Notes under the pieces: generated by a model
Seen by the model: the letters and a program-made list of their open reading frames with translations, nothing else
The model's database searches: none
What the model was told of the DNA's origin: nothing
Translations under genes and position numbers: made by a program
Part shown: positions 1 through 64,000 of the stretch, piece after piece
Numbering within the stretch: position 1 is the stretch's first letter
Layout: each line of letters starts with the position of its first letter
DNA from: Terriglobia bacterium
Lineage (GTDB): Bacteria; Acidobacteriota; Terriglobia; Acidiferrales; UBA7541
Assembly (NCBI GenBank): GCA_963695545.1
Contig: OY968796.1
Coordinates: 1,792,001-1,856,000, forward strand
Direction of reading: 5' to 3'
Length of the DNA: 64,000 bases

Positions 1-6
1 GGATGT

Positions 7-2427
7 ATGCGGCGCCGGTTTGGAATATTTGTTCTCGTCTCGACGAACTTCCTTTTAATGTTCCTGGCCTGGTCGCTTGTGTTGTGTCCAAGCGCATCGG
101 CGCAGAGTGCTGCGGCGGCAGCCAGTGCGCCTCTTCCGAGTGCGACGTCGCAGGGCGCGCCAGCCTATCTTGACCGCACGTCGCCGGTGGAGCAGCGCGT
201 GGCCGATCTGCTTTCGCGCATGACTCTCGAGGAAAAAGTGGCGCAACTCGAAGGCATTTGGCAAAACCAGTCGTTTATGAAGGACCAAAGCGTACTTTTC
301 GTGGACGCCAAAGGAAACTTTCTTCCCGAGCGCGCTGCGGTGCTGCTGAAAAACGGACTCGGCGAGATGACGCGTCCGAGCGAAGGCCGCGGTCCGCGCG
401 AGACGGCCGAATTTACAAACACCATGCAGAAGTGGATCAAAGACAACACACGGCTGGGAATCCCCGTCATCTTTCATGAAGAATGTTTGCACGGCTACGT
501 GGCACCGGGAAGCACGGAATATCCGCAGGCGATCGCTCTGGCTTCTACGTGGGACACGCAACTTGTCGGGAGCATCTTTTCGGCGACGGCGGCGGAGGTG
601 CGCGCGCGCGGCGCGACGCAGTGCCTGACGCCGGTGCTCGATCTTGCGCGCGATCCGCGCTGGGGCCGCACGGAAGAGACCTATGGCGAGGATCCTTATC
701 TGGTCACGCGCATCGGAGTCGCCGCGATCGAAGGATTCCAGGGCCCGGGACCGGCGCTCGATGCGTCGCACGTGTTTGCGACAGCCAAACACTTCGCGGT
801 GCATGGGCAGCCGGAGGGAGGCACGAACGTCGCGCCAGGAAATTATTCCGAGCGCGTGATTCGAGAATATTTCCTGAAGCCGTTCCAAGCCGCGGTTGAA
901 GAGGCGCATGTAGGCGCGATCATGGCTTCGTACAACGAGATCGATGGAATTCCCTCGCACAGCAACACGGAATTGCTCACCGGCATTCTGCGAGACGAAT
1001 GGGGATTTCAGGGAGTTGTGGTCTCCGATTATTTCGGGATTACGGATCTGAAGAATTTGCACCACGTTGTTTCCACGAATGCCGAGGCGGCGAAAATGGC
1101 GCTCGAAGCCGGCGTGGATATCGAGTTGCCGTCCGGGGACGCGTACAACACTTTGGTCGATCAGGTTCATCAGGGGCTGGTTTCAGAAGCGATGGTGGAT
1201 CGGGCGGTGGCGCGGGTTTTGCGCATGAAGTTTCTCACTGGGCTATTCGACAATCCCTATGTAGATCCCGCGTACGCGGAAAAGATTACGAATGATCCGG
1301 AGCATCAGGCGCTTGCGCTGCGCGCGGCGCACGAAGCCATCATTCTGCTGAAGAACGAAAATAATTTGTTGCCGCTCGATGTGACGAAGTACAAGCGGAT
1401 CGCGGTGATTGGTCCCAATGCCGCCGATGTGCATTTGGGCGGCTATAGCGACACGACGGGGCCGGGCGTCAGCGTTTTGCAAGGAATCAAGAACAAGGTT
1501 GGATCGAACGCGGAGGTGGTGTACTCGGAGGGCGTGAAAATTACGGAGACGCCGCCGGATTGGAATGCGGACAGAGTGGTGCTGGGCGACCCGGTGCTGA
1601 ATGCGCAGCGCATCCAAGCGGCCGTGAAAGTCGCGCAGAAGGCGGATATTGTAATACTCGCGCTTGGAGGCAACGAACAGACTTCGCGCGAGGCTTGGGC
1701 TCCGGACCATCCAGGCGATCGCGATAATCTCGATTTGCTCGGCAATCAGGATGATTTGGTGAAAGCCATGCTGGCGCTGGGAAAGCCGGTGGTCGTGGTG
1801 TTGCAACACGGGCGGCCGAATTCGATCAACTACATTGCCGAGAATGTTCCCGCGATTCTGGACGGCTGGTATTTGGGTCAGGCGGGCGGCACGGCCGTTG
1901 CGGACGTGCTGTTCGGAGATTACAACCCCGGCGGAAAATTGCCGATCACCGTTCCGCGCAACGTGGGGCAACTGCCGGACTACTACTACCAAAAGCCGTC
2001 CGCCAAGCGCGAATATCTCGGATCGACTGTGCTGCCGCTCTATCCGTTTGGCTTTGGGCTGAGCTACACGACATTTGCGTATGCGAATGTGCGGCTCGCT
2101 CCGGATACGATTGGGCCTGAGGGCGAGACGATGGTGTCCGTGGACGTGACCAACACCGGAAAAGTTCGTGGGGACGAAATCGTGCAGCTTTATATCCGCG
2201 ATGAGGTGAGCTCGGTCACGCGGCCCGTGAAGGAATTGCGCGGGTTCCGCAGGATCACGCTCGATCCGGGCCAAACGCAGACGGTGACTTTTAAACTCGG
2301 ATTTGACGAGCTGTCGTTTTTGAACCGCGACATGCATCGGGTGGTCGAGCCGGGAACGTTCAAGATCATGGTCGGCGGAAATTCCGTGGATTTAACGGAT
2401 GCGACGCTGACCGTGGCAACGCGATAG
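7..2427 (+). CDS. GH3 beta-glucosidase/xylosidase (BglX-like), secreted, with C-terminal FnIII-like domain
   Basis: Signal peptide; RLGIP, EECLHG, RDPRWGRTEETYGEDP, KHF, VVSDY (nucleophile Asp), PGGKLP, YPFGFGLSYT and PVKELRGF motifs. Confidence 0.95.
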   Translation: MRRRFGIFVLVSTNFLLMFLAWSLVLCPSASAQSAAAAASAPLPSATSQGAPAYLDRTSPVEQRVADLLSRMTLEEKVAQLEGIWQNQSFMKDQSVLFVDAKGNFLPERAAVLLKNGLGEMTRPSEGRGPRETAEFTNTMQKWIKDNTRLGIPVIFHEECLHGYVAPGSTEYPQAIALASTWDTQLVGSIFSATAAEVRARGATQCLTPVLDLARDPRWGRTEETYGEDPYLVTRIGVAAIEGFQGPGPALDASHVFATAKHFAVHGQPEGGTNVAPGNYSERVIREYFLKPFQAAVEEAHVGAIMASYNEIDGIPSHSNTELLTGILRDEWGFQGVVVSDYFGITDLKNLHHVVSTNAEAAKMALEAGVDIELPSGDAYNTLVDQVHQGLVSEAMVDRAVARVLRMKFLTGLFDNPYVDPAYAEKITNDPEHQALALRAAHEAIILLKNENNLLPLDVTKYKRIAVIGPNAADVHLGGYSDTTGPGVSVLQGIKNKVGSNAEVVYSEGVKITETPPDWNADRVVLGDPVLNAQRIQAAVKVAQKADIVILALGGNEQTSREAWAPDHPGDRDNLDLLGNQDDLVKAMLALGKPVVVVLQHGRPNSINYIAENVPAILDGWYLGQAGGTAVADVLFGDYNPGGKLPITVPRNVGQLPDYYYQKPSAKREYLGSTVLPLYPFGFGLSYTTFAYANVRLAPDTIGPEGETMVSVDVTNTGKVRGDEIVQLYIRDEVSSVTRPVKELRGFRRITLDPGQTQTVTFKLGFDELSFLNRDMHRVVEPGTFKIMVGGNSVDLTDATLTVATR

Positions 2428-2458
2428 CACACTGGGCCGCGATGCGGCCGGTACGCGA

Positions 2459-3550
2459 ATGAAACGCACGGGCGTTCACAAGATCGCGGAACTCGCCAAG
2501 GTGTCCACGGGCACCGTGGATCGCGCCTTGCATGGGCGCGCCGGCATCAGCGAAGGCACGCGGAAGAAAATTCTGCGCATCGCCAAGCAGATCGCTTACA
2601 CGCCGCACCCCGCGGCGCGCGTGCTTTCGATCGGGCGCGCCAGCCTGCGCATCGGGATCTGCATCCCTGAAGAAATTCATTTTTTCTACGATCAGATGCG
2701 CGCGGGAATTTTCGAGGAGGCGCGGCGATTGCGCGGCCTCGGAGTCGAGATCATCTATATGCCGGTGCCGAGCTTGGGTGCTGGGGAGAAGGAGCGGGTG
2801 ATTGAGCTACTTGACCGCGGCGTGAATGCTTTGGTTGTGACGCCGGGGAATCCGAAGTCGATTAGGGCCTCGATCGACCGCGCGGAGAAGAAAAATGTGC
2901 GCGTGGTTTGCATTGTGACCGACGCGCCGGAGAGCCGGCGTTCGGGCGTGGTATGCGTCGATCCGCAGCTCAGCGGGCGCCTGGCCGCGGAGCTCATGGC
3001 CAAGTTCGCGGGGCCTGACTCAGAGGTCGCGCTGATCACCGGCATGCTCACCGCCGAGGAGCACAGGCTTAAGACCGAAGCGTTTTGCGCCGATTTTCGC
3101 AAGGAATGCCCGGGCGGAAAAATCGCCGCGGTTTTGGAGGCGCATGAATCCGCGGACGAGAGCTATCGCAAAACCTGCAAATTGCTCAACGATCACCCGG
3201 AATTGAGCGGCATCTACGTCAGCACGGTGAACTGCTTGCCGGTGTGCCGCGCGTTGAGCGCGTACAAGCGCGCGGGCCAAGTGCAACTGATCACAACCGA
3301 TCTCTTTCCCGAGATGGTTCCGTACTTCCGGCGCAAGGCGATCCAGGCTTCGATTTATCAGGATCCTTATTTGCAGGGGCAGACCGCCGTGCGGTTGCTC
3401 GCCGATTTTCTTTTGAACGGAATCGCCATTCCAAATACGAATTATTTGAATCCGGGCGTCGCGCTGCGGTCGAACCTGTTTCTTTTTCGCGAAGTTCGGC
3501 GGAAAAGCGGCACGGGGCGAGTTGCAGAACGCCCGGCGCGAACCGCGTAG
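2459..3550 (+). CDS. LacI-family transcriptional regulator
   Basis: N-terminal HTH IAELAKVSTGTVDRALHGR followed by a periplasmic-binding-protein-like sugar domain. Confidence 0.93.
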   Translation: MKRTGVHKIAELAKVSTGTVDRALHGRAGISEGTRKKILRIAKQIAYTPHPAARVLSIGRASLRIGICIPEEIHFFYDQMRAGIFEEARRLRGLGVEIIYMPVPSLGAGEKERVIELLDRGVNALVVTPGNPKSIRASIDRAEKKNVRVVCIVTDAPESRRSGVVCVDPQLSGRLAAELMAKFAGPDSEVALITGMLTAEEHRLKTEAFCADFRKECPGGKIAAVLEAHESADESYRKTCKLLNDHPELSGIYVSTVNCLPVCRALSAYKRAGQVQLITTDLFPEMVPYFRRKAIQASIYQDPYLQGQTAVRLLADFLLNGIAIPNTNYLNPGVALRSNLFLFREVRRKSGTGRVAERPARTA

Positions 3551-3737
3551 GTTCTCCTGCCAACGCCCTTCAGTTTGTAACCTCGCCACACTGCCTTCTC
3601 CCGATGGAGTTCTCCGGTTGCGTGCTCGCGCTCGGCTCGACATTCGCCGTGTGGCTCGGTAGGATTTGGAGCGCGGAAAGAACGGAAACTGAGAGGATAG
3701 CAGCGCTGCGCTCGGAAGTGACGAGCCGAAAGGTGAT

Positions 3738-4943
3738 ATGCCGCACTCCCTGTTGCCGCAAGGCGCCCCTGGTTCCCGTCCGAGATGCTTTTCTAACGTG
3801 TTCGCGACGATTCCGCTGGGTCTCGCGCTTGCGTGTATATTTTCCGTGAACGCGCGATCGCAGCAGGCGAGGACGGCGGAGGATCGTGCGAGCGACGCCG
3901 GCGACTCGCTGGCCGAAACCACGCCGATTGCCACCGAACTTTCTGCGCGGCTCGATCGCGACGACGTGCTGAAGGCCATGCGGAAAGTGGCCGATTGGCA
4001 ACTGGATCGCGCGCAACCTCACTTCAATCAGGATTGGACCTATGCCGCGCTCTACGCCGGATTCATGGCGGTGCCGCCGGAGGTGGAAGGCGACAAATAT
4101 CGGAAGGCCATGCAGTCCATGGCGGAGAAATTCGATTGGCAACTTGGCCCGCGCCTAACAAACGCAGACGATGAAGCGATTGGGCAGACGTACCTGGAGT
4201 TGTATCGGAAGCTTCGCGATCCGAAGATGATCGCGCCGACCCAGCAGCGAATGGACGATCTCATGAAGACGCCCGATCCAACCGATAAGGCGCTGTGGTG
4301 GTGGTGCGACGCGCTTTTCATGGCGCCGCCGGTGCTGGCGCGGCTTTATGGGGCGACCGGCGACGTTCACTATCTCGATTTTATGGATCACGAGTGGTGG
4401 ATAACATCCCATGAACTCTACGATCCGCAGCAGCACCTTTTCTCTCGCGATGCCAGCTACCTCGATAAGCGCGAAGCCAATGGGAACAAGTTGTTCTGGG
4501 CTCGGGGGAATGGTTGGGTGATGGGCGGGCTGGTGCGCGTGCTCCAATTCATGCCGGAAAATTATCCGACGCGCGCGAAGTATGTGCAGCAATTTAGGGA
4601 TATGGCCGCGGCCGTGGCGCCGCTGCAGGGCAACGATGGTTTGTGGCGGACGGGATTGCTCGATGAGGAAGCTTATTCGTTGCCGGAGAATTCGGCATCG
4701 GCGTTTTTCGCATACGCCTTCGCGTGGGGCGTGAATCAGGGAATTCTTGACCGCAGAGTGTACGAACCGGTGGTCGAAAAGGCCTGGGCAGGACTGCTCG
4801 CGCACGTCTATGAAGATGGACGCCTGGGATCGATTCAGCCGGTTGGCGGTGCGCCGGGTCCGTTCACGGAAACTTCGAGCTACGTTTACGGCGTGGGAGC
4901 GTTCCTGCTCGCCGGCTCCGAGATTTATCGCCTCGCGCACTGA
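3738..4943 (+). CDS. GH105/GH88 unsaturated (rhamno)galacturonyl hydrolase
   Basis: WWWCDALFMAPP, FWARGNGW and YGVGAFLLAGSE motifs; signal-like N-terminus; start codon uncertain. Confidence 0.9.
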   Translation: MPHSLLPQGAPGSRPRCFSNVFATIPLGLALACIFSVNARSQQARTAEDRASDAGDSLAETTPIATELSARLDRDDVLKAMRKVADWQLDRAQPHFNQDWTYAALYAGFMAVPPEVEGDKYRKAMQSMAEKFDWQLGPRLTNADDEAIGQTYLELYRKLRDPKMIAPTQQRMDDLMKTPDPTDKALWWWCDALFMAPPVLARLYGATGDVHYLDFMDHEWWITSHELYDPQQHLFSRDASYLDKREANGNKLFWARGNGWVMGGLVRVLQFMPENYPTRAKYVQQFRDMAAAVAPLQGNDGLWRTGLLDEEAYSLPENSASAFFAYAFAWGVNQGILDRRVYEPVVEKAWAGLLAHVYEDGRLGSIQPVGGAPGPFTETSSYVYGVGAFLLAGSEIYRLAH

Positions 4944-5009
4944 GTGGCGCCTGCGCGCGGCGGACAGCACGAGCGAGACCAAGATTAAATTGGGGGCAAT
5001 CGGGAATTT

Positions 5010-5840
5010 ATGAAAATCCTTCAGCTTGCAGATAAGCAACGCTATCCGCGGATGACCACGAGCGAATTGCGCGAGACTTTCCTGATCGACGAACTATTTC
5101 ATCCGGGGCGCATCGACGCGGTTTACGTCGATCTCGATCGCACCGTCATTGGATCCGCCGTGCCGCTTGCGGATCCGTTGAAGCTGGGTGCTGACCCCGA
5201 ACTCCGCGCGTCGTATTTCACGGAGCGGCGCGAGCTTGGCGTGTTGAATATCGGCGGCGATGGCGCGGTCGTCGTCAACGATCGCGAATTTCCGTTGGGC
5301 AATCTCGATTGTCTTTATGTCGGCCGCGGAAATGAGAAGGTCTTGTTCACGAGCAAATCCGCGAGCAAGCCGGCGGAATTCTATTTGTTGAGTTATCCCG
5401 CGCACGCGGTGTTTCCGACTGCTTCCATCGAATCATCGAAGGTGGCGCCGGTGCTGCTCGGCGCTCCGGAAACCTGCAACCAAAGAGGGATCACGAAGTT
5501 GATTCATTTGGAGGGAATCAAAAGTTGTCAGTTGGTGATGGGCTTCACGCAACTCGCCTCCGGCAGCGATTGGAACACCATGCCGCCTCACACGCACATG
5601 CGGCGCTCGGAAGTCTATCTTTATTTCAATCTTCAGCCGGAGGATCGGGTGCTGCATCTGATGGGCCCGTCCGACGAAATCAGAGTGATCGTTGTGGCCA
5701 ACAAGCAGGCGGTTATTTCGCCGGGGTGGTCGGTGCACGCGGGCGTGGGAACCAGAAACTACACTTTCTGCTGGGGAATGGGCGGAGAGAATCAGGTTTA
5801 CACGGATATGGATGCGCTGAAGATTTCGGATTTGATCTGA
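5010..5840 (+). CDS. kduI: 5-dehydro-4-deoxy-D-glucuronate isomerase
   Basis: ERRELG, SCQLVMG, WNTMPPHTHxRRSEVYLYF, ISPGWSVH and WGMGGENQ motifs. Confidence 0.96.
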   Translation: MKILQLADKQRYPRMTTSELRETFLIDELFHPGRIDAVYVDLDRTVIGSAVPLADPLKLGADPELRASYFTERRELGVLNIGGDGAVVVNDREFPLGNLDCLYVGRGNEKVLFTSKSASKPAEFYLLSYPAHAVFPTASIESSKVAPVLLGAPETCNQRGITKLIHLEGIKSCQLVMGFTQLASGSDWNTMPPHTHMRRSEVYLYFNLQPEDRVLHLMGPSDEIRVIVVANKQAVISPGWSVHAGVGTRNYTFCWGMGGENQVYTDMDALKISDLI

Positions 5841-5895
5841 TCTGATCCGATCGCGGCGCGGTGCCGCGGATCGCGACACGCGGAAAGAAGGGCAC

Positions 5896-6660
5896 GTGGC
5901 GATTCTCGAAGCATTTAATCTGCGAGGCAAAAATGCGCTGGTGACCGGATCGTCGCGCGGATTGGGCGCGGGCATGGCGATCGCGCTGGCGGAAGCGGGT
6001 GCGAATGTCGCCGTGCATGGCTCGGCCGAAAAGCCGTCGGCAACATTGGAAGCCATCCGCAAGACCGGCGTGAAACAGGCTGCGCTGGTCGGCGACGTGC
6101 GCTCGATCGATGTGTGCCACAAATTGATCGAAGAAACCGTCGCAGCCTTCGGGTCGATCGACATTCTCGTGAACAACGCCGGCACAATCCGGCGCGCGCC
6201 GGCCGCGGATTTCTCCGATTCGGATTGGGGCGATGTTCTGGCGGCAAATTTGAGCGCTGTTTTCCGGCTGAGCCAAAACGCCGGGCGCCACATGCTGCGG
6301 CAAGGCTCGGGCAAAATCATCAACATCGCTTCACTGTTGTCGTTCCAGGGCGGACTCTACGTCCCGGCATACGCCGCGGCAAAGGGCGGCGTGGCGCAGT
6401 TAACCAAAGCGCTCGCGAATGAATGGGCCGCGAAGGGCATCAACGTGAATGCCATCGCGCCGGGCTACATGCAGACGGACAACACGGCGGCGTTGCGAAG
6501 CGATCCAGTGCGCTCGGTTCAGATTCTGCAAAGAATACCGGCCGGCCGCTGGGGCAAACCCGAAGACCTGGCGGGAGCTGTGGTTTTTCTCGCGTCGGCG
6601 GCGAGCAACTACGTGGATGGGCACGTTCTGGTGGTGGACGGAGGATGGCTCGGGCGGTGA
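5896..6660 (+). CDS. kduD: 2-dehydro-3-deoxy-D-gluconate 5-dehydrogenase (SDR)
   Basis: TGSSRGLG, NNAGTIRR, LLSFQGG, YAAAK and RIPAGRWG motifs; directly follows kduI; GTG start. Confidence 0.93.
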   Translation: MAILEAFNLRGKNALVTGSSRGLGAGMAIALAEAGANVAVHGSAEKPSATLEAIRKTGVKQAALVGDVRSIDVCHKLIEETVAAFGSIDILVNNAGTIRRAPAADFSDSDWGDVLAANLSAVFRLSQNAGRHMLRQGSGKIINIASLLSFQGGLYVPAYAAAKGGVAQLTKALANEWAAKGINVNAIAPGYMQTDNTAALRSDPVRSVQILQRIPAGRWGKPEDLAGAVVFLASAASNYVDGHVLVVDGGWLGR

Positions 6661-6680
6661 GTGCTTTCGGCCGGAGCGCG

Positions 6681-6711
6681 ATTTCACAACATTTCTACAA
6701 CATTTCTAAAC
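6681..6711 (+). repeat. Three ~11-bp direct repeats (ATTTC-ACAAC/ATTTCTACAAC/ATTTCTAAAC), candidate operator
   Basis: AT-rich tandem unit with a helical-turn period, ~80 bp upstream of the 6791 operon. Confidence 0.55.
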
Positions 6712-6790
6712 GTGGCTTGGATTCTTCGTCTGAGCTTTGATAAAGTGCCGCACCAGTTACCTACGGCGTTCCCTTTGATCGGAGGCCCGG

Positions 6791-7666
6791 ATGACCACGC
6801 TCGACCTGCGACCTCTCTCTCTTGGGGAACTCCTGGACCGCACGTTCACACTTTACCGCGGGCATTTCCTTTTGTTCGTCGGCATCTCGGCCATTCCTCG
6901 CGTGTTCGTCTTGCTGATTCAGTTGGCCCAGATTGTGTTCGCGCCGGCGAGAGGAGTCTTCACCCCTCCCGACCCCAACGTACCCGGCCAGATGCCCTCA
7001 TTTTCCGCGACGGGCATCGCTTACGCGGTCGTGTTTTTCTTCGCCGTGCTGATCGCCAGCGTTCTCGCCAGCATGTGGTCGCAGGGCGCGACGGTAATCG
7101 CAGTTTCCGATTTGTACCTTGGCCGCACGACCACGCTTGGCGAAGCTTTTCGCCGCGTGTGGGGTGAACTGGGCACCATATTCGGTGTGGCCGTGCTGAG
7201 CGGTCTTGCTGTATTCGGCGGCTGCATCCTGCTGATTATTCCGGGAATTTACATCGCGCTGCGCCTTGCCGTCGGCGTGCAGGCAGCCGTGCTGGAAAAT
7301 ATCGGGCCGGGCGACGCGCTCAGCCGGAGTTTCGCGCTGACGAAAGAGAATGCGGGCCGTGTATTTTTGATTTTTCTTCTTTATGGTTTCTTGTTGTACG
7401 GAGCGATTGCCTTGCTGGGAGCGCCTTTCCTGATCGGAACAGTATTGACGAAGAGCAATCCTGATTTAGTGCGCATGTTCACGATGTTCACGCAAGTGGG
7501 AAGCTTTATCGCCGAGTCCCTGGCCATCCCTTTCGTGACCATTGCCATGTCGCTTTTCTATTACGACATGCGCGTGCGGAAAGAAGGGTTCGATCTTCAA
7601 ATGATGATGAACCCTGTCGCCGGCGTGGTGCCGCAGGCGAGTGTGGTGCCGCGGATGCTTTCGTAG
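6791..7666 (+). CDS. Integral membrane protein, first gene of the DUF4129/DUF4350/MoxR/DUF58 operon
   Basis: LRPLSLGELLDRTF N-terminus, ~6 TM helices, YYDMRVRKEGFDL C-terminal motif; GGAGG RBS. Confidence 0.85.
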   Translation: MTTLDLRPLSLGELLDRTFTLYRGHFLLFVGISAIPRVFVLLIQLAQIVFAPARGVFTPPDPNVPGQMPSFSATGIAYAVVFFFAVLIASVLASMWSQGATVIAVSDLYLGRTTTLGEAFRRVWGELGTIFGVAVLSGLAVFGGCILLIIPGIYIALRLAVGVQAAVLENIGPGDALSRSFALTKENAGRVFLIFLLYGFLLYGAIALLGAPFLIGTVLTKSNPDLVRMFTMFTQVGSFIAESLAIPFVTIAMSLFYYDMRVRKEGFDLQMMMNPVAGVVPQASVVPRMLS

Positions 7667-7674
7667 ATATTGTC

Positions 7675-8739
7675 TTGAAGCAGAGCCTCGAGGAGTTTCG
7701 GTTGCCGACGAAATCGACGATCTGCCGGCGGACCGCGTGTCTGATCCTTCTTCTTGTGTTTTTTGCGCCGGCGATCGGCGCGCGCACGCAAGTTTCCTCT
7801 TCTGCTGCCTCCAGCGCGGCCGCCAGCCCGCTTGACGCTACTTCATTCGCCGCGGAACTTCGCCGCCTCCAAAGCGCGAGCGCGCAAAACTCGTCGACCC
7901 CGGGCGAGATCACTCGTTTGCGCACAAGTCTGCCCGATGAGTGGAATGTGAAGACAACCGACGGCAATTATGAAATTTCAACCGCGCCGCTCGCTGCATT
8001 GCTCAAAAAGGCCGAGCAGGATCCTGCGCACAGCGCAGCGCACCTCCAAGACGCCAGCGAGTGGCTCGACGCAGAAGCGCGGCAGGTTGAAAGCTACACC
8101 GCGGCAAATTCCAACAGCGGTGCGAATGCGGGCGCCGCGTTGAGCGAGATTTTGGCGCGGCGTGAATTCAGGGGGGTGGGCACGGCGAGCGCGCGGGAAA
8201 TGTTTCAACAGCGGCTTCAGGAGTGGCTGGAGCGCATTGTGGAATGGTTTATCGGCCACATCGGGCGCCACGCGACAAGCGCGAAAATATTTTTCGAGCT
8301 GCTGCTTGTCGTTGTCGTCGTGTGGCTTGGCGCGGCGCTTGTTCGCTTTTGGATGCGCCGCGCGCGATACGACGAATTGGATGCGCCGCAGTCGGTGGCG
8401 ATCGCGCGATCTTGGCAAGAGTGGATTCGCGCCGCGCGCGAGGCATCCGAACGCGGCGATTTTCGCGAAGCGGTTCATTCCGCATACTGGGCGGGAATTT
8501 CGTATCTCGAGGCGGTCGAGCTGATCGAGCCGGACCGCGCACGAACGCCGCGTGAATATGTGCGCTTGCTTTCGCAGCCGCAACCCGAAACCGCTGCGTC
8601 ACTCGAAAAGCCGCGTGCCGCGCTTGCGGCGCTCACCGCGCGCCTCGAGCAGGTTTGGTACGGACGCCGGCCGGCGAGCCGCGAAGATTTCCTGGACTCC
8701 ATGCGGCAAATCGAGGGGCTCGGATGCCAGCTGCCTTAG
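7675..8739 (+). CDS. DUF4129-domain membrane-anchored protein
   Basis: GDFREAV...RTPREY...VWYG C-terminal signature; TM segment; TTG start uncertain. Confidence 0.85.
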   Translation: MKQSLEEFRLPTKSTICRRTACLILLLVFFAPAIGARTQVSSSAASSAAASPLDATSFAAELRRLQSASAQNSSTPGEITRLRTSLPDEWNVKTTDGNYEISTAPLAALLKKAEQDPAHSAAHLQDASEWLDAEARQVESYTAANSNSGANAGAALSEILARREFRGVGTASAREMFQQRLQEWLERIVEWFIGHIGRHATSAKIFFELLLVVVVVWLGAALVRFWMRRARYDELDAPQSVAIARSWQEWIRAAREASERGDFREAVHSAYWAGISYLEAVELIEPDRARTPREYVRLLSQPQPETAASLEKPRAALAALTARLEQVWYGRRPASREDFLDSMRQIEGLGCQLP

Positions 8740-9926
8740 ATTCCGCCGATCGCAAGATGCTCCTCGCCGCCGGCGCGGCTCTTTTGCTGCTGATGGCTGC
8801 GATTGCGTTTGAATCGCCGACGGGCGAAAGCCAAGGCGAGGCGATTCCTTCCACCTATTATTCTTCGCCCGGCGGCGCGCTCGCGGCCTACTTGCTGCTT
8901 CAACAGCTTCATTACAGCGTGGAGCGATGGGAACGCTCGCCTCTCGAGCTGCCGCAGGATTCCACGGGATCGATACTGATTCTCGCCGATCCAAGCGACT
9001 CGCCGAGCGCGGCCGAGAAGCGCGCGCTGCTGGGTTTCGTTGAGGCCGGCGGCCAGGTGCTCTTCACCGGCCGGCAAGTTGAAGAATTTTTTGACGACGC
9101 GCATATCGCCGATTATGGAGGAGGGATGGGGTCCGAGACTTACGCCGCCGATCTTCCGAGCGCGCTCACTCGCGGCGCGCCGAACGTCACGCTCAGGCCG
9201 GAGGCCGTGTGGGGCGAAGCCCGGCCCACCGAGACGCCTCTTTACAGCGACGACGATGCCGACGTAATCGTGTGCTGGCGCGTGGGCGCGGGCCGAATTC
9301 TGTGGTGGGCGGGACCCACGCCACTGACGAATGCCGGAATTACCGAAGCGGGGAATATGAATCTGTTTCTCGACGCCATGAACGTCTCCGGCGCCGATTC
9401 TTCAAGCGCAGCGCCGGCGCAAATTTATTGGGACGAATATTTTCATGGCGAGCGCAGTTCGCTGTGGAGCTACATGCAGGGTACGCCGGTGGCCTGGGGA
9501 GTTTTGCAACTCGGCTTGCTTGGCGTGGGAGTGCTGTTTACGTTCAGCCGGCGCAGCGGCCCGACGGCGATTCCCGCAAGTGTCTCGCGCCTTTCTCCGC
9601 TCGAATTCGTGGACACGCTTGGCGGACTCTACGAGCGCGCGAAAGCAGAACCCGCGGTGGTGGGCATCGTGTATCAGCGATTTCGCACGTTGCTCACGCG
9701 GCAGTTGCGATTGCCGCTGACAACCGATGACGCCACGCTCGAAAACGCGATCCGCACTCGTCTCGGGAAGCAGTTGGCGGGCCTGCCCGAGGCGCTGCAC
9801 CGTGTCGCGGCCGCGACCCGCGCGGAGAAGGTTTCTCCCGCAGAGGCGCTCGCGTTGATCAAGGAGTTGGAGCACTATGAGCAGCAGTTGGGCTTGAAAA
9901 AGCCCGGACCACAGGAGAAATCCTAA
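8724..9926 (+). CDS. DUF4350-domain protein
   Basis: N-terminal TM, STY..PGG..A.Y.LL, FVEAGG, WDEYFHG and EFVDTLGGLY motifs; start placed at ATG 8724. Confidence 0.85.
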   Translation: MPAALDSADRKMLLAAGAALLLLMAAIAFESPTGESQGEAIPSTYYSSPGGALAAYLLLQQLHYSVERWERSPLELPQDSTGSILILADPSDSPSAAEKRALLGFVEAGGQVLFTGRQVEEFFDDAHIADYGGGMGSETYAADLPSALTRGAPNVTLRPEAVWGEARPTETPLYSDDDADVIVCWRVGAGRILWWAGPTPLTNAGITEAGNMNLFLDAMNVSGADSSSAAPAQIYWDEYFHGERSSLWSYMQGTPVAWGVLQLGLLGVGVLFTFSRRSGPTAIPASVSRLSPLEFVDTLGGLYERAKAEPAVVGIVYQRFRTLLTRQLRLPLTTDDATLENAIRTRLGKQLAGLPEALHRVAAATRAEKVSPAEALALIKELEHYEQQLGLKKPGPQEKS

Positions 9927-9928
9927 TC

Positions 9929-10876
9929 GTGGAACACGTCTCACGCTTGTCGACGCACGTGCGCACGGAAATTTCGAAAGTGATCATCGGGCAGCAGGCT
10001 GTGGTGGACCAGCTTTTGCTGGTGGTCCTCTGCGGCGGGCACGCGCTTCTGGAAGGTGTGCCGGGACTCGCGAAAACGCTCGCCGTGAAAACGCTCGCGA
10101 GAATTTGCGGCCTCGGTTTTCAGCGCGTTCAATGCACAGCCGATCTGATGCCCGCCGACGTGATGGGCACGAACATCTTTCACGCCGCCACCGGTGCCTT
10201 CACTCTGCATCGCGGACCGATCTTCACCGATTTGCTGCTCGTCGACGAAATCAATCGCACGCCTCCACGCACGCAAGCGGCGCTGCTGGAAGCCATGGAA
10301 GAGCGCCAGGTGACCATCGACGGAACCCGCCATCCGCTAACGGACAATTTTGCCGTTTTCGCCACGCAGAATCCGGTGGAATTTGAGGGCACCTATCCGC
10401 TGCCCGAAGCGCAGCTCGATCGCTTTCTTCTGAAAATTCGCATCGACTATCCGTCCGCGCCGGAAGAAGCGGAGATTCTCGTGCGTTTCGAGCAGGGATT
10501 CGATCCGGCGCATTTGGATCGCATTCCGCTTGTGCCTCTCGAGGCAGGGTTGCTTTCCGCCGCGCGCAAGGAGCTCGAAAACATTCGCGTCGAACCGACT
10601 CTGCATTCTTACATTGTGACTTTGGTCCGAAGGACACGTGATTGGCCAGCGCTTTCGCTCGGCGCAAGTCCTCGCGCGGCAATCGGGCTTCTCTTCGTGG
10701 CGCGCGCACTGGCCGGCGCGGAGGGCCGAGATTTTCTGATCCCCGACGATATCAAGGCCGCGGCCCTGCCGGTCTTGCGCCACCGTGTTTTGTTGAAGCC
10801 GGAAGCGGAGCTTGAAGGGCTCACGTCCGATCAGGTGGTCGCTGAAATCCTCGCGACGATCGAGGTTCCGAAGTGA
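9929..10876 (+). CDS. moxR: MoxR-family AAA+ ATPase
   Basis: Walker A EGVPGLAKT, DEINRTPPRTQAALLEAMEE, TQNPVEFEGTYPLPEAQLDRF and GASPRA motifs. Confidence 0.96.
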   Translation: MEHVSRLSTHVRTEISKVIIGQQAVVDQLLLVVLCGGHALLEGVPGLAKTLAVKTLARICGLGFQRVQCTADLMPADVMGTNIFHAATGAFTLHRGPIFTDLLLVDEINRTPPRTQAALLEAMEERQVTIDGTRHPLTDNFAVFATQNPVEFEGTYPLPEAQLDRFLLKIRIDYPSAPEEAEILVRFEQGFDPAHLDRIPLVPLEAGLLSAARKELENIRVEPTLHSYIVTLVRRTRDWPALSLGASPRAAIGLLFVARALAGAEGRDFLIPDDIKAAALPVLRHRVLLKPEAELEGLTSDQVVAEILATIEVPK

Positions 10877-12270
10877 CCGAAGCGCTGCCGCTGACGCCGC
10901 CCCCAGCAGTTGCGCGCGCCGGCCCCGTCGGACGCTTCTCGTTCGGATTTGCACCGCGCTTCTTTGTCATGCTTCTGCTCGGATTGGTTTGGCTCGGTCC
11001 GGCGTGGTGGTTTCACCAGTGCATCGAGGCAATGCTTCTGTGGGATGCATTGGCCCTCGCGGTGTGGATTTGGGACTTAGGGCGACTGCCGCGCCCCGAT
11101 CAGGTCGAAGTTCGCCGCATTTGGCGCACGCGGCCCGCTCTCGGAGTTCCGGCCGAGGTGAGCATCGAACTTCAAAATGCAGGGAAGCGCGGATTTCGCG
11201 CGCGCGTTGTCGACGAAACGCCTCTAGCACTGCGTCTCGACCCGCCGTCGATCGAACTCAAGATCCGAGCACACGCCTCCGCGAGCGCGGCCTATCCGAT
11301 TCTTCCGGCCGAGCGCGGCGATGCGCGATTGGGCCGCACCTTTGTCCGCTACCAGAGCGGACTGCGCTTCGCCGAGCGCTGGGCCGTGGCCGCAACGGCG
11401 CAAACGGTTTGCGTTCTCCCGAATCTCGAACAGGCCAAGCGCCATACGCTGCTTCTGATTCGCAGCCGCCAGGTGGAACTCGAAAAGCGGCGGCGCCGCC
11501 AGCGTGGCACCGGTCGCGAGTTCGACGGCCTGCGCGAATATCGCGAAGGCGACGAGCTGCGCGATATTTCCTGGACCGCGACGGCGCGGCGAAATCATCT
11601 GATCACCCGCGTTTTTCAGATCGAGCGAAGCCAGGCCATTTGGCTGGTGCTCGACGCTGGACGATTGCTTCGCGCGCAGGTCGAGGAGCCGGTTCACGGA
11701 CAGCGCTTTTCAAAACTCGATTACTCCGTGAATGCCGCGCTCTCGCTCGCGCAGGTCGCGCTATACCGCGGAGATCGCGTCGGATTGGTGGCCTACGGCC
11801 GCCGCGTGCAGCAGCAGCTGAATGCCGGGCGCGGTCAACACCAACTGCGCGCCATCGTCGAATCTCTGGCGCGCGTTCACGCCGAGCCGAGCGAAGCCGA
11901 CCACGGCCGAGCGGTGCGCGCGCTGCTTCAGGCGCAAAAGCGCCGCGGCCTGATTGTCTGGATCACGGATTTCGCGGAAACGCCGACGATTCCCGAAGTG
12001 ATCGAATTCGCCATGCAAATGGCGCCGCGGCACTTGGTGGTGTTCGCGGCAATGGGCCAGCCGGATTTGGCGAAAGTCGCGCTCACCACGCCGGATTCAA
12101 AAGAGCAGATGTATCGCCACGTGGCGGCTCTCGAGATTTCCGAGCGGCGCGATTTGCTGCTGCGCGGTTTGCGGGAACGCGGCGTGCTGGCGCGCGAATT
12201 GATGCCGGGAATGCTGGCGAGTGCGCTCGTGAATCAATATCTCGAAATCAAAGAGCGCAGCATGCTGTGA
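10873..12270 (+). CDS. DUF58 (vWA-like) protein
   Basis: EFDGLREYREGDELRDISWTATAR, GDRVGL and WITD motifs; GTGA overlap with moxR. Confidence 0.92.
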   Translation: MTEALPLTPPPAVARAGPVGRFSFGFAPRFFVMLLLGLVWLGPAWWFHQCIEAMLLWDALALAVWIWDLGRLPRPDQVEVRRIWRTRPALGVPAEVSIELQNAGKRGFRARVVDETPLALRLDPPSIELKIRAHASASAAYPILPAERGDARLGRTFVRYQSGLRFAERWAVAATAQTVCVLPNLEQAKRHTLLLIRSRQVELEKRRRRQRGTGREFDGLREYREGDELRDISWTATARRNHLITRVFQIERSQAIWLVLDAGRLLRAQVEEPVHGQRFSKLDYSVNAALSLAQVALYRGDRVGLVAYGRRVQQQLNAGRGQHQLRAIVESLARVHAEPSEADHGRAVRALLQAQKRRGLIVWITDFAETPTIPEVIEFAMQMAPRHLVVFAAMGQPDLAKVALTTPDSKEQMYRHVAALEISERRDLLLRGLRERGVLARELMPGMLASALVNQYLEIKERSML

Positions 12271-12278
12271 CGCCGCGC

Positions 12279-13256
12279 TCAGCGCGGCGCGAGCTGCTCT
12301 TGCGGTTCCGGCGATCGGCGCGCGCGGCTCAAGTAGGTGACCAGCGCGGTGAACAACACCGCCGCGAGTAGAAATTTCAGGCGCGCGGGAATCGCCGACG
12401 GCGAAATGAATCCCTCGATGGCGCCCGCCACCAGAAGCATCGGCACCGTGCCGAGCAGTAGCTGGGCCGCGCGACCGCCCGCGCGCGCCAGCGATTCGCG
12501 CCGCGGCAGCAATCCCGGAAACAACATTCCGCGCGCAATTTCAAAACCCGATCCGCCGGCAATGAAAATAGCCGGCAGCTCCAGCACTCCGTGCGGCGCG
12601 ACGAACGTCCATAGTTGCAGCGCCATTCCCGCTTGCCAGGTGGCCGCGCCGACCACGCCGAGCAGCAGCCCGTTCACCGTCAGCAGCCAAATCGTCCAGA
12701 TGCCGGCCGTGATGCCCGACGCAAACATGCTGAACGCCACGATGATGTTATTGGTGAGAATCGCCGAGGCCGCAACCGGCTTGACCGTAACGATCGATTC
12801 GGTCCACATCTTGCGCTGCGCGATCGTATCCATCATTTCCGGACCGAGCACGCGATGCGCGAAGGCCGGATCGTGCAGCGTGATGGCGCACCCGGCGATC
12901 GCCGTGAATGCGGTGATGGCAAACGCGAGCAGCGTAAGCGGAAATGTTTCGCGAAATATACGTGGGTACGTCTGCGTGTAGAAACGCACCAGGCCGCTCA
13001 TTCCGGGCCGCCGTCCCATGTAAATCAGATTGTGCGCGCGGCCCAAAAGCTGATTCAGATAAGTGGCCAGCGGCCGGCTGGTTACATCTTCGCGCGCCGT
13101 CGCCAGATCGGACGCCGCCTGACGATATAATAGTCCCAGCTCCTGCAGCTCGCGATGCTCGAACGCTCGGACGCCGCGTCCTTTGGAGCGATTGACCAGT
13201 TCTTCCAGACGCGACCAATATGGCTTTCGTTTCTCGATCCAGCGCGTAGAGATCAT
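12279..13256 (-). CDS. Stage II sporulation protein M-like (DUF95) membrane protein
   Basis: LYRQAASDLA..R, ILTNN, NG.LLG, PHGVLEL and AGAIEGFISP motifs; start placed at MISTRW (13256). Confidence 0.9.
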   Translation of the reverse strand: MISTRWIEKRKPYWSRLEELVNRSKGRGVRAFEHRELQELGLLYRQAASDLATAREDVTSRPLATYLNQLLGRAHNLIYMGRRPGMSGLVRFYTQTYPRIFRETFPLTLLAFAITAFTAIAGCAITLHDPAFAHRVLGPEMMDTIAQRKMWTESIVTVKPVAASAILTNNIIVAFSMFASGITAGIWTIWLLTVNGLLLGVVGAATWQAGMALQLWTFVAPHGVLELPAIFIAGGSGFEIARGMLFPGLLPRRESLARAGGRAAQLLLGTVPMLLVAGAIEGFISPSAIPARLKFLLAAVLFTALVTYLSRARRSPEPQEQLAPR

Positions 13257-14052
13257 GTCGCAGCCACCAATCGCTCCCGCCCCGACGCCCGGCGATTTCG
13301 CCGAAAAGCTTACCATTGAAACGCCGGAGCAAACGCCGCTGGAATTCGAGATTGCCGGAATCGGCAGCCGGTTTCTGGCGATTGCCATCGACACGCTGAT
13401 TCAAACCGCGGCGGCGGTGATCGTCGGCCTCGCCGGCGCATTGATCTTCATCAGCCTTTTGCGCACGCGCGAACCATCCACGATTTGGCTCGCCGCCATC
13501 CTCATTGTGTTCGCATTTGTGCTTTTTTACGGATACTTCGCAATCTTTGAGGCCATCTGGAACGGTCAGACGCCGGGCAAACGCAGCGTGGGGATTCGCG
13601 TCATCAAGGATTCTGGTCGCCCCATCACGCCGGCGGAGTCGGTTGCGCGCAATTTGCTCCGAATCGTCGATCAGCTTCCGACCCTATACGCGACGGGCGT
13701 CGTGAGCATGCTTCTGAGCAAACAGAACAAGCGCCTGGGCGATTTCGTCGCCGGCACGATCGTCGTGCGCGAAAATTCCCTGGAGAAGGCGCGCCCCGTC
13801 TGGCAGGCGGCGCCGGTAGTGGCGAATATTACGTATGGATCCGAGCGCCTCGGCGCGGAAGAATTCGCGCTCATCGAGGCGTTCTTAAATCGGCGCAATC
13901 AGCTCGAGCCCTACGTGCGCTACCAAATGGCCGCGCAAATCGCCGCGAAAATACAGCCGAAATTGACGATCCCGCAGAGCGAATTGCCGTCGCCCGAAAA
14001 ACTCCTCGAAGCCATCGCCTACGAGCGCCGCGCCACCGGCAGATATTTTTGA
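13255..14052 (+). CDS. RDD-family membrane protein
   Basis: TIETPE, AGIGSRFLA..ID, GQTPGKR, RNLLR.VD and RLGDFVAGT motifs; start placed at ATG 13255. Confidence 0.92.
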   Translation: MSQPPIAPAPTPGDFAEKLTIETPEQTPLEFEIAGIGSRFLAIAIDTLIQTAAAVIVGLAGALIFISLLRTREPSTIWLAAILIVFAFVLFYGYFAIFEAIWNGQTPGKRSVGIRVIKDSGRPITPAESVARNLLRIVDQLPTLYATGVVSMLLSKQNKRLGDFVAGTIVVRENSLEKARPVWQAAPVVANITYGSERLGAEEFALIEAFLNRRNQLEPYVRYQMAAQIAAKIQPKLTIPQSELPSPEKLLEAIAYERRATGRYF

Positions 14053-14106
14053 CGCGAGATTTTCAGGATTGGCCGCGCCGGCGCTGACGCTCGGCGACTC
14101 GGCCGC

Positions 14107-14439
14107 TCATTCGTGAACGTATCGCACAACCTCAACGTCGGAGATCGCGACCAATCCTTCGCCGACCATCGCATCGAGCAGCGGAATCAGCTTCTGGATT
14201 TTCTCGTCCGTATCGATCACGCTCACCATGATCGGCAAATCCGACGAAAACGAAAATAGGTGCGGCCGCCGTATCAGCGTGCTTGCGCCATATCCTTCGA
14301 CGCCGCGCAACACCGTCGCGCCCGCAAGGTCCAGCTCGCGGCATTTCTCCACGATCGCCGTATACAGCGGTTTGCCCTCCCACTTGTCGTTCTCGCCGAA
14401 ATGGATCCGCAGCATCTTGGCCTTGCCTTCGAGCTTCAC
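14107..14439 (-). CDS. DUF190 (PII-like) single-domain protein
   Basis: LRIHFGE.D.W.GKPLY, GATVLRGVEGYG and SDLPI motifs; GTGA overlap with the upstream gene. Confidence 0.9.
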   Translation of the reverse strand: MKLEGKAKMLRIHFGENDKWEGKPLYTAIVEKCRELDLAGATVLRGVEGYGASTLIRRPHLFSFSSDLPIMVSVIDTDEKIQKLIPLLDAMVGEGLVAISDVEVVRYVHE

Positions 14440-15170
14440 GATCGTCCCTCCGCGCGCCGTTCGTCCGAAAAATAATCGTGCGTGTACTTCACGATCTCCA
14501 CGTCCGACAGCACCACGAGCCCCTGCTGAAACATTTCGTCGAGCAGCGGCAGAAACGCGCGCAGCTTTTCTTCCGTTTCCACCACTGAGAGCATAATCGG
14601 CCGATCGTGCGACAAATTCAGTGTCTTGCGCTCGTGCAGTCTGCGGTTCGCGCCGTAGCCCATAATCCCCTCGTACACGGTGACTCCTGCGATGTTATTC
14701 GCGCGCATGCATTCCACCAGCGCTTTGTAAAGCGGCTTATCGTGCCAGCGATCGCTCTCGCCTAGATAAATTCGCATCAATTTGGCGCGGCCCTGGCTTT
14801 TCAAAGATTGATGCGCCACGCCGGCCGCGGCCCCCGCGGAAACTTGCGCGGGCTTTACCACTATGGTGTCTTCGACCTCGATCAGCCCCGTGCCGGCCAT
14901 TTCGGAAAGTTTCGGCAGAAGCTCTTCGACCTTTTCCGGCGTCTCTGTGAACTCAAGCTTGACGGGAAGATTTTCGGTCAGCCGCAGAATGCGCGTCGTG
15001 TGCAAATGATGATCGGCGCCGAAACCCGCGAAGCCTCGCGTGACCGTAGCTCCGGCCACGCCGCGATAAAAAAGAAAATCGAGCACCGCCGAGTATGTCG
15101 GCTGTCCGTGATACTGATGATCTTCTCCCACGTAGATGCTGACTTTCTTTGCGCGTCCTGAATTCAACAT
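14436..15170 (-). CDS. Tandem two-domain DUF190 protein
   Basis: Two repeats of IY.GE...G.TV..G..G(F/Y)GA...(L/R)P joined by an Ala-rich linker. Confidence 0.9.
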   Translation of the reverse strand: MLNSGRAKKVSIYVGEDHQYHGQPTYSAVLDFLFYRGVAGATVTRGFAGFGADHHLHTTRILRLTENLPVKLEFTETPEKVEELLPKLSEMAGTGLIEVEDTIVVKPAQVSAGAAAGVAHQSLKSQGRAKLMRIYLGESDRWHDKPLYKALVECMRANNIAGVTVYEGIMGYGANRRLHERKTLNLSHDRPIMLSVVETEEKLRAFLPLLDEMFQQGLVVLSDVEIVKYTHDYFSDERRAEGRS

Positions 15171-15270
15171 GCTCGCTCCTGCTCCGCGCTTCCGCCGGCC
15201 AGGCGATGTCCCCGGCGGGTTCGCGTTGCGCGGTCCTTATATACACGCTTGCAATAGGATTCCACAGTTC

Positions 15271-15648
15271 TCATGCCAGCGCCCTCCCGGCCACCACTCC
15301 CAGCCACACCGCGGCGAATCCCAGCGTGACGCTCAAAATCACATTCAAAAACGCCACGACGAATTGCCCTTCCTGCATGCTTCGCAGCGTTTCATATTCA
15401 AACGTGGAAAATGTCGTGTACGCGCCGATGAACCCGATCGGAATCAGATACCGCCAATTCGCGCTCCAATGCGCGTTCTCCGCCAGCACCGTGACGATGA
15501 ATCCAATCGCGAACGACCCGCTCACATTGATCACAAACGTTCCGTACGGAAAAAAAGCGCCCAGCTTGTTTCCCACGTATCCACCCAGCCAAAAGCGCGC
15601 GATCGCGCCCAGAAATCCGCCCAGTCCGACCATCAGATATTTCGTCAT
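15271..15648 (-). CDS. crcB: Fluoride efflux channel CrcB/Fluc
   Basis: GGFLGAIARF, FPYGTFVINVSGSF and GFIGAYTTFSTF motifs; 4 TM helices. Confidence 0.97.
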   Translation of the reverse strand: MTKYLMVGLGGFLGAIARFWLGGYVGNKLGAFFPYGTFVINVSGSFAIGFIVTVLAENAHWSANWRYLIPIGFIGAYTTFSTFEYETLRSMQEGQFVVAFLNVILSVTLGFAAVWLGVVAGRALA

Positions 15649-15819
15649 CGCCCGATGCTGCCCTTGTCCTTTCGCAGCGCGAAATAAATGTGCGTTCTCG
15701 CCGGCGAGCGCGCGCTCCGCGCTCGCGGCGAGTCGGCCTCCCCCAAATTTAATCTGTGGATTCTCCTGCTGAGGAGAGTTGCGAGCCTACGCAGAGAAAT
15801 CCTCCAAAAGAGAACCCGC

Positions 15820-15868
15820 GTAGGAGTCATCTGCCCTTTCGGGCGATTTAGGGTGAACCCCAACACCC
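15820..15868 (-). ncRNA. Fluoride riboswitch (crcB motif) aptamer
   Basis: Minus strand reads GGGUG-UU-GGGGUU-CACCC-UAAAUC-GCCC-GAAA-GGGC-AGAU-GACUCC-UAC; P1, P2 and the pseudoknot all pair; lies upstream of crcB. Confidence 0.93.
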
Positions 15869-15890
15869 AAAAATTTTTTGCAACATGAAC

Positions 15891-15896
15891 ATTATA
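15891..15896 (-). promoter_or_regulatory. Candidate -10 box (TATAAT) for the riboswitch-crcB transcript
   Basis: Perfect TATAAT 22 nt upstream of the aptamer; no convincing -35 box. Confidence 0.5.
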
Positions 15897-15989
15897 TCTT
15901 GTTCGCGGCCGCACAGTCGCCAGCGTTTTCGGATAATTTCCGTATCCGGCAACGTCGGCCGCGATTTCCGCGATTGCGAAACGGCTTGA

Positions 15990-17504
15990 TCAATCGCTCG
16001 GCGCCGCAGCCGTCGCCGGCGCGGCGGGCGGCGCCGTGAAGTAGCGGCTCGCGAACGTTATAAATGTCGGCCAGTTCGGCGCCGGCGTGTGTCCGCCAGT
16101 GTGCTGGCGAAAGCCAATGTCGCCCACGATCAGCGCGGTTTCCACCGGCGGAAACACGGTGGTTCCCAAATCTTTCTTGCCGAGCAAATCGTACACGGGT
16201 CCCGCGCCCACGGCGGCCAGAAACGTGCCTTCAGCGTCGGCCCATCCATCTCCTGCGCCCGCGGATCCGCCGCCGATGAAAACTGGACGCGGCGCGCACA
16301 ACGCGATCAGCTCGTGCGCGTCCACCGGCAAATCGTTTGCGGTCAAGGGACCGGCATATTTCAGAAAGTTGCCGGCCATCCAGTGAAATTCGCCCGTGCC
16401 GGCCACATTCTCGAGCAGCTCTCCAAAATTTCGCCTGAAAATCTTGGCGCCACCTGTGCCGGAGGAACTGATGTAAGCGATCGCCAGGCGCGGCTCGTAA
16501 GCCATCGCCACCAGCGCGGCCTTGCCATAGCGCGAATGGCCCGCGATGCCCACCTGCTTCGCGTTCACGGATTTATCGGTCTCGAAATAATCGAGAGCGC
16601 GGCTCGCTCCCCACGCCCACGCGCGCAGCGCGCCCCAATCGTCCAGCTTGCGCGGCTGACCTTTGTTGCAAAGCCCAATAATTCCCTCCGTCAACCCCGC
16701 GCCGTTGTCCGCCTGCACGCTCGTCGGAATCAGGCTGGCATAGCCCCATCCTTTGGCCAGCACCTGTTGCTGCCATGTGGGACCCGTGGGAGCCGGCGGC
16801 GGAGTCCCACCGGCAGCCTGCATACGCTTCGCCATCGCCGCCAGGAATTCCGGGCTCCAGCTCAACTCCATCATCACCGGCACCGGTCCCGTCGCATTGG
16901 CCGGAGTCGATAACTCGAGTTCAATATCCACGCTGATCAGCGGGTACGAAGAATTGTCCACGTGCCCCACAAGTTTCTTGGTGATCACCGGCACGTCGCC
17001 GTTCATCTCTTTCGTCGCGCTGATCACTTCCCAATTTACGCTCGGCGTGTTCGCCGGCACGCGCCCATAAATTTCCCGATCGAAATATTCCACGATTTCC
17101 GGGCGCCGCTTCGTCCACCACACCTTCGCGGTCTTCACTCTCTTTCCGTCATTTAATACCAGCGGATCCGGCAGGCTCGTGTACGGAGTGGCCTTCGATT
17201 CATCCATGTTCGCCGGATGCGCCCCGGTCGGGCTGCCGTCCGCGCCGCGCCGCAGCGCGGTGATGTGCAGCAAATCCATCTCTCGCTGATGCTCCTGCTC
17301 CGCCGTCATTTGCACCGGCGGTGGCAGCGTGCTCGCCGCCTGCGGTTGGTTGGAACCGGATTGTTGTGCGCCGGCCTGCGGCTGCGTATTGGTCTGCGCG
17401 CCGATGGCCACGGCGACGCACACGAGCGCCACAAGCATCGAACCAACCAGTAATTGAACGGATCGCGGTGTGTGAGCCTTACCGCGCGAAGAGCGCTTCC
17501 TCAT
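15990..17504 (-). CDS. CE15 glucuronoyl esterase-like carbohydrate esterase, secreted
   Basis: LPDPL, WGALRAWAWGASRALDY, GHSRYGK nucleophile motif and LPVDAHELIALCAPRP; GGAGG RBS before MRKRSS. Confidence 0.88.
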   Translation of the reverse strand: MRKRSSRGKAHTPRSVQLLVGSMLVALVCVAVAIGAQTNTQPQAGAQQSGSNQPQAASTLPPPVQMTAEQEHQREMDLLHITALRRGADGSPTGAHPANMDESKATPYTSLPDPLVLNDGKRVKTAKVWWTKRRPEIVEYFDREIYGRVPANTPSVNWEVISATKEMNGDVPVITKKLVGHVDNSSYPLISVDIELELSTPANATGPVPVMMELSWSPEFLAAMAKRMQAAGGTPPPAPTGPTWQQQVLAKGWGYASLIPTSVQADNGAGLTEGIIGLCNKGQPRKLDDWGALRAWAWGASRALDYFETDKSVNAKQVGIAGHSRYGKAALVAMAYEPRLAIAYISSSGTGGAKIFRRNFGELLENVAGTGEFHWMAGNFLKYAGPLTANDLPVDAHELIALCAPRPVFIGGGSAGAGDGWADAEGTFLAAVGAGPVYDLLGKKDLGTTVFPPVETALIVGDIGFRQHTGGHTPAPNWPTFITFASRYFTAPPAAPATAAAPSD

Positions 17505-17653
17505 GGTTTCCTCCCGGAACTTCATCTGCCAATGCAGACCGGAGCGCAGCCTACTCCAATGTTTCTTCGCGATTCAAGCTCATTCAGGATATGGGAAAAA
17601 CAAAATGCGCTCGCCAACCCGTGGCATTCTCCCACGATCGTCCCCGCTCGCCA

Positions 17654-18697
17654 TTATTTCGCCGCTGCACCCGGCACCGGCAACGGAATTCGCTCCATGA
17701 ACTGCCGCTGGTGCCAATACGGATACGCCGCCGCGGTTTCGCTCGCGGCGTCGAGCGTCGCGATCTGCTCTGCCGTCAAATTCCACCCGGCGCTCGCCAG
17801 ATTTTGCCGCAGTTGCTCTTCGTTGCGCGCGCCCAGAATCACGCTCGATACCGTCGGCCGCTGCAGCAACCAATTCACCGAGATTTGCGGCACGCTTTTC
17901 CCCGTTTCTTTCGCGACCGTATCGATCGCATCCACCACCTTGTGCAAATAATCCTCCGGCACCTGCGGACCCATATCGGCCGTCTTATGCAGCCGGCTCT
18001 GCGCAGGCAGAGGTTGTCCTCTCCGAATTTTCCCGGTCAAGCGGCCCCACCCCAGTGGACTCCAAACCAGCGCGCCAACTTTTTGATCGATCCCCAGCGG
18101 CATCAACTCCCACTCATACTCCCGCCCGATCAGCGAGTAATAAACTTGATGCGCCACGTACCTGGCCCACCCATATCTCTGCGAGATCCCAAGCGACTTC
18201 ATCAAATGCCAGCCGGAAAAATTCGAGCACGCGATGTAGCGCACCTTCCCCGAACGCACCAGCGTGTCGAGCGTCTCGATTGTCTCGTCGACCGGCGTCA
18301 GCTCATCGAATCCGTGCATGTGATAGATGTCAATGTAGTCCGTGCCCAGCCGCCGCAGGCTGGCCTCGCATGCTTTCAAAATGTGATAACGCGAAGAACC
18401 CGCGTCGTTCGGCCCCTTCCCGAAGCGAAAAGTCGTTTTCGTCGAGATCAGCAGCTCGTGCCGTTTTCCCTGCACGGCTTTGCCCAGAATCTCTTCCGAC
18501 AGGCCGTAAGAGTAGATATCGGCCGTGTCGAACAGATTGACGCCGGCTTCCACGCAGATATCGATCAACCGCTTGGCTTCCTCCACGTCCGTTTGGCCCC
18601 ACGCGCGGAAAAATTCGCTTCCGCCGCCGAACGTGCCCGTGCCCAAACTGAGCGCCGATACTTTCAGTCCCGAATGCCCAAGCAGTCTGTATTCCAT
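17654..18697 (-). CDS. Aldo/keto reductase
   Basis: LGHSGLKVS.L.LG, FDTADIYS.G.SEEILG, ISTK, SLRRLGTDYID and WSPLGWG motifs. Confidence 0.95.
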   Translation of the reverse strand: MEYRLLGHSGLKVSALSLGTGTFGGGSEFFRAWGQTDVEEAKRLIDICVEAGVNLFDTADIYSYGLSEEILGKAVQGKRHELLISTKTTFRFGKGPNDAGSSRYHILKACEASLRRLGTDYIDIYHMHGFDELTPVDETIETLDTLVRSGKVRYIACSNFSGWHLMKSLGISQRYGWARYVAHQVYYSLIGREYEWELMPLGIDQKVGALVWSPLGWGRLTGKIRRGQPLPAQSRLHKTADMGPQVPEDYLHKVVDAIDTVAKETGKSVPQISVNWLLQRPTVSSVILGARNEEQLRQNLASAGWNLTAEQIATLDAASETAAAYPYWHQRQFMERIPLPVPGAAAK

Positions 18698-18836
18698 GGC
18701 CGTTTGCCGCTCCTTTTCCACACGAATTCCAGCAATTATGGAGCGCCGGCCGTTTTCCGTCGACCCTTAAGATGCGCCGCGACCAGGACTTATTTTTCGA
18801 CACCGGCGAGTCCGGGCAGTGCCCTGTGGAAATTAA

Positions 18837-19182
18837 TTCGAATACTAATATACTAATTGACATATGCGTTCACAAATGCTATGCTTCTTCATGTTCGCCG
18901 GCATCCAATTCGAATTGCCCACCACCCCCGCTTTCCCCCGCCGGATCCCTGCGTCCACTCCCCCCGCTTTTGTCGGCCCGACGTGCAATCTGTGCATCCA
19001 TTTCGCCCCAGCAACTCCTTTACTTTCAGCCTCATACGCACTCCTCCAAAAGAGTGCGCATCTCATTGAAAACAATCATCATCAAGTCCCTTTGCGCTCA
19101 CACTCATCCGCACTCTTTCGCTGTACGTCCTTTAGTTTGAGCACTTTGACAAAAACATACCGGGGTGTATATAGGGCCCTTC
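18837..19182 (+). repeat. Dispersed ~340-bp element, copy 1
   Basis: Aligns with 42886-43220: TTCGAATACT, TTGACA, RTGTTCGCCG..A.CCAATTCGAAT, CGCACTC...CAAAAGAGTGCGCA, TCACACTCATCCGCACTCTT and AAAACATACC(C)GGGGTRTATATAGG. Confidence 0.9.
18857..18885 (+). promoter_or_regulatory. Sigma70-type promoter TTGACA-17-TATGCT (dispersed element, copy 1)
   Basis: Perfect -35 box, 17-nt spacer, extended -10 (TGcTATGCT), AT-rich upstream; ATG at 18891, 5 nt after the -10. Confidence 0.75.
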
Positions 19183-19190
19183 GCTCTTTT

Positions 19191-19213
19191 GTAGCGGAGG
19201 CCTTCAGGCCTCC
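19191..19213 (+). repeat. GTAG-type REP-like palindrome
   Basis: GTAGC-GGAGGCC-TTCA-GGCCTCC. Confidence 0.55.
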
Positions 19214-19337
19214 AGCCTTTTCTTGCGGCGTCCGCCAAAGCCCCAGCTACGTCGCCCTCAGGCCGGAAGTCGGAGTCTCCTTCGGAATGCCGGAGGCTTT
19301 CCAAGTTTTCCGGCGGCGCACGTGCAACCCGTCGTCT

Positions 19338-19685
19338 TTATTCTTCCGCGGGAGGACGATAGAAGAACAACGCCAGCAGACACCCGCCCGCCACCGCCAT
19401 CAACAAGAAAAACACGGTCGCCAGCACGACGCCCACGATCGTGCCGGAAATCCCGCGCGCGCCCGACAAGTGGCCCAGCAAAAGACCGCACCCGAAACCA
19501 AGTATGGCGATCCCGCCGAAGCCTGGAAGGTGGAATTTCCCGCGAGACGCCGCCCAGGGGATATACGCCAGGAGAAACACGCACACCACGGCCAGCGGCA
19601 GCACTACAGGCATCCTCACTCGACGGATCACCAGAGCAGCCAACGCGGGCAGTTGCCGGAGCGCGATCTCGGCGTCAAAGGGCAT
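19338..19685 (-). CDS. Small hypothetical membrane protein (~115 aa, 3-4 TM)
   Basis: Strongly hydrophobic segments and a charged C-terminus; start uncertain (ATG 19685 or GTG 19700). Confidence 0.6.
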   Translation of the reverse strand: MPFDAEIALRQLPALAALVIRRVRMPVVLPLAVVCVFLLAYIPWAASRGKFHLPGFGGIAILGFGCGLLLGHLSGARGISGTIVGVVLATVFFLLMAVAGGCLLALFFYRPPAEE

Positions 19686-19892
19686 GCCGATTGCACTCAC
19701 GCATGTTGGGTTCCCAAGCGCGTCATGAATCCGCCGCGCTCTACTTGCTCCCGTCCCGCGCGGCGGCACCTGCAACTGGCCATAAGTTGCTCTTGTGCAC
19801 TCACTTGGAGACGCATGGGGATTCTTTCGCGTAAGCGAATGTGGACACGGCGTAGTGGTGCGCGCACAAGAGTGCACTCAAACCAGGCGCTG

Positions 19893-19912
19893 GTGTCACC
19901 GATTGAGAACAC
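19893..19912. promoter_or_regulatory. GTGT-N12-ACAC candidate activator site
   Basis: GTGTCACCGATTGAGAACAC; 15/20 identical to 33895-33914. Confidence 0.55.
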
Positions 19913-19979
19913 TGGTGATGAATTCGCCTCGGACGCGAATCGGGCCGTCGCGATGAGTCGAGCGCAAGAGGAAATGGCG

Positions 19980-20438
19980 ATGAAACGCAAAAAAGAAGCC
20001 GGCCAAGCTCTCGTGCTCGTGGCGATTGCGCTGCTCCTCGTTCTCCTTCCGATCATGGGCCTCGGGATCGACTTCGGATATTTCCGATACCAGGAAGTGC
20101 AGTTGCAAACTGCCGCCGACGCCGCGGCCATCGCGGCGGCTGGCGAGCTCTCCTATTCGATTTCGTGCTCCTGCAACGCTTTGCAAACCGCGGGTCAGAA
20201 CGCCGCCGCGGCCAACGGCTTCACCAACACTGCGAACGGCGCGACGGTCGCGGTGAACAATCCGCCGCAATCTCCGCAGGATCCCAACAGCGGCAACGCA
20301 AATTACGTCGAGGTGGTCGTCACGCAGGATGAGCCCACATTTTTTGGAAAGGTACTTGGGATCAACTCCGTAACGCAGTCGGCGCGCGCCGTAGCGATTC
20401 AATCGAGCCAGACCGGCGCCGGCGTACTCGTGGAATGA
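19980..20438 (+). CDS. tadG: TadG-like minor pilin (short, no vWA domain)
   Basis: KKEAG|QALVLVA leader, LGIDFG, LQTAADAAAIAAA and VNNPP...YVEVVV...PTFF motifs; AGAGGA RBS. Confidence 0.85.
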   Translation: MKRKKEAGQALVLVAIALLLVLLPIMGLGIDFGYFRYQEVQLQTAADAAAIAAAGELSYSISCSCNALQTAGQNAAAANGFTNTANGATVAVNNPPQSPQDPNSGNANYVEVVVTQDEPTFFGKVLGINSVTQSARAVAIQSSQTGAGVLVE

Positions 20439-20995
20439 TTATGAAAACAGATTCGCAGATTTGCGAAGCGCGCCGCCGCGAGACGCGGTCGGCGCGCGCG
20501 TCCAGGTTCGCCCGCCGGAATCCCGTGCGCGGAGTCAGCACGCTCGAAGTGACGCTGATGCTGCCCTTCTTGCTTCTGCTTCTGATCGGCGTCGTGGATT
20601 TCGGCCAGCTTTTTCATCTCGCCATCGAAGTTTCAAATGCCGCGCGCGCCGGCGCGCAATACGGCTATCAAAATTCCGCCACCCAGGCGGACACCGCCGG
20701 AATGGTCGCCGCGGCACAGGACGATGCTTCCGACGTCACCACCTGGGGCACAAATGTCGCCACCTACGGATGCATGTGCTCGGATGGAACCTCCCAAAGC
20801 CAGATCGGCTCCTCGAGCTCCAGTTCGACGACGCTTTGCGCCACTCCGCCTTCTTCGTGTACATCGAAGGGAACGCAGCTGATCAACTACGTTCAGGTAC
20901 AGACGCAAGCCACTTACACGCCATTTTTTCCGTGGCCCGGCGCCCCTTCTTCCATCACGCTGAATGGGCAGGCCATGTATTGGGCGGCGCAGTAG
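20435..20995 (+). CDS. tadE: TadE-like pseudopilin
   Basis: RG|VSTLEVTLMLP...DFG...NAARAGAQY; Cys-containing C-terminal part. Confidence 0.88.
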   Translation: MIMKTDSQICEARRRETRSARASRFARRNPVRGVSTLEVTLMLPFLLLLLIGVVDFGQLFHLAIEVSNAARAGAQYGYQNSATQADTAGMVAAAQDDASDVTTWGTNVATYGCMCSDGTSQSQIGSSSSSSTTLCATPPSSCTSKGTQLINYVQVQTQATYTPFFPWPGAPSSITLNGQAMYWAAQ

Positions 20996-21575
20996 ACTTC
21001 AAGAAAGGGCGGAGACTAAATTGCAGGCTGCGGGTCAAGCGCCGATCCAATCGACGCGCCGAAATCACGAGCGAACCCTGCGCGAACACGGCAGCGCGCT
21101 TGTGGAATTCGCGCTGGTCACCGTGTTCGTTCTTTTTCCCTTGATTTTCGGCATCTTCGATTTCGCGCGGGCGGCGTACGCCTATCACTTCGTTTCCTTC
21201 GCCGCGCGCGAAGCCACGCGTTGGTCCAGCGTGCGCGGCGCGCAGTGCGCGAATTCTTTGCCCGCGCCGTGCCAGGCCACATCCGGCGCGGGCGGCAGCG
21301 TTGATACCTACGTGCGGAGCGTTCTGACCACTGGCCTCAATGTAGACACGAACTCGTGCTCAGCCACGCCCGGCTGTCTCGTCGTTACCACGAGCTGGCC
21401 TGGCGCGCCCGCGGGGATTAGTGCTCCATCTTCCTGCAGCGGCGGCGCTGGATCGAATTCTCCGGGATGTGCCGTGAGTGTCGAAATTCAATACACGTTT
21501 GGATTTGATCTTCCGTTTCTTCCGCAGGCCGTCATAAATATGTCCAGCACGTCTGAGACGGTGATATCCCAATAA
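20964..21575 (+). CDS. tadE: TadE-like pseudopilin
   Basis: HG|SALVEFAL...IFDFAR...AAREATRW; six Cys in the mature region; true start may be downstream (e.g. TTG 21021). Confidence 0.87.
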   Translation: MGRPCIGRRSRLQERAETKLQAAGQAPIQSTRRNHERTLREHGSALVEFALVTVFVLFPLIFGIFDFARAAYAYHFVSFAAREATRWSSVRGAQCANSLPAPCQATSGAGGSVDTYVRSVLTTGLNVDTNSCSATPGCLVVTTSWPGAPAGISAPSSCSGGAGSNSPGCAVSVEIQYTFGFDLPFLPQAVINMSSTSETVISQ

Positions 21576-21586
21576 TGCGCTCGCTT

Positions 21587-21982
21587 CTAGCGATTCAGCG
21601 TGGCGATTTCGAGGCGGTCTCCAACCTGCGTCCTCGAGCGATACAGAGTGTGCGGCGGGAGCTCAAGCACGCTCGACGCCTTGAAGGAAACTTTGGAAAT
21701 CCGGAACGGGCGCAGGTATTCCTCCACGCCCACCACCTCATTGTTTTTTCCAAGAAAGATCAGATCGATCGGGAACAGCATTCCGATGGTGTGCACGCCT
21801 CGGGACGGCTTGATCCACAGGCCGGCCCCGAGGCGCGCCCAGCTGCGTGTTTTTCCAAGCAAACCGATAAGCCGGCGGAGATAACTGTCCGCGAGTGTCG
21901 CTTCGGTGGCGACGAACGTCTCTCGCGTGTTGTTGTACACGTAGAGGGCGTTCCGTCGACGAGTTTTGTTTGGGCCGGTCAC
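21587..21982 (-). CDS. DUF192-domain protein
   Basis: ADSYLRRLIGLLG, GLWIKP, VHTIGMLFPIDLIFL and VLELP motifs. Confidence 0.9.
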   Translation of the reverse strand: MTGPNKTRRRNALYVYNNTRETFVATEATLADSYLRRLIGLLGKTRSWARLGAGLWIKPSRGVHTIGMLFPIDLIFLGKNNEVVGVEEYLRPFRISKVSFKASSVLELPPHTLYRSRTQVGDRLEIATLNR

Positions 21983-22019
21983 GTGACTGCCGAGCGCAAA
22001 GTTCGCTCGACTCCACTTG

Positions 22020-22118
22020 TTAGTCCGTAGTCTTTTTGCTGCGGCGGTAGATGATGATTCCCAGCACGACCAATGCCCCCGCAGCGGCCGCGATCCGAAT
22101 CAAAGTTACGGTATCCAT
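22020..22118 (-). CDS. 32-aa single-TM small protein (MDTVTLIRIAAAAGALVVLGIIIYRRSKKTTD)
   Basis: AAGGAG RBS 8 nt upstream of the ATG; one hydrophobic helix plus basic tail; co-oriented within the tad operon; absent from the ORF track. Confidence 0.7.
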   Translation of the reverse strand: MDTVTLIRIAAAAGALVVLGIIIYRRSKKTTD

Positions 22119-22190
22119 TTTTCTTGCTCCTTTGCGTTTTGATTTTGGCCCTCTCGCGCGAATCGCTCGCGCGAGAAACTTCTTCTTGCT

Positions 22191-23114
22191 TCACCTCAAA
22201 GCCGGAAGCAGCTGCCGCACCAAACCGATGATTGCCGGACCCAGCACGACGACCATCAGCGCTGGGAAAATGAACAGAACCAGCGGCGCGACCATTTTCA
22301 CGCTGGTCTTCGCGCTTCGCTCTTCCGCGCGCTGCCGCCTTTTTGTGCGCAGTTCGTCGGAATGCACGCGCAACGATTGCGCGATGCTGGTTCCGAAACG
22401 CTCCGTCTGGATCAGCATGGCGACCAGCGTACGAATGTCGTCGAGGTTTGTGCGGCGCGCGAGTTCGCGCAGCGCGTCGATGCGCGTTTTTCCCACACGC
22501 ATTTCGAGGTTCACGATCTGCAATTCTTCGCTCAATTCCGGATGCACCACGCGCAATTCCTGCGCCACTCGCAAGAGCGCCTGGTCGAGGCCCAGTCCGA
22601 CCTCCACGCAAATCACCAGCAAATCCAAGCCGTCCGGCAACGCCAGCCGAAGGCGCTTTCGACGCACCTTTCCGCGCCACTGCACCCACGTTTCCGGAAG
22701 CGCGATGCCCGCGCCCGCGGCGAGCAACAGAATCAAAACGGGCGCGTACCGATACACTCCGGTGAGCAACACGATCGCGAGGAACAAAATTGGGAGCGCA
22801 ACTTTGACGCCCCGAACTACCGACCGAGCGTCCGCGTTGCGATATCCAGCGCGAATCATGGTGAGCTGCGCGCGCAACGCTTTTCGCTCGCCCGCGGCGG
22901 GCAGAAGATGGCCGAGTGAAACCAGGGCGCCGCGCGCGCGTTGTTTCTGTTTTTCCGCGAAGCGTACGCGCTCGACGAGAATGGGCGTGTCGCGCAAGCG
23001 AGAAAGGCGCCGCGCGATACCCGATTCCTCCGCGCCCAGCGCGTATATCACGGCCGCCACCGCCGTGAGGGTGATGACGAACGTCGCGACGCTTAGGACC
23101 CAAGCCATGTTCAT
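22191..23114 (-). CDS. tadC: Tad inner-membrane platform protein TadC
   Basis: LPDGLDLLVICVEVGLGLDQAL, QTERFGTSIA and PLVLFIFPA motifs. Confidence 0.93.
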   Translation of the reverse strand: MNMAWVLSVATFVITLTAVAAVIYALGAEESGIARRLSRLRDTPILVERVRFAEKQKQRARGALVSLGHLLPAAGERKALRAQLTMIRAGYRNADARSVVRGVKVALPILFLAIVLLTGVYRYAPVLILLLAAGAGIALPETWVQWRGKVRRKRLRLALPDGLDLLVICVEVGLGLDQALLRVAQELRVVHPELSEELQIVNLEMRVGKTRIDALRELARRTNLDDIRTLVAMLIQTERFGTSIAQSLRVHSDELRTKRRQRAEERSAKTSVKMVAPLVLFIFPALMVVVLGPAIIGLVRQLLPALR

Positions 23115-23124
23115 CGCTCCAACT

Positions 23125-24093
23125 TCAAACTTCGATATGCACAATCTTCCAAAGAAGAAGCGAGCCCAGAAACTGAAGCGTCGCGGCCGCGCCCAGCGCG
23201 AGCTTCCCCCACGGATCGGTGAAGAGCACGTTCACGTATACCGGGTTGACGATTTCCAATCCGACGAGCATCGCGAGCGGCATGGCGATCAGAATCATCG
23301 CCGTCAAGCGCCCCTGGGCGGATTTCACCTGCACCTCGCGATGAATGCGGAAGCGATCGCGGATCAAGCGCGCGAGATCATCGAGAATTTCCGCCAGATT
23401 TCCGCCGGTCTCTTTTTGTACCAGCAGGGCCGTTACGAAAAAACGCACGTCGACCAGCGGAACGCGGTCGGTCATATTGATCAGAGCGTCGCGCATCGGA
23501 AGTCCGAAATTGCGCTCCTCGAATGTTTTGCGGAACTCGCCGGCGAGCAACTCTGGCGATTCCTTCGCGATCATTTCAAGGCCCGTGGTGAACGCGTGAC
23601 CTGCGCGCACCGCGCGGCTCAGCAGGTCCAGCGCTTCGGGGAACATTTCCTCGAATTGCCGCAGCCGCTTGCGGCGCTTGAGCGCGACGATACCGATCGG
23701 AATCGCGGCAGCGAAGAAGCCGACGACGACACCAAAAAAATTCATGTGGAAAAACAGAGAGGCGATGACGTACGCGCCCAGGCCGAGCACGCCGCTCCAG
23801 AGGAGAATTTTCGCGGGCTTGGTTGACATCCCGGCTTGCGCGATGAAATCGCGGAGCCGGCTGCTCCAGGAGACGCGCATCAATACGCGATGCAACAGGG
23901 GAACACTGCTGTACATTTCGTCGCGAACCAGCGCCAAATCCTCGTTGATCGGGCCGCGCTCTTCGGCCTTGCGGACTGCCTCCATCCGCTGGCGAATCAC
24001 TTCGTGCCGCGAGTTTCTTCCGACCGAGATCCAGACGGCGAGAAAAACTGCGGTGGCGATCAAGAATGTAATGATGGCGACGAGAAGCGCCAT
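23125..24093 (-). CDS. tadB: Tad inner-membrane platform protein TadB
   Basis: FPEALDLLSRAVRAGHAF, QKETGGNLAEILD and SAQGR motifs; AAGGAG RBS. Confidence 0.93.
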   Translation of the reverse strand: MALLVAIITFLIATAVFLAVWISVGRNSRHEVIRQRMEAVRKAEERGPINEDLALVRDEMYSSVPLLHRVLMRVSWSSRLRDFIAQAGMSTKPAKILLWSGVLGLGAYVIASLFFHMNFFGVVVGFFAAAIPIGIVALKRRKRLRQFEEMFPEALDLLSRAVRAGHAFTTGLEMIAKESPELLAGEFRKTFEERNFGLPMRDALINMTDRVPLVDVRFFVTALLVQKETGGNLAEILDDLARLIRDRFRIHREVQVKSAQGRLTAMILIAMPLAMLVGLEIVNPVYVNVLFTDPWGKLALGAAATLQFLGSLLLWKIVHIEV

Positions 24094-24181
24094 GACGCAC
24101 TCCTTTCGGACGATGCGGCGAGCGGCCGTTGAAGCGCCAACTTCGACACGACCGCGAACGCTGTGAGTGCACTGATCACAA

Positions 24182-25486
24182 TCACTCCGCGCCCGGCGGC
24201 GCAAACGTGAACATGGACACGGGTAGATGAATGCCGGCCACCGCCAAGCGCTCCGCAAAACGAGGGCGAACACCCGAAGGCATGAATTCGCCGATCACAT
24301 CTCCGTTGTCGCGAATGCCGCGCTTGCGGAAGACGAAAATGTCCTGCATGGTGACCACGTCGCCTTCGATGCCGGTGACTTCCGAAATATTGATGACCTT
24401 GCGCGTGCCATCGCTCAGCCGGCTGACCTGAATCACGACGTCGAGTGCGGACGCGATCTGTCTGCGTATCGCGATGTCCGGAATATTGAAGCTGGCCATG
24501 GCGATCATGGTTTCAAGGCGCGCCAGCGCGTCGCGTGGAGAATTGGCGTGAATGGTGGTGAGCGAGCCGTCGTGTCCCGTATTCATAGCCTGCAACATGT
24601 CGAGCGCTTCTTCGCCGCGCACTTCGCCGACGATGATGCGATCGGGGCGCATGCGCAGAGAATTGATCACCAGTTCGCGCTGCAGCACGGCGCCCTTGCC
24701 TTCGATATTCGGCGAACGCGTTTCCAAGCGCACCACGTGCTCTTGATGAAGCTGGAGCTCCGCGGCGTCTTCGATGGTCACGATGCGCTCGCGGCCGGAG
24801 ATGTAGGACGACAACACGTTGAGAAATGTGGTTTTCCCGGCGCCGGTGCCGCCGGAAATCAGAACATTGAGGCGCGCGGTGACACAGCCCGACAACATCT
24901 CGAGCATCGGCGCCGTCAGTGAGTTGTTGAGGACAAGATCTTCGGCCATGAGGCGATCGCGACCGAATCGCCGGATCGAAAGGCACGGTCCATCGACGGC
25001 CAGCGGCGGAATGATGGCGTTGACGCGCGAGCCATCTGCGAGCCGCGCATCCACCATCGGCGAAGATTCGTCCACGCGCCGGCCGATCGCAGAAACGATG
25101 CGGTCGATGATGGTCATCAGATGGGCGTCGTCGCGAAACTGCACGGGCGTTTCCTCGAGAATTCCGCGCCGCTCGACGTAAACGCGCTTGTAGGTGTTCA
25201 CTAGAATGTCGGAGACCGTGGGATCGTTCAGAAGCGGCTCAAGTGGGCCGAGACCGAACACTTCGTCGAGAACTTCCGAAGACAGGCGCTCGCGCTCTTC
25301 AAACGTCATGGGCATCGATTCGCCCACCACGAGATTTTCGAGGATCTGAGTCATTTCGCGCCGCACATCATCGCGCCTGATTTCGCTGAGACGATCCAAA
25401 TTCAATTTCTGGATCAGCTTGCGGTGAATCGCGGTTTTCACCGCGTTGAAGTCGATGCGTGGCGTAGAAAGTGGAGATGTGGACAT
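24182..25486 (-). CDS. tadA: Tad assembly ATPase CpaF/TadA
   Basis: [42 protein letters not shown] and AMNTGHDGS motifs. Confidence 0.97.
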
Positions 25487-25492
25487 CGTGGA

Positions 25493-26674
25493 TTACCTCT
25501 TGGCTCCGAACGCGAAAATGCCGCCCAGAGTGTTTCGCTTGGGGGCCGCGGCCGATTCAAGACCGACCAGACGCGACGCCAGCTCGCGGTAACGCGCGCC
25601 CAATACGCTGCTATGGCTTCCGTTGAGCGGCGTTCCATGATTGGTGGCCGTGCTGGCTCCGTCGAAATCGTTGGGCAAACACGCAAAGACCGGCAACTTG
25701 ATCTCGTTCTCGACGGACTTCAGAGTTTCTTCGTCACCCTTGTGCCAGCGGTTCAGGATGATGCGGATTCTCTCGGGCTCAATTCCGGAAGCCGCGAGGG
25801 CCTGGATGCGGCGCTCGAGGTTCCACAGCGATGGGACGTTGGCCTCCACTACGATCAGGATTGTTCGTGCGGACTGCAACACGACGTTCCATGCCGGCGA
25901 GAATTGCGGCCCCATATCCAAGACGGCGAGGTCAAAGCCCGCTTGCGCGACGTTGACCACGCGAAGGACGGACGCGACGGGAATGCTGTGCCAGTCTTCC
26001 GGGTGCAGCACCCCGGCCAAAAGCTCGAGCTTGGATTGGTGATGGGTTAGCAGACCGCCGAGGAGGTGCGTGTCGAGGCGATCGAGATTCTCGAAGGCGT
26101 CGCGTATGCCGAAGCGCGGCTTTAGATCGAGAAGCAGGTGAGCGTTGCCGAGCGGGCGCGCGAGATCGAGAAGCACGGTGTGTTTTTGCGCCACGGCGCA
26201 GAGATCGACGCCGAGATTGACGGCGACGGTGGTCGCGCCCACGCCGCCTTTCGAGCCCATCACCACGATCAGCTTTTCGCCGCCGCGCCGATCGAGCGGT
26301 TGTCCATCCAATTGAAGGCGAATCAAGATTTCGCGCAACGCTTCGGCGGACACGGGCTTGGATACAAAGTCCTGCACGCCGCTGCGCATGGCTTCGAGCA
26401 GAAGTTGTTGATTCGGCGCGGGCCCAGCTGAGCAGGCGACCAGGCGCGTGGTGGGCTGAATCCGCCGAAGATGTGCGCCGAATGCAAAATAAGGCTCCGG
26501 CTCGCGGCCGAGATCGAGAAGGACAATGTCGGGGACGGCTTCGCCGGCGTCGGGAAGCTGTTCGGCGGGGATGGCCCACTCCTTCACTGAACTCACCATG
26601 CCGGTCTGTTGCAAGCCGGCGAGGAGTTGTGCCGAACCGGATTTATCGCCGCTGGCAATTCCCGCCGTCAACAT
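25493..26674 (-). CDS. cpaE: CpaE/TadZ (receiver-like domain plus MinD/ParA-like ATPase)
   Basis: N-terminal REC-like domain (VLLDL, FVSKP) and deviant Walker A KGGVGATT. Confidence 0.9.
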   Translation of the reverse strand: MLTAGIASGDKSGSAQLLAGLQQTGMVSSVKEWAIPAEQLPDAGEAVPDIVLLDLGREPEPYFAFGAHLRRIQPTTRLVACSAGPAPNQQLLLEAMRSGVQDFVSKPVSAEALREILIRLQLDGQPLDRRGGEKLIVVMGSKGGVGATTVAVNLGVDLCAVAQKHTVLLDLARPLGNAHLLLDLKPRFGIRDAFENLDRLDTHLLGGLLTHHQSKLELLAGVLHPEDWHSIPVASVLRVVNVAQAGFDLAVLDMGPQFSPAWNVVLQSARTILIVVEANVPSLWNLERRIQALAASGIEPERIRIILNRWHKGDEETLKSVENEIKLPVFACLPNDFDGASTATNHGTPLNGSHSSVLGARYRELASRLVGLESAAAPKRNTLGGIFAFGAKR

Positions 26675-26740
26675 GGGTCCACCATCCTTGTCGATTTAGC
26701 CGGCGGCCGCATATTCAAGAACGAGAGCAAGTTCATCCTC

Positions 26741-28309
26741 CTAGTGCGGAGCGGGAGCATCAGAGTGCGGTACAGGCGCATCAGGCAACGCCGCGTTACT
26801 CGGCTTCGCAGGCGGAAGGAACGGTTCCGGGAACACGGGGCCCGGCGGCGGATTTCCACCCGCCAGGGGGTGCACGATTCTCGGCGTCACCACGATCAGC
26901 AATTCGTCGTCCGACTTCTGCACGGATTTGCTCTTGAAGAGATCGCCGAGGATCGGAACATCGCCGATGCCCGGAATCTTCGAGAACTCCTGCGTGACGC
27001 GGTTATCCATCAAGCCGGCGATAGCGAAACTTTGACCGTCGCGCAATTCCATTTCCGATTCCACGCGCCGCGTGGAAAGCGCCGGGATATTGAAACCGTC
27101 GATGGTCAGGGCATTCGAGAAGTCCAAAGCACTCACTTCGGGCGTGACTTTCAGGTGAATCAATCCATCGGGTGTGATCGTCGGAGTGAAATTCAGGCGC
27201 ATGCCGAATTCCTTGAATTGAATGGTGATTGTGGGGAAAGAGCTGCCGCCCGCGTTTTGCACCACGGGGAATGGAAATTCTCCGCCGGCCAGGAAGCTCG
27301 CGTCCTTGCCGGACTCGGTCAACAAATTCGGTTCTGCCAGAATCTGGAGGACATTGTTCGCTTGTAGAGCTTGAATCGTGGCGGCCAGATTGATGTCCTG
27401 GCGATAGATGAAGAGATTGAGAAGATCGCTCAGTCCGAATGAGCCGGCGCTGCCGGTCGTGGTGGTCGTGTTTCCGGTTGTGGATGTGGTCGTGGTGGAC
27501 GTGCCGTTGCCCAGCGTTCCCACCTGACCTTGAATCATCGCCGGTGAAAATTGCTGGGTGGAGATAGTGCCGACGTTCTTCGCGCCCGGCAGGCTGAGAA
27601 TATTGATTCCGAGCTGCTTGAGCGCGGTGCGATCGACTTCCGCGAACTTCACTTGGAGCAGAATTTCGCCAGTTTCGGGCGTGGGAACCTGCATCAAGCT
27701 TATGACTTTGTCTACGCTGGCCTTCACGACTTCCAGAATTTGTTCTTCGACCGCTTCGCTGGAAATTTTTCCCGAGACGATCACGGCGTCTTTCGCGGCT
27801 TCGATCTCGATGGACTCGCCGGGGAAAGCGTCGCGAAGTTCCTGGCGCAGGCTTGCGATGTCGATGTCCACGGACACGTCGAACTGGCGGCTGCGATCGA
27901 ATTCGTCCCACATCACAAGCGAGACGCTGCCGGGCGCCTTACCGTCGAGCATGACTTCGTACGGGCTGATGACTTCCGCTTCGGCGAGAGACGGATCGGC
28001 GAGGGAGACGCGCTTGATCCGCGCGGGCGAGGTGATAATCAGCGATTGGCCCACGAGCAGGTGCAAGGGCGAACCAACTGCGGTTGCGGTCTCGATGGCT
28101 CCACTCGGCGCAGGCGGAGGCGCCCCGGAGGCGGGCGCCAGACTCGACTGCGCTGTACCGGGAACCGACGCGGCCTGGGCGCGCGGCGCGCGCGGGCGAG
28201 CGGCTGCTCCTGCGCAGATGAGGATGAGGAATGCGACGGCGCAGGCGTGGACGACGAGCGCGAATTTGCGCGGCACCGAAATGTCGTCCTGGCGCTGTGT
28301 GCTACTCAT
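26741..28309 (-). CDS. cpaC: Tad secretin CpaC/RcpA
   Basis: ILLQVKFAEVDR, LAEPNL...ASFLAGGEFPFP, PEVSALD, IPGIGDVPILG.LF and LLIVVTP motifs. Confidence 0.95.
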   Translation of the reverse strand: MSSTQRQDDISVPRKFALVVHACAVAFLILICAGAAARPRAPRAQAASVPGTAQSSLAPASGAPPPAPSGAIETATAVGSPLHLLVGQSLIITSPARIKRVSLADPSLAEAEVISPYEVMLDGKAPGSVSLVMWDEFDRSRQFDVSVDIDIASLRQELRDAFPGESIEIEAAKDAVIVSGKISSEAVEEQILEVVKASVDKVISLMQVPTPETGEILLQVKFAEVDRTALKQLGINILSLPGAKNVGTISTQQFSPAMIQGQVGTLGNGTSTTTTSTTGNTTTTTGSAGSFGLSDLLNLFIYRQDINLAATIQALQANNVLQILAEPNLLTESGKDASFLAGGEFPFPVVQNAGGSSFPTITIQFKEFGMRLNFTPTITPDGLIHLKVTPEVSALDFSNALTIDGFNIPALSTRRVESEMELRDGQSFAIAGLMDNRVTQEFSKIPGIGDVPILGDLFKSKSVQKSDDELLIVVTPRIVHPLAGGNPPPGPVFPEPFLPPAKPSNAALPDAPVPHSDAPAPH

Positions 28310-29147
28310 TTGGGAAGCTCTTGATTTCGTGTTTCGAGCCGTTGATTACTTCGACGGTGTAGGGCGCGGCCGGAGGCGGATCGACTCGCCGCGTTTTGCG
28401 CGAATGTCTGGTGGGAGCGGGAGGATCGGCGTCCGCAAAAAGGGAAACTTGAGAAACAGGCGCGGGATTCACGACCTTGGTGTCGACGGTGTTGCGAAGC
28501 GTGAGCTGAATTTTTCCCTGCGAGCTGGCCATCGCGAGAATCGCGGCGTGTTCCGGAGACACCAGAAGAGTGATCACCGGAACGGTTTCAGGTTTCCCGT
28601 CGCTATCCTGCTGAATTTTCTGGCCGGCGGCCAAAACTCTTACGTTTTCGAGAATGGTTCGCGTAATCGTGGGACCTGTAGCGCCGTTTGCGCCGATCAT
28701 CGTGCCGGTGACCAGGACGTCGACTTTAGTTCCAGGCGTGACGAAACCCGCGACGCCAATCACGTTGTTCACGGCCACTGACAGGCCGCGCATTCCCGGC
28801 GGGATGGTGGCCGGCAAACCCGCGCCGGATTCGGTGGAAGCAAGTTTGCGCGCCAGGATCGGTTCGTTTTCCGCGACGGGAGTGATCAGCGCGCGGTCCA
28901 CGCAATCCTGGATTTTCGTGAACATGCCGGCGACGGGCGCGTCCTCGGGCCATGGAATCGTGCGCAGCATCGAGGCATCGAGACGCGTACCGAGATCAAG
29001 CGGTTCGGCGGCCACGACGATTGTGCGCATCGGACCGGACGCGGAAACGGACGAGATGCGCTTAAATTCGCGATACACGAATGTGCTCAGCAGCAGCGCG
29101 AGCACGACGGCCGCGACGAGACCGACGAGCAAGCGATTGCGATTCAT
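28302..29147 (-). CDS. cpaB: Flp pilus assembly protein CpaB (SAF domain)
   Basis: VVAA..L..G, IPPGMRGLSV, GVAGFV.PG.KVDVL, ILENVRVLA and LRN motifs. Confidence 0.94.
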   Translation of the reverse strand: MNRNRLLVGLVAAVVLALLLSTFVYREFKRISSVSASGPMRTIVVAAEPLDLGTRLDASMLRTIPWPEDAPVAGMFTKIQDCVDRALITPVAENEPILARKLASTESGAGLPATIPPGMRGLSVAVNNVIGVAGFVTPGTKVDVLVTGTMIGANGATGPTITRTILENVRVLAAGQKIQQDSDGKPETVPVITLLVSPEHAAILAMASSQGKIQLTLRNTVDTKVVNPAPVSQVSLFADADPPAPTRHSRKTRRVDPPPAAPYTVEVINGSKHEIKSFPNE

Positions 29148-29172
29148 GATCGTGGCCTCTCGCGCAATGGAT

Positions 29173-29706
29173 TCATCGGCCCCACCTCGCGATCAGGAAA
29201 CAAATCAGCGTTCCGGCCGCGGCGGCAACTCCGAAAGGCAGCTTCATGAGCTGCGGATTATCGAGCGAGATCTCGGGATTCGGATGAAGGCCGAGCAAAG
29301 CGAAGCCGCGGATCAATGCGACAATGTTGCGAATGGTGTCTCGAATTCGCCCTGCGGTGACCATGCGGGCGGCGGCCATCATGCCCGAGACGAAAATACT
29401 GGCGAGCAGAACGAAAATCAGCATGCCGGGTCCGAGGAGGGCTCCCGCGGCGCCCATGAGTTTCCAATCGCCCGCGCCGAGCGCGCGCATCACGACGAGC
29501 GGAAGCAATAAGCCGAGGGCGAGCAGCATTCCTTCGACGGACGACGCCACTCCGCGCCAACCACCCGTGCCGAAATGTAGTGCGATTCCGAGAATGATTC
29601 CGGAAATCGTCAGCCAATTCGGAATCAGTCGCGTGCGCCAATCCGTCCAGGCGGCAAGAAATGTGAGCGCGAGTGCGGACACCCAAACTGTTTGCTGCGC
29701 GTTCAT
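29173..29706 (-). CDS. cpaA: A24 prepilin peptidase CpaA/TadV
   Basis: WTDWRTRLIPNWL and GAGDWKL catalytic aspartates; LPFGVA tail. Confidence 0.93.
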   Translation of the reverse strand: MNAQQTVWVSALALTFLAAWTDWRTRLIPNWLTISGIILGIALHFGTGGWRGVASSVEGMLLALGLLLPLVVMRALGAGDWKLMGAAGALLGPGMLIFVLLASIFVSGMMAAARMVTAGRIRDTIRNIVALIRGFALLGLHPNPEISLDNPQLMKLPFGVAAAAGTLICFLIARWGR

Positions 29707-29894
29707 CGGAATCCTTCGCGTTCTGGGACATTTCGCGCTTAGAAGCCGTGCGATTGCGAAGCTACGGTGCTAACGTCTTTTGCGGAGCCTGTAGGTGAGG
29801 ACAGCGGGTCACTGGCCGCTAGAAAGTTTGGCGCCCTCCGAGGCGGCCAGCAACCTCTGTCTTCATCACGTCTGGATGAACCGGTCCGGTGGTC

Positions 29895-30068
29895 TCAGGA
29901 ACCCAAGGTCATATCGGTGACCGCTTTCGAAAACGCGTCGTTGATGCCGTTCGCGAGAGCGGTCAACGAGGCTGTGGCGGCTAGAGAGACCAAAGGCACA
30001 ACCAGAGCGTATTCGGTGAGGTCCTGACCTTCTGTTTCAAACCACAGACGTTTCAAAAGATTCTTCAT
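29895..30068 (-). CDS. flp: Flp type IVb/IVc pilin, 57 aa (MKNLLKRLWFETEG|QDLTEYALVVPLVSLAATASLTALANGINDAFSKAVTDMTLGS)
   Basis: G|xxxxEY Flp motif; AGAGGG RBS; heads the cpaA-cpaB-cpaC operon; absent from the ORF track. Confidence 0.93.
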   Translation of the reverse strand: MKNLLKRLWFETEGQDLTEYALVVPLVSLAATASLTALANGINDAFSKAVTDMTLGS

Positions 30069-30379
30069 GGTTCCCTCTTTTTTTACTTAGTCGTCGAGTG
30101 CGGCGGCGCGGAGATGGATGCCACCTTGTATCCCCGCGAAGTACAAGGCATGTGGGGCACCAATGTCGGAACCGATTCGGGAATGGGCCGAGAGCATTGA
30201 AGACACGCAAGTTGCGCGTTAATCGGCGCGGGACACATGGTCACAGGCAGGAATCCGGACCTCGGAAGTGTCACGTCCTGAGCGCGCTCAACAGCAGTCG
30301 GCGCGCGAATTGGTGACACATTCCGCGTGGCTTGTATGACTATCAGATACTTAATCGCCCCTCAACTGGCGGAGAATTG

Positions 30380-31987
30380 TTATTTAAGAGGAGAATTCGC
30401 TGCGATCGATCGCGAGGGAATGGTCACCGATGACCTGACGAAAAGCACGCTTTGTTCGTCGGAATAGACGCGCTGCCAATCTGGGGATGCGGAGAGAAGA
30501 GTTTCGAGGGCGCGGTCGGGCTCGACGAGACAGGATTGAATTTGGTAGTTGCGCAGGAGGGTCAATGCCCCGGGTTCAGCGTTCGCGATGTGAAGATAAT
30601 CCGCAAACACGCCGCCGCGCTCGTAGACGTCGGCGCGGCCGTCGATGAACACTTTGTGCTGCGGCGCGCGCGTCCAGACGAGGTAACCGCCGAAGCCGTA
30701 GCTATTGAACATCGGTTCGGGAACGGAGTGATGCTCGAGATACTGAACGGCGGCCACGGGAAACTGCTCGGCGACTTTGGCCTGGAGCTGTGCGGTCGAC
30801 GGGAAATAGCCAATCACGATGGCGGCGACGATGGCCATGAGTACGGCGTTCAGAGCGAATTTATCCTTGCGGCGCACGTAGGCGGGCGCCCAGCGCGAGA
30901 GAATCACGGCGAATATGGGCGCCGAAAACGGCACGAAGAGCAGAAGGAATCGCATGTGAAGACAAGCCATAGCCATGCCGCCAAGAAATAGAACGAATTC
31001 CTCAAGGCGCCACGCGAATTGCATCGTGACTTGTAACAGGATGAACCCGACGAGAAGGGCAAGAAACCATTTTCCTCCCGACAGATCGAAGGCCATCGGC
31101 CGCCACTCCTGGATTTGCGAAACGTTGAGCGGAAGCGAGAACGCGAATTCGACAGGCGAGGCGGCCAAGCGCACGCCGTAGGGCGTAAAGGGAAGCGCTA
31201 GGAGGCAACCGAGAAACACGAGGGAGATGCTGCGCCGCTGGGCGGGCGTCCAGGAGTGCGCTTCGAGATCGCCAACTCGAAACGGCGCGATGCCGGATAT
31301 CCAGTAGACGAGGATCGTGCCGAGACCGATGATCCACGATCCGTGCGCGTTGACCCAGATCAGCATGAGGATTGGCAGAAACCACATGGCGCGCGGTTTG
31401 CCCTGGCGGAAACGCTCGAGTGCGATCAGCGTGAGAATCAGGAAAAGATAGCCGAGCATCTGAGGACGCAGCGAGAACGAAGCTGCCGCGAGCATGAAGA
31501 CGGCGGCTGAGGCCACGAAGCCCGCTTTGGAATTTCCGGAGCGGAGCGTGGCGAACGCATACAGCGCGAGAACGATGGCCGTGCCCAGAACGATCAAGAG
31601 CGCGTCCAGTCCGCGATAGCCGGCGTGACGCCACGCCCACGCCAGCACAACTTCGCCCAACCATTCGTAGGCGAGCCACGGTTGACCGGAGACCGTAAAT
31701 GAAAACGGGTCCGCCACCGGCCAGCGATGAGTGGTTAGGATGGCGTCGCCGACTTTGATGTGCCACCACAGGTCGGGATCGACAACGAAGCGCCGCTCGA
31801 CGATGAATGTTCCGCCGACCAGCAAACTTGCCAGCATGGCGGGAAAGGAGAAGATCTTGCGCAGAATTTCCCCGGCCGCCGACGGAGCGGAAGCGGCAGT
31901 TCGCGGGTCGGACACGGCTGGGCCCGGGGAGAGAGGGAACGCTTCGGATTCTGCGCGCGCGTGACTCGAGAGATTCGATTCGCTCAT
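30380..31987 (-). CDS. Polytopic membrane protein, GT-C-fold glycosyltransferase-like
   Basis: ~11-12 TM helices; DPDLWWH acidic motif after TM1; YEWLGE, LRPQ, WVNAHG, QEW and FIDGRADVY motifs; soluble C-terminal domain; function inferred. Confidence 0.7.
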   Translation of the reverse strand: MSESNLSSHARAESEAFPLSPGPAVSDPRTAASAPSAAGEILRKIFSFPAMLASLLVGGTFIVERRFVVDPDLWWHIKVGDAILTTHRWPVADPFSFTVSGQPWLAYEWLGEVVLAWAWRHAGYRGLDALLIVLGTAIVLALYAFATLRSGNSKAGFVASAAVFMLAAASFSLRPQMLGYLFLILTLIALERFRQGKPRAMWFLPILMLIWVNAHGSWIIGLGTILVYWISGIAPFRVGDLEAHSWTPAQRRSISLVFLGCLLALPFTPYGVRLAASPVEFAFSLPLNVSQIQEWRPMAFDLSGGKWFLALLVGFILLQVTMQFAWRLEEFVLFLGGMAMACLHMRFLLLFVPFSAPIFAVILSRWAPAYVRRKDKFALNAVLMAIVAAIVIGYFPSTAQLQAKVAEQFPVAAVQYLEHHSVPEPMFNSYGFGGYLVWTRAPQHKVFIDGRADVYERGGVFADYLHIANAEPGALTLLRNYQIQSCLVEPDRALETLLSASPDWQRVYSDEQSVLFVRSSVTIPSRSIAANSPLK

Positions 31988-32073
31988 GATTTCGATTTTA
32001 GCTTCGTCACCAGTGGCCGACTCTCAGGCCGTGGTGCATCGAGTTCCCGGTGCATCGAATCAACGGCCGCGGC

Positions 32074-33510
32074 TCAGGCCGATTTCTTGGAGTGTGTCGG
32101 TTCTGCTGAAGCGTCTTGCGCGCGTGACTCCGATTCCTTCTGCCGGATATCGAGCTGATTGATCAGGCGATGCAAATAGCCGCGCGCGATGCCCAGCGCG
32201 CGCGCAGTTTCGGCTTTTTGCCAGCGGCATTCGCGGAGAGTGCGAAGGATCAATCGCCGCTTGAAGTGGCGGACCTCTTCTTCGTAGGAGCGCGCAAGCG
32301 CGGGACCCTCGCTCGCGGGCAAAATCGTGGCGGGCAGGTGCCAAAGCTCAACGGTCTGGCCATCGACCAGGACGACGGCGCGCTTCACGGCGTTCTCGAG
32401 TTCGCGCACATTGCCTGGCCAGCCGTACTCCTCGAGGCTGCGCAGAGCGGGCGGCGAAAAAGCGGTCGCTGTCCTGTTGAATTGGCGCGCCGCAACCTGA
32501 AGGAAATGATTTGCGAGAAGCGGAATATCTTCGTGGCGTTCCCGCAGCGGGGGGATATGCATCTGAGCGACGTTGATGCGGTAATACAAGTCCTCGCGGA
32601 ATCTGCCCTGTTGAACGAGTTCGGTGAGATTCCGGTTTGACGCACTGATCACGCGTATATTCACGGTTGTGGTGGCGCTGCTGCCGAGGCGCTCGAAGCT
32701 GCGCTCCTGCAGAACGCGCAACAGCTTCGGCTGCAGAGACAAATTCAGGTCGCCAATTTCGTCGAGGAAAAGCGTTCCACGTTCGGCCATTTCCAGGCGG
32801 CCACGGCGGCTCGTCAACGCGCCGGTGAACGCGCCTTTTTCATGGCCGAAGAGCTCGTCTTCGATGAGGGTTTCGGGAAGATTGGCGCAGGAGAACGCCA
32901 CGAGCGGTTTTGCCGCTCTCGAGCTGGTTCGATGGATCGCCCGGGCCAGCAGCTCTTTGCCTGTGCCGGTTTCGCCGGTGATCAGAACGCTCACGTCGCA
33001 GCTGGCAATTTTCTGCGACAGCGCAAATAGCTCCTGCATGGGAGCGGAAGTCCCAAGGAGGTCGTCCATCCGCGCGCCGTCCTGGGCGCGCACACGAAGG
33101 CTTTCGAGCTCTTCTTCGGCGCGGTGCATCTTGGCGGCCCGCTGGAGAATCAAGCGGAGCTCGACCATGTTGGGGGGATTGGCCACGGTATCGTACGCGC
33201 CGCGTTCCATGGCCCGAACCATCAGGGAGCGATCTTCTTCGTCGCAGAAGACGATCATCGGGGGCTTGGAAACGGACTCCCGAATTTGGTCCATGAAGCG
33301 GATGCCGAGCGCTTGGTCTCCGCCGGTGCCGGAGGCGCGCAAGTCGAGAAGCGCCACTTCGCACCACTTGCGCCAATCGTCCGGCTTGGCGATGCCCATG
33401 TCGTTGCTGTTGCGCGACTCGAATTCACTTCCGAGCGCGCGCGCGATGGCCTCCATAAGCCCTACGTCCTTGCTGAGGAGGAGAAGACGGACGGACGGGT
33501 GAGTTGCCAT
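32074..33510 (-). CDS. Sigma54-dependent enhancer-binding activator (NtrC-like) with atypical receiver domain
   Basis: GETGTGKE, ELFGHEKGAFTGA, LFLDEIG, FREDLYYR, WPGNVRELEN and a Fis-type HTH; start placed at MATHP. Confidence 0.95.
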   Translation of the reverse strand: MATHPSVRLLLLSKDVGLMEAIARALGSEFESRNSNDMGIAKPDDWRKWCEVALLDLRASGTGGDQALGIRFMDQIRESVSKPPMIVFCDEEDRSLMVRAMERGAYDTVANPPNMVELRLILQRAAKMHRAEEELESLRVRAQDGARMDDLLGTSAPMQELFALSQKIASCDVSVLITGETGTGKELLARAIHRTSSRAAKPLVAFSCANLPETLIEDELFGHEKGAFTGALTSRRGRLEMAERGTLFLDEIGDLNLSLQPKLLRVLQERSFERLGSSATTTVNIRVISASNRNLTELVQQGRFREDLYYRINVAQMHIPPLRERHEDIPLLANHFLQVAARQFNRTATAFSPPALRSLEEYGWPGNVRELENAVKRAVVLVDGQTVELWHLPATILPASEGPALARSYEEEVRHFKRRLILRTLRECRWQKAETARALGIARGYLHRLINQLDIRQKESESRAQDASAEPTHSKKSA

Positions 33511-33894
33511 AGTAGGTTCCCCGATGCCTACACTAGGTACTCGGAAGGCGCCGGACTTCACTACAACGATCGAACTGGCGCGTGGTGGCGGTGCTGCGGC
33601 GTGACCGCGGATCGGCCCTTGTTTTGCCCGACAGACGCGCAGTGCCCAAGAACGCCGGTCGTAGAAATATGAGACCCGATGAGTTACCTGAACGCATAGT
33701 GCAATTCGGATTCCACAAGTGAACGGAAATGACACCTATATACTATAGCAGAATTATTTGTTTATCAAGTCGTTAGAACGCTAATGTAGAAGATTCAGGG
33801 GGCCGGCCCACTGGGCAAATCATTTTATGTACAGTGTTTTGTCGATAAATGGACGAGAGGTTCCTCGTCAACCCGGTTCCCCCCGGCTCCTCCG

Positions 33895-33958
33895 GTGTCA
33901 CCATTTGTTTACACATTGTGTAAAAACTTCCTTGGGGAGTTGTTTGTCGTGTAAACAC
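33895..33958. promoter_or_regulatory. Operator cluster: GTGT-N12-ACAC site, TTTACACA-T-TGTGTAAA palindrome and inverted TGTTTACAC
   Basis: Directly visible in the AT-rich region upstream of the activator gene. Confidence 0.55.
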
Positions 33959-34104
33959 GAGCGTTTTCCGATTCAGGGAGATGCGGTCTGACAGCTAGCG
34001 CCGGACCAAGTCTGACCACCTCGTGGGTCCAGAATCTGCACCCGACAGGCGTCGCCAGCGGTTCTTATGCCCATGCCATCAGAGTGTTGCGGCGGTTCTG
34101 GCGG

Positions 34105-37100
34105 TTAGAACAGGAATTTCGCGGCCACCTGGAGAAGGCGCGGCGGGGCCGCGCTGATTACTTGGCCGAACGTTGAGCTTCCGATATTTCCGTCAACGGC
34201 CTGCGGTCCGAAAAACTGAGCATGGTTGAAGACGTTAAAGCCTTCCACGCGAAACTGCAGGGACTTGGATTCGGTCAGACGCAGGTTCTTGAGCAGGGCC
34301 ATGTCGTAGTTGTCCATTCCCGGTCCGTAGAAAAAGCGCCGCGGCGCGTTGCCTGGCGTGCCCAGAGAATTTTCGCTGAATGTAGCGGAGTTGAAGTAGG
34401 ACTGTCCGTTGCGAGGGTTGTCATTGAGGTCGAGGGGCGCGCCCGAGTAGTTCGGCTCGTCTACACCGTAGTTATTGATGCCATTCGGTTCGGCTCCCAG
34501 CACGGAATTGTCGCCATAGTTGACGAGCGTCACGGGGAGGCCGCTGCTGAAGTGGGTGATGCCGGAGAGTTCCCAGCCCTGCGTCCAGCGATTCGTGGCG
34601 CGAAACAGGCGCTCGAACGGGATCTGATAACTGTAACTCACGACAAAATTGTGTTTCACATCGAAGGCGGACAGACCTCTGCTGAGTCCAGGATCGAGCG
34701 GATTCACTTCTTCGCCGACGTTTGAAGCGTCGTCCTGGGATTTGCTGAAGGTGTATCCGGCCAGCACATTCAGGCGTCTGCCGCTGTGGCGCAGCGTGAC
34801 TTGCAACGCGTTGTAGTCTGAATTGCCGATGGTGGCCTGATTGGCATCGCTGCCAAAGTTCGATCCGAGTGGTCCGCGCGTGCCGTTATAGACCTGGCCG
34901 GTATTCGTGACGTAAGTGCTGTCTTCGCCGAACGGGCCGCATGGGGTTTGTCCCGACGCGAGGTTCGCGGGATTGCTCAGGTAGACGCAAAGCGCGGGGT
35001 CGCCCGGATTCGCTTCCTCGAGGACAAGGAGTCGATGGCCTTCGGTGCCGACGTAATTCACGCTGAGTACGGTGTTTTCTCCGAATCCGCGTTCGAGTGA
35101 GAGCATGTATTCCTCGGTGTACGGAATTCGATTGGTGGTGGGATAGTTCGGAAGCCCGGTGACGGGCTCGAACTGCGCCCAATTCACGTCGGCGTCAGGG
35201 AGACTCGCGGATGTGTCGAGCGGCGCGAGCGTAACCGGGAAATATTGACCGAGATTCTGGCCGGTTGCCGCGGTGACGAACGGCGTGGCAAACAGCGGCG
35301 GGGCCGGACTCGTGTAGGTGGTTCCGTAGGGCGCATTGGCGCTCATCACGCCGATCGTGAGCGCCTCGATGGCGCTGTAAAACATTCCGTAACTGGCGCG
35401 GATGCTGGTCTTTCCGGGTCCGCCAAGAAGTTTGGCGAGCACGCCTCCGTCTCCGGAAGCGCGCGGCGAGTACGCCAGGCCGACGCGCGGAGCAAAATCG
35501 AGATTGCCGGGCGGCGCCAAAGTCCGGGACACTCCCGGATCGCCTGGATAAAGGATGCCGGCCGGGGCGCCGGGGAAAACCACGGATTGCTCGCCCGGCA
35601 CGAACGTCGCGATCTGGTTGTACTTCTCATACCAGGGCTCGATGCGATCCCATCGCAGCCCGTAATTCAGCGTCAGGCTGCGCTTGACGCGCCAGCTATC
35701 TTGAGCGTAAAGGCCGACATATTTATTGCGCCCGTAAAAAGGCTGCAACTGGCTCTGATTGTATTGGCTCGGAATTCCAAGCAGAAAATCCACGAAGTCG
35801 GAGCCGGTTTCGGTGCCAAAGAACAAAAAGCTGCCGTTGAACTGAGCGATGGGGTTGACGTTGACTTGATCGTAGTGAAAATCGGCGCCGAATTTGAGCG
35901 TGTGGGTTCCCAGCACCTTGGAAAAATTGTCGAGCCATTGAAACGTGTTGTTGACCTGCTTCAGCTCGTTGGTGTTCGTTCCGATCGTGAAGCTGTTGAA
36001 GCCAACGCTTTCGACGCCTTCGGTTGCCGGCGATAGCGGCACGATTCCCGAAGTACCCTGGCCCACCACGAATCCTTGCGATGCCAGGCTCACGCCGACT
36101 CCGCCGACCGGTTTGCCGAGATCGTTCGCGTCGCGCATAAAGCTGAAGTGAAATTCGTTCACGGACGTCGCGCCGAGCGTCTTGGTGTCGCCCAGATCGA
36201 TCAATTGCGAGCGGCCGGTATAGAGCGCGTTAAAACCCGGGACGTTTGCGCCGCCTTGCGCGACGGGGTACGGATTGTTCTGCGACCAGTCGTCGACGGA
36301 ATAGTATGCGGACATCAAGCCCCAGCGTGTATCGGCGTCCAGGCGATAGGCACCCTTGTCGTCTCTCAAGATTTCGTTGTACGCCGAAGTGGAGAATGTG
36401 CCGTCGGCATTATTCGGCGTGGGAATATATGTCAGAAGGTTGATGGCGGGCGCGGACCACGCGTCCTTGGGAATCACGGCGCCGGGAAAGACGCACGCCG
36501 CGGAACTCGTGCATCCGGGCGTGTAGTAAGGTTCGCCGGCCGCCACGGTGTATCCCAGCTTGCCGGAAAGCAGGCTGGCCCAGTATGTTCCGCTCACCGT
36601 GGTGGGGACGGTGTTTCCGTTCGCATCCGCGGTCACGAGTTCGCTTGCCAGATCGGAGAGGTTGCCCGTCTGGTCCTGCACGGAAGGCACGGGAATCTGG
36701 CCCGTGTCTATTCCCTGCGTCGATCGAGTGCCTTGGTAATCCGCGAAGAAGAAAATCTTATTCTTGCGGATCGGCCCGCCCAGGGTGCCACCGAATTGAT
36801 TTTGGTCGAACGCGCCGCGCGAGGGGGAAAAGAAGTTGCGCGCGTCGAGATCGGTATTTCGCAAAAACTCGAATGCGTCTCCGTGGAGCTGGTTCGTGCC
36901 GGACTTTGTGACCACGTTGATCTGGCCGCCGGTGAATTCTCCGTACTCGGCGTCGAAATTGCTGGTGAGAATCCTAAACTCGGCAATGGAGTCGAGAGTG
37001 GGAACGATGGCGGTGCCCATGTTCACGTCTTCTTCCACGTCGCTTCCGTTCACGATGAAGGCGTTGGCAAATTCACGCTGCCCATTGATCGAAATCGTGC

Positions 37101-37749
37101 CCGGGTTCAAATCACCGGATGGAGAAAGCGCACTCGCGCCGACGTCTTGAACCGTGTCGGAAGTGATGGACGTGGACGGGGCCACGCCGGGTTGAAGGGC
37201 GAGCAGATCGGTGAAGCTGCGGCCATTGAGCGGCACGCCGGTCATTTGGGCGCCGGTGATCACCTCGCCCATCTGCGTGCTGGAAGTTTCGACGTGGACC
37301 TGGCTATCGGTGACGGTGACCGCTTCGCTCCTCGCGCCGACGCTGAGAACCGCATCGACGACGAGCGCAGTGTTCGCGTCGATCGCCACTCCCGTGCGGC
37401 GGTACGGGCCAAACCCAGTGGCTTTGAACTCGAGGTCGTAGCGGCCGATGGGGAGACTCGGGAATGAATAGAAACCTTTGTCGTCGGTCGCGGCGCTTTG
37501 CGCAAATCCAGTACCGGTGTTCGTCGCGGTGATCGTCACTTTCGGGATCACCGCGCCGCTGGAATCCCTCACGGTGCCGGAGATTTCACCTCCGACGCCG
37601 GCCCACGCGGCGATCGAGAGGCACGAAATCAGCGCCGAGATAAGAAGCAGAAGGCGCAGCCCCGCCCGGATCGTTGCGTACCCTGATCGAAGCGCGTTCG
37701 GAGACGAATGGAATAGTCTAGGACCAGTCACGTTCTCGTTTTCCCCCAA
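34105..37749 (-). CDS. TonB-dependent receptor, Oar-like, with carboxypeptidase-regulatory-like N-terminal domain
   Basis: ISGTVRDSSGAVIP, PLNGRSF, VVTKSGTN, LNYGLRWD, FAPRVGLAY and FNVFNH motifs; terminal Phe; TTG start uncertain. Confidence 0.93.
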   Translation of the reverse strand: MGENENVTGPRLFHSSPNALRSGYATIRAGLRLLLLISALISCLSIAAWAGVGGEISGTVRDSSGAVIPKVTITATNTGTGFAQSAATDDKGFYSFPSLPIGRYDLEFKATGFGPYRRTGVAIDANTALVVDAVLSVGARSEAVTVTDSQVHVETSSTQMGEVITGAQMTGVPLNGRSFTDLLALQPGVAPSTSITSDTVQDVGASALSPSGDLNPGTISINGQREFANAFIVNGSDVEEDVNMGTAIVPTLDSIAEFRILTSNFDAEYGEFTGGQINVVTKSGTNQLHGDAFEFLRNTDLDARNFFSPSRGAFDQNQFGGTLGGPIRKNKIFFFADYQGTRSTQGIDTGQIPVPSVQDQTGNLSDLASELVTADANGNTVPTTVSGTYWASLLSGKLGYTVAAGEPYYTPGCTSSAACVFPGAVIPKDAWSAPAINLLTYIPTPNNADGTFSTSAYNEILRDDKGAYRLDADTRWGLMSAYYSVDDWSQNNPYPVAQGGANVPGFNALYTGRSQLIDLGDTKTLGATSVNEFHFSFMRDANDLGKPVGGVGVSLASQGFVVGQGTSGIVPLSPATEGVESVGFNSFTIGTNTNELKQVNNTFQWLDNFSKVLGTHTLKFGADFHYDQVNVNPIAQFNGSFLFFGTETGSDFVDFLLGIPSQYNQSQLQPFYGRNKYVGLYAQDSWRVKRSLTLNYGLRWDRIEPWYEKYNQIATFVPGEQSVVFPGAPAGILYPGDPGVSRTLAPPGNLDFAPRVGLAYSPRASGDGGVLAKLLGGPGKTSIRASYGMFYSAIEALTIGVMSANAPYGTTYTSPAPPLFATPFVTAATGQNLGQYFPVTLAPLDTSASLPDADVNWAQFEPVTGLPNYPTTNRIPYTEEYMLSLERGFGENTVLSVNYVGTEGHRLLVLEEANPGDPALCVYLSNPANLASGQTPCGPFGEDSTYVTNTGQVYNGTRGPLGSNFGSDANQATIGNSDYNALQVTLRHSGRRLNVLAGYTFSKSQDDASNVGEEVNPLDPGLSRGLSAFDVKHNFVVSYSYQIPFERLFRATNRWTQGWELSGITHFSSGLPVTLVNYGDNSVLGAEPNGINNYGVDEPNYSGAPLDLNDNPRNGQSYFNSATFSENSLGTPGNAPRRFFYGPGMDNYDMALLKNLRLTESKSLQFRVEGFNVFNHAQFFGPQAVDGNIGSSTFGQVISAAPPRLLQVAAKFLF

Positions 37750-37778
37750 TGCTCTAGTTTGCTAGTGCGCGCAGCTAG

Positions 37779-37795
37779 TTGCGACGTCGTCGCAT
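37779..37795. promoter_or_regulatory. Fur-family operator TTGCGA-N5-TCGCAT
   Basis: Inverted repeat 30 bp upstream of the receptor start; matches the boxes at 38368 and 38432. Confidence 0.7.
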
Positions 37796-37884
37796 AAGCC
37801 GGTAAGTAAACCCCGCTGAACTTGTTCATCGCCCTGGGTAACTGGACCGACGACCGCTTCGCCGGGCTTACTTGGCGCGAAGCG

Positions 37885-38403
37885 TCATCCGGCGCTTTTC
37901 GCTGACGCCGCTGCCTTGCGGCACTTCTTGCACAAGCCGCCCACTTCCAGGCGCACCACGCGGATCGTGAAACCGCTTTGTTTGGCCATCTCTTGCTTCA
38001 GGCCCTCGAACGCCGAGCTCGCGTACTCGACGATCGTGCCGCAGCGGAAGCAAGCCATGTGGCAGTGATCACGGCTGGTCTTCGCCTCGTAATAATGTTT
38101 TTCGCCTTCGATGTGCATCAAATCGAGCTCATCGATCAAGCCGCGAGACTTCAAAAGCGCAATGGTTCGATATATCGTGGCGCGGTCGATGCCCGGATCG
38201 CGCTCCTTCGCGGCGCGCAGCAGCGCGGCTGCGTCCAGATGGCGCGACGCATCTTGAATAATTCCGACGAGCAAGCGCCGCTGTGTGGTGATGCGCACGC
38301 CGCGCGCCATGAGCTCTTTCATCAGGGAAGGCCTGGTGATGGCCGTATCGCTTTTCGACCTACCTAGTTGCGACTCGTTCGCAATTAATGCGCCGGCTGT
38401 CAT
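37885..38403 (-). CDS. Fur-family metalloregulator
   Basis: RITTQRR, ATIYRT, HCHMACFRCG..VEY and GLCKKC motifs; GGAGGAGG RBS. Confidence 0.93.
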   Translation of the reverse strand: MTAGALIANESQLGRSKSDTAITRPSLMKELMARGVRITTQRRLLVGIIQDASRHLDAAALLRAAKERDPGIDRATIYRTIALLKSRGLIDELDLMHIEGEKHYYEAKTSRDHCHMACFRCGTIVEYASSAFEGLKQEMAKQSGFTIRVVRLEVGGLCKKCRKAAASAKSAG

Positions 38404-38448
38404 CCAACCTCCTCCCTCGTTGCGACTCCAGTTGCAACTGAGTTACAA
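38365..38448. promoter_or_regulatory. Autoregulatory Fur-family boxes (38368-38384; 38420-38448)
   Basis: TAGTTGCGACTCGTTCGCAATTA inside the 5' CDS; TTGCGACTCCAGTTGCAACTGAGTTACAA upstream of the RBS. Confidence 0.7.
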
Positions 38449-38612
38449 GTGAAGGACCATTGAACTGGATTTGCGATGCGCTGTCAAGCGAAACGTGGAA
38501 CCTGCCTGTGAAAACCGCCGACCCGTTCGGAGTCAACGCCAGCTACCGGCTCCCAGCAGGCATGCAGGCCGCCACCGGCGAGCGGGGCGAACGGCCGAAC
38601 GCGTGCCTGAAG

Positions 38613-38647
38613 AAAAAGGCCGCCCGACGTCGAAACGCCGGGCGGCC
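38613..38647 (-). terminator. Rho-independent terminator after the second receptor gene
   Basis: GGCCGCCCGGCGT-TTCG-ACGTCGGGCGGCC followed by TTTTT on the minus strand. Confidence 0.85.
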
Positions 38648-38691
38648 GTGGTAACTAATCGGCGGAGGCCGATTGGTTTTTTCTGTGCCGG

Positions 38692-41600
38692 CTAGAACGC
38701 GATTCGCCCGCCAATCTGGATGACCCTGGGCGTATTGGCCTGGCTGGTGATGGTGCCGAATGCCGATGAAGTTGGGGTGACATTCGGGCTGCCGAATTGC
38801 ACGCGGTTGAGCGCGTTGAAGGCATCCAGGCGCAGCTGGAGGTTTACGCGCTCGCCAAAAGTGAAGCTCTTGAATGCGGACAAATCGGCGTTGTTGGTAT
38901 TTTGCTCGCGCAAGAACAACGACGGGAACGTGCGGTAGTCGCTGCCGTTGGGTTGGTCTGCCGTCACTTTGTCGAAGGCCGCAGTATTGAATGCGGCCGC
39001 GGGGTTCCCAGGATCCTGCTCGAGCGGCTGGCCCGCGATCTGGATCACGTTGCCCCAACTGTCCATCGCGCCGGATTCCCAGGTATAGATGCAACTGATC
39101 GACCAGCCGCCAACGAGAGCATCCAGACCTTTGTTGATGCCGCCACCGAACCTGCGCCCTCGACCGAACGGGAAAGCGTAAGCTCCGGTAATATCGAAAT
39201 GGATCGGAAAGTCGGAACTCGTCTCTCCGTACCACAGCGGTCCGCCGGCATTTAATTGTGTACTGGCCTCGAGTTGGCGTGACCATTCAAAGTTTGCGTT
39301 GAATTGCAGACCATCCGAGAGGCGCTGGGTTATGCGAGCCGCGAGCATGTCGTAGTTCGCATAGCCGATCGGGTCCAATTGCTCGCTGACGCTGGAAAAC
39401 TCCGAGTACGCGCCGAGCAACGCTCCAACAGTGGTCGAGTTGGTATACGGCGTTCCGTTGTTAGCGATCCCTTTGTAGGGGCTCAGCGCAATGGTCCTGG
39501 TCAGCGCGGAGGTAAGACAAGCGTTTACGGTCTCGACCGCTCCACACGCGGTCGTCGTCGCCCCGGGAACGTTGGTGCCACTGGGGTACTGGATCAAATC
39601 CTGATATGGCAGCGCGCTGAGGCTGTTGTTGATCGAAAGATTGATTTGGCGTGCGCCAACATACCCGAGGTCGAACATCGTGTTCTTGCCCAGTTGCTCT
39701 TCGATGTCCAAGCTCCAGCGGTCGCTGTGTGCCGCTTTGACATTCGGATCGTAAAACTGGATGGCCGAGTTCAAGGCAGTATTGATTCCCAATCCGTTTC
39801 CGGTGGGCTCTAAAAGCGGGTTGGTCGAGGGGAACGGGTTGTCTATCGTGGCGGCCGGAGTCAGATAGCCATTGGTCGTCGGCACCACGGCATTGGCTTC
39901 CTGGTAGCCAAAGCCCATGTTGATGTCCGTGTTTGAGTAATAGGCGTTGAACGGATTGTAGAAGATGCCGAAGCCGGCACGGACGACGGTTTTGCCGTGG
40001 AACATGCCCGGCGACCATGCCACACCGATACGCGGACTCCAGTAAGCCGTCTGTGTTTGATATCCGTTCCTGGCCGACGGGCTAGCGAAGATCACTCCCC
40101 CGGTCGGCAGAAAGCTCGATGGCGCAGGGAGCAGCGGATTCACCTGTATCGTCCCGGTCGGGCCGTACTCCGCGTAAACGGTCGCGTAGGCCGCCTCTGC
40201 CGGATTGGTCACCTCATTCGTCGCGGTGGAATTAAACCCGATAATCTGGCGATTGCGGGCCTCGGCGGGCGGCGTTTCATGTTCGGCGCGCAGTCCCAGC
40301 GTTAGCGTCAAGTTCTGTTTGATGTGCCAATTGTCCTGCGCGTAGCCGCCGAAATACCAATTCTGGTTCACTGTCGGCGCGTTGATGTCGTACTCGTTGG
40401 TGGCCGCGCCGTCAGGAAGCCCCAGAAGAAGTTCGGCGAGTCCCGATCCGAATGTCGGACCATTCCCGCTGGAGGTTGCGCTCACCCAGGAATTGGCGCC
40501 GGAAGTTCCATTGAAACTGTAGCTTCCTGTGGCGTCACCCGGACTGATGCCGGCATATTTGTTCACGCGAATATCTGGGCCGATCTCGATCGTGTGCCGG
40601 CCCCAGACCTTGGTCAGCTCGGAAAAAAACTGGAGGTTAGTGAATCCGGTGATCGTGCCGCCCTTGGCGCCGAGGGTCTGGAATCCATTCACGTTGAATA
40701 TAGGCAGGTCCAAGTAATTCGCGCTGCCGGCGACGTTCGCGGCCATGCCCAATTCGGTGCTGGGATTGAATCCGGTGCTTGGCAGAGCGCTGCTCAGAAG
40801 GCTGCGGTCGACGCCGAAGCGCACATCAAGAGAAAGCGTGGGCGAAAACGTCTGCACATCGTCGAACGTTCCGCCCCAGTATCCCGTAAGGCTTGACGAT
40901 CCTGTGGCAATGTTGTTGAACAGGTTGCCGCTCGCGCTCACCACGTGGCTCTGATGTATCTCGAAGAACGCCAGATTGTTCTGGCTGATGTTGATGTCCA
41001 GACGCCCCTCGTTCGAGTAATAGTCGTCCGTGCTGGGATCGTTCGAGAAATAATTGTTCGCTCCGTCCGCCGCGGTAGTCGCTGAGTAGTTTGGCAGGGG
41101 ATACAATTGCAGCACCTTCAAAGCGACCGCATCGAGGGGCAATCCGGCGCCTGTCACCGAGCCCGCCGGTCCGTAGGTGTCGGCATCGGCGTTCGTAGCG
41201 GTCAGAATGTTATGAGGAATCGCCGTTCGCGTCACCACCCCGCCGCTCGTTGTGGCCAAATAAGGGTTGTACAGTTGATAGGAAGACCCCAAAGCCAGCA
41301 GCGCGGAAAAATCTCCGGTCCTCTCGAGCGCCGTCGGCACGGTCGTAATCTTTGAAGTGGGCAGGGAATCCTTGAAGCCTTCGTAGGCGTAGAAGAAGAA
41401 TATTTTATTCCTTCCATTGAATAACTTGGGAATCAGCACCGGGCCGCCAATGGTTCCCCCATATTGGTTCCAATGCGTGGCCGGCGCGTGCGTGGTGACG
41501 GGGTTGAAAAACAGACGCGCGGAAGGAACCGGGCTCTCGTTGAATTCCGAAAGAGTCCCGTGGAAATCGTTGGTTCCGCTCTTGGTGGTGATGTTCACGG

Positions 41601-42318
41601 TGCCGTTTGAGGTGTCGCCGTACACCGCGCTGCCTTGAAAGTCGTCTACGGAAATTTCCCTGACGGCGTCCATTTCCGGACTGAAACCGGACACGCGGCT
41701 ATTGTCCTGCATGTTCGGCACGCCATTCAGCAGCACTTCATTCGATTGCGAATTACCGCCGCCCGACGCGAAGTCGCTGCTGCCCGAGTTATCGAAGGGG
41801 CGCGCTTCGGTCAAGGAGTGCTTTTCCTTCGGTATCACGCCGTATTCATCCCGCACCAGGCCGATCGGAGATCGACCGTTGCTTGGCAAATCCTCCACTT
41901 CGCTGGTCGTCAGCACCTGTCCTACGCTGGCGGTTTGCGTATCGATCAGCGCGGAATCCGCCGTCACCTGGATCGTTTGCGAAGTGCCGCCCACCTGGAG
42001 AGTGATGTTCTCCGTGGCGTTCTGTTGGGTCACCAAGTTGATGCCGGTGTGATCGTACTTCTCAAAGCCGGACGCTTCGGCGCTGATTTCGTAAGTTCCG
42101 GGCTCCAAGAACGGGACCGTATAAAAACCGTCGCCTCCGGTTTTGGTATCCGTGTGCGCCCCGGTGCCCATATTCGTCACCGTCACCGTCACGTTTGCCA
42201 TCGCCCCGCCTTGCTGGTCCAACACACGCCCCGCCAAAGACGCGCGAGACTCCTGCGCATGCGCCAAGCCCGCTGCGCCGATCAAAAGGGTAAGCAACAC
42301 GGCTAACCGTTTCATCAT
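38692..42318 (-). CDS. TonB-dependent receptor, Oar-like (candidate glycan importer)
   Basis: Signal peptide AHA|Q; GRVLDQQG, LPSNGR, TKSGTNDFHG, SPRIGVAW and AFNALN motifs; terminal Phe; GGAGG RBS. Confidence 0.94.
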   Translation of the reverse strand: MMKRLAVLLTLLIGAAGLAHAQESRASLAGRVLDQQGGAMANVTVTVTNMGTGAHTDTKTGGDGFYTVPFLEPGTYEISAEASGFEKYDHTGINLVTQQNATENITLQVGGTSQTIQVTADSALIDTQTASVGQVLTTSEVEDLPSNGRSPIGLVRDEYGVIPKEKHSLTEARPFDNSGSSDFASGGGNSQSNEVLLNGVPNMQDNSRVSGFSPEMDAVREISVDDFQGSAVYGDTSNGTVNITTKSGTNDFHGTLSEFNESPVPSARLFFNPVTTHAPATHWNQYGGTIGGPVLIPKLFNGRNKIFFFYAYEGFKDSLPTSKITTVPTALERTGDFSALLALGSSYQLYNPYLATTSGGVVTRTAIPHNILTATNADADTYGPAGSVTGAGLPLDAVALKVLQLYPLPNYSATTAADGANNYFSNDPSTDDYYSNEGRLDINISQNNLAFFEIHQSHVVSASGNLFNNIATGSSSLTGYWGGTFDDVQTFSPTLSLDVRFGVDRSLLSSALPSTGFNPSTELGMAANVAGSANYLDLPIFNVNGFQTLGAKGGTITGFTNLQFFSELTKVWGRHTIEIGPDIRVNKYAGISPGDATGSYSFNGTSGANSWVSATSSGNGPTFGSGLAELLLGLPDGAATNEYDINAPTVNQNWYFGGYAQDNWHIKQNLTLTLGLRAEHETPPAEARNRQIIGFNSTATNEVTNPAEAAYATVYAEYGPTGTIQVNPLLPAPSSFLPTGGVIFASPSARNGYQTQTAYWSPRIGVAWSPGMFHGKTVVRAGFGIFYNPFNAYYSNTDINMGFGYQEANAVVPTTNGYLTPAATIDNPFPSTNPLLEPTGNGLGINTALNSAIQFYDPNVKAAHSDRWSLDIEEQLGKNTMFDLGYVGARQINLSINNSLSALPYQDLIQYPSGTNVPGATTTACGAVETVNACLTSALTRTIALSPYKGIANNGTPYTNSTTVGALLGAYSEFSSVSEQLDPIGYANYDMLAARITQRLSDGLQFNANFEWSRQLEASTQLNAGGPLWYGETSSDFPIHFDITGAYAFPFGRGRRFGGGINKGLDALVGGWSISCIYTWESGAMDSWGNVIQIAGQPLEQDPGNPAAAFNTAAFDKVTADQPNGSDYRTFPSLFLREQNTNNADLSAFKSFTFGERVNLQLRLDAFNALNRVQFGSPNVTPTSSAFGTITSQANTPRVIQIGGRIAF

Positions 42319-42425
42319 GCCTCCTCCGATTTTCTCAACCTGTCCCCGTGAGCGATCGCGCGCGTTTCAGTCAGTGAGAAGCAAGGTCCCAGCGTCACGA
42401 CCCTGTGGGAACACCCCGGACGCGC

Positions 42426-42455
42426 AAACTAGCAAATAAAACAGTTTAATGTCAA
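42426..42455 (-). promoter_or_regulatory. Candidate sigma70 promoter TTGACA-18-TAGTTT for the receptor gene
   Basis: Perfect -35 box and TG-extended -10, ~110 bp upstream of the start. Confidence 0.45.
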
Positions 42456-42885
42456 TAGAAATTGCGGACCATAATGTGAAATCAAATCGAGTATAAGGAA
42501 ACGTACCTCCGACCGGCCCAGCCCGTCACTTCTCGCCGTTTTGGGCGCAGTTTCCGTCGCCATCCAAGCCGCAGCCGCTCTCTTTTTCGGCCGCGCGGCG
42601 CGCAATCTATGTCCTTCGCGTCGTTGCTGTCAATCGGAAGTGTGTTCCTCTATTGAAGTTAGGGCGGCCCGATTTTGGCCCGGTGGCCCGAGACATTTCA
42701 ATTGTCAAAACGGAAATGCGGGGTGATAAAGCGTTCCGGCATTCAGATTGGAATATGGGCCACCTGCGATGGTCGCTCAATCCGTCGGCCGCGCTGATCT
42801 TTCCGCTGGCCTCGCTCTCCGTTGCTGCGCAATTCCCGCTCGCCGCCTTCGAAAAACTCCGCTCCATCCACTCCATTGATGTCGT

Positions 42886-43220
42886 TTCGAATACTTATTT
42901 ATTTGTTGACAACAATTCGTGCTTCTGATATTCTCGTACGTGTTCGCCGCCAACCAATTCGAATGGTCCGCCGCTTTTCCTCCCGTGCGCCTCGCGTTTC
43001 AGTTCGCCCCCGGGTGTGGTGACACTCAATCGTCTTTTCGCGCCCCAACAACCCTTTTATTTTCAAATCGATCCGCACTCTTTCAAAAGAGTGCGCAACT
43101 CATTCATAAAAAACATTTTGAATGCCCTTTCTTTTCACACTCATCCGCACTCTTCTCCTGGAAGTCTTTTGTTTCTATGCTCTTAAGCAAAACATACCCG
43201 GGGTATATATAGGCCCTTTC
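42886..43220 (+). repeat. Dispersed ~335-bp element, copy 2
   Basis: Aligns with 18837-19182; contains TTGACA-17-TATTCT (42906-42934) and an open frame 42940-43212. Confidence 0.9.
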
Positions 43221-43345
43221 CGGCCTTCACCAGTTTTCAACGACTTACGGCCTCGCGCTTTTCCAAAACTCTCGAAATCCCCTGGCCGCGGCGAAAGGTG
43301 GTACGCTCGCAAACTTCTGAGCGACACGATTTGTCTCCAGCGAAG

Positions 43346-45670
43346 ATGATCATGAAAAGCGCGCCAGCCAAAATAATGACCAACGCAAACGCTTGGACGA
43401 TCTTGTGCGCAGCTCTTCTCGCGGTGGGCTGCGCTCTTTCCGCCGCGACGCCACAGGCCAGCGGCCCCGATCTCGAATGGGCGAATTCCATCGGCATGCA
43501 GATGGAGCGCATTCCTGCCGGCTCGTTCATGATGGGCGCGGACGCCGCGCCGCTGCCGAAATCGCTGACCGCGGGCATTCCCGGCGTGATGTCCGATCGT
43601 CCAGCACAAGGCGATTTCGATGAAGCTCCCGCGCATCGCGTCGCCATCACGCACGAATTTTCCATTGGCGCATCCGAAGTTACGATCGCGCAATACCAGC
43701 AGTTCGATCCGCAATACCAGCCGAATCCTGCCTACGCTCCGTATGTCTCCGGCGTCAGTTGGGTCCAGGCGCGGGCATTCTGCGCGTGGCTCAGCAAGAA
43801 AGAAGGCCAACCGTATCGCCTGCCCACCGAAGCCGAGTGGGAATATGTTGCGCGCGCGGGATCGACAACGCCCTTTCCTTCCGGCGATACGCAGCCCAAA
43901 CCGGAGGAGGCCAACGCCTGGGGCGTGCGCAACGTGAACACCGGCGTAGCCGAGTGGGTCGAGGATTGGTATGGGCCATATCACCCGGATGCGCAAGTTG
44001 ATCCGGTCGGGCCCGTCGCGGGTTATGCGCGCGTGGTTCGCGGCGGCGGATTGGACTCTCGTGAGAATAAATTAGGGGAGACGCTGCCTGCGCTCGCTCC
44101 CTACTTTGCGCGCTCGGCCAATCGCGCAAGCATGGCTGCCGATTTCGTTCCGCGCGGCGGAGGGAATATCGGCTTTCGCGTTGTGCAAGCACCGGTACCT
44201 GCGACGCAGCCTTTGCCCGAACATATCTTCATCTTCCAGACCGCCGTGAAGCAGACTGCAGACGATTTAGAGGACGGCCCCGATCCCGCAAAGCCCTATT
44301 TCCTCACGCACGTTCTGTTTCCCGATTTGCAGGGACGCTCCATGCCGGAGGTTGGCTGGCGGCTCGGTCTGGCGCGCGGCCTCGGCGTGCAGTATCACAA
44401 CAGCGCCGTGCAGGAACTTCCCAACGGCGACATGTTGGCCGCGTATTACAACGCGCCTGTCGATGAGGACGATCCCGACCAAACAATCTTGATCATGCGC
44501 CGCCGCCGCGGCAGCGAAGATTGGGACATGCCCGAGCCATGGCCCTATTTCGCGGACGCCGCCAATGCCGCGCCGGTGATCTGGAACGATCACGGCCGCG
44601 TGTGGTTCTTCTGGGGCCAGCCGCATTTAATTGGAGCCTATCCGTTTGCGTACACCACGTCGCTCGACAACGGCGTCACTTGGTCGGCGGTTCAATTTCC
44701 AAATCTCGTGGGGCCGGTGGGACGCTACATTTCGCAGCCGATCAACAGCATAGTGCGCGCCGCGGATGGAACGATCTATCTGCCCACCGACGCCACGGGA
44801 AAAGGCGCGATGTCCGCGATTTGGGCCACGCACGACGACGGAAAAACCTGGTTTGACACCGGCGGACGAACCGCCGGCCGCCACACCACGCTAGTGCTCA
44901 GCAACGAAGGTAACCTGCTCGGCTTTGGCGGGAAAAACTCCGATATCGATGGCCGCATGCCGCTCGCCATCAGCGCCGATGGAGGCAAGACCTACGACGT
45001 CGTGAAAACTCCATTCGATCCGCTTGATAGCGGCGAGCGGCCCAGCGTGATTCGACTGGCATCCGGAAAACTTTTCTTCGTGGCCGATTACAATCCGAAT
45101 CACAGCAAGCATGTGCACACCGACGGCGCCTATGTGGCGCTCAGCAGCGACGACGGCAAAACCTGGCTGATGAAGCGCCTGCCGGAAGTTCTCACCGTCG
45201 GATACGTGACGGCGACGCAAGGAAAAAACGGGATCATCCACATCGTAACTTCCAAGAATCATCCCAACTATGAAATTGAGCTGAACGAAGCCTGGATCCT
45301 GGATGCCGCCGCCGATGCCACGGCCACCACTCCGGCCACCAGCATCGACCACGTTTCGCGTCACGAAGAACGCTACGCCGACGGCACGCCTAAGGCTGTC
45401 TGGAGCGAAGGGCGCGCAAACAACGGAGAAATACTGCTGGAGGGCAGCGAAACCTTCTACTTTCCCGATGGCCGTGTGCAGTGGAGTTTGAACTATCACC
45501 TGGGACGAAAAACCGGCGTCGAACGCCTATTACGCGAAAACGGCACGAAAAAATGGGAGAAAATCTACGGACCGAACGGCACCTGGACGTGGAGCGAGTT
45601 TGACGAAGCCGGCCAAAAAACGGCCGAGTCGCAGTGGAATGGTAAAGCGCTGGTGGACGTAAAGTTCTGA
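43346..45670 (+). CDS. Secreted FGE-sulfatase(SUMF1)-like + BNR/sialidase-like propeller + MORN-like tail protein
   Basis: NSIGM..IPAGSF.MG, YRLPTEAEWEYVARAG and NIGFRVV motifs; four Asp-boxes; start uncertain (43346/43352/43376). Confidence 0.85.
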   Translation: MIMKSAPAKIMTNANAWTILCAALLAVGCALSAATPQASGPDLEWANSIGMQMERIPAGSFMMGADAAPLPKSLTAGIPGVMSDRPAQGDFDEAPAHRVAITHEFSIGASEVTIAQYQQFDPQYQPNPAYAPYVSGVSWVQARAFCAWLSKKEGQPYRLPTEAEWEYVARAGSTTPFPSGDTQPKPEEANAWGVRNVNTGVAEWVEDWYGPYHPDAQVDPVGPVAGYARVVRGGGLDSRENKLGETLPALAPYFARSANRASMAADFVPRGGGNIGFRVVQAPVPATQPLPEHIFIFQTAVKQTADDLEDGPDPAKPYFLTHVLFPDLQGRSMPEVGWRLGLARGLGVQYHNSAVQELPNGDMLAAYYNAPVDEDDPDQTILIMRRRRGSEDWDMPEPWPYFADAANAAPVIWNDHGRVWFFWGQPHLIGAYPFAYTTSLDNGVTWSAVQFPNLVGPVGRYISQPINSIVRAADGTIYLPTDATGKGAMSAIWATHDDGKTWFDTGGRTAGRHTTLVLSNEGNLLGFGGKNSDIDGRMPLAISADGGKTYDVVKTPFDPLDSGERPSVIRLASGKLFFVADYNPNHSKHVHTDGAYVALSSDDGKTWLMKRLPEVLTVGYVTATQGKNGIIHIVTSKNHPNYEIELNEAWILDAAADATATTPATSIDHVSRHEERYADGTPKAVWSEGRANNGEILLEGSETFYFPDGRVQWSLNYHLGRKTGVERLLRENGTKKWEKIYGPNGTWTWSEFDEAGQKTAESQWNGKALVDVKF

Positions 45671-45708
45671 CGCATTTTCATCGCGGGCGTAGTCGCTGCG
45701 GAAGAGGG

Positions 45709-46689
45709 ATGCTCGAAATGTTCCGGCGGAGAATCAAATACGCGCTCGCGGGAATCTGTTTCTTGCTTGTGGCGCAAACCGCGCTCGCGAATGACGCTTA
45801 TCTGTTTGCGTATTTCAAGGAGCCCGGCGATCAGGGAATTTATCTCGCCCTCAGCCGTGATGGATATCACTGGACTCCGCTGAACGATGGGCAGCCGTGG
45901 GTGAAGCCCGACCAAGGCGGAGAATTGATGCGCGACGTTTTCCTCACGCGTGGCCCGGACCATCGCTTCCGCATGGTGTGGACTTGGGGTTGGCACGGCA
46001 CTTCACTCGGCTATGCGGAGTCGCCCGATTTATTGCGTTGGTCGGCGCAAAAACAAATTCCGGTCATGCAGGACGTTCCCGGCACTAGCAACGTTTGGGC
46101 GCCGGAGACCTACTGGGACAGCCACGCGAAGCAATGGTTGATCGTGTGGTCCAGCAGCGTCGGCGATCCGGGTCCTGGCAATCGCATCTATTCCGCGCTC
46201 ACGCCGGACTTCAACACATTTTCCAAGCCGTCGGTCTTCTTCGATCCCGGCTACGTGGTGATCGATGCCACGATTTTTCACGGTCGCGGCCAGTACTATT
46301 TTATTTTCAAAGATCAGACGCCCGATCCGCTGCGTTACCAGATTCGCTACGCCACAGGACCAACCGTCGAAGGGCCCTGGTCCAATATTCATGAACCGAT
46401 CACCGAGTCCTGGTCCGAGGGACCGTCGGCGATTCACGTCGGCGATGAATACATCGTGTATTACGATCATTACCGCTTCCCGCGCCGGCAATACGAAGGC
46501 GTTGCCAGCAAGGATTGGGTGCACTGGAAGAGCGTCGACGATCAAATCAGTTTTCCCGAGAATTGCAAGCACGGCAGCTTCCTCAAAATTACGGAAAAGG
46601 AGGCCGATCGCCTCGCGGCGTATCACCCTGCGGCGGCATCTCCGGCGCCAACGCCGTCAGCGGCGTCGCCGAACGCGCCGCAACGATGA
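45709..46689 (+). CDS. GH43-family glycoside hydrolase, secreted
   Basis: YLFAYF, LMRD, NVWAPE, VIDATI, FKD, EGP and HGSF five-blade propeller motifs. Confidence 0.88.
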   Translation: MLEMFRRRIKYALAGICFLLVAQTALANDAYLFAYFKEPGDQGIYLALSRDGYHWTPLNDGQPWVKPDQGGELMRDVFLTRGPDHRFRMVWTWGWHGTSLGYAESPDLLRWSAQKQIPVMQDVPGTSNVWAPETYWDSHAKQWLIVWSSSVGDPGPGNRIYSALTPDFNTFSKPSVFFDPGYVVIDATIFHGRGQYYFIFKDQTPDPLRYQIRYATGPTVEGPWSNIHEPITESWSEGPSAIHVGDEYIVYYDHYRFPRRQYEGVASKDWVHWKSVDDQISFPENCKHGSFLKITEKEADRLAAYHPAAASPAPTPSAASPNAPQR

Positions 46690-46702
46690 GTGTTTGTTTT
46701 AT

Positions 46703-48937
46703 TTATTGCCCGGTCGGATTCCAGCCATCGCTGCCCGCGAGAACCTTTGCGGGAGCGAATCGCTCCTCTTCGGCGGGCGTGAGCTGGTGGGAATACTTTT
46801 CGCGCGCGGTGGGATCCGCACCGGGCCCCGAGGAATCGAATTCGGCATAGTAGGCCACGGGCAAACTGGGCACGCCGAATCGCGGCCATTCTTCCCAGCC
46901 CGCGGGAATCACGTTCGCGTCGATGCGCGTGTGCAAATACACCACCGACGCGTGCGGCCGCCACGGCCGTCCGAGCGCCACGATTCCGGTCGTGCGCGGA
47001 TCGGCCGTCAGCGTGCAGTGATCGAAGACGTAGCCGCTTTCCTGATCGGTGGAATGTTTGTCTTGCGCGGTGAACATCACGTTGCCCGGAGCGTTGCCAT
47101 GCAGTTCACAGCGCTCAAAAACGGCCACGCTGTCGCCGAAGACAAAATCGATGTTGCCGTCAACGTAGCAGTCGGAAAAATATTGGCGCGCCGCGACGCA
47201 TGGCCCGTAGTCGCCGTAGCAATATTTGCTCGCGGCAAAAAGCGTGTCCTGATTCCCATGCAGGCGCAACCAGCGAAACGTATCGCGATCGCCGGTCACT
47301 GCCAACGCCACAGCTTGGCCGTGGCCGCCTCCGGGCGTGAAGCTGTTGGTGATCGTCAGGTGATCGAGCGAAACGTTGTCGGCTTCGACGAACACCGTTG
47401 CGCTGTTGAACGTGCCGCCGGATTTCGGCGCGCCGTTGTCGTAGACGATGGTGACGGCGCTCGGATCGGCGCGATCTCCGCTGATTGAAACGCGCGGCTT
47501 GCGTATGGTGACCACCTCGCGATACGTGCCGGGCTTGACGGTGATGGAGCCGCCCTCGAGCGGCAGCGCGTCGACCGCGCTTTGCACGGATTTGAAATCG
47601 CCGCTGCCGTCTTGCGCGACGACAAGATAACGCTTCGCGCCAATCTTCGGGACATCGCCGGAGATCGGCGTGAATTGCTGTCGCGGCGGCTCGTGAAAAT
47701 AGAACATCTCCGTATCCGGGCACTTTGCCGCGCGCCCGTTCTGCAATCCAGCGCCGCCGAGAATTCCTTTGCCGGCGACGGAAACGTTATCGAACTCGAT
47801 CGCATTCGCGGCGGGAATCGACGCGCTGCTTTGACCGTTCGCGTCGATGGCGCGCAACGGTTGCGCGACGCCGTCCATGCAAACATTTTGGAAATGAACG
47901 TTGCGAATTCCCGCGCCATCCGCTCCGGCGAGTTGCAGCGTCAGACCGGCGTGCGCGCTCTGGAAGACTGCATTTGTAATCTGGATGTCGTTCGCGTCGC
48001 CATAATGCGCGTCGCCGATCGCGATTCCACGGCCGCCATAAATATGCAGATCGCTCAGACGCGCGTGCGTCGTCGGGCCGAGAATGCTGGCTTCAAGTGA
48101 GATGGATTCCGACGGAGTGTGAATCCACGCGCCGTCAATCGTGGCGTTGACGGAATTGCTGAGCACGATTCCCGGACCGGCGGCGGAATTGTCCGGCGAA
48201 TCGATCACCACGTGCGTGGCGACAAATCCGGGCGTTTTGTAAATGGCCAAGTGCGCGCCAGCGGCGTTGCGCAGCGTCACGCCGATCACCTGGAATCCTT
48301 GCGATTCGTAATCGGAAACAAGATCGGGGGCGCTGATCGGGTGGCCCGCTTTTTCCGCTGCGCGCTGGCGATCCCACCAGGACGGTTCATTGAAACTGAT
48401 CGCGGTTCCCCCTTGGCCGTCGATTGTTCCCGCGCCCATGATCGCGCTGTATGCAGCCTGATAGCTGAATACGAAAGGCTTGCATTGCACGGCGTCGGTT
48501 CGGACCGCGCCGCAACTCAATGGCGAGACGTCGTAATCGCGCGGATTGCGCGACGCCAAAAGCGTGACGCCGTCATCCACGTACAGCGTGACGCCGCGCG
48601 GCACAATCAGCGGAGCGGAGAGGAAAGCGTTCTTTTCGCCGTCGGGTTCGAGGTCGACGGATTGCCCTGGATTGCATACATTCAGCGCGTTTTGGATTCG
48701 CTGCGTATCGATCTCGACGTACTCGTCGTGGCGAACACCGTCGTCGTGCAGGCCAACGTGAGCCGACAGAATGGCGCACGACGGAGGAACGGGCAGTACC
48801 GTCGCGCGCGCCGCGGTTTGATCCGCTGCCTGGTCTTGATCTGGGTTCTGCGCCGCAGACTGCGCGTGAGCCTGCGAGAGCGCCGCCAGCGTGAATGCGA
48901 GAGCTCCCAGCGAAATCATTCGCGCGGTGCCCGACAT
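46703..48937 (-). CDS. Degenerate GH28-like beta-helix fused to CE8 pectin methylesterase
   Basis: N-terminal half: DTQRIQNAL..C, AFLSAPL, ASRNPRDYD, GAGTIDGQG. C-terminal half: VAQDGSGDF.SVQSA, PGTYRE, QAVAL, QDTL, DFVFG, LGRPW. Confidence 0.88.
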   Translation of the reverse strand: MSGTARMISLGALAFTLAALSQAHAQSAAQNPDQDQAADQTAARATVLPVPPSCAILSAHVGLHDDGVRHDEYVEIDTQRIQNALNVCNPGQSVDLEPDGEKNAFLSAPLIVPRGVTLYVDDGVTLLASRNPRDYDVSPLSCGAVRTDAVQCKPFVFSYQAAYSAIMGAGTIDGQGGTAISFNEPSWWDRQRAAEKAGHPISAPDLVSDYESQGFQVIGVTLRNAAGAHLAIYKTPGFVATHVVIDSPDNSAAGPGIVLSNSVNATIDGAWIHTPSESISLEASILGPTTHARLSDLHIYGGRGIAIGDAHYGDANDIQITNAVFQSAHAGLTLQLAGADGAGIRNVHFQNVCMDGVAQPLRAIDANGQSSASIPAANAIEFDNVSVAGKGILGGAGLQNGRAAKCPDTEMFYFHEPPRQQFTPISGDVPKIGAKRYLVVAQDGSGDFKSVQSAVDALPLEGGSITVKPGTYREVVTIRKPRVSISGDRADPSAVTIVYDNGAPKSGGTFNSATVFVEADNVSLDHLTITNSFTPGGGHGQAVALAVTGDRDTFRWLRLHGNQDTLFAASKYCYGDYGPCVAARQYFSDCYVDGNIDFVFGDSVAVFERCELHGNAPGNVMFTAQDKHSTDQESGYVFDHCTLTADPRTTGIVALGRPWRPHASVVYLHTRIDANVIPAGWEEWPRFGVPSLPVAYYAEFDSSGPGADPTAREKYSHQLTPAEEERFAPAKVLAGSDGWNPTGQ

Positions 48938-48947
48938 CGAGAACTCC

Positions 48948-51227
48948 CTAATTCTGAAACAGCCAATCCAGATTCGCCGGCTGGGCCGGTTGCGACTGTG
49001 CCGGAGCTGCGGGTGCGGGTGCGGGCGCGGACGCCGATGCCTCCGCGTTTTGCAGCGACGCGAGATGATCCTGGAAAATCTTCAATTCGTTTTCGTACGC
49101 GGGCAGCGCGTCGCGCCAGTGTGAATATTTTCCGTCCGCGCCGGAGAATGGAATTTGACGCTGCTTGGTCAGCAGAGCGCACGCCTGTCGATACGTGGTA
49201 TCCGTGAGTGCGACGAGAGCGCGATAGAAATCTACGCTGTCGGACAGAAGTTTTTCCGCCTGCACCAGATGATCGAGATTGTGGTCGTATCCATACAGCA
49301 TCACGAGCTCGGCCGCCTGCGTCTTCGCGTTGTAATACTGCATCAGCGCGTGGATGCATCGCATATCGTTCAGAATGCGTTCAAATTCCGCGCGATCTTG
49401 GGTGACGTAAGGGCCGGCCGCTTCCGCGGCTTCGACCGCTCGCGCGGAAGAGTCTGTGACTTCGGCGGCGACTCCGATGGGCGTTTCGCCCACGTGCGGT
49501 TGATGCGTGAATTCGCGTTGCACGTAGTCGTCGAGGCGCTCGCCTTCGGGCGCGTCACCGGTCCAAAGCGTGGGCTCGGGATGATAGCGAGCGGCGTCGA
49601 TCAATTGGGTCATCAAAAGGCCAAGCGAGAATGCTTCGCGATTGCCTTCGGTGATGCCGATGCGCGGCAGAAGGCGCGGCGCGCACACGCCGGAAAGTTC
49701 GTACGCCGCGAGCAGATGTTCGCCCGCCTCCGCGCTGCCGAATTTTTCGGCGAAGCGACGCACCCAATAAGCGTGCTCGGCGGCCGGATCGCGATTCGGA
49801 TTCCATGCGTAGCGTGCCCAAGCCTCGTACCAGATCCAGTCGCGATCGATCTGTTGCAGCAGCGGCTGCGTGTTGTCCGCCGAATATGGCCAGTCCCAGT
49901 AGCGAAGCGGATAGAGATGCAGCCCGCTGATGCCGATTTTCTGAAACGACAGGACGCACTGGCGAATAAAATCCGGATCGCCCCAGCGAAAGGGCTCGAG
50001 GTTGGAAAGGAGATGCACGTTGGAGATATCGATCGGCGCGAGTTCCGCGAGCATCACATCTTTGTCGCGAATCGTGCCGCGCACGTCGGTCCAGGTGAGC
50101 GATTCGCCAGTCCATTTCTCCATTGTGTCGATGTTGTGATAGAGCGGGAGACTCGCATCCATCACCGCTTTGATGTCGGTTGCGTGCGCGCGAACCACGA
50201 TCGGCGGCTCGATGGTCGTTCCGAGCGCAGCCAAGCCGTCCTTCACGCCGGGAATAATGGTTTGGCTCATCCATTCGGCGCCGTATTGCGGAGCCATGGC
50301 CTCGCCGAGCGTGATCAGCAGACCCACGTTGGGATATTGCTGGATGAATTGCGAAATCACGTATCGCGTGTACTCGCTTGAAAGTGGCGTGGGCTGCGAC
50401 AAGTGGTATGGCACGCCGTGCGCGCGAGCGAACGCGTGCGAGAGATGGATATTGTAAAAGCCCTGCACGACCCAGATTCCGCGGCGATCCGCTTCTTCGG
50501 TGAGCCAGCGAAACATGGCGATGTTCTGGTTAAGTTGCGCGTCGGAAAGTTCCTGGGCCTCGGGATAACGCGGCAGCTTCAGCAGCGAAGTGAAGGGATG
50601 TCCATTCCACAGATACAGAGTGTTCATCCGGCCGTCGACGAGAAAATCGAGATATCGAATCCACGCGGCTTTGTCGTAGAAAAACGGAAAATTCTCCGGG
50701 GTGTACGGATAATCGTACTCGGCGCCCTCGTAGGTGATTTCGGTTTTCTGCATGCCGATGCAAGTGCCGCGCAATTTCAAGGAGGGATGATCTTCAAAAT
50801 CGAGATCAATGGGCAGCGCGCCGGCCTTTTCGATGCGGTCGGCGAGTTCCAGGCTGCCGTAGAGAACGCCGGAGGGATCGCTGCCGGCGACAATCCAGGT
50901 GTCGCCGATGCGCTTCAGTAGAAACGCTTCCGTCGCGCCGGGCCAGAACTGCGCGAGAGGATAGCGTGCCAGCAGCGGTGAATTGCGAACGGCCACGACA
51001 ACCTTGGCGTTTGCGGCGGCTGGGCCAGAGATATTTTGCAAGATTCCACTGAGACGTTCGGCGCCATATTTTTCGCGCGGCGTCGCATTGGGCGCCGTGA
51101 TCACCGGGACGGAAGCGGCTGCGGCGACAGGCAAGAAACAAAACAGCGCAACGGCGAGATAAAGGGAGCGCGGGGATTTCGGCGCCGGCAAATTGGACTT
51201 TCGAGGCAGCAAGAACGACGGCAGCAT
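48948..51227 (-). CDS. Probable GH138-like alpha-galacturonidase
   Basis: CIGMQK...YPYTPENFPFFYDK..W..YLD...RMNTLYLWNGHPF.SL, NLEPFRWG, HLYP and DRDWIWY motifs, recognised from memory of Bacteroides GH138 proteins. Confidence 0.72.
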   Translation of the reverse strand: MLPSFLLPRKSNLPAPKSPRSLYLAVALFCFLPVAAAASVPVITAPNATPREKYGAERLSGILQNISGPAAANAKVVVAVRNSPLLARYPLAQFWPGATEAFLLKRIGDTWIVAGSDPSGVLYGSLELADRIEKAGALPIDLDFEDHPSLKLRGTCIGMQKTEITYEGAEYDYPYTPENFPFFYDKAAWIRYLDFLVDGRMNTLYLWNGHPFTSLLKLPRYPEAQELSDAQLNQNIAMFRWLTEEADRRGIWVVQGFYNIHLSHAFARAHGVPYHLSQPTPLSSEYTRYVISQFIQQYPNVGLLITLGEAMAPQYGAEWMSQTIIPGVKDGLAALGTTIEPPIVVRAHATDIKAVMDASLPLYHNIDTMEKWTGESLTWTDVRGTIRDKDVMLAELAPIDISNVHLLSNLEPFRWGDPDFIRQCVLSFQKIGISGLHLYPLRYWDWPYSADNTQPLLQQIDRDWIWYEAWARYAWNPNRDPAAEHAYWVRRFAEKFGSAEAGEHLLAAYELSGVCAPRLLPRIGITEGNREAFSLGLLMTQLIDAARYHPEPTLWTGDAPEGERLDDYVQREFTHQPHVGETPIGVAAEVTDSSARAVEAAEAAGPYVTQDRAEFERILNDMRCIHALMQYYNAKTQAAELVMLYGYDHNLDHLVQAEKLLSDSVDFYRALVALTDTTYRQACALLTKQRQIPFSGADGKYSHWRDALPAYENELKIFQDHLASLQNAEASASAPAPAPAAPAQSQPAQPANLDWLFQN

Positions 51228-51248
51228 GGTTCTGTCCTATGGATCGGT

Positions 51249-52784
51249 CTACGTGACTTTTCGGAAACGCGCGGCCATGTAGGGTTTCCTTGGGAGCTTC
51301 AATTTGCTATTGCCGCTGAAGGTTCCCGTGACCGGGGTGATGGTCATTTCCCACGGATCGATAATCTCGGCGCTGAATTTCGCATCCTGCGGAAGCGGAA
51401 ATTCGTAGTCCGCAGGTTGGTGATAATCGAAATAATAGAGATAAAGCTGTCCCGGTTCGCCTGCGGAAAGATAATACGAGCCGTCATATTGTGTGAGACC
51501 GGTGGAGGTGGATTGTTCGACGAGCTTGCGCAGGAAACCGATTCGCGCCGGGCTTTCTCCGTGCATTGCGCCGCCATTCGCGGATTCGGGCACGCCGGCC
51601 GGCCCCTCGTAGGTCTGGCCATGCGTGGCATAGGTGCCGGCCACGGCGCTCAGCCAGAAGCGCCGCGTCATTTCCTGCGCGGAAAGATTTCCCCAACGGC
51701 GCGCGATGTTGCCTTCGTACTGAATTTCATCGAAGACGATGGGTTTATTCCATTCCACGCGCCACTCCGCCGCGTGGTCGAAGGCGTAATTTTGCAGGCT
51801 CGCGTGGGTCACCCAAGCTTTCGAGTAATCGTAGAGCACTCTGCTGTAGTGGATGGAGCGCAGATGATTGGAGGGGTCGGATTCCTGCACGATGCGGAAA
51901 AATCTATCCCAATCGGCGGGGGTTTTTTCTTTGAACAGGTCGTATTCGTTGGCGATGGACCACCAGACGTTCCGATACGAGGCGAAGCGCGCGATCACGT
52001 AGCGCAGATAGCGATCGTCGGCATCCGCGGGCATCGATTTGTAACCCCAGGAGTCGTAGGGATGAAAGAGAATCAAGTCGGCCTGAATGTCCATTTCCAT
52101 CAAATCTTGCACGCGCTTTTCGATGTGCTGGAAGTACGCCGGGTTCAACTGCGTGAGGTCGTTGCTGCCATCGGCCTGGCGCACGAAGGGGAAAGCGAAC
52201 AGCGGCGCGTTGTCGATGGGTTTCGGAAGAACGCACATGCGCACTTTGTTGAAAGGACCGGCGCGCAGCGTGGCGAGCGTTTCTTCTTCGAGCGCGTCGC
52301 CCAGATAGGCCCAGGCGTAACACGTGGTGCCGAAAGGAAAAAAGGGGGTGCCATCAGCATGCTGGAAGTGAAACGTGTGAGCCACTTGGACCGGTCCATG
52401 ATTGCCCTCCGCGGGCGCGACGCATTGGAACGAGCCGGTTTTCCCGGCCAAGCTGTCCGCGTTGCTTACGGTTTCGTAGGACCACTCGCCGGTGGAATCG
52501 GGCATGAAGCGCACGCGGTACACACCGGCGCCATCGTAGAAGCCGGGGACATTCACGGTGCGATTTTCGAGTGTGAAGCGCGCGCCGAACTGCACGTCCA
52601 CAAATGGATTGCCGATTGAGGGACCGCCTAAGGACGCCTCGAACGCCGCCCATTGCTCGACATCGTGGTGGCGCATTCCGCTTTCGTCCGTTGGGCCGGC
52701 TTGTGCGGCGGCCATCGCGGGATAAAGTCCGGAGACCGCTCCGGCGCCTATCTTGAGGAGATCACGTCGATTCATGGACTCCAT
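51249..52784 (-). CDS. DUF5060/DUF4038/DUF5605 protein, GH140 apiosidase-like; Tat-exported
   Basis: NRRDLLK Tat motif; GFYDG.G.YRVRFMP, GTTCYAW, FNKVRMC, ILFHPYD, WWSIANEYD and DE.QYEGN motifs. Confidence 0.82.
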   Translation of the reverse strand: MESMNRRDLLKIGAGAVSGLYPAMAAAQAGPTDESGMRHHDVEQWAAFEASLGGPSIGNPFVDVQFGARFTLENRTVNVPGFYDGAGVYRVRFMPDSTGEWSYETVSNADSLAGKTGSFQCVAPAEGNHGPVQVAHTFHFQHADGTPFFPFGTTCYAWAYLGDALEEETLATLRAGPFNKVRMCVLPKPIDNAPLFAFPFVRQADGSNDLTQLNPAYFQHIEKRVQDLMEMDIQADLILFHPYDSWGYKSMPADADDRYLRYVIARFASYRNVWWSIANEYDLFKEKTPADWDRFFRIVQESDPSNHLRSIHYSRVLYDYSKAWVTHASLQNYAFDHAAEWRVEWNKPIVFDEIQYEGNIARRWGNLSAQEMTRRFWLSAVAGTYATHGQTYEGPAGVPESANGGAMHGESPARIGFLRKLVEQSTSTGLTQYDGSYYLSAGEPGQLYLYYFDYHQPADYEFPLPQDAKFSAEIIDPWEMTITPVTGTFSGNSKLKLPRKPYMAARFRKVT

Positions 52785-52999
52785 TCCCGATGTTCCAGAT
52801 TGCCTGGCGGCGCTTGACGGAAATCATCGCTGGCCGCACATTCTTACCAGCCGTGCAGAACGGGTGTCAATCATCGGAACATGTAATTTTCAACCAAATC
52901 ACGAGCGCCATATCGGTTGTTCTATATAATGCTCGCGGCGAAGAGGCTGTTTCGCCGTACGCGCGGGCGATTGCGGAATGTGCTTTCAGCGTTTGGGAG

Positions 53000-54949
53000 A
53001 TGTCCATGAGGGCGTCCTGGAGATTCCGAAAGCGAATTGGCAGCCTGCTGATTGTTTTGTGCGCGGCCGCGCCACTGCATGTCCGCGCACAGTCGGTGGT
53101 GGACCTGCCGGCAATGGCGGCGTCAACGAGTCCTGCGGCGCAGAAGTTTTCGTTTATTTCCGATGGTCCACTGGCGCTGGGATGGGGACGACCGGCGGAA
53201 TTACCGCGAATTTATTTTCACGATGCTCTGCCGGCGTTGTTCACGCGCACGCTGGCATTTGATGGCGATCTCCCCGCGCGCTCCAAGCTCACGTGGCTAT
53301 TCACGGGGCCGCACGCGGGAGTTACCGTGGAGCTGACGCCGAATTCCGTGCGCGTGACCCAACGCTACTACGATTCCTACGGCCTTTCGGCCAGTCCGAT
53401 CGCGCCGACGACGTATCCGGAAAAAATTACGCGCGAGGACGAGGCTTATTATCAAGGCGCGGTGCGCGAATTGACGGTGGTGATGGACGCGCATCTGGCG
53501 CTCGAGGTTCTGTTGAATGGGAAGCTGCTGATTCAGCAGACGTGTTTATTCGACGTGAGCAGGCACCAGCTTTTGCTGACGGCTCCACGAGATCATCACG
53601 ATGAATTTTCGGGCGCGTTGGCGTCGCCGCAAGTAGGCGAAACGACGGTCACGGTGACGCCGGACGAGAAACATCAGACCATGCTGGGATTTGGCGGCAG
53701 CCCCAGCATTCCCGCTTACGCGGAGCTGAGTCCGGAAGGAAAGCAGCGCTACTGGGACATTTTGCGAGCATACAATCTGCTGATCGATCGCGAATATCCG
53801 ATGGGCGCGCGGCTGAAGCCGGACATGTCCAATTTGGACAGCCTGGATGACGCGAGCCCGCACTATTACGGCGACAATTTTCCCAACGGCGAGGTTTCCG
53901 ATTTCGCGTACAGCGCGAAGACGATTCAAATGGGCGGCAGCGTGATTTATGAGATGTGGAATCTGCCGGAGTGGGCGACCAAGAGCTACACGGATTCCAC
54001 GGGGAAGGTTTGGCCGCACGCGGCGAATCCGGACGAATACGCGCGGGCCGTGGTGACCTATTGTGAGTTGGCGAAGGAGCGAACGGGCGCGCCGCCAGCG
54101 ATTGTCGGAATCCAAAATGAGGTGGATCAGCCGCAAGAGATAGCCGATCAGATGGTGAAAACCTTGCGAGCGGCGCTGGACAAAGCGGGATTTTCTTCCG
54201 TGAAGATTCACATGGCGGACGCTTCGTATCTTTATGGCGGAATCGAGCGCGCGAAGGATCTGCAGCGCGATCCTGACGCCTGGAGATTAATCGATTACGC
54301 GGCGAGCCACGTTTATGACTATCAGCAGGTGATGGCGAATCCGGATTTGTACGACGCGCTGCTTGAGCAGATGCACGCGTTGAGTGACGGGAAGCCATAC
54401 CTTTCGACGGAAATCTGCGTGAACGATCCGCGCTACCAAATGCCTTCATACCGCGTGGCGCTCGATGTGGGCCAGCTCTATCACAAGAATCTGACGATTC
54501 TGGATTCCGTGGCGCTGCTTTACTGCTGGCTAATCCTGGATGTGGAACAGCCGACATTTGGGGCGTCGCGATCGCTGCTGGTGCCCGATCGTTTTCACGG
54601 TGACGTGCCGGCGGAATCGAGTTATGAATTGCGCGTTCTGGGCGCTTACAGCCGGCACATATTGAAAGGCATGGTGCGCGTGGGCGCGGCGAGCACGAAT
54701 CCCGATTTGCTGGTGAGCGCGTTTGACGACGGCAAGGGCGGTTCGGTCGTGGTGATGCTGAATCGCTCGGTGACGGCGCAGCGCGTGTCAATTAATTGGG
54801 CGGGGCGCGCGTGGCAGCAGGTGGAGCGCACGAGCCCGTATCTGGATAATGCGGACTCCGCGGCGGGTTCGCTGAGCGCGCGGGTGCAAGTTGTCGAGCC
54901 CGGAGAGATTGTGACGATCTCGACGACGGCGGCGCCTGCGGTGCCGTGA
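53000..54949 (+). CDS. Clan GH-A (GH30-like) glycoside hydrolase with an extra N-terminal domain
   Basis: QTMLGFGGS, GIQNE (acid/base), SHVY and LSTE (nucleophile) motifs; GMVRV...LLVSAF...VVVMLN beta-sandwich. Confidence 0.72.
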   Translation: MSMRASWRFRKRIGSLLIVLCAAAPLHVRAQSVVDLPAMAASTSPAAQKFSFISDGPLALGWGRPAELPRIYFHDALPALFTRTLAFDGDLPARSKLTWLFTGPHAGVTVELTPNSVRVTQRYYDSYGLSASPIAPTTYPEKITREDEAYYQGAVRELTVVMDAHLALEVLLNGKLLIQQTCLFDVSRHQLLLTAPRDHHDEFSGALASPQVGETTVTVTPDEKHQTMLGFGGSPSIPAYAELSPEGKQRYWDILRAYNLLIDREYPMGARLKPDMSNLDSLDDASPHYYGDNFPNGEVSDFAYSAKTIQMGGSVIYEMWNLPEWATKSYTDSTGKVWPHAANPDEYARAVVTYCELAKERTGAPPAIVGIQNEVDQPQEIADQMVKTLRAALDKAGFSSVKIHMADASYLYGGIERAKDLQRDPDAWRLIDYAASHVYDYQQVMANPDLYDALLEQMHALSDGKPYLSTEICVNDPRYQMPSYRVALDVGQLYHKNLTILDSVALLYCWLILDVEQPTFGASRSLLVPDRFHGDVPAESSYELRVLGAYSRHILKGMVRVGAASTNPDLLVSAFDDGKGGSVVVMLNRSVTAQRVSINWAGRAWQQVERTSPYLDNADSAAGSLSARVQVVEPGEIVTISTTAAPAVP

Positions 54950-55024
54950 TTCATATTTCGCCACGAATTCATTTTCAGAATGTTCGCGCCTTGGGATCGG
55001 AATTGGCGTGAGGGGATTGCGGCC

Positions 55025-57391
55025 ATGAGTTGGCTCGGCAAGGATTCGTGCGGCGCGAAAGTGGCGCGTGTACGCGCCTGGTGTTGCGCGGGGTGCGCAT
55101 GTTTTGCGGCCGTCATGTGTTTGGCAGCGCCGCAGCTGATCCGCGCGCAGGATCCTGTGCACATCACGCACGCATTCACCAACACGGACGCGCAGAGCTT
55201 GATCGGGCTGCCGATGGGAACTTACAAGACGGTGGTTACGAAGCAGGGGTACTTGCGCTGGTCACATTGGAATTTGAAAAACAAACCGCTGGATTCGCCT
55301 TTCGGGTTCGCGGACCAGCTTGATGGAGAGCTGGGCATCGACATCGTCGATGCGGGCGGTTCTCCCGCTGCCGCGCCGTTCAAGGTCCAGAGCCAATCCT
55401 TATATAAGGACCGCTATCCGTTCGTGGTCACGAGGCTCGGCGCCAATGGCTTGGAAATGGAGGAATTGGCTTTTGCCGCCACTTCGAGCCAACAGGCAGT
55501 CGACGTCGTGCGTCTCGAATGCACCAATTCGGGAAATTCGGCTGGCGCCGTGGAACTCAAGTTGAGCGGAAAGCAAAGCAATCTTCCGGGACACGTCCGA
55601 GGCAGCTCGTTGGTCACCGAGAATGGCTACGAAATCGTGGTCGTCGACGCGGGCAACGATCAATCGAAGCAAGTGACATTCGACGCGGCGGACCACGGCT
55701 TAACTTTGCAAATACATTGGAACGTTCCGGCCGGCGCCACGGCGACGCTGTGGCTCAAGCTGCCGAAAGATGCGAAATATTCCAGCGCGGCCGATTGGGC
55801 GAAGACGCCGGGGGCGGCGCTGCTGGCGGGATCGCAAAATATTTGGGAGACAATTTGGAGCCGCGGAATCCACTTCGAGTTGCCGGAAAAAGAATTGGAC
55901 GATTTTTTCTATTCGTCGCTGGCGTACGTCTTGATTCTTACGGAGCGCGATGATCACGGCGATCTTTGGGTGCTCGATGGGCCCACGGGCTACGTGCAGT
56001 ACTGGGGGCGCGGGGAATATTTTCAAGCGCGCGCGCTTGAAGTGTCTGGACATCTCGATACTGCTGAAAATTCCATCGAGCATGCGTTTCATATTCAGAT
56101 GAGCGATGGCGAATGGGATGGTCCGCCGATCGCGGGCTGGCCGGCATGGGACAACATGGGCGGCAACGCCGCGGCCGCGTGGGACTACTATCTTTACACG
56201 CGCAATCGCGAGTGGCTCGCCGCAGCGTATCCGCACTTGCTCGCGGCGGCGCATTGGATCGGCGATCATCGCGAGGAATCTGAACTCGACCAATCCGATT
56301 TGCCCGCGGCGGCCAAGCCGATCCATCGCAGCATTCCGTGGAGTTGCCGGCCGGAGACGAGTCCGCCGCTATTGACTGGCGAGAAACCATACTGGTATGG
56401 GCTGTTGCCCTGGGCCTATGGTGATAGCGGGTTGCCCGAAGGGCATGCGTACGCGCACAATTTTTTCGCGCTGTACGCGGTGAAAGTGGCGTGGAACGCC
56501 GCCGAGAAATTGGGGCATCCGGAAGATGCGGCGTGGCTCGCGAAGGAATATGCGGATTACAAGGCTGACATTCTTGCTTCAGTCGCGCGCTCGGTAGCGC
56601 TCGAGAAGGAATCGCCGCCATATTTGCCCGCGATGCCTACGAATCCCGAGGCACCGTATTCGCAGACTTTTGTCGCCGTGTATCCGACGCAACTTTATTT
56701 GCCGGAAGATACGCTGATCACGGGACTTCTCGAGCGCGTGGAGCGCAGCGAACACGAGGGGCTGCCGACCAACATGGCTTGGATGGGTGCGGGCGGCGTG
56801 TGGCCGGGCGAATCGATGAACGTCGCGGAGACATATTTGCTGCGCGGCGACGTTGCCAAAACCGTGGATCTGCTGATCGCGGCGCTCAATTATTCGTACA
56901 CGACGAACGTGTGGAAGGAAGAGATTCGCGTCGATAAAACTCAGCCGCGTTCCTGCGTCGGAGAAAAAAAGGGCGAGAACCAGGAAGGCACGGGCGATAT
57001 GCCCGAAGCGTGGGGCAACGCGAACCTCGTCAATTTGCTGCGCGACATGCTGCTGCAGGAGCGGGATGACGGCTTGGAAGTGATGGCCGGCGTTCCGGCA
57101 AATTGGATCGAAGTCGGTCAGCAGATCGCGTTGCAGAACACGCCGGTCACGCTGGGCGGATCGGCATCTTTCCGGCTGCGCTATGAGAGCGCCGGAAAAA
57201 TGGTGCTGAGCATTTCCTCGTCGGCGCGACCAGCCCTCGTGACCATTCACTTCCCGATCGACTTGCAGACGCACACGATCACGGGTGTGCTCGTGAATGG
57301 AAAGCCTGTCGAACAGGCGAGTGCTGCGCAGGCAATCGTGAAACTCACGGACATGCAATCGCCAACCACGGTGGAGGTCGATTTTCACTGA
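55025..57391 (+). CDS. Unclassified (alpha/alpha)6-barrel glycoside hydrolase-like protein, secreted
   Basis: GPTGY..YWGR, WDNMG, WDYYLYTR..EWL..AYP and GDMPEAW motifs; family not resolved. Confidence 0.65.
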   Translation: MSWLGKDSCGAKVARVRAWCCAGCACFAAVMCLAAPQLIRAQDPVHITHAFTNTDAQSLIGLPMGTYKTVVTKQGYLRWSHWNLKNKPLDSPFGFADQLDGELGIDIVDAGGSPAAAPFKVQSQSLYKDRYPFVVTRLGANGLEMEELAFAATSSQQAVDVVRLECTNSGNSAGAVELKLSGKQSNLPGHVRGSSLVTENGYEIVVVDAGNDQSKQVTFDAADHGLTLQIHWNVPAGATATLWLKLPKDAKYSSAADWAKTPGAALLAGSQNIWETIWSRGIHFELPEKELDDFFYSSLAYVLILTERDDHGDLWVLDGPTGYVQYWGRGEYFQARALEVSGHLDTAENSIEHAFHIQMSDGEWDGPPIAGWPAWDNMGGNAAAAWDYYLYTRNREWLAAAYPHLLAAAHWIGDHREESELDQSDLPAAAKPIHRSIPWSCRPETSPPLLTGEKPYWYGLLPWAYGDSGLPEGHAYAHNFFALYAVKVAWNAAEKLGHPEDAAWLAKEYADYKADILASVARSVALEKESPPYLPAMPTNPEAPYSQTFVAVYPTQLYLPEDTLITGLLERVERSEHEGLPTNMAWMGAGGVWPGESMNVAETYLLRGDVAKTVDLLIAALNYSYTTNVWKEEIRVDKTQPRSCVGEKKGENQEGTGDMPEAWGNANLVNLLRDMLLQERDDGLEVMAGVPANWIEVGQQIALQNTPVTLGGSASFRLRYESAGKMVLSISSSARPALVTIHFPIDLQTHTITGVLVNGKPVEQASAAQAIVKLTDMQSPTTVEVDFH

Positions 57392-57431
57392 AGCGCTCTG
57401 AATCCTACGACGCTATTCCGGGACCTCTTGC

Positions 57432-58844
57432 ATGAATCGTCGCGAATTTCTTCGCAATCTTGGCGCTTCCGCAGCTTTAGCCGCTGTGTCGCGGACTTCG
57501 CTGGCCGCGATAGACGCGCCGCCGGCTTCGCTCGAAATCGACAGCCGAACTGCCGAAGCCCCGGTACCCTCGAATTTCACCGGACTGAGCTACGAATCGG
57601 CGCAACTGGCCAATCCGGATTTTTTTTCCGCTGGCAACTCACAGCTCATTGAACTGGTTCGCTCGCTTGGATCGGAAGGCGTGCTGCGCCTTGGCGGAGG
57701 GACAAGTGAATTCACGGAATGGTCCGATGTGGAAACGCAGGAGGCCGCGCCGTTAGATTCGTTTGGTCCTGACACGAGCAAGACCGTGAAATCGAGCTTT
57801 ACGATCACGCCACTCGCGATTCGCAATCTGCGCGCGTTTCTCGACGCCACAGGCTGGCAATTGCTGTATGGATTGAAAGCCGCGCGCGGCACGCCGGAAG
57901 AAGCTGCGGCGGAAGCGGAATTTGTGCAACGCACGATCGGGCCGCGACTGGCGGCGTTTCAGATCGGCAATGAGCCGGATGCCTGGCGCAATCGCTACTT
58001 TCCGGCGAGTTGGGGATTCCAGGATTACAGCGCGCTTTGGAAACAATTTCACGACGCGATTGTGCAGCGCGTTCCGCAAGCGCGTTTCGCGGGACCGGAC
58101 GTTTCAAATCACATGGATTGGGTGGTGCAATTTGCGGCGCAGGCTCACACCGACGTCATCTTATTGACGGGGCACTACTACGCAGAGGGTCCCGCGAGCA
58201 GTCCCACAGCCACGATGGATCGATTGCTCTCGCCCAATCCGAAGCTGGACAAAGATTTGACCGATGTGATGCAAGCCTCGCGCGCGGCTGGAATCCCTTA
58301 CAGGATGACGGAGGGGAATTCCTGCTGGGATGGCGGCAAGCCGGGCGTCAGCGATACGCTTGGTTCCGCGCTGTGGGCCGCGGACATGATGCTGCAGTTT
58401 GCGCAGGCGGGCTGCGCGGGGGTGGATCTGCACGGCGGTGGCAATGGTTACTACACGCCGATCGCGGGCGGCATGCGCGATGGTTTCACGCCGAGGCCCG
58501 AATATTATGGGATGCAATTCGCCGAGTTGTTTTCCGGCAGTACGCTCGTGAAAAGCACGCTCGCGAACGCCAACGATCGTTTGACGGCTTATGCCGCGGA
58601 AAAAGATGGCGCACTACATCTGGCGCTCATCAATAAAGGCGCGGAGAATGCGGCGGTTTCGCTGAACGAAACCGTTTTCCACAAAAATTCAAAAAAACAA
58701 AAGACCTGGATGCTGACCGGGCCTTCGCTCAAGAGCACGCAAAATGTGACGCTCGCCGCCGTGGATGGAAGCCGGCACGCGTCGAATCCGATTCCCGTTC
58801 CGGCGCACAGCGCCGTGCTCTGGAGTTTGCAAGGCGCGGAATAA
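57432..58844 (+). CDS. GH79 beta-glucuronidase-like enzyme; Tat-exported
   Basis: MNRREFL Tat motif; FTGLSYE, LRLGG, IGNEPD, HYY, TEGNSC..GG..GVSD and RPEYYG motifs. Confidence 0.88.
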   Translation: MNRREFLRNLGASAALAAVSRTSLAAIDAPPASLEIDSRTAEAPVPSNFTGLSYESAQLANPDFFSAGNSQLIELVRSLGSEGVLRLGGGTSEFTEWSDVETQEAAPLDSFGPDTSKTVKSSFTITPLAIRNLRAFLDATGWQLLYGLKAARGTPEEAAAEAEFVQRTIGPRLAAFQIGNEPDAWRNRYFPASWGFQDYSALWKQFHDAIVQRVPQARFAGPDVSNHMDWVVQFAAQAHTDVILLTGHYYAEGPASSPTATMDRLLSPNPKLDKDLTDVMQASRAAGIPYRMTEGNSCWDGGKPGVSDTLGSALWAADMMLQFAQAGCAGVDLHGGGNGYYTPIAGGMRDGFTPRPEYYGMQFAELFSGSTLVKSTLANANDRLTAYAAEKDGALHLALINKGAENAAVSLNETVFHKNSKKQKTWMLTGPSLKSTQNVTLAAVDGSRHASNPIPVPAHSAVLWSLQGAE

Positions 58845-58859
58845 TTAAGGACCTGATTC

Positions 58860-61313
58860 GTGAAGAAATCAGTTACCGGGCTGACGCGTCGCACGTTCTT
58901 GCAACATTCGGCGTTGGCCGCAACCTACCTTTCGCAGCCGTCGCTATGGAAGGAAAATCTCGCATTTGCGCAGGACGCGGCGCGCACGCCGTACATTTTA
59001 TTCTTCAAGCATCCGGCTCAGGTCTGGACCGAGGCTTTGCCTATCGTCAATGGCTGTTTGGGGGCGATGGTCTTCGGCGCAACTGGCCGAGAACACATCC
59101 AACTCAATCACGACGGCGCGTGGGACGGCGAAATCCGCGATCGCAACAATCCTGCCGCGGGCGCGGCGGTGCCGGAAATCAGGCGACTATTATTTGCTGG
59201 CAAAGTAAAAGAAGCCGAAGCGCTCGCCGCGAGCGACATGCTTGCGATTCCACGGCGTTTGCCGCTATACGAAACGCTCGGTGACTTGTGGCTCGATTTC
59301 GGCGCGACGGATAACATAACTGACTATCGGCGCGAGCTCGATTTGCAGAACGGAATTGCCGGCGTTCGCTATCGTGTAGCCGGCGTTGAATATCGCCGCG
59401 AAATTTTCAGCTCTGCGCCGGATCAGGTCATTGTCGCGCGCTTCGAGGCCGGGACGAAGGGCGCGCTGTCATTTAGCATGGATCGTCCCGCCAGCAGCCA
59501 AGCGACGGTGATCGCGCCGAATCGCCTGGTGATGACCGGCGAAGCGCTGCCTCCGGTCGTCGGCGATCCGACGACGACCGAACGCAACGTTGGCATCGCG
59601 TTTCGCGCGGAAGTACTCGCGCTAACCGAAGGCGGCACGATCACGGCGACGGGTGGTAGCTTGCAGATCACCGGCGCAGACGCCGTCACATTATTGATTG
59701 CGGCGACTTCGCACCATTACACGAGCGACCTGGCCGGAGCGTGCGAACTCGCACTGAATGCGGCAAATGCGAAAACCTACACGGAGCTTCGCCGGCGCCA
59801 CGTGGAGGATCATCGAGATTTATTTGATCGCGCGGAAGTGAAACTCACGAACGAGGCAGACCCGAATGCCGATGTCCCAACCGACGAGCGTTTGGAGCAC
59901 GTGAAGGACGGCGGCGAGGATCCGCATCTCATCGGAATTTATTACCAGTTTGGCCGTTATCTGCTGATCGGCAGCAGCCGGCCGAAAACGATGGCGGCGA
60001 ATCTGCAGGGAATTTGGAACGACAGCCTGAATCCGCCGTGGGGCAGCAAATATACGATCAACATCAACACGGAGATGAATTACTGGCTCGCGAATCCCGC
60101 GAATCTCGCGGAACTTCAGATGCCGCTGTTCGACCTGATCGATTCGACGCGCGAGCCGGGCGCCGTCACCGCGCGGAAATATTACAACTCGCGCGGTTTC
60201 GTCGCGCACCACAACACGGACATTTGGGGCGATGCCGTGCCCATCGACGGCGTACCCTCCGGCATCTGGCCGATGGGTGCAGCGTGGCTATCGACGCATC
60301 TTTGGACCGCGTATGAGTACAGCGGCGACGCGAGTTTCCTGGCCCAGCGCGCGTATCCGGTTCTGCGCGAAATCGCCGAATTCTTCTTGGACTACCTGGT
60401 CGAATCCCCCGGCGGTTTCCTGGTGACGGGCCCTTCGCTGTCTCCTGAAAATCGATATCTGCTGCCCGATGGAACTCCGGCTTCCCTGTGCATGGGACCC
60501 ACGATGGATATCGAAATCACGCGCGCGGTGTTCACGCGCGTGATCCTTGCTAGCCAAATTCTAAAGACAGACGAAGAATTGCGCGCGCGCGTTCAATCGG
60601 CGATGGAGAAACTGCCTCCGTTCAAAATCACATCGCTCGGCACTCTGCAGGAATGGCCGGAAGACTATCCGGAGCAAGAGCCTGGGCATCGGCACATCTC
60701 CCATTTGTGGGCGCTTTTCCCCGACGATCAAATCACGCTGCGCGGAACGCCGGAATTGGCGCAAGCGGCGCGCAAAAGCCTGGAACGCCGTCTGGCGCAC
60801 GGCGGCGGCAGCACGGGCTGGAGCCGCGCGTGGATCGTGAACTGCTGGGCGCGTCTTGAAGATGGCGAGCAGGCCTACCAGAACTTGTTGGCGTTGCTGC
60901 GGCTCTCCACGCTCCAGAACCTGTTCGATGTGTGCGGAATAAAACCAACCTCGTATTATCAGATCGATGGAAATTTCGGCGGCGCGGCCGGCATCATGGA
61001 GATGTTGCTGCAAAGCCACGGCGGCGTGGTGCGTTTTCTGCCGGCGCTGCCCGCGGCATGGCCCAATGGTTCTTTCCGTGGTTTGCGCGCGCGCGGCGGC
61101 TTGGAAGTGGACCTCGCGTGGCAAGATGGGAAGCCCACGCACGCGCGCCTCGCCGCATCGCTCGATCGAGAGCAGAGACTGGCTTCGCCGGGGGCCGCGA
61201 AAATCGTATCGATACGAACCGGCCCATCGAAAGTGGATTTCGTCGAGAGCGCGGACGGTGTGGTTTCCTTCCAGGCGAAGCGCGGTCAAACTTATTCGGT
61301 GCGGTTCGCATAG
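58860..61313 (+). CDS. GH95 alpha-L-fucosidase/alpha-L-galactosidase; Tat-exported
   Basis: TRRTFL Tat motif; [49 protein letters not shown] and QIDGNFG motifs. Confidence 0.95.
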
Positions 61314-61342
61314 CGGATCAAGCGCCAACGGCGGCCCATTGC

Positions 61343-61885
61343 ATGACCACACACATTGCCCTATTGCGCGGAGTAAATGTTGGCGGACATCAACTTGTTC
61401 CCATGAGCGATCTACGCGGCCTGGTGACCAAATTGGGCTTCGCCGATGCGCGCTCGCTGCTGCAGAGCGGCAATCTCGTTTTTCGGAGCGATGGCCGCAC
61501 GAGCGCCGAAATCGAGCGGATGTTGGAGATCGGGTTGGAGAAGCGTCTCCGAATTCGTACGGATTCCTTCGTCCGCAGCGCCGCGCAATGGAAAGCGGTG
61601 ATCGCCACGAATCCATTTCGCAAGGAAGCCGAGCGCGATCCGGCGCACCTGGTCGCAATGTTCTTAAAACGCTCGCCGGCTGCAAAGCAAGTGGCGGCGC
61701 TCGAGCAAGCGATTGTTGGCCGCGAAGAAATTCGCGCGCAGGGAAGCGTTATCTACATCGTCTATCCGGATGGCATCGGAAAATCGAAGCTCACAAACTT
61801 GCTGGTCGATCGAAAACTCGAGACGCGCGGAACCGGAAGAAATTGGAACACCGTGCTCAAGCTCGCCGCGATGAGCGAAGAATGA
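61343..61885 (+). CDS. DUF1697-domain protein
   Basis: IALLRGVNVGG...M.DLR, QSGNLVF, NPF and TGRNWNTV motifs. Confidence 0.92.
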   Translation: MTTHIALLRGVNVGGHQLVPMSDLRGLVTKLGFADARSLLQSGNLVFRSDGRTSAEIERMLEIGLEKRLRIRTDSFVRSAAQWKAVIATNPFRKEAERDPAHLVAMFLKRSPAAKQVAALEQAIVGREEIRAQGSVIYIVYPDGIGKSKLTNLLVDRKLETRGTGRNWNTVLKLAAMSEE

Positions 61886-61921
61886 ATCGCCGGCGCCACG
61901 TTTCCCGTTCGCGTAGGCGCG

Positions 61922-62800
61922 CTAATCGCGCCAGGGATGCTTCAGGCCAAATTTCCAGCGAAATGCCCGCTTCTCCGCCGGCGAATATTCGTCCGGATAT
62001 TTCTGCAAGCGGTCGGGCAGCACCTGGACGTCGGGTTCCTTGAGACGCAACCCATGCCACGGGAGAGAAATGAATCCGTGGCGTTCGCCGTGCGCGAGAA
62101 ACACGTGGCCGTCATAACCGACGAAAATGCGAGGCACGCCGGAATCGTCGCGCATGAGGGCGAGAGAATTATCAGGGATTCCGAAAGCGGTGTAGTGCTC
62201 CGACGCGACAAACAGAAGATTCAGGTAGGTCGTGGCGATTAACTCATATCCTTTTCGCCGGCCCAATTCGACCAGCGACGCCGGGCTCGCTCCCTGTCTG
62301 CGCCCAGGCCTTTTTTCCTGCACAAACAACATTGAATTCGCGAGCGTGGGGTTGTACTCGATCACCACCAGTTTCGGGCGATAGGCCTCGACCGCTTCCC
62401 AGGCGTAAAAATCGTTTCCGTCGATGTCGATCGAGAGCAAATCGAAATTCTTTGGGATTTCCGTGCGTGAGAGCAGCGTGTCGAGCGAATCCGATTTCGA
62501 GTAGCCGACGGAAGCGTTGATCAGGACGTGGCGGCCGGAAGCGCCGTGAGTGCGCTCGAGATCGCGAAATCTCGCCGGATCGGCCTCGATCAACACCGCG
62601 CGGTAATTCTGCGACACGATTAGATCGCACGTATTGCTCGCGGCTTTTCCGTCCCACGCGCCGAACTCGACGCACCAGGACGTGCGCTCCGACAAGAGTC
62701 TAAGTGCCTTGGCGATGATGCCATCCTCGCCACACTCAGATGTGACGTTTGCGGCGTGACGCGACAACCAGCGGCTCTGTTCCTGCAGGTCCTTCAACAC
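61922..62800 (-). CDS. FkbM-like SAM-dependent methyltransferase
   Basis: GEDGII, CVEFGAWDG, VLIEAD, DLLSIDIDGND and VVIEYN motifs; start placed at a GTG with a GAGG RBS. Confidence 0.75.
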   Translation of the reverse strand: MLKDLQEQSRWLSRHAANVTSECGEDGIIAKALRLLSERTSWCVEFGAWDGKAASNTCDLIVSQNYRAVLIEADPARFRDLERTHGASGRHVLINASVGYSKSDSLDTLLSRTEIPKNFDLLSIDIDGNDFYAWEAVEAYRPKLVVIEYNPTLANSMLFVQEKRPGRRQGASPASLVELGRRKGYELIATTYLNLLFVASEHYTAFGIPDNSLALMRDDSGVPRIFVGYDGHVFLAHGERHGFISLPWHGLRLKEPDVQVLPDRLQKYPDEYSPAEKRAFRWKFGLKHPWRD

Positions 62801-62991
62801 GAGATCCTCACGTGACGCCTGAATTGAATTTCGAAGCCCCCGGCGCGAGACTCGCGGAATTGTATCACCCGCGAGTGGCCGCGCCTTTGGCCTAGGGCGG
62901 GGTATTATTCCGGCCGGCAAATGCCAAAAATGATTTAGACTCTGAGGCCGCAACGAATATGGAATCGCATTCAGGCAACACGGAGGTTCAA

Positions 62992-64000
62992 GTGAAAAAG
63001 AAATCGAGTTCTGCCGCGTGGCTGATCCTCGCCGCACTTGCTTCGCTCGCGCTTACCGCGACGGCCGGATCGGGCGCGGATCAGAACACAGACCACTGGG
63101 TGGGCACATGGGCCACGGCCCCGCTTCTACTGGTTCCTCCGACGAACCCAAACGCTCCTGCCGCTCCGATATTTAAAGACACCACGTTGCGGCAGGTCGT
63201 GCACGTGTCGATCGGTGGCCCCTCGGTCCGCGTGCGATTCTCGAATGCCTTCGGCACCACGCCGCTGGTGATTTCGTCGGCGCACGTGGCGGTACCCGCG
63301 GGTGGCGGCGCGATTCGTGCGGACAGCGATAAGGCTCTCACGTTTGGCGGACAATCGTCCGTGACCATTCCGGCGGGAGCGCCGATGTATTCCGACGCGC
63401 TCGATTTCAATCTCGCTGCGTTGTCCGATCTCACGATCACGATTCACGTGGCCGAAGCGCCTGAGGGCACGACCATGCACGGAGGATCGAACGCCACATC
63501 CTACCTGCAATCCGGTGACGAGGTGTCGGCCGCGGATATGACCTCGGCGACGCATGTGGAGCATTGGTATTTTCTCGATGGCGTGGACGTGCAATCGTCG
63601 CGCGCCGCCGGCGCGGTGGTTGCGTTCGGCGACTCCATCACCGATGGCGCGCACTCAACGGCAAATGCCAATTCCCGTTGGCCTGATGATTTGGCGCGGC
63701 GTCTTGCGGCGAACAAGAAAACGGCTGGCGTCGGCGTGTTGAACGAAGGAATCGGCGGGAACCGCATTCTGCATGACATGACCGGGCCGAACGCGCTGGC
63801 GCGCTTCGATCGCGATGTTCTTGCGCAGAGCGGCGTGCGCTGGCTGATCATACTCGAGGGCATCAACGATCTTGGCGCGCACGGACGAGCCGTTCCGCGC
63901 AACGAAACGATTCCGACGGCGCAGGAATTGATCGCCGCGTACCAGCAAATTATTTTGAGGGCGCATACCCACCATATTCGGGTCTACGGCGCTACGATTC
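62992..64000 (+). CDS. SGNH/GDSL hydrolase, secreted (runs off the window end)
   Basis: GGAGG RBS, GTG start, signal peptide; WVGTWAT, TLRQVV, FGDSITDG, NEGIGGN and LEGIND in one frame; absent from the ORF track because it is truncated. Confidence 0.92.
   Translation, partial: MKKKSSSAAWLILAALASLALTATAGSGADQNTDHWVGTWATAPLLLVPPTNPNAPAAPIFKDTTLRQVVHVSIGGPSVRVRFSNAFGTTPLVISSAHVAVPAGGGAIRADSDKALTFGGQSSVTIPAGAPMYSDALDFNLAALSDLTITIHVAEAPEGTTMHGGSNATSYLQSGDEVSAADMTSATHVEHWYFLDGVDVQSSRAAGAVVAFGDSITDGAHSTANANSRWPDDLARRLAANKKTAGVGVLNEGIGGNRILHDMTGPNALARFDRDVLAQSGVRWLIILEGINDLGAHGRAVPRNETIPTAQELIAAYQQIILRAHTHHIRVYGATI

Follow-up and report, generated by a model that had tools for sequence, protein, structure and literature searches.

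The window analysed here is a 64,000-nt stretch of the chromosome of a Terriglobia bacterium (G000:1792001-1856000), whose genome forms a single contig of 4.16 Mb with 3126 genes called by a custom codon-model script rather than a standard annotator. The names of homologues assign the host to Candidatus Acidiferrales. The window holds two forward-strand copies of an intergenic element, here called the cassette, whose similarity to each other is far above chance (BLASTN E ~2e-24), and dozens of further matches occur in the genome. Copy 1 begins about 12 nt before position 18837 when a putative DnaA-box-like 9-mer, ATTTCCACA (18825-18833, reverse strand), is counted, which resembles the DnaA consensus and is also clustered upstream of dnaA; copy 2 has no such 9-mer at the equivalent position. 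An operator-like TTCGAA palindrome follows in copy 1 (18837-18842), with a second TTCGAA 3' of the start codon (18909-18914), while the two palindromes of copy 2 lie at 42848-42853 and 42886-42891. As the earlier note had described, TTGACA stands exactly 20 nt on from the TTCGAA at 18837 and 42886 (at 18857 and 42906), a 17-nt spacer leads to a TG-extended -10 element, TG-n-TATGCT (18880-18885) or TG-n-TATTCT (42929-42934), and an ATG (18891) or GTG (42940) comes 5 nt later. The predicted sigma70-type promoters occupy 18857-18885 and 42906-42934 on the forward strand.

What had been overlooked is that the frame starting at the predicted +1 ATG or GTG is open through the body in both copies. 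In copy 1, this leaderless frame (18891-20438, forward strand) crosses the entire body and continues over the adjoining genes, and its peptide is not conserved within the family; in copy 2, it comprises 90 codons (42940-43212, forward strand) and has the terminal G-run motif at its end. Downstream of the start, copy 1 has a variable C-rich linker (18915-19012, forward strand), and the bodies (19013-19159 and 43049-43196, forward strand) each contain three direct units resembling the IHF consensus, at 19013, 19084 and 19125 in copy 1 and at 43049, 43121 and 43162 in copy 2. Within the body lies an inverted repeat, AAGAGTGCG (19050-19058) paired with CGCACTCTT (19109-19117) in copy 1 and 43087-43095 with 43146-43154 in copy 2. 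Both copies close with a G-run motif (19160-19174 and 43197-43212, forward strand). This shared end, a 12-nt indel in the linker and a single gap in the body agree with what had been said of the alignment. A GTAG-type REP palindrome, which belongs to a family separate from the cassette, adjoins copy 1 (19191-19213, forward strand). Tad/Flp pilus-type genes stand directly after copy 1 (about 19872-23144; Pfam Tad and T2SSF matches), and a fluoride riboswitch scoring above the Rfam gathering threshold is located at 15814-15876 on the reverse strand.

That the element is present twice, as had been claimed, is an effect of the window. BLASTN and iterated nhmmer searches find 112 cassette loci in the genome, 56 on each strand, of which 91 have the body of the window copies (type A) and 21 have a different body behind the same promoter module (type B). 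The parts follow each other in the order TTCGAA, TTGAC, TG-extended -10, five bases, start codon, variable C-rich linker, body and G-run. The start codon is ATG in 65 and GTG in 37 of 102 promoter calls. Among the 96 copies in which both ends were called (16 were dropped), the frame from the start is open to the G-run in 91, compared with 9 and 12 for the other two frames, and it contains 7 stops, compared with 203 and 237. This frame reaches the body anchor in phase 0 in 35 copies, in phase 2 in 29 and never in phase 1, and at the cassette end all three phases occur. Because the frame is kept open while the phases vary at the body and the end, translation of the cassette frame appears to be under selection and the peptide sequence does not; the conserved peptide expected of a small protein was not found across the two body and three end phases. 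The open frames of the cassettes are a likely source of false hypothetical proteins. At the copy at 2947656 (forward strand), the leaderless frame continues in frame into the downstream gene, which we take to resemble an NAD-dependent DNA ligase.

The body units are spaced by about 42 and 60 nt in type A and by 39 nt in type B, as counted by eye, and matches to the IHF consensus number 41 and 60, compared with 12 and 9 in shuffled sequences. The 9-bp inverted repeat has no compensatory changes across 89 copies, in which all variation breaks pairs, and units and repeat are better read, from their sequence, as DNA sites than as an RNA helix. Rfam has no family at gathering score over either window copy, and for copy 1 there are, at E<=1, two weak snoRNA matches far under threshold. 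A family of structured small RNAs, which the earlier note had considered, or of small proteins would fit the canonical promoter, the open frames and the inverted repeat; with more than one frame in use at both body and end, no compensatory pairs and no Rfam match, this explanation is very improbable, and its structured-RNA form is not supported. A G-run of at least four is present in 101 of the 106 copies with an end call, which places a promoter upstream of a G-rich tract, as in R-loop-primed origins of the ColE1/oriK type.

The copies are evenly spaced: the coefficient of variation of the gaps is 0.57, compared with 0.99 for random positions and a minimum of 0.70 in 10,000 placements, both uniform and drawn from 865 intergenic sites. 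A plain portable promoter, another of the earlier suggestions, explains neither this spacing nor the strand switch described below, which lies several kb ahead, and 32 of 106 copies point toward a gene on the opposite strand. The suggestion of a diverged family of non-autonomous, promoter-bearing units is supported, with 112 copies and with both window copies facing empty sites at the orthologous places in the relative G003, which has its own cassette, in the opposite direction, 1.1 kb from the site of copy 1. Terminal inverted repeats and target duplications were likewise not seen, as stated, at 109 aligned ends or at the G003 empty site, where a duplication may have decayed, the sites being old.

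Of 31 genomes, 10 contain the promoter pattern, and these all belong to one family. Of the 38 copies in G003 and G004 compared with the genome of the window, 14 are at shared sites, 7 face empty sites, 11 are at broken synteny and 6 lack flanks. In one gap (757170-757480; L085, L120), G003 and G004 have cassettes in opposite orientations, and the genome of the window retains at 757.2 kb only a 19-nt remnant of the cassette that is complete in G003. The promoters of a dozen G018 cassettes (L143-L162) are almost identical and the bodies behind them very different, a pattern pointing to recent spread and modular exchange. Contigs from four DNA runs of one study, which carry no local depth and may come from the assembly's own source study, span copy 1 with no differences and no empty allele.

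The cassettes are associated with a strong strand polarity, measured as the G/C skew at fourfold-degenerate sites and oriented by the cassette. The skew stands at about -0.31 between -5 kb and the cassette, changes sign between +4 and +5 kb and has its maximum of +0.18 around +11 kb, with the same sign in genes of both orientations; the top strand is still C-rich for 0-3 kb beyond the cassette. Behind the cassette, skew is negative for 101 of 112 copies (mean -0.29, compared with a null of 0.00 +/- 0.02), and 7-13 kb ahead it is positive for 89 of 112. The flip from C-rich to G-rich falls in range for 94 of 112 copies, at a median of 4.4 kb ahead of the cassette (interquartile range 2.9-5.8). 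The replichores based on dnaA are without skew (-0.006 and -0.002). In the window, copy 1 has skews of -0.35 behind and +0.18 ahead, and its flip lies at 22000-24000, where the segmentation switches at about 22.8 kb. Behind copy 2 the C-rich zone is missing (+0.05); the skew is -0.16 at 0-3 kb and +0.22 ahead, and the noisier flip of this copy lies at 46000-50000 (segmentation switch at about 46.6 kb). The flip recurs in G003 and in G004, with 19 copies in each genome, and a weaker one is seen in G018, where five of the 20 copies lack the C-rich zone behind.

In orthologues for which the cassettes of two species make conflicting predictions, the skew difference tracks each species' own cassette (rho 0.52 for 49/164 genes; rho 0.73 for 53/234 genes). 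The association suggests that the cassette causes the polarity, given the order of events at 757.2 kb, where the skew still flips beside the 19-nt remnant. The correspondence is incomplete: a permissive segmentation yields 231 C-to-G switches, of which only 104 lie no more than 10 kb from a cassette oriented toward them, and in G001, G015 and G023 no cassette can be recognised at some of the flips. Skew domains that are long or strong are seen in G015 (L026-L045) and G023 (L073-L082), in part without a recognisable cassette, and strong polarity domains may be class-wide. Strong promoter-like sequences other than cassettes occur 2-3 kb before flips in G015 (L027:15640-15740) and G001 (L049:2500-2560). 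An 8-mer scan at the flips finds no sequence motif that switches other than G-richness. The decay of the skew fits a fixed 18-kb decay as well as a gradient scaled to the gap (bootstrap interval -67 to 536). The substitution spectrum is mostly a C/G asymmetry, and an E. coli control (2 x 50 kb) has a similar, weaker one, so that forks and breaks are not separated by it.

As a general rule, the G-rich strand is the leading strand. This sign is weakly anchored in the clade: in G216, a complete genome of another family, two 160-kb samples have skews of -0.094 and +0.139, and the 80 kb around dnaA is mostly positive on both sides. With the opposite sign, the flips could be points at which forks meet, replication being initiated diffusely and each cassette acting as a polar barrier: strong transcription from its promoter would stall head-on forks a few kb in front of it, and the C-rich strand would be the leading one. 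Dispersed, origin-independent initiation is described for cyanobacteria (PMC7198777). A barrier would account for the offset and for the convergence of genes on the flip, where the co-oriented share is 0.28-0.44 at +3 to +8 kb, compared with 0.56-0.66 in matched controls. However, it needs the reversed skew sign, against which the G216 samples weigh weakly, and it offers no account of the repeats, of the DnaA-like box or of how the family spread. A flip set by the first convergent gene was also considered and rejected, as the distance to the flip shows no correlation with the position of the first opposite gene (rho 0.12, p 0.25), which speaks against the barrier as well. Altogether, the meeting of forks at the flip is an unlikely explanation.

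REP palindromes, which were defined independently of skew, provide a second line of evidence on the direction of forks. The GTAG-type family has about 53 members in the genome, 28 of which lie within 5 kb behind a cassette. In three REP families, the REP direction agrees with that predicted from the cassettes at 34/38, 17/19 and 10/12 loci, compared with just 17/38, 10/19 and 5/12 for the direction predicted from oriC; a fourth family has no clear bias (12/20). REPs more than 1.5 kb from a cassette still agree with it (21/24 and 8/10). Elements that transpose as single-stranded DNA orient with forks (PMC3971601), and by analogy we infer that this rule extends to the REPs found here.

A DnaA-box-like 9-mer, within one mismatch of the DnaA box, stands just before TTCGAA in 43 of 103 copies, compared with 367 of 9299 control windows (3.9%), and in 7/18, 11/20 and 12/16 copies of three relatives. 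Among intergenic regions, such 9-mers are most densely clustered upstream of dnaA, where they also recur in G001, G021 and G023. The skew is no stronger where the box is present (-0.28, -0.34, -0.26), 60 of 103 copies are without it and none was seen in the cassettes of G216; the box may regulate only the promoter. An oriC has a cluster of several DnaA boxes and a flip at the element itself, and the cassettes have at most one 9-mer before the palindrome and a flip that is displaced ahead of them.

G216 was chosen as a negative control. It has no zinc-finger gene of the kind described below and no terminase match (queries P0004, PF03237, PF03354 and PF04466), and its polarity domains are stronger still, from -0.75 to +0.79. 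Its intergenic repeats include a cassette that is unrelated in sequence, without any profile match, and likewise ends in IHF-like repeats and a G-run. All seven copies in 400 kb are C-rich behind, with a mean of -0.57 (null minimum -0.53 in 5000 draws), a count biased in favour, as this cassette family was picked after the flips were seen; one out-of-sample copy agrees (-0.43). The flip lies 0-3 kb ahead of these cassettes. Long tandem REP-like arrays stand directly behind two of them (L178, about 3752.8-3754.2 kb; L181, 3809.8-3810.7 kb).

These observations also bear on whether the cassette is a passenger, that is, a MITE-like or portable-promoter element that is inserted, or persists, at a set distance from, and in a set orientation to, polarity switches that have another cause. 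The orientation of REPs with local polarity, the flips without a recognised cassette and the mobility evident from empty sites are all consistent with this. Against it, the skew tracks lineage-specific copies, it persists at a site from which the cassette was lost, and it is weaker around the near-identical, probably young promoters of G018. Moreover, the REPs of G216 share the polarity but, unlike the cassettes, have no flip just ahead, and neither the terminal inverted repeats nor the target duplication of such an element were seen. A passenger is therefore quite unlikely.

A zinc-finger gene follows four of the 112 copies, and the other 108 have no such gene. Its protein has 212 homologues, and the gene is found in 16 of the 31 relatives and in 3 of 301 genomes of a phylum-wide draw. 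Cassette-like repeats or the cassette promoter precede it in the 11 loci inspected from the same family, as judged by eye, and two further loci have a looser cassette-like sequence upstream, again by eye. The tail of three of the four zinc-finger proteins matches P0002 (tblastn E 4.5e-4), which is encoded in a resident head-gene cluster (L008/L009, 3384000-3406000) with a large terminase (TerL), a major head protein, a structural protein and an endolysin. In this cluster, P0002 lies downstream of the capsid gene; IS-like frames, read from the translation, stand between the TerL region and the capsid gene. Homologues of P0002, with weak E-values, are encoded just upstream of TerL in G015 and G008, a position that makes P0002 a candidate small terminase (TerS). 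Taken together, the matches argue for a packaging ancestry of the zinc-finger gene. The structure models are weak (pLDDT 65 for the finger protein and 57 for P0002), and a fold search with the finger protein returns generic helical matches (Z up to 6.3) and no viral match at E<=0.001. The small terminase and adaptor candidates have no Pfam or PHROG match, and an Atlas look-up of P0002 gives unnamed clusters and a weak DUF5681 neighbour.

Cassettes could accordingly be selfish packaging sites, bound by a terminase-like adaptor, either the zinc-finger protein or the resident TerS. DNA would then be cut at a point a few kb in front of the cassette, and the skew would be written from that break, by polar uptake, by resection or by restart through recombination; the offset would place the cassette inside the transferred piece with homologous flanks. 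In addition to the zinc-finger genes behind four copies, three with the P0002-like tail, and the P0002 homologues beside the large terminase, this has in its favour that TerS C-termini bind TerL in lambda and P22 (PMC9611059), that a resident TerL is found in 12 of 31 genomes (as a match in two pieces in G001, G008, G010 and G015) and that restart from a two-ended break would give the same skew sign as an origin. Yet the zinc-finger gene and TerL co-occur no more than expected at random among the 31 genomes (both in 6, finger only in 10, TerL only in 6, neither in 9), and the flip is present in G018 and G216, in which the same four queries find no terminase; the packaging link therefore does not carry the skew. 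The finger protein has no relative in viral contigs, none of 50,697 phage records matches copy 1 at the DNA level, the G-rich strand shows no enrichment in T, which speaks against deamination of long-lived single-stranded DNA, and forks explain the REP orientation more simply. Packaging is thus a doubtful source of the polarity.

The reading that fits most of these observations is that the cassettes are directional selfish sites that start local bidirectional replication, to which a probability of about one half is given. Replication would start about 4 kb ahead of each copy, and the cassettes would spread since DNA nearby is copied preferentially. The steps of this mechanism differ in their support. 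The best supported is that the polarity was left by forks that travel away from the flip, as the REP orientation follows the cassettes and a DnaA-like 9-mer precedes TTCGAA. Second, the body would consist of helically phased, IHF-like protein-binding DNA sites, with a DnaA box in part of the family. Third, the leaderless frame would let a ribosome shield the C-rich transcript from Rho and so carry transcription across the repeats and the G-run. Fourth, this transcription would prime or position initiation downstream, either through an R-loop formed on the G-run or because a loaded helicase is pushed along, and the offset would result from this. The least supported step is that a second copy within about 20 kb would bring its neighbours no gain, from which the even spacing would result. 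The zinc-finger gene would be an accessory protein of the family itself, of phage-packaging ancestry and not required in cis. A wider and tentative reading is that in Acidobacteria of this class oriC is not the main start of replication and chromosomes are copied chiefly from mini-origins, dozens to a hundred in number, that are mobile, phage-derived and driven by transcription. Such a programme of many origins would resemble that of eukaryotes and would be built from a selfish element that species acquire and lose.

Several observations go against an origin at the cassettes. The flip is 2-8 kb off the cassette, and we know of no origin that works at such an offset. In an R-loop-primed origin, the leading strand starts at the end of the primer, and here the first 3 kb downstream retain the polarity seen behind the cassette. 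Genes converging on the flip would be head-on for an origin and suit meeting forks better; both the 4-kb offset and this convergence are unexplained by local replication starts. Moreover, many weak switches are without a cassette, as are certain flips in G001, G015 and G023, copy 2 and a quarter of the G018 copies (5/20) lack the C-rich zone behind, the skew does not depend on the DnaA-like box, which most copies lack, and dnaA, one dnaB and a partial RNase H match are all present in the genome. The last of these leaves a loss of RNase HI, which had been considered, without support. The signature of an origin would equally be produced by a programmed break from which replication restarts through recombination.

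A single origin per bacterial chromosome is near-dogma. The exceptions proposed so far have, as far as the accounts consulted go, no defined origin sequence, whereas here an oriented, sequence-defined cassette predicts polarity chromosome-wide in several species, as does a cassette of different sequence in a second family. Each genome offers about a hundred sites for testing, in a phylum that ranks among the most abundant in soil, and skew tools based on oriC and growth estimates based on origin-to-terminus ratios could mislead for organisms that carry such cassettes. If the packaging explanation is true, the cassettes would represent a genome-wide transfer drive, likewise undescribed in the literature searched. 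The cassette itself is not described in the literature and databases searched, a scope outside which article supplements and most subscription papers fall; it is not mentioned in the available part of a survey of 24 Acidobacteria genomes (PMC5900883), nor did a term search find it in the accessible text of a 2026 preprint on non-coding mining.

MITEs and REP/BIME elements (RIB) are dispersed, non-autonomous and intergenic, with IHF-like sites and empty orthologous sites, all of which is also seen in the cassettes. These differ from them in having their own promoter, a selected open frame and over-dispersed spacing, and from MITEs in that no terminal inverted repeats or target duplication were seen. 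Phage cos and pac-terS regions (PMC9611059) resemble the cassettes in the succession of IHF-like sites, end motif and a gene with a TerS-like tail, and PICI/SaPI packaging redirection is grouped with them as a near system. In contrast to these, the cassettes have no integrase, att sites or replication genes, as a phage satellite would, being copies of a few hundred bp of which four add one gene, and the polarity is also present in genomes in which searches found no terminase.

Multi-origin, DnaA-independent replication in cyanobacteria is similar in that the chromosome lacks a two-replichore skew (PMC7198777), as is also the case in Wigglesworthia and Wolbachia, for which multiple origins were derived from skew (PMC3269012); the latter source also cautions that skew flips alone do not prove origins. 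The parts of these two sources that were consulted define no origin element, whereas the cassette genome has a strong, regular skew tied to an oriented cassette, in some copies with DnaA-like boxes. In E. coli, constitutive stable DNA replication from oriK sites and ColE1 priming are likewise linked to transcription, independent of oriC and spread over many sites, and the former needs the loss of rnhA or recG and has no defined sequence element, as far as the excerpt of PMC4287441 tells. In the cassette genome, by comparison, a conserved mobile element marks the sites and an RNase H match is present; by analogy, R-loop priming is the closest working model for the promoter and the G-run. In Bartonella, run-off replication with the gene transfer agent BaGTA also combines an additional phage-derived chromosomal start with a conserved head-gene cluster that has been kept, and it differs in having a single origin, at whose peak lies a phage helicase gene (PMC2697382), compared with about 112 non-coding cassettes here; a search for the DnaB family found no phage helicase or primase gene at the cassettes, the single DnaB_C match of the genome being at 810 kb. 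By the features tested, the cassettes are members of none of these near systems, and by analogy they appear most like Bartonella run-off and R-loop replication.
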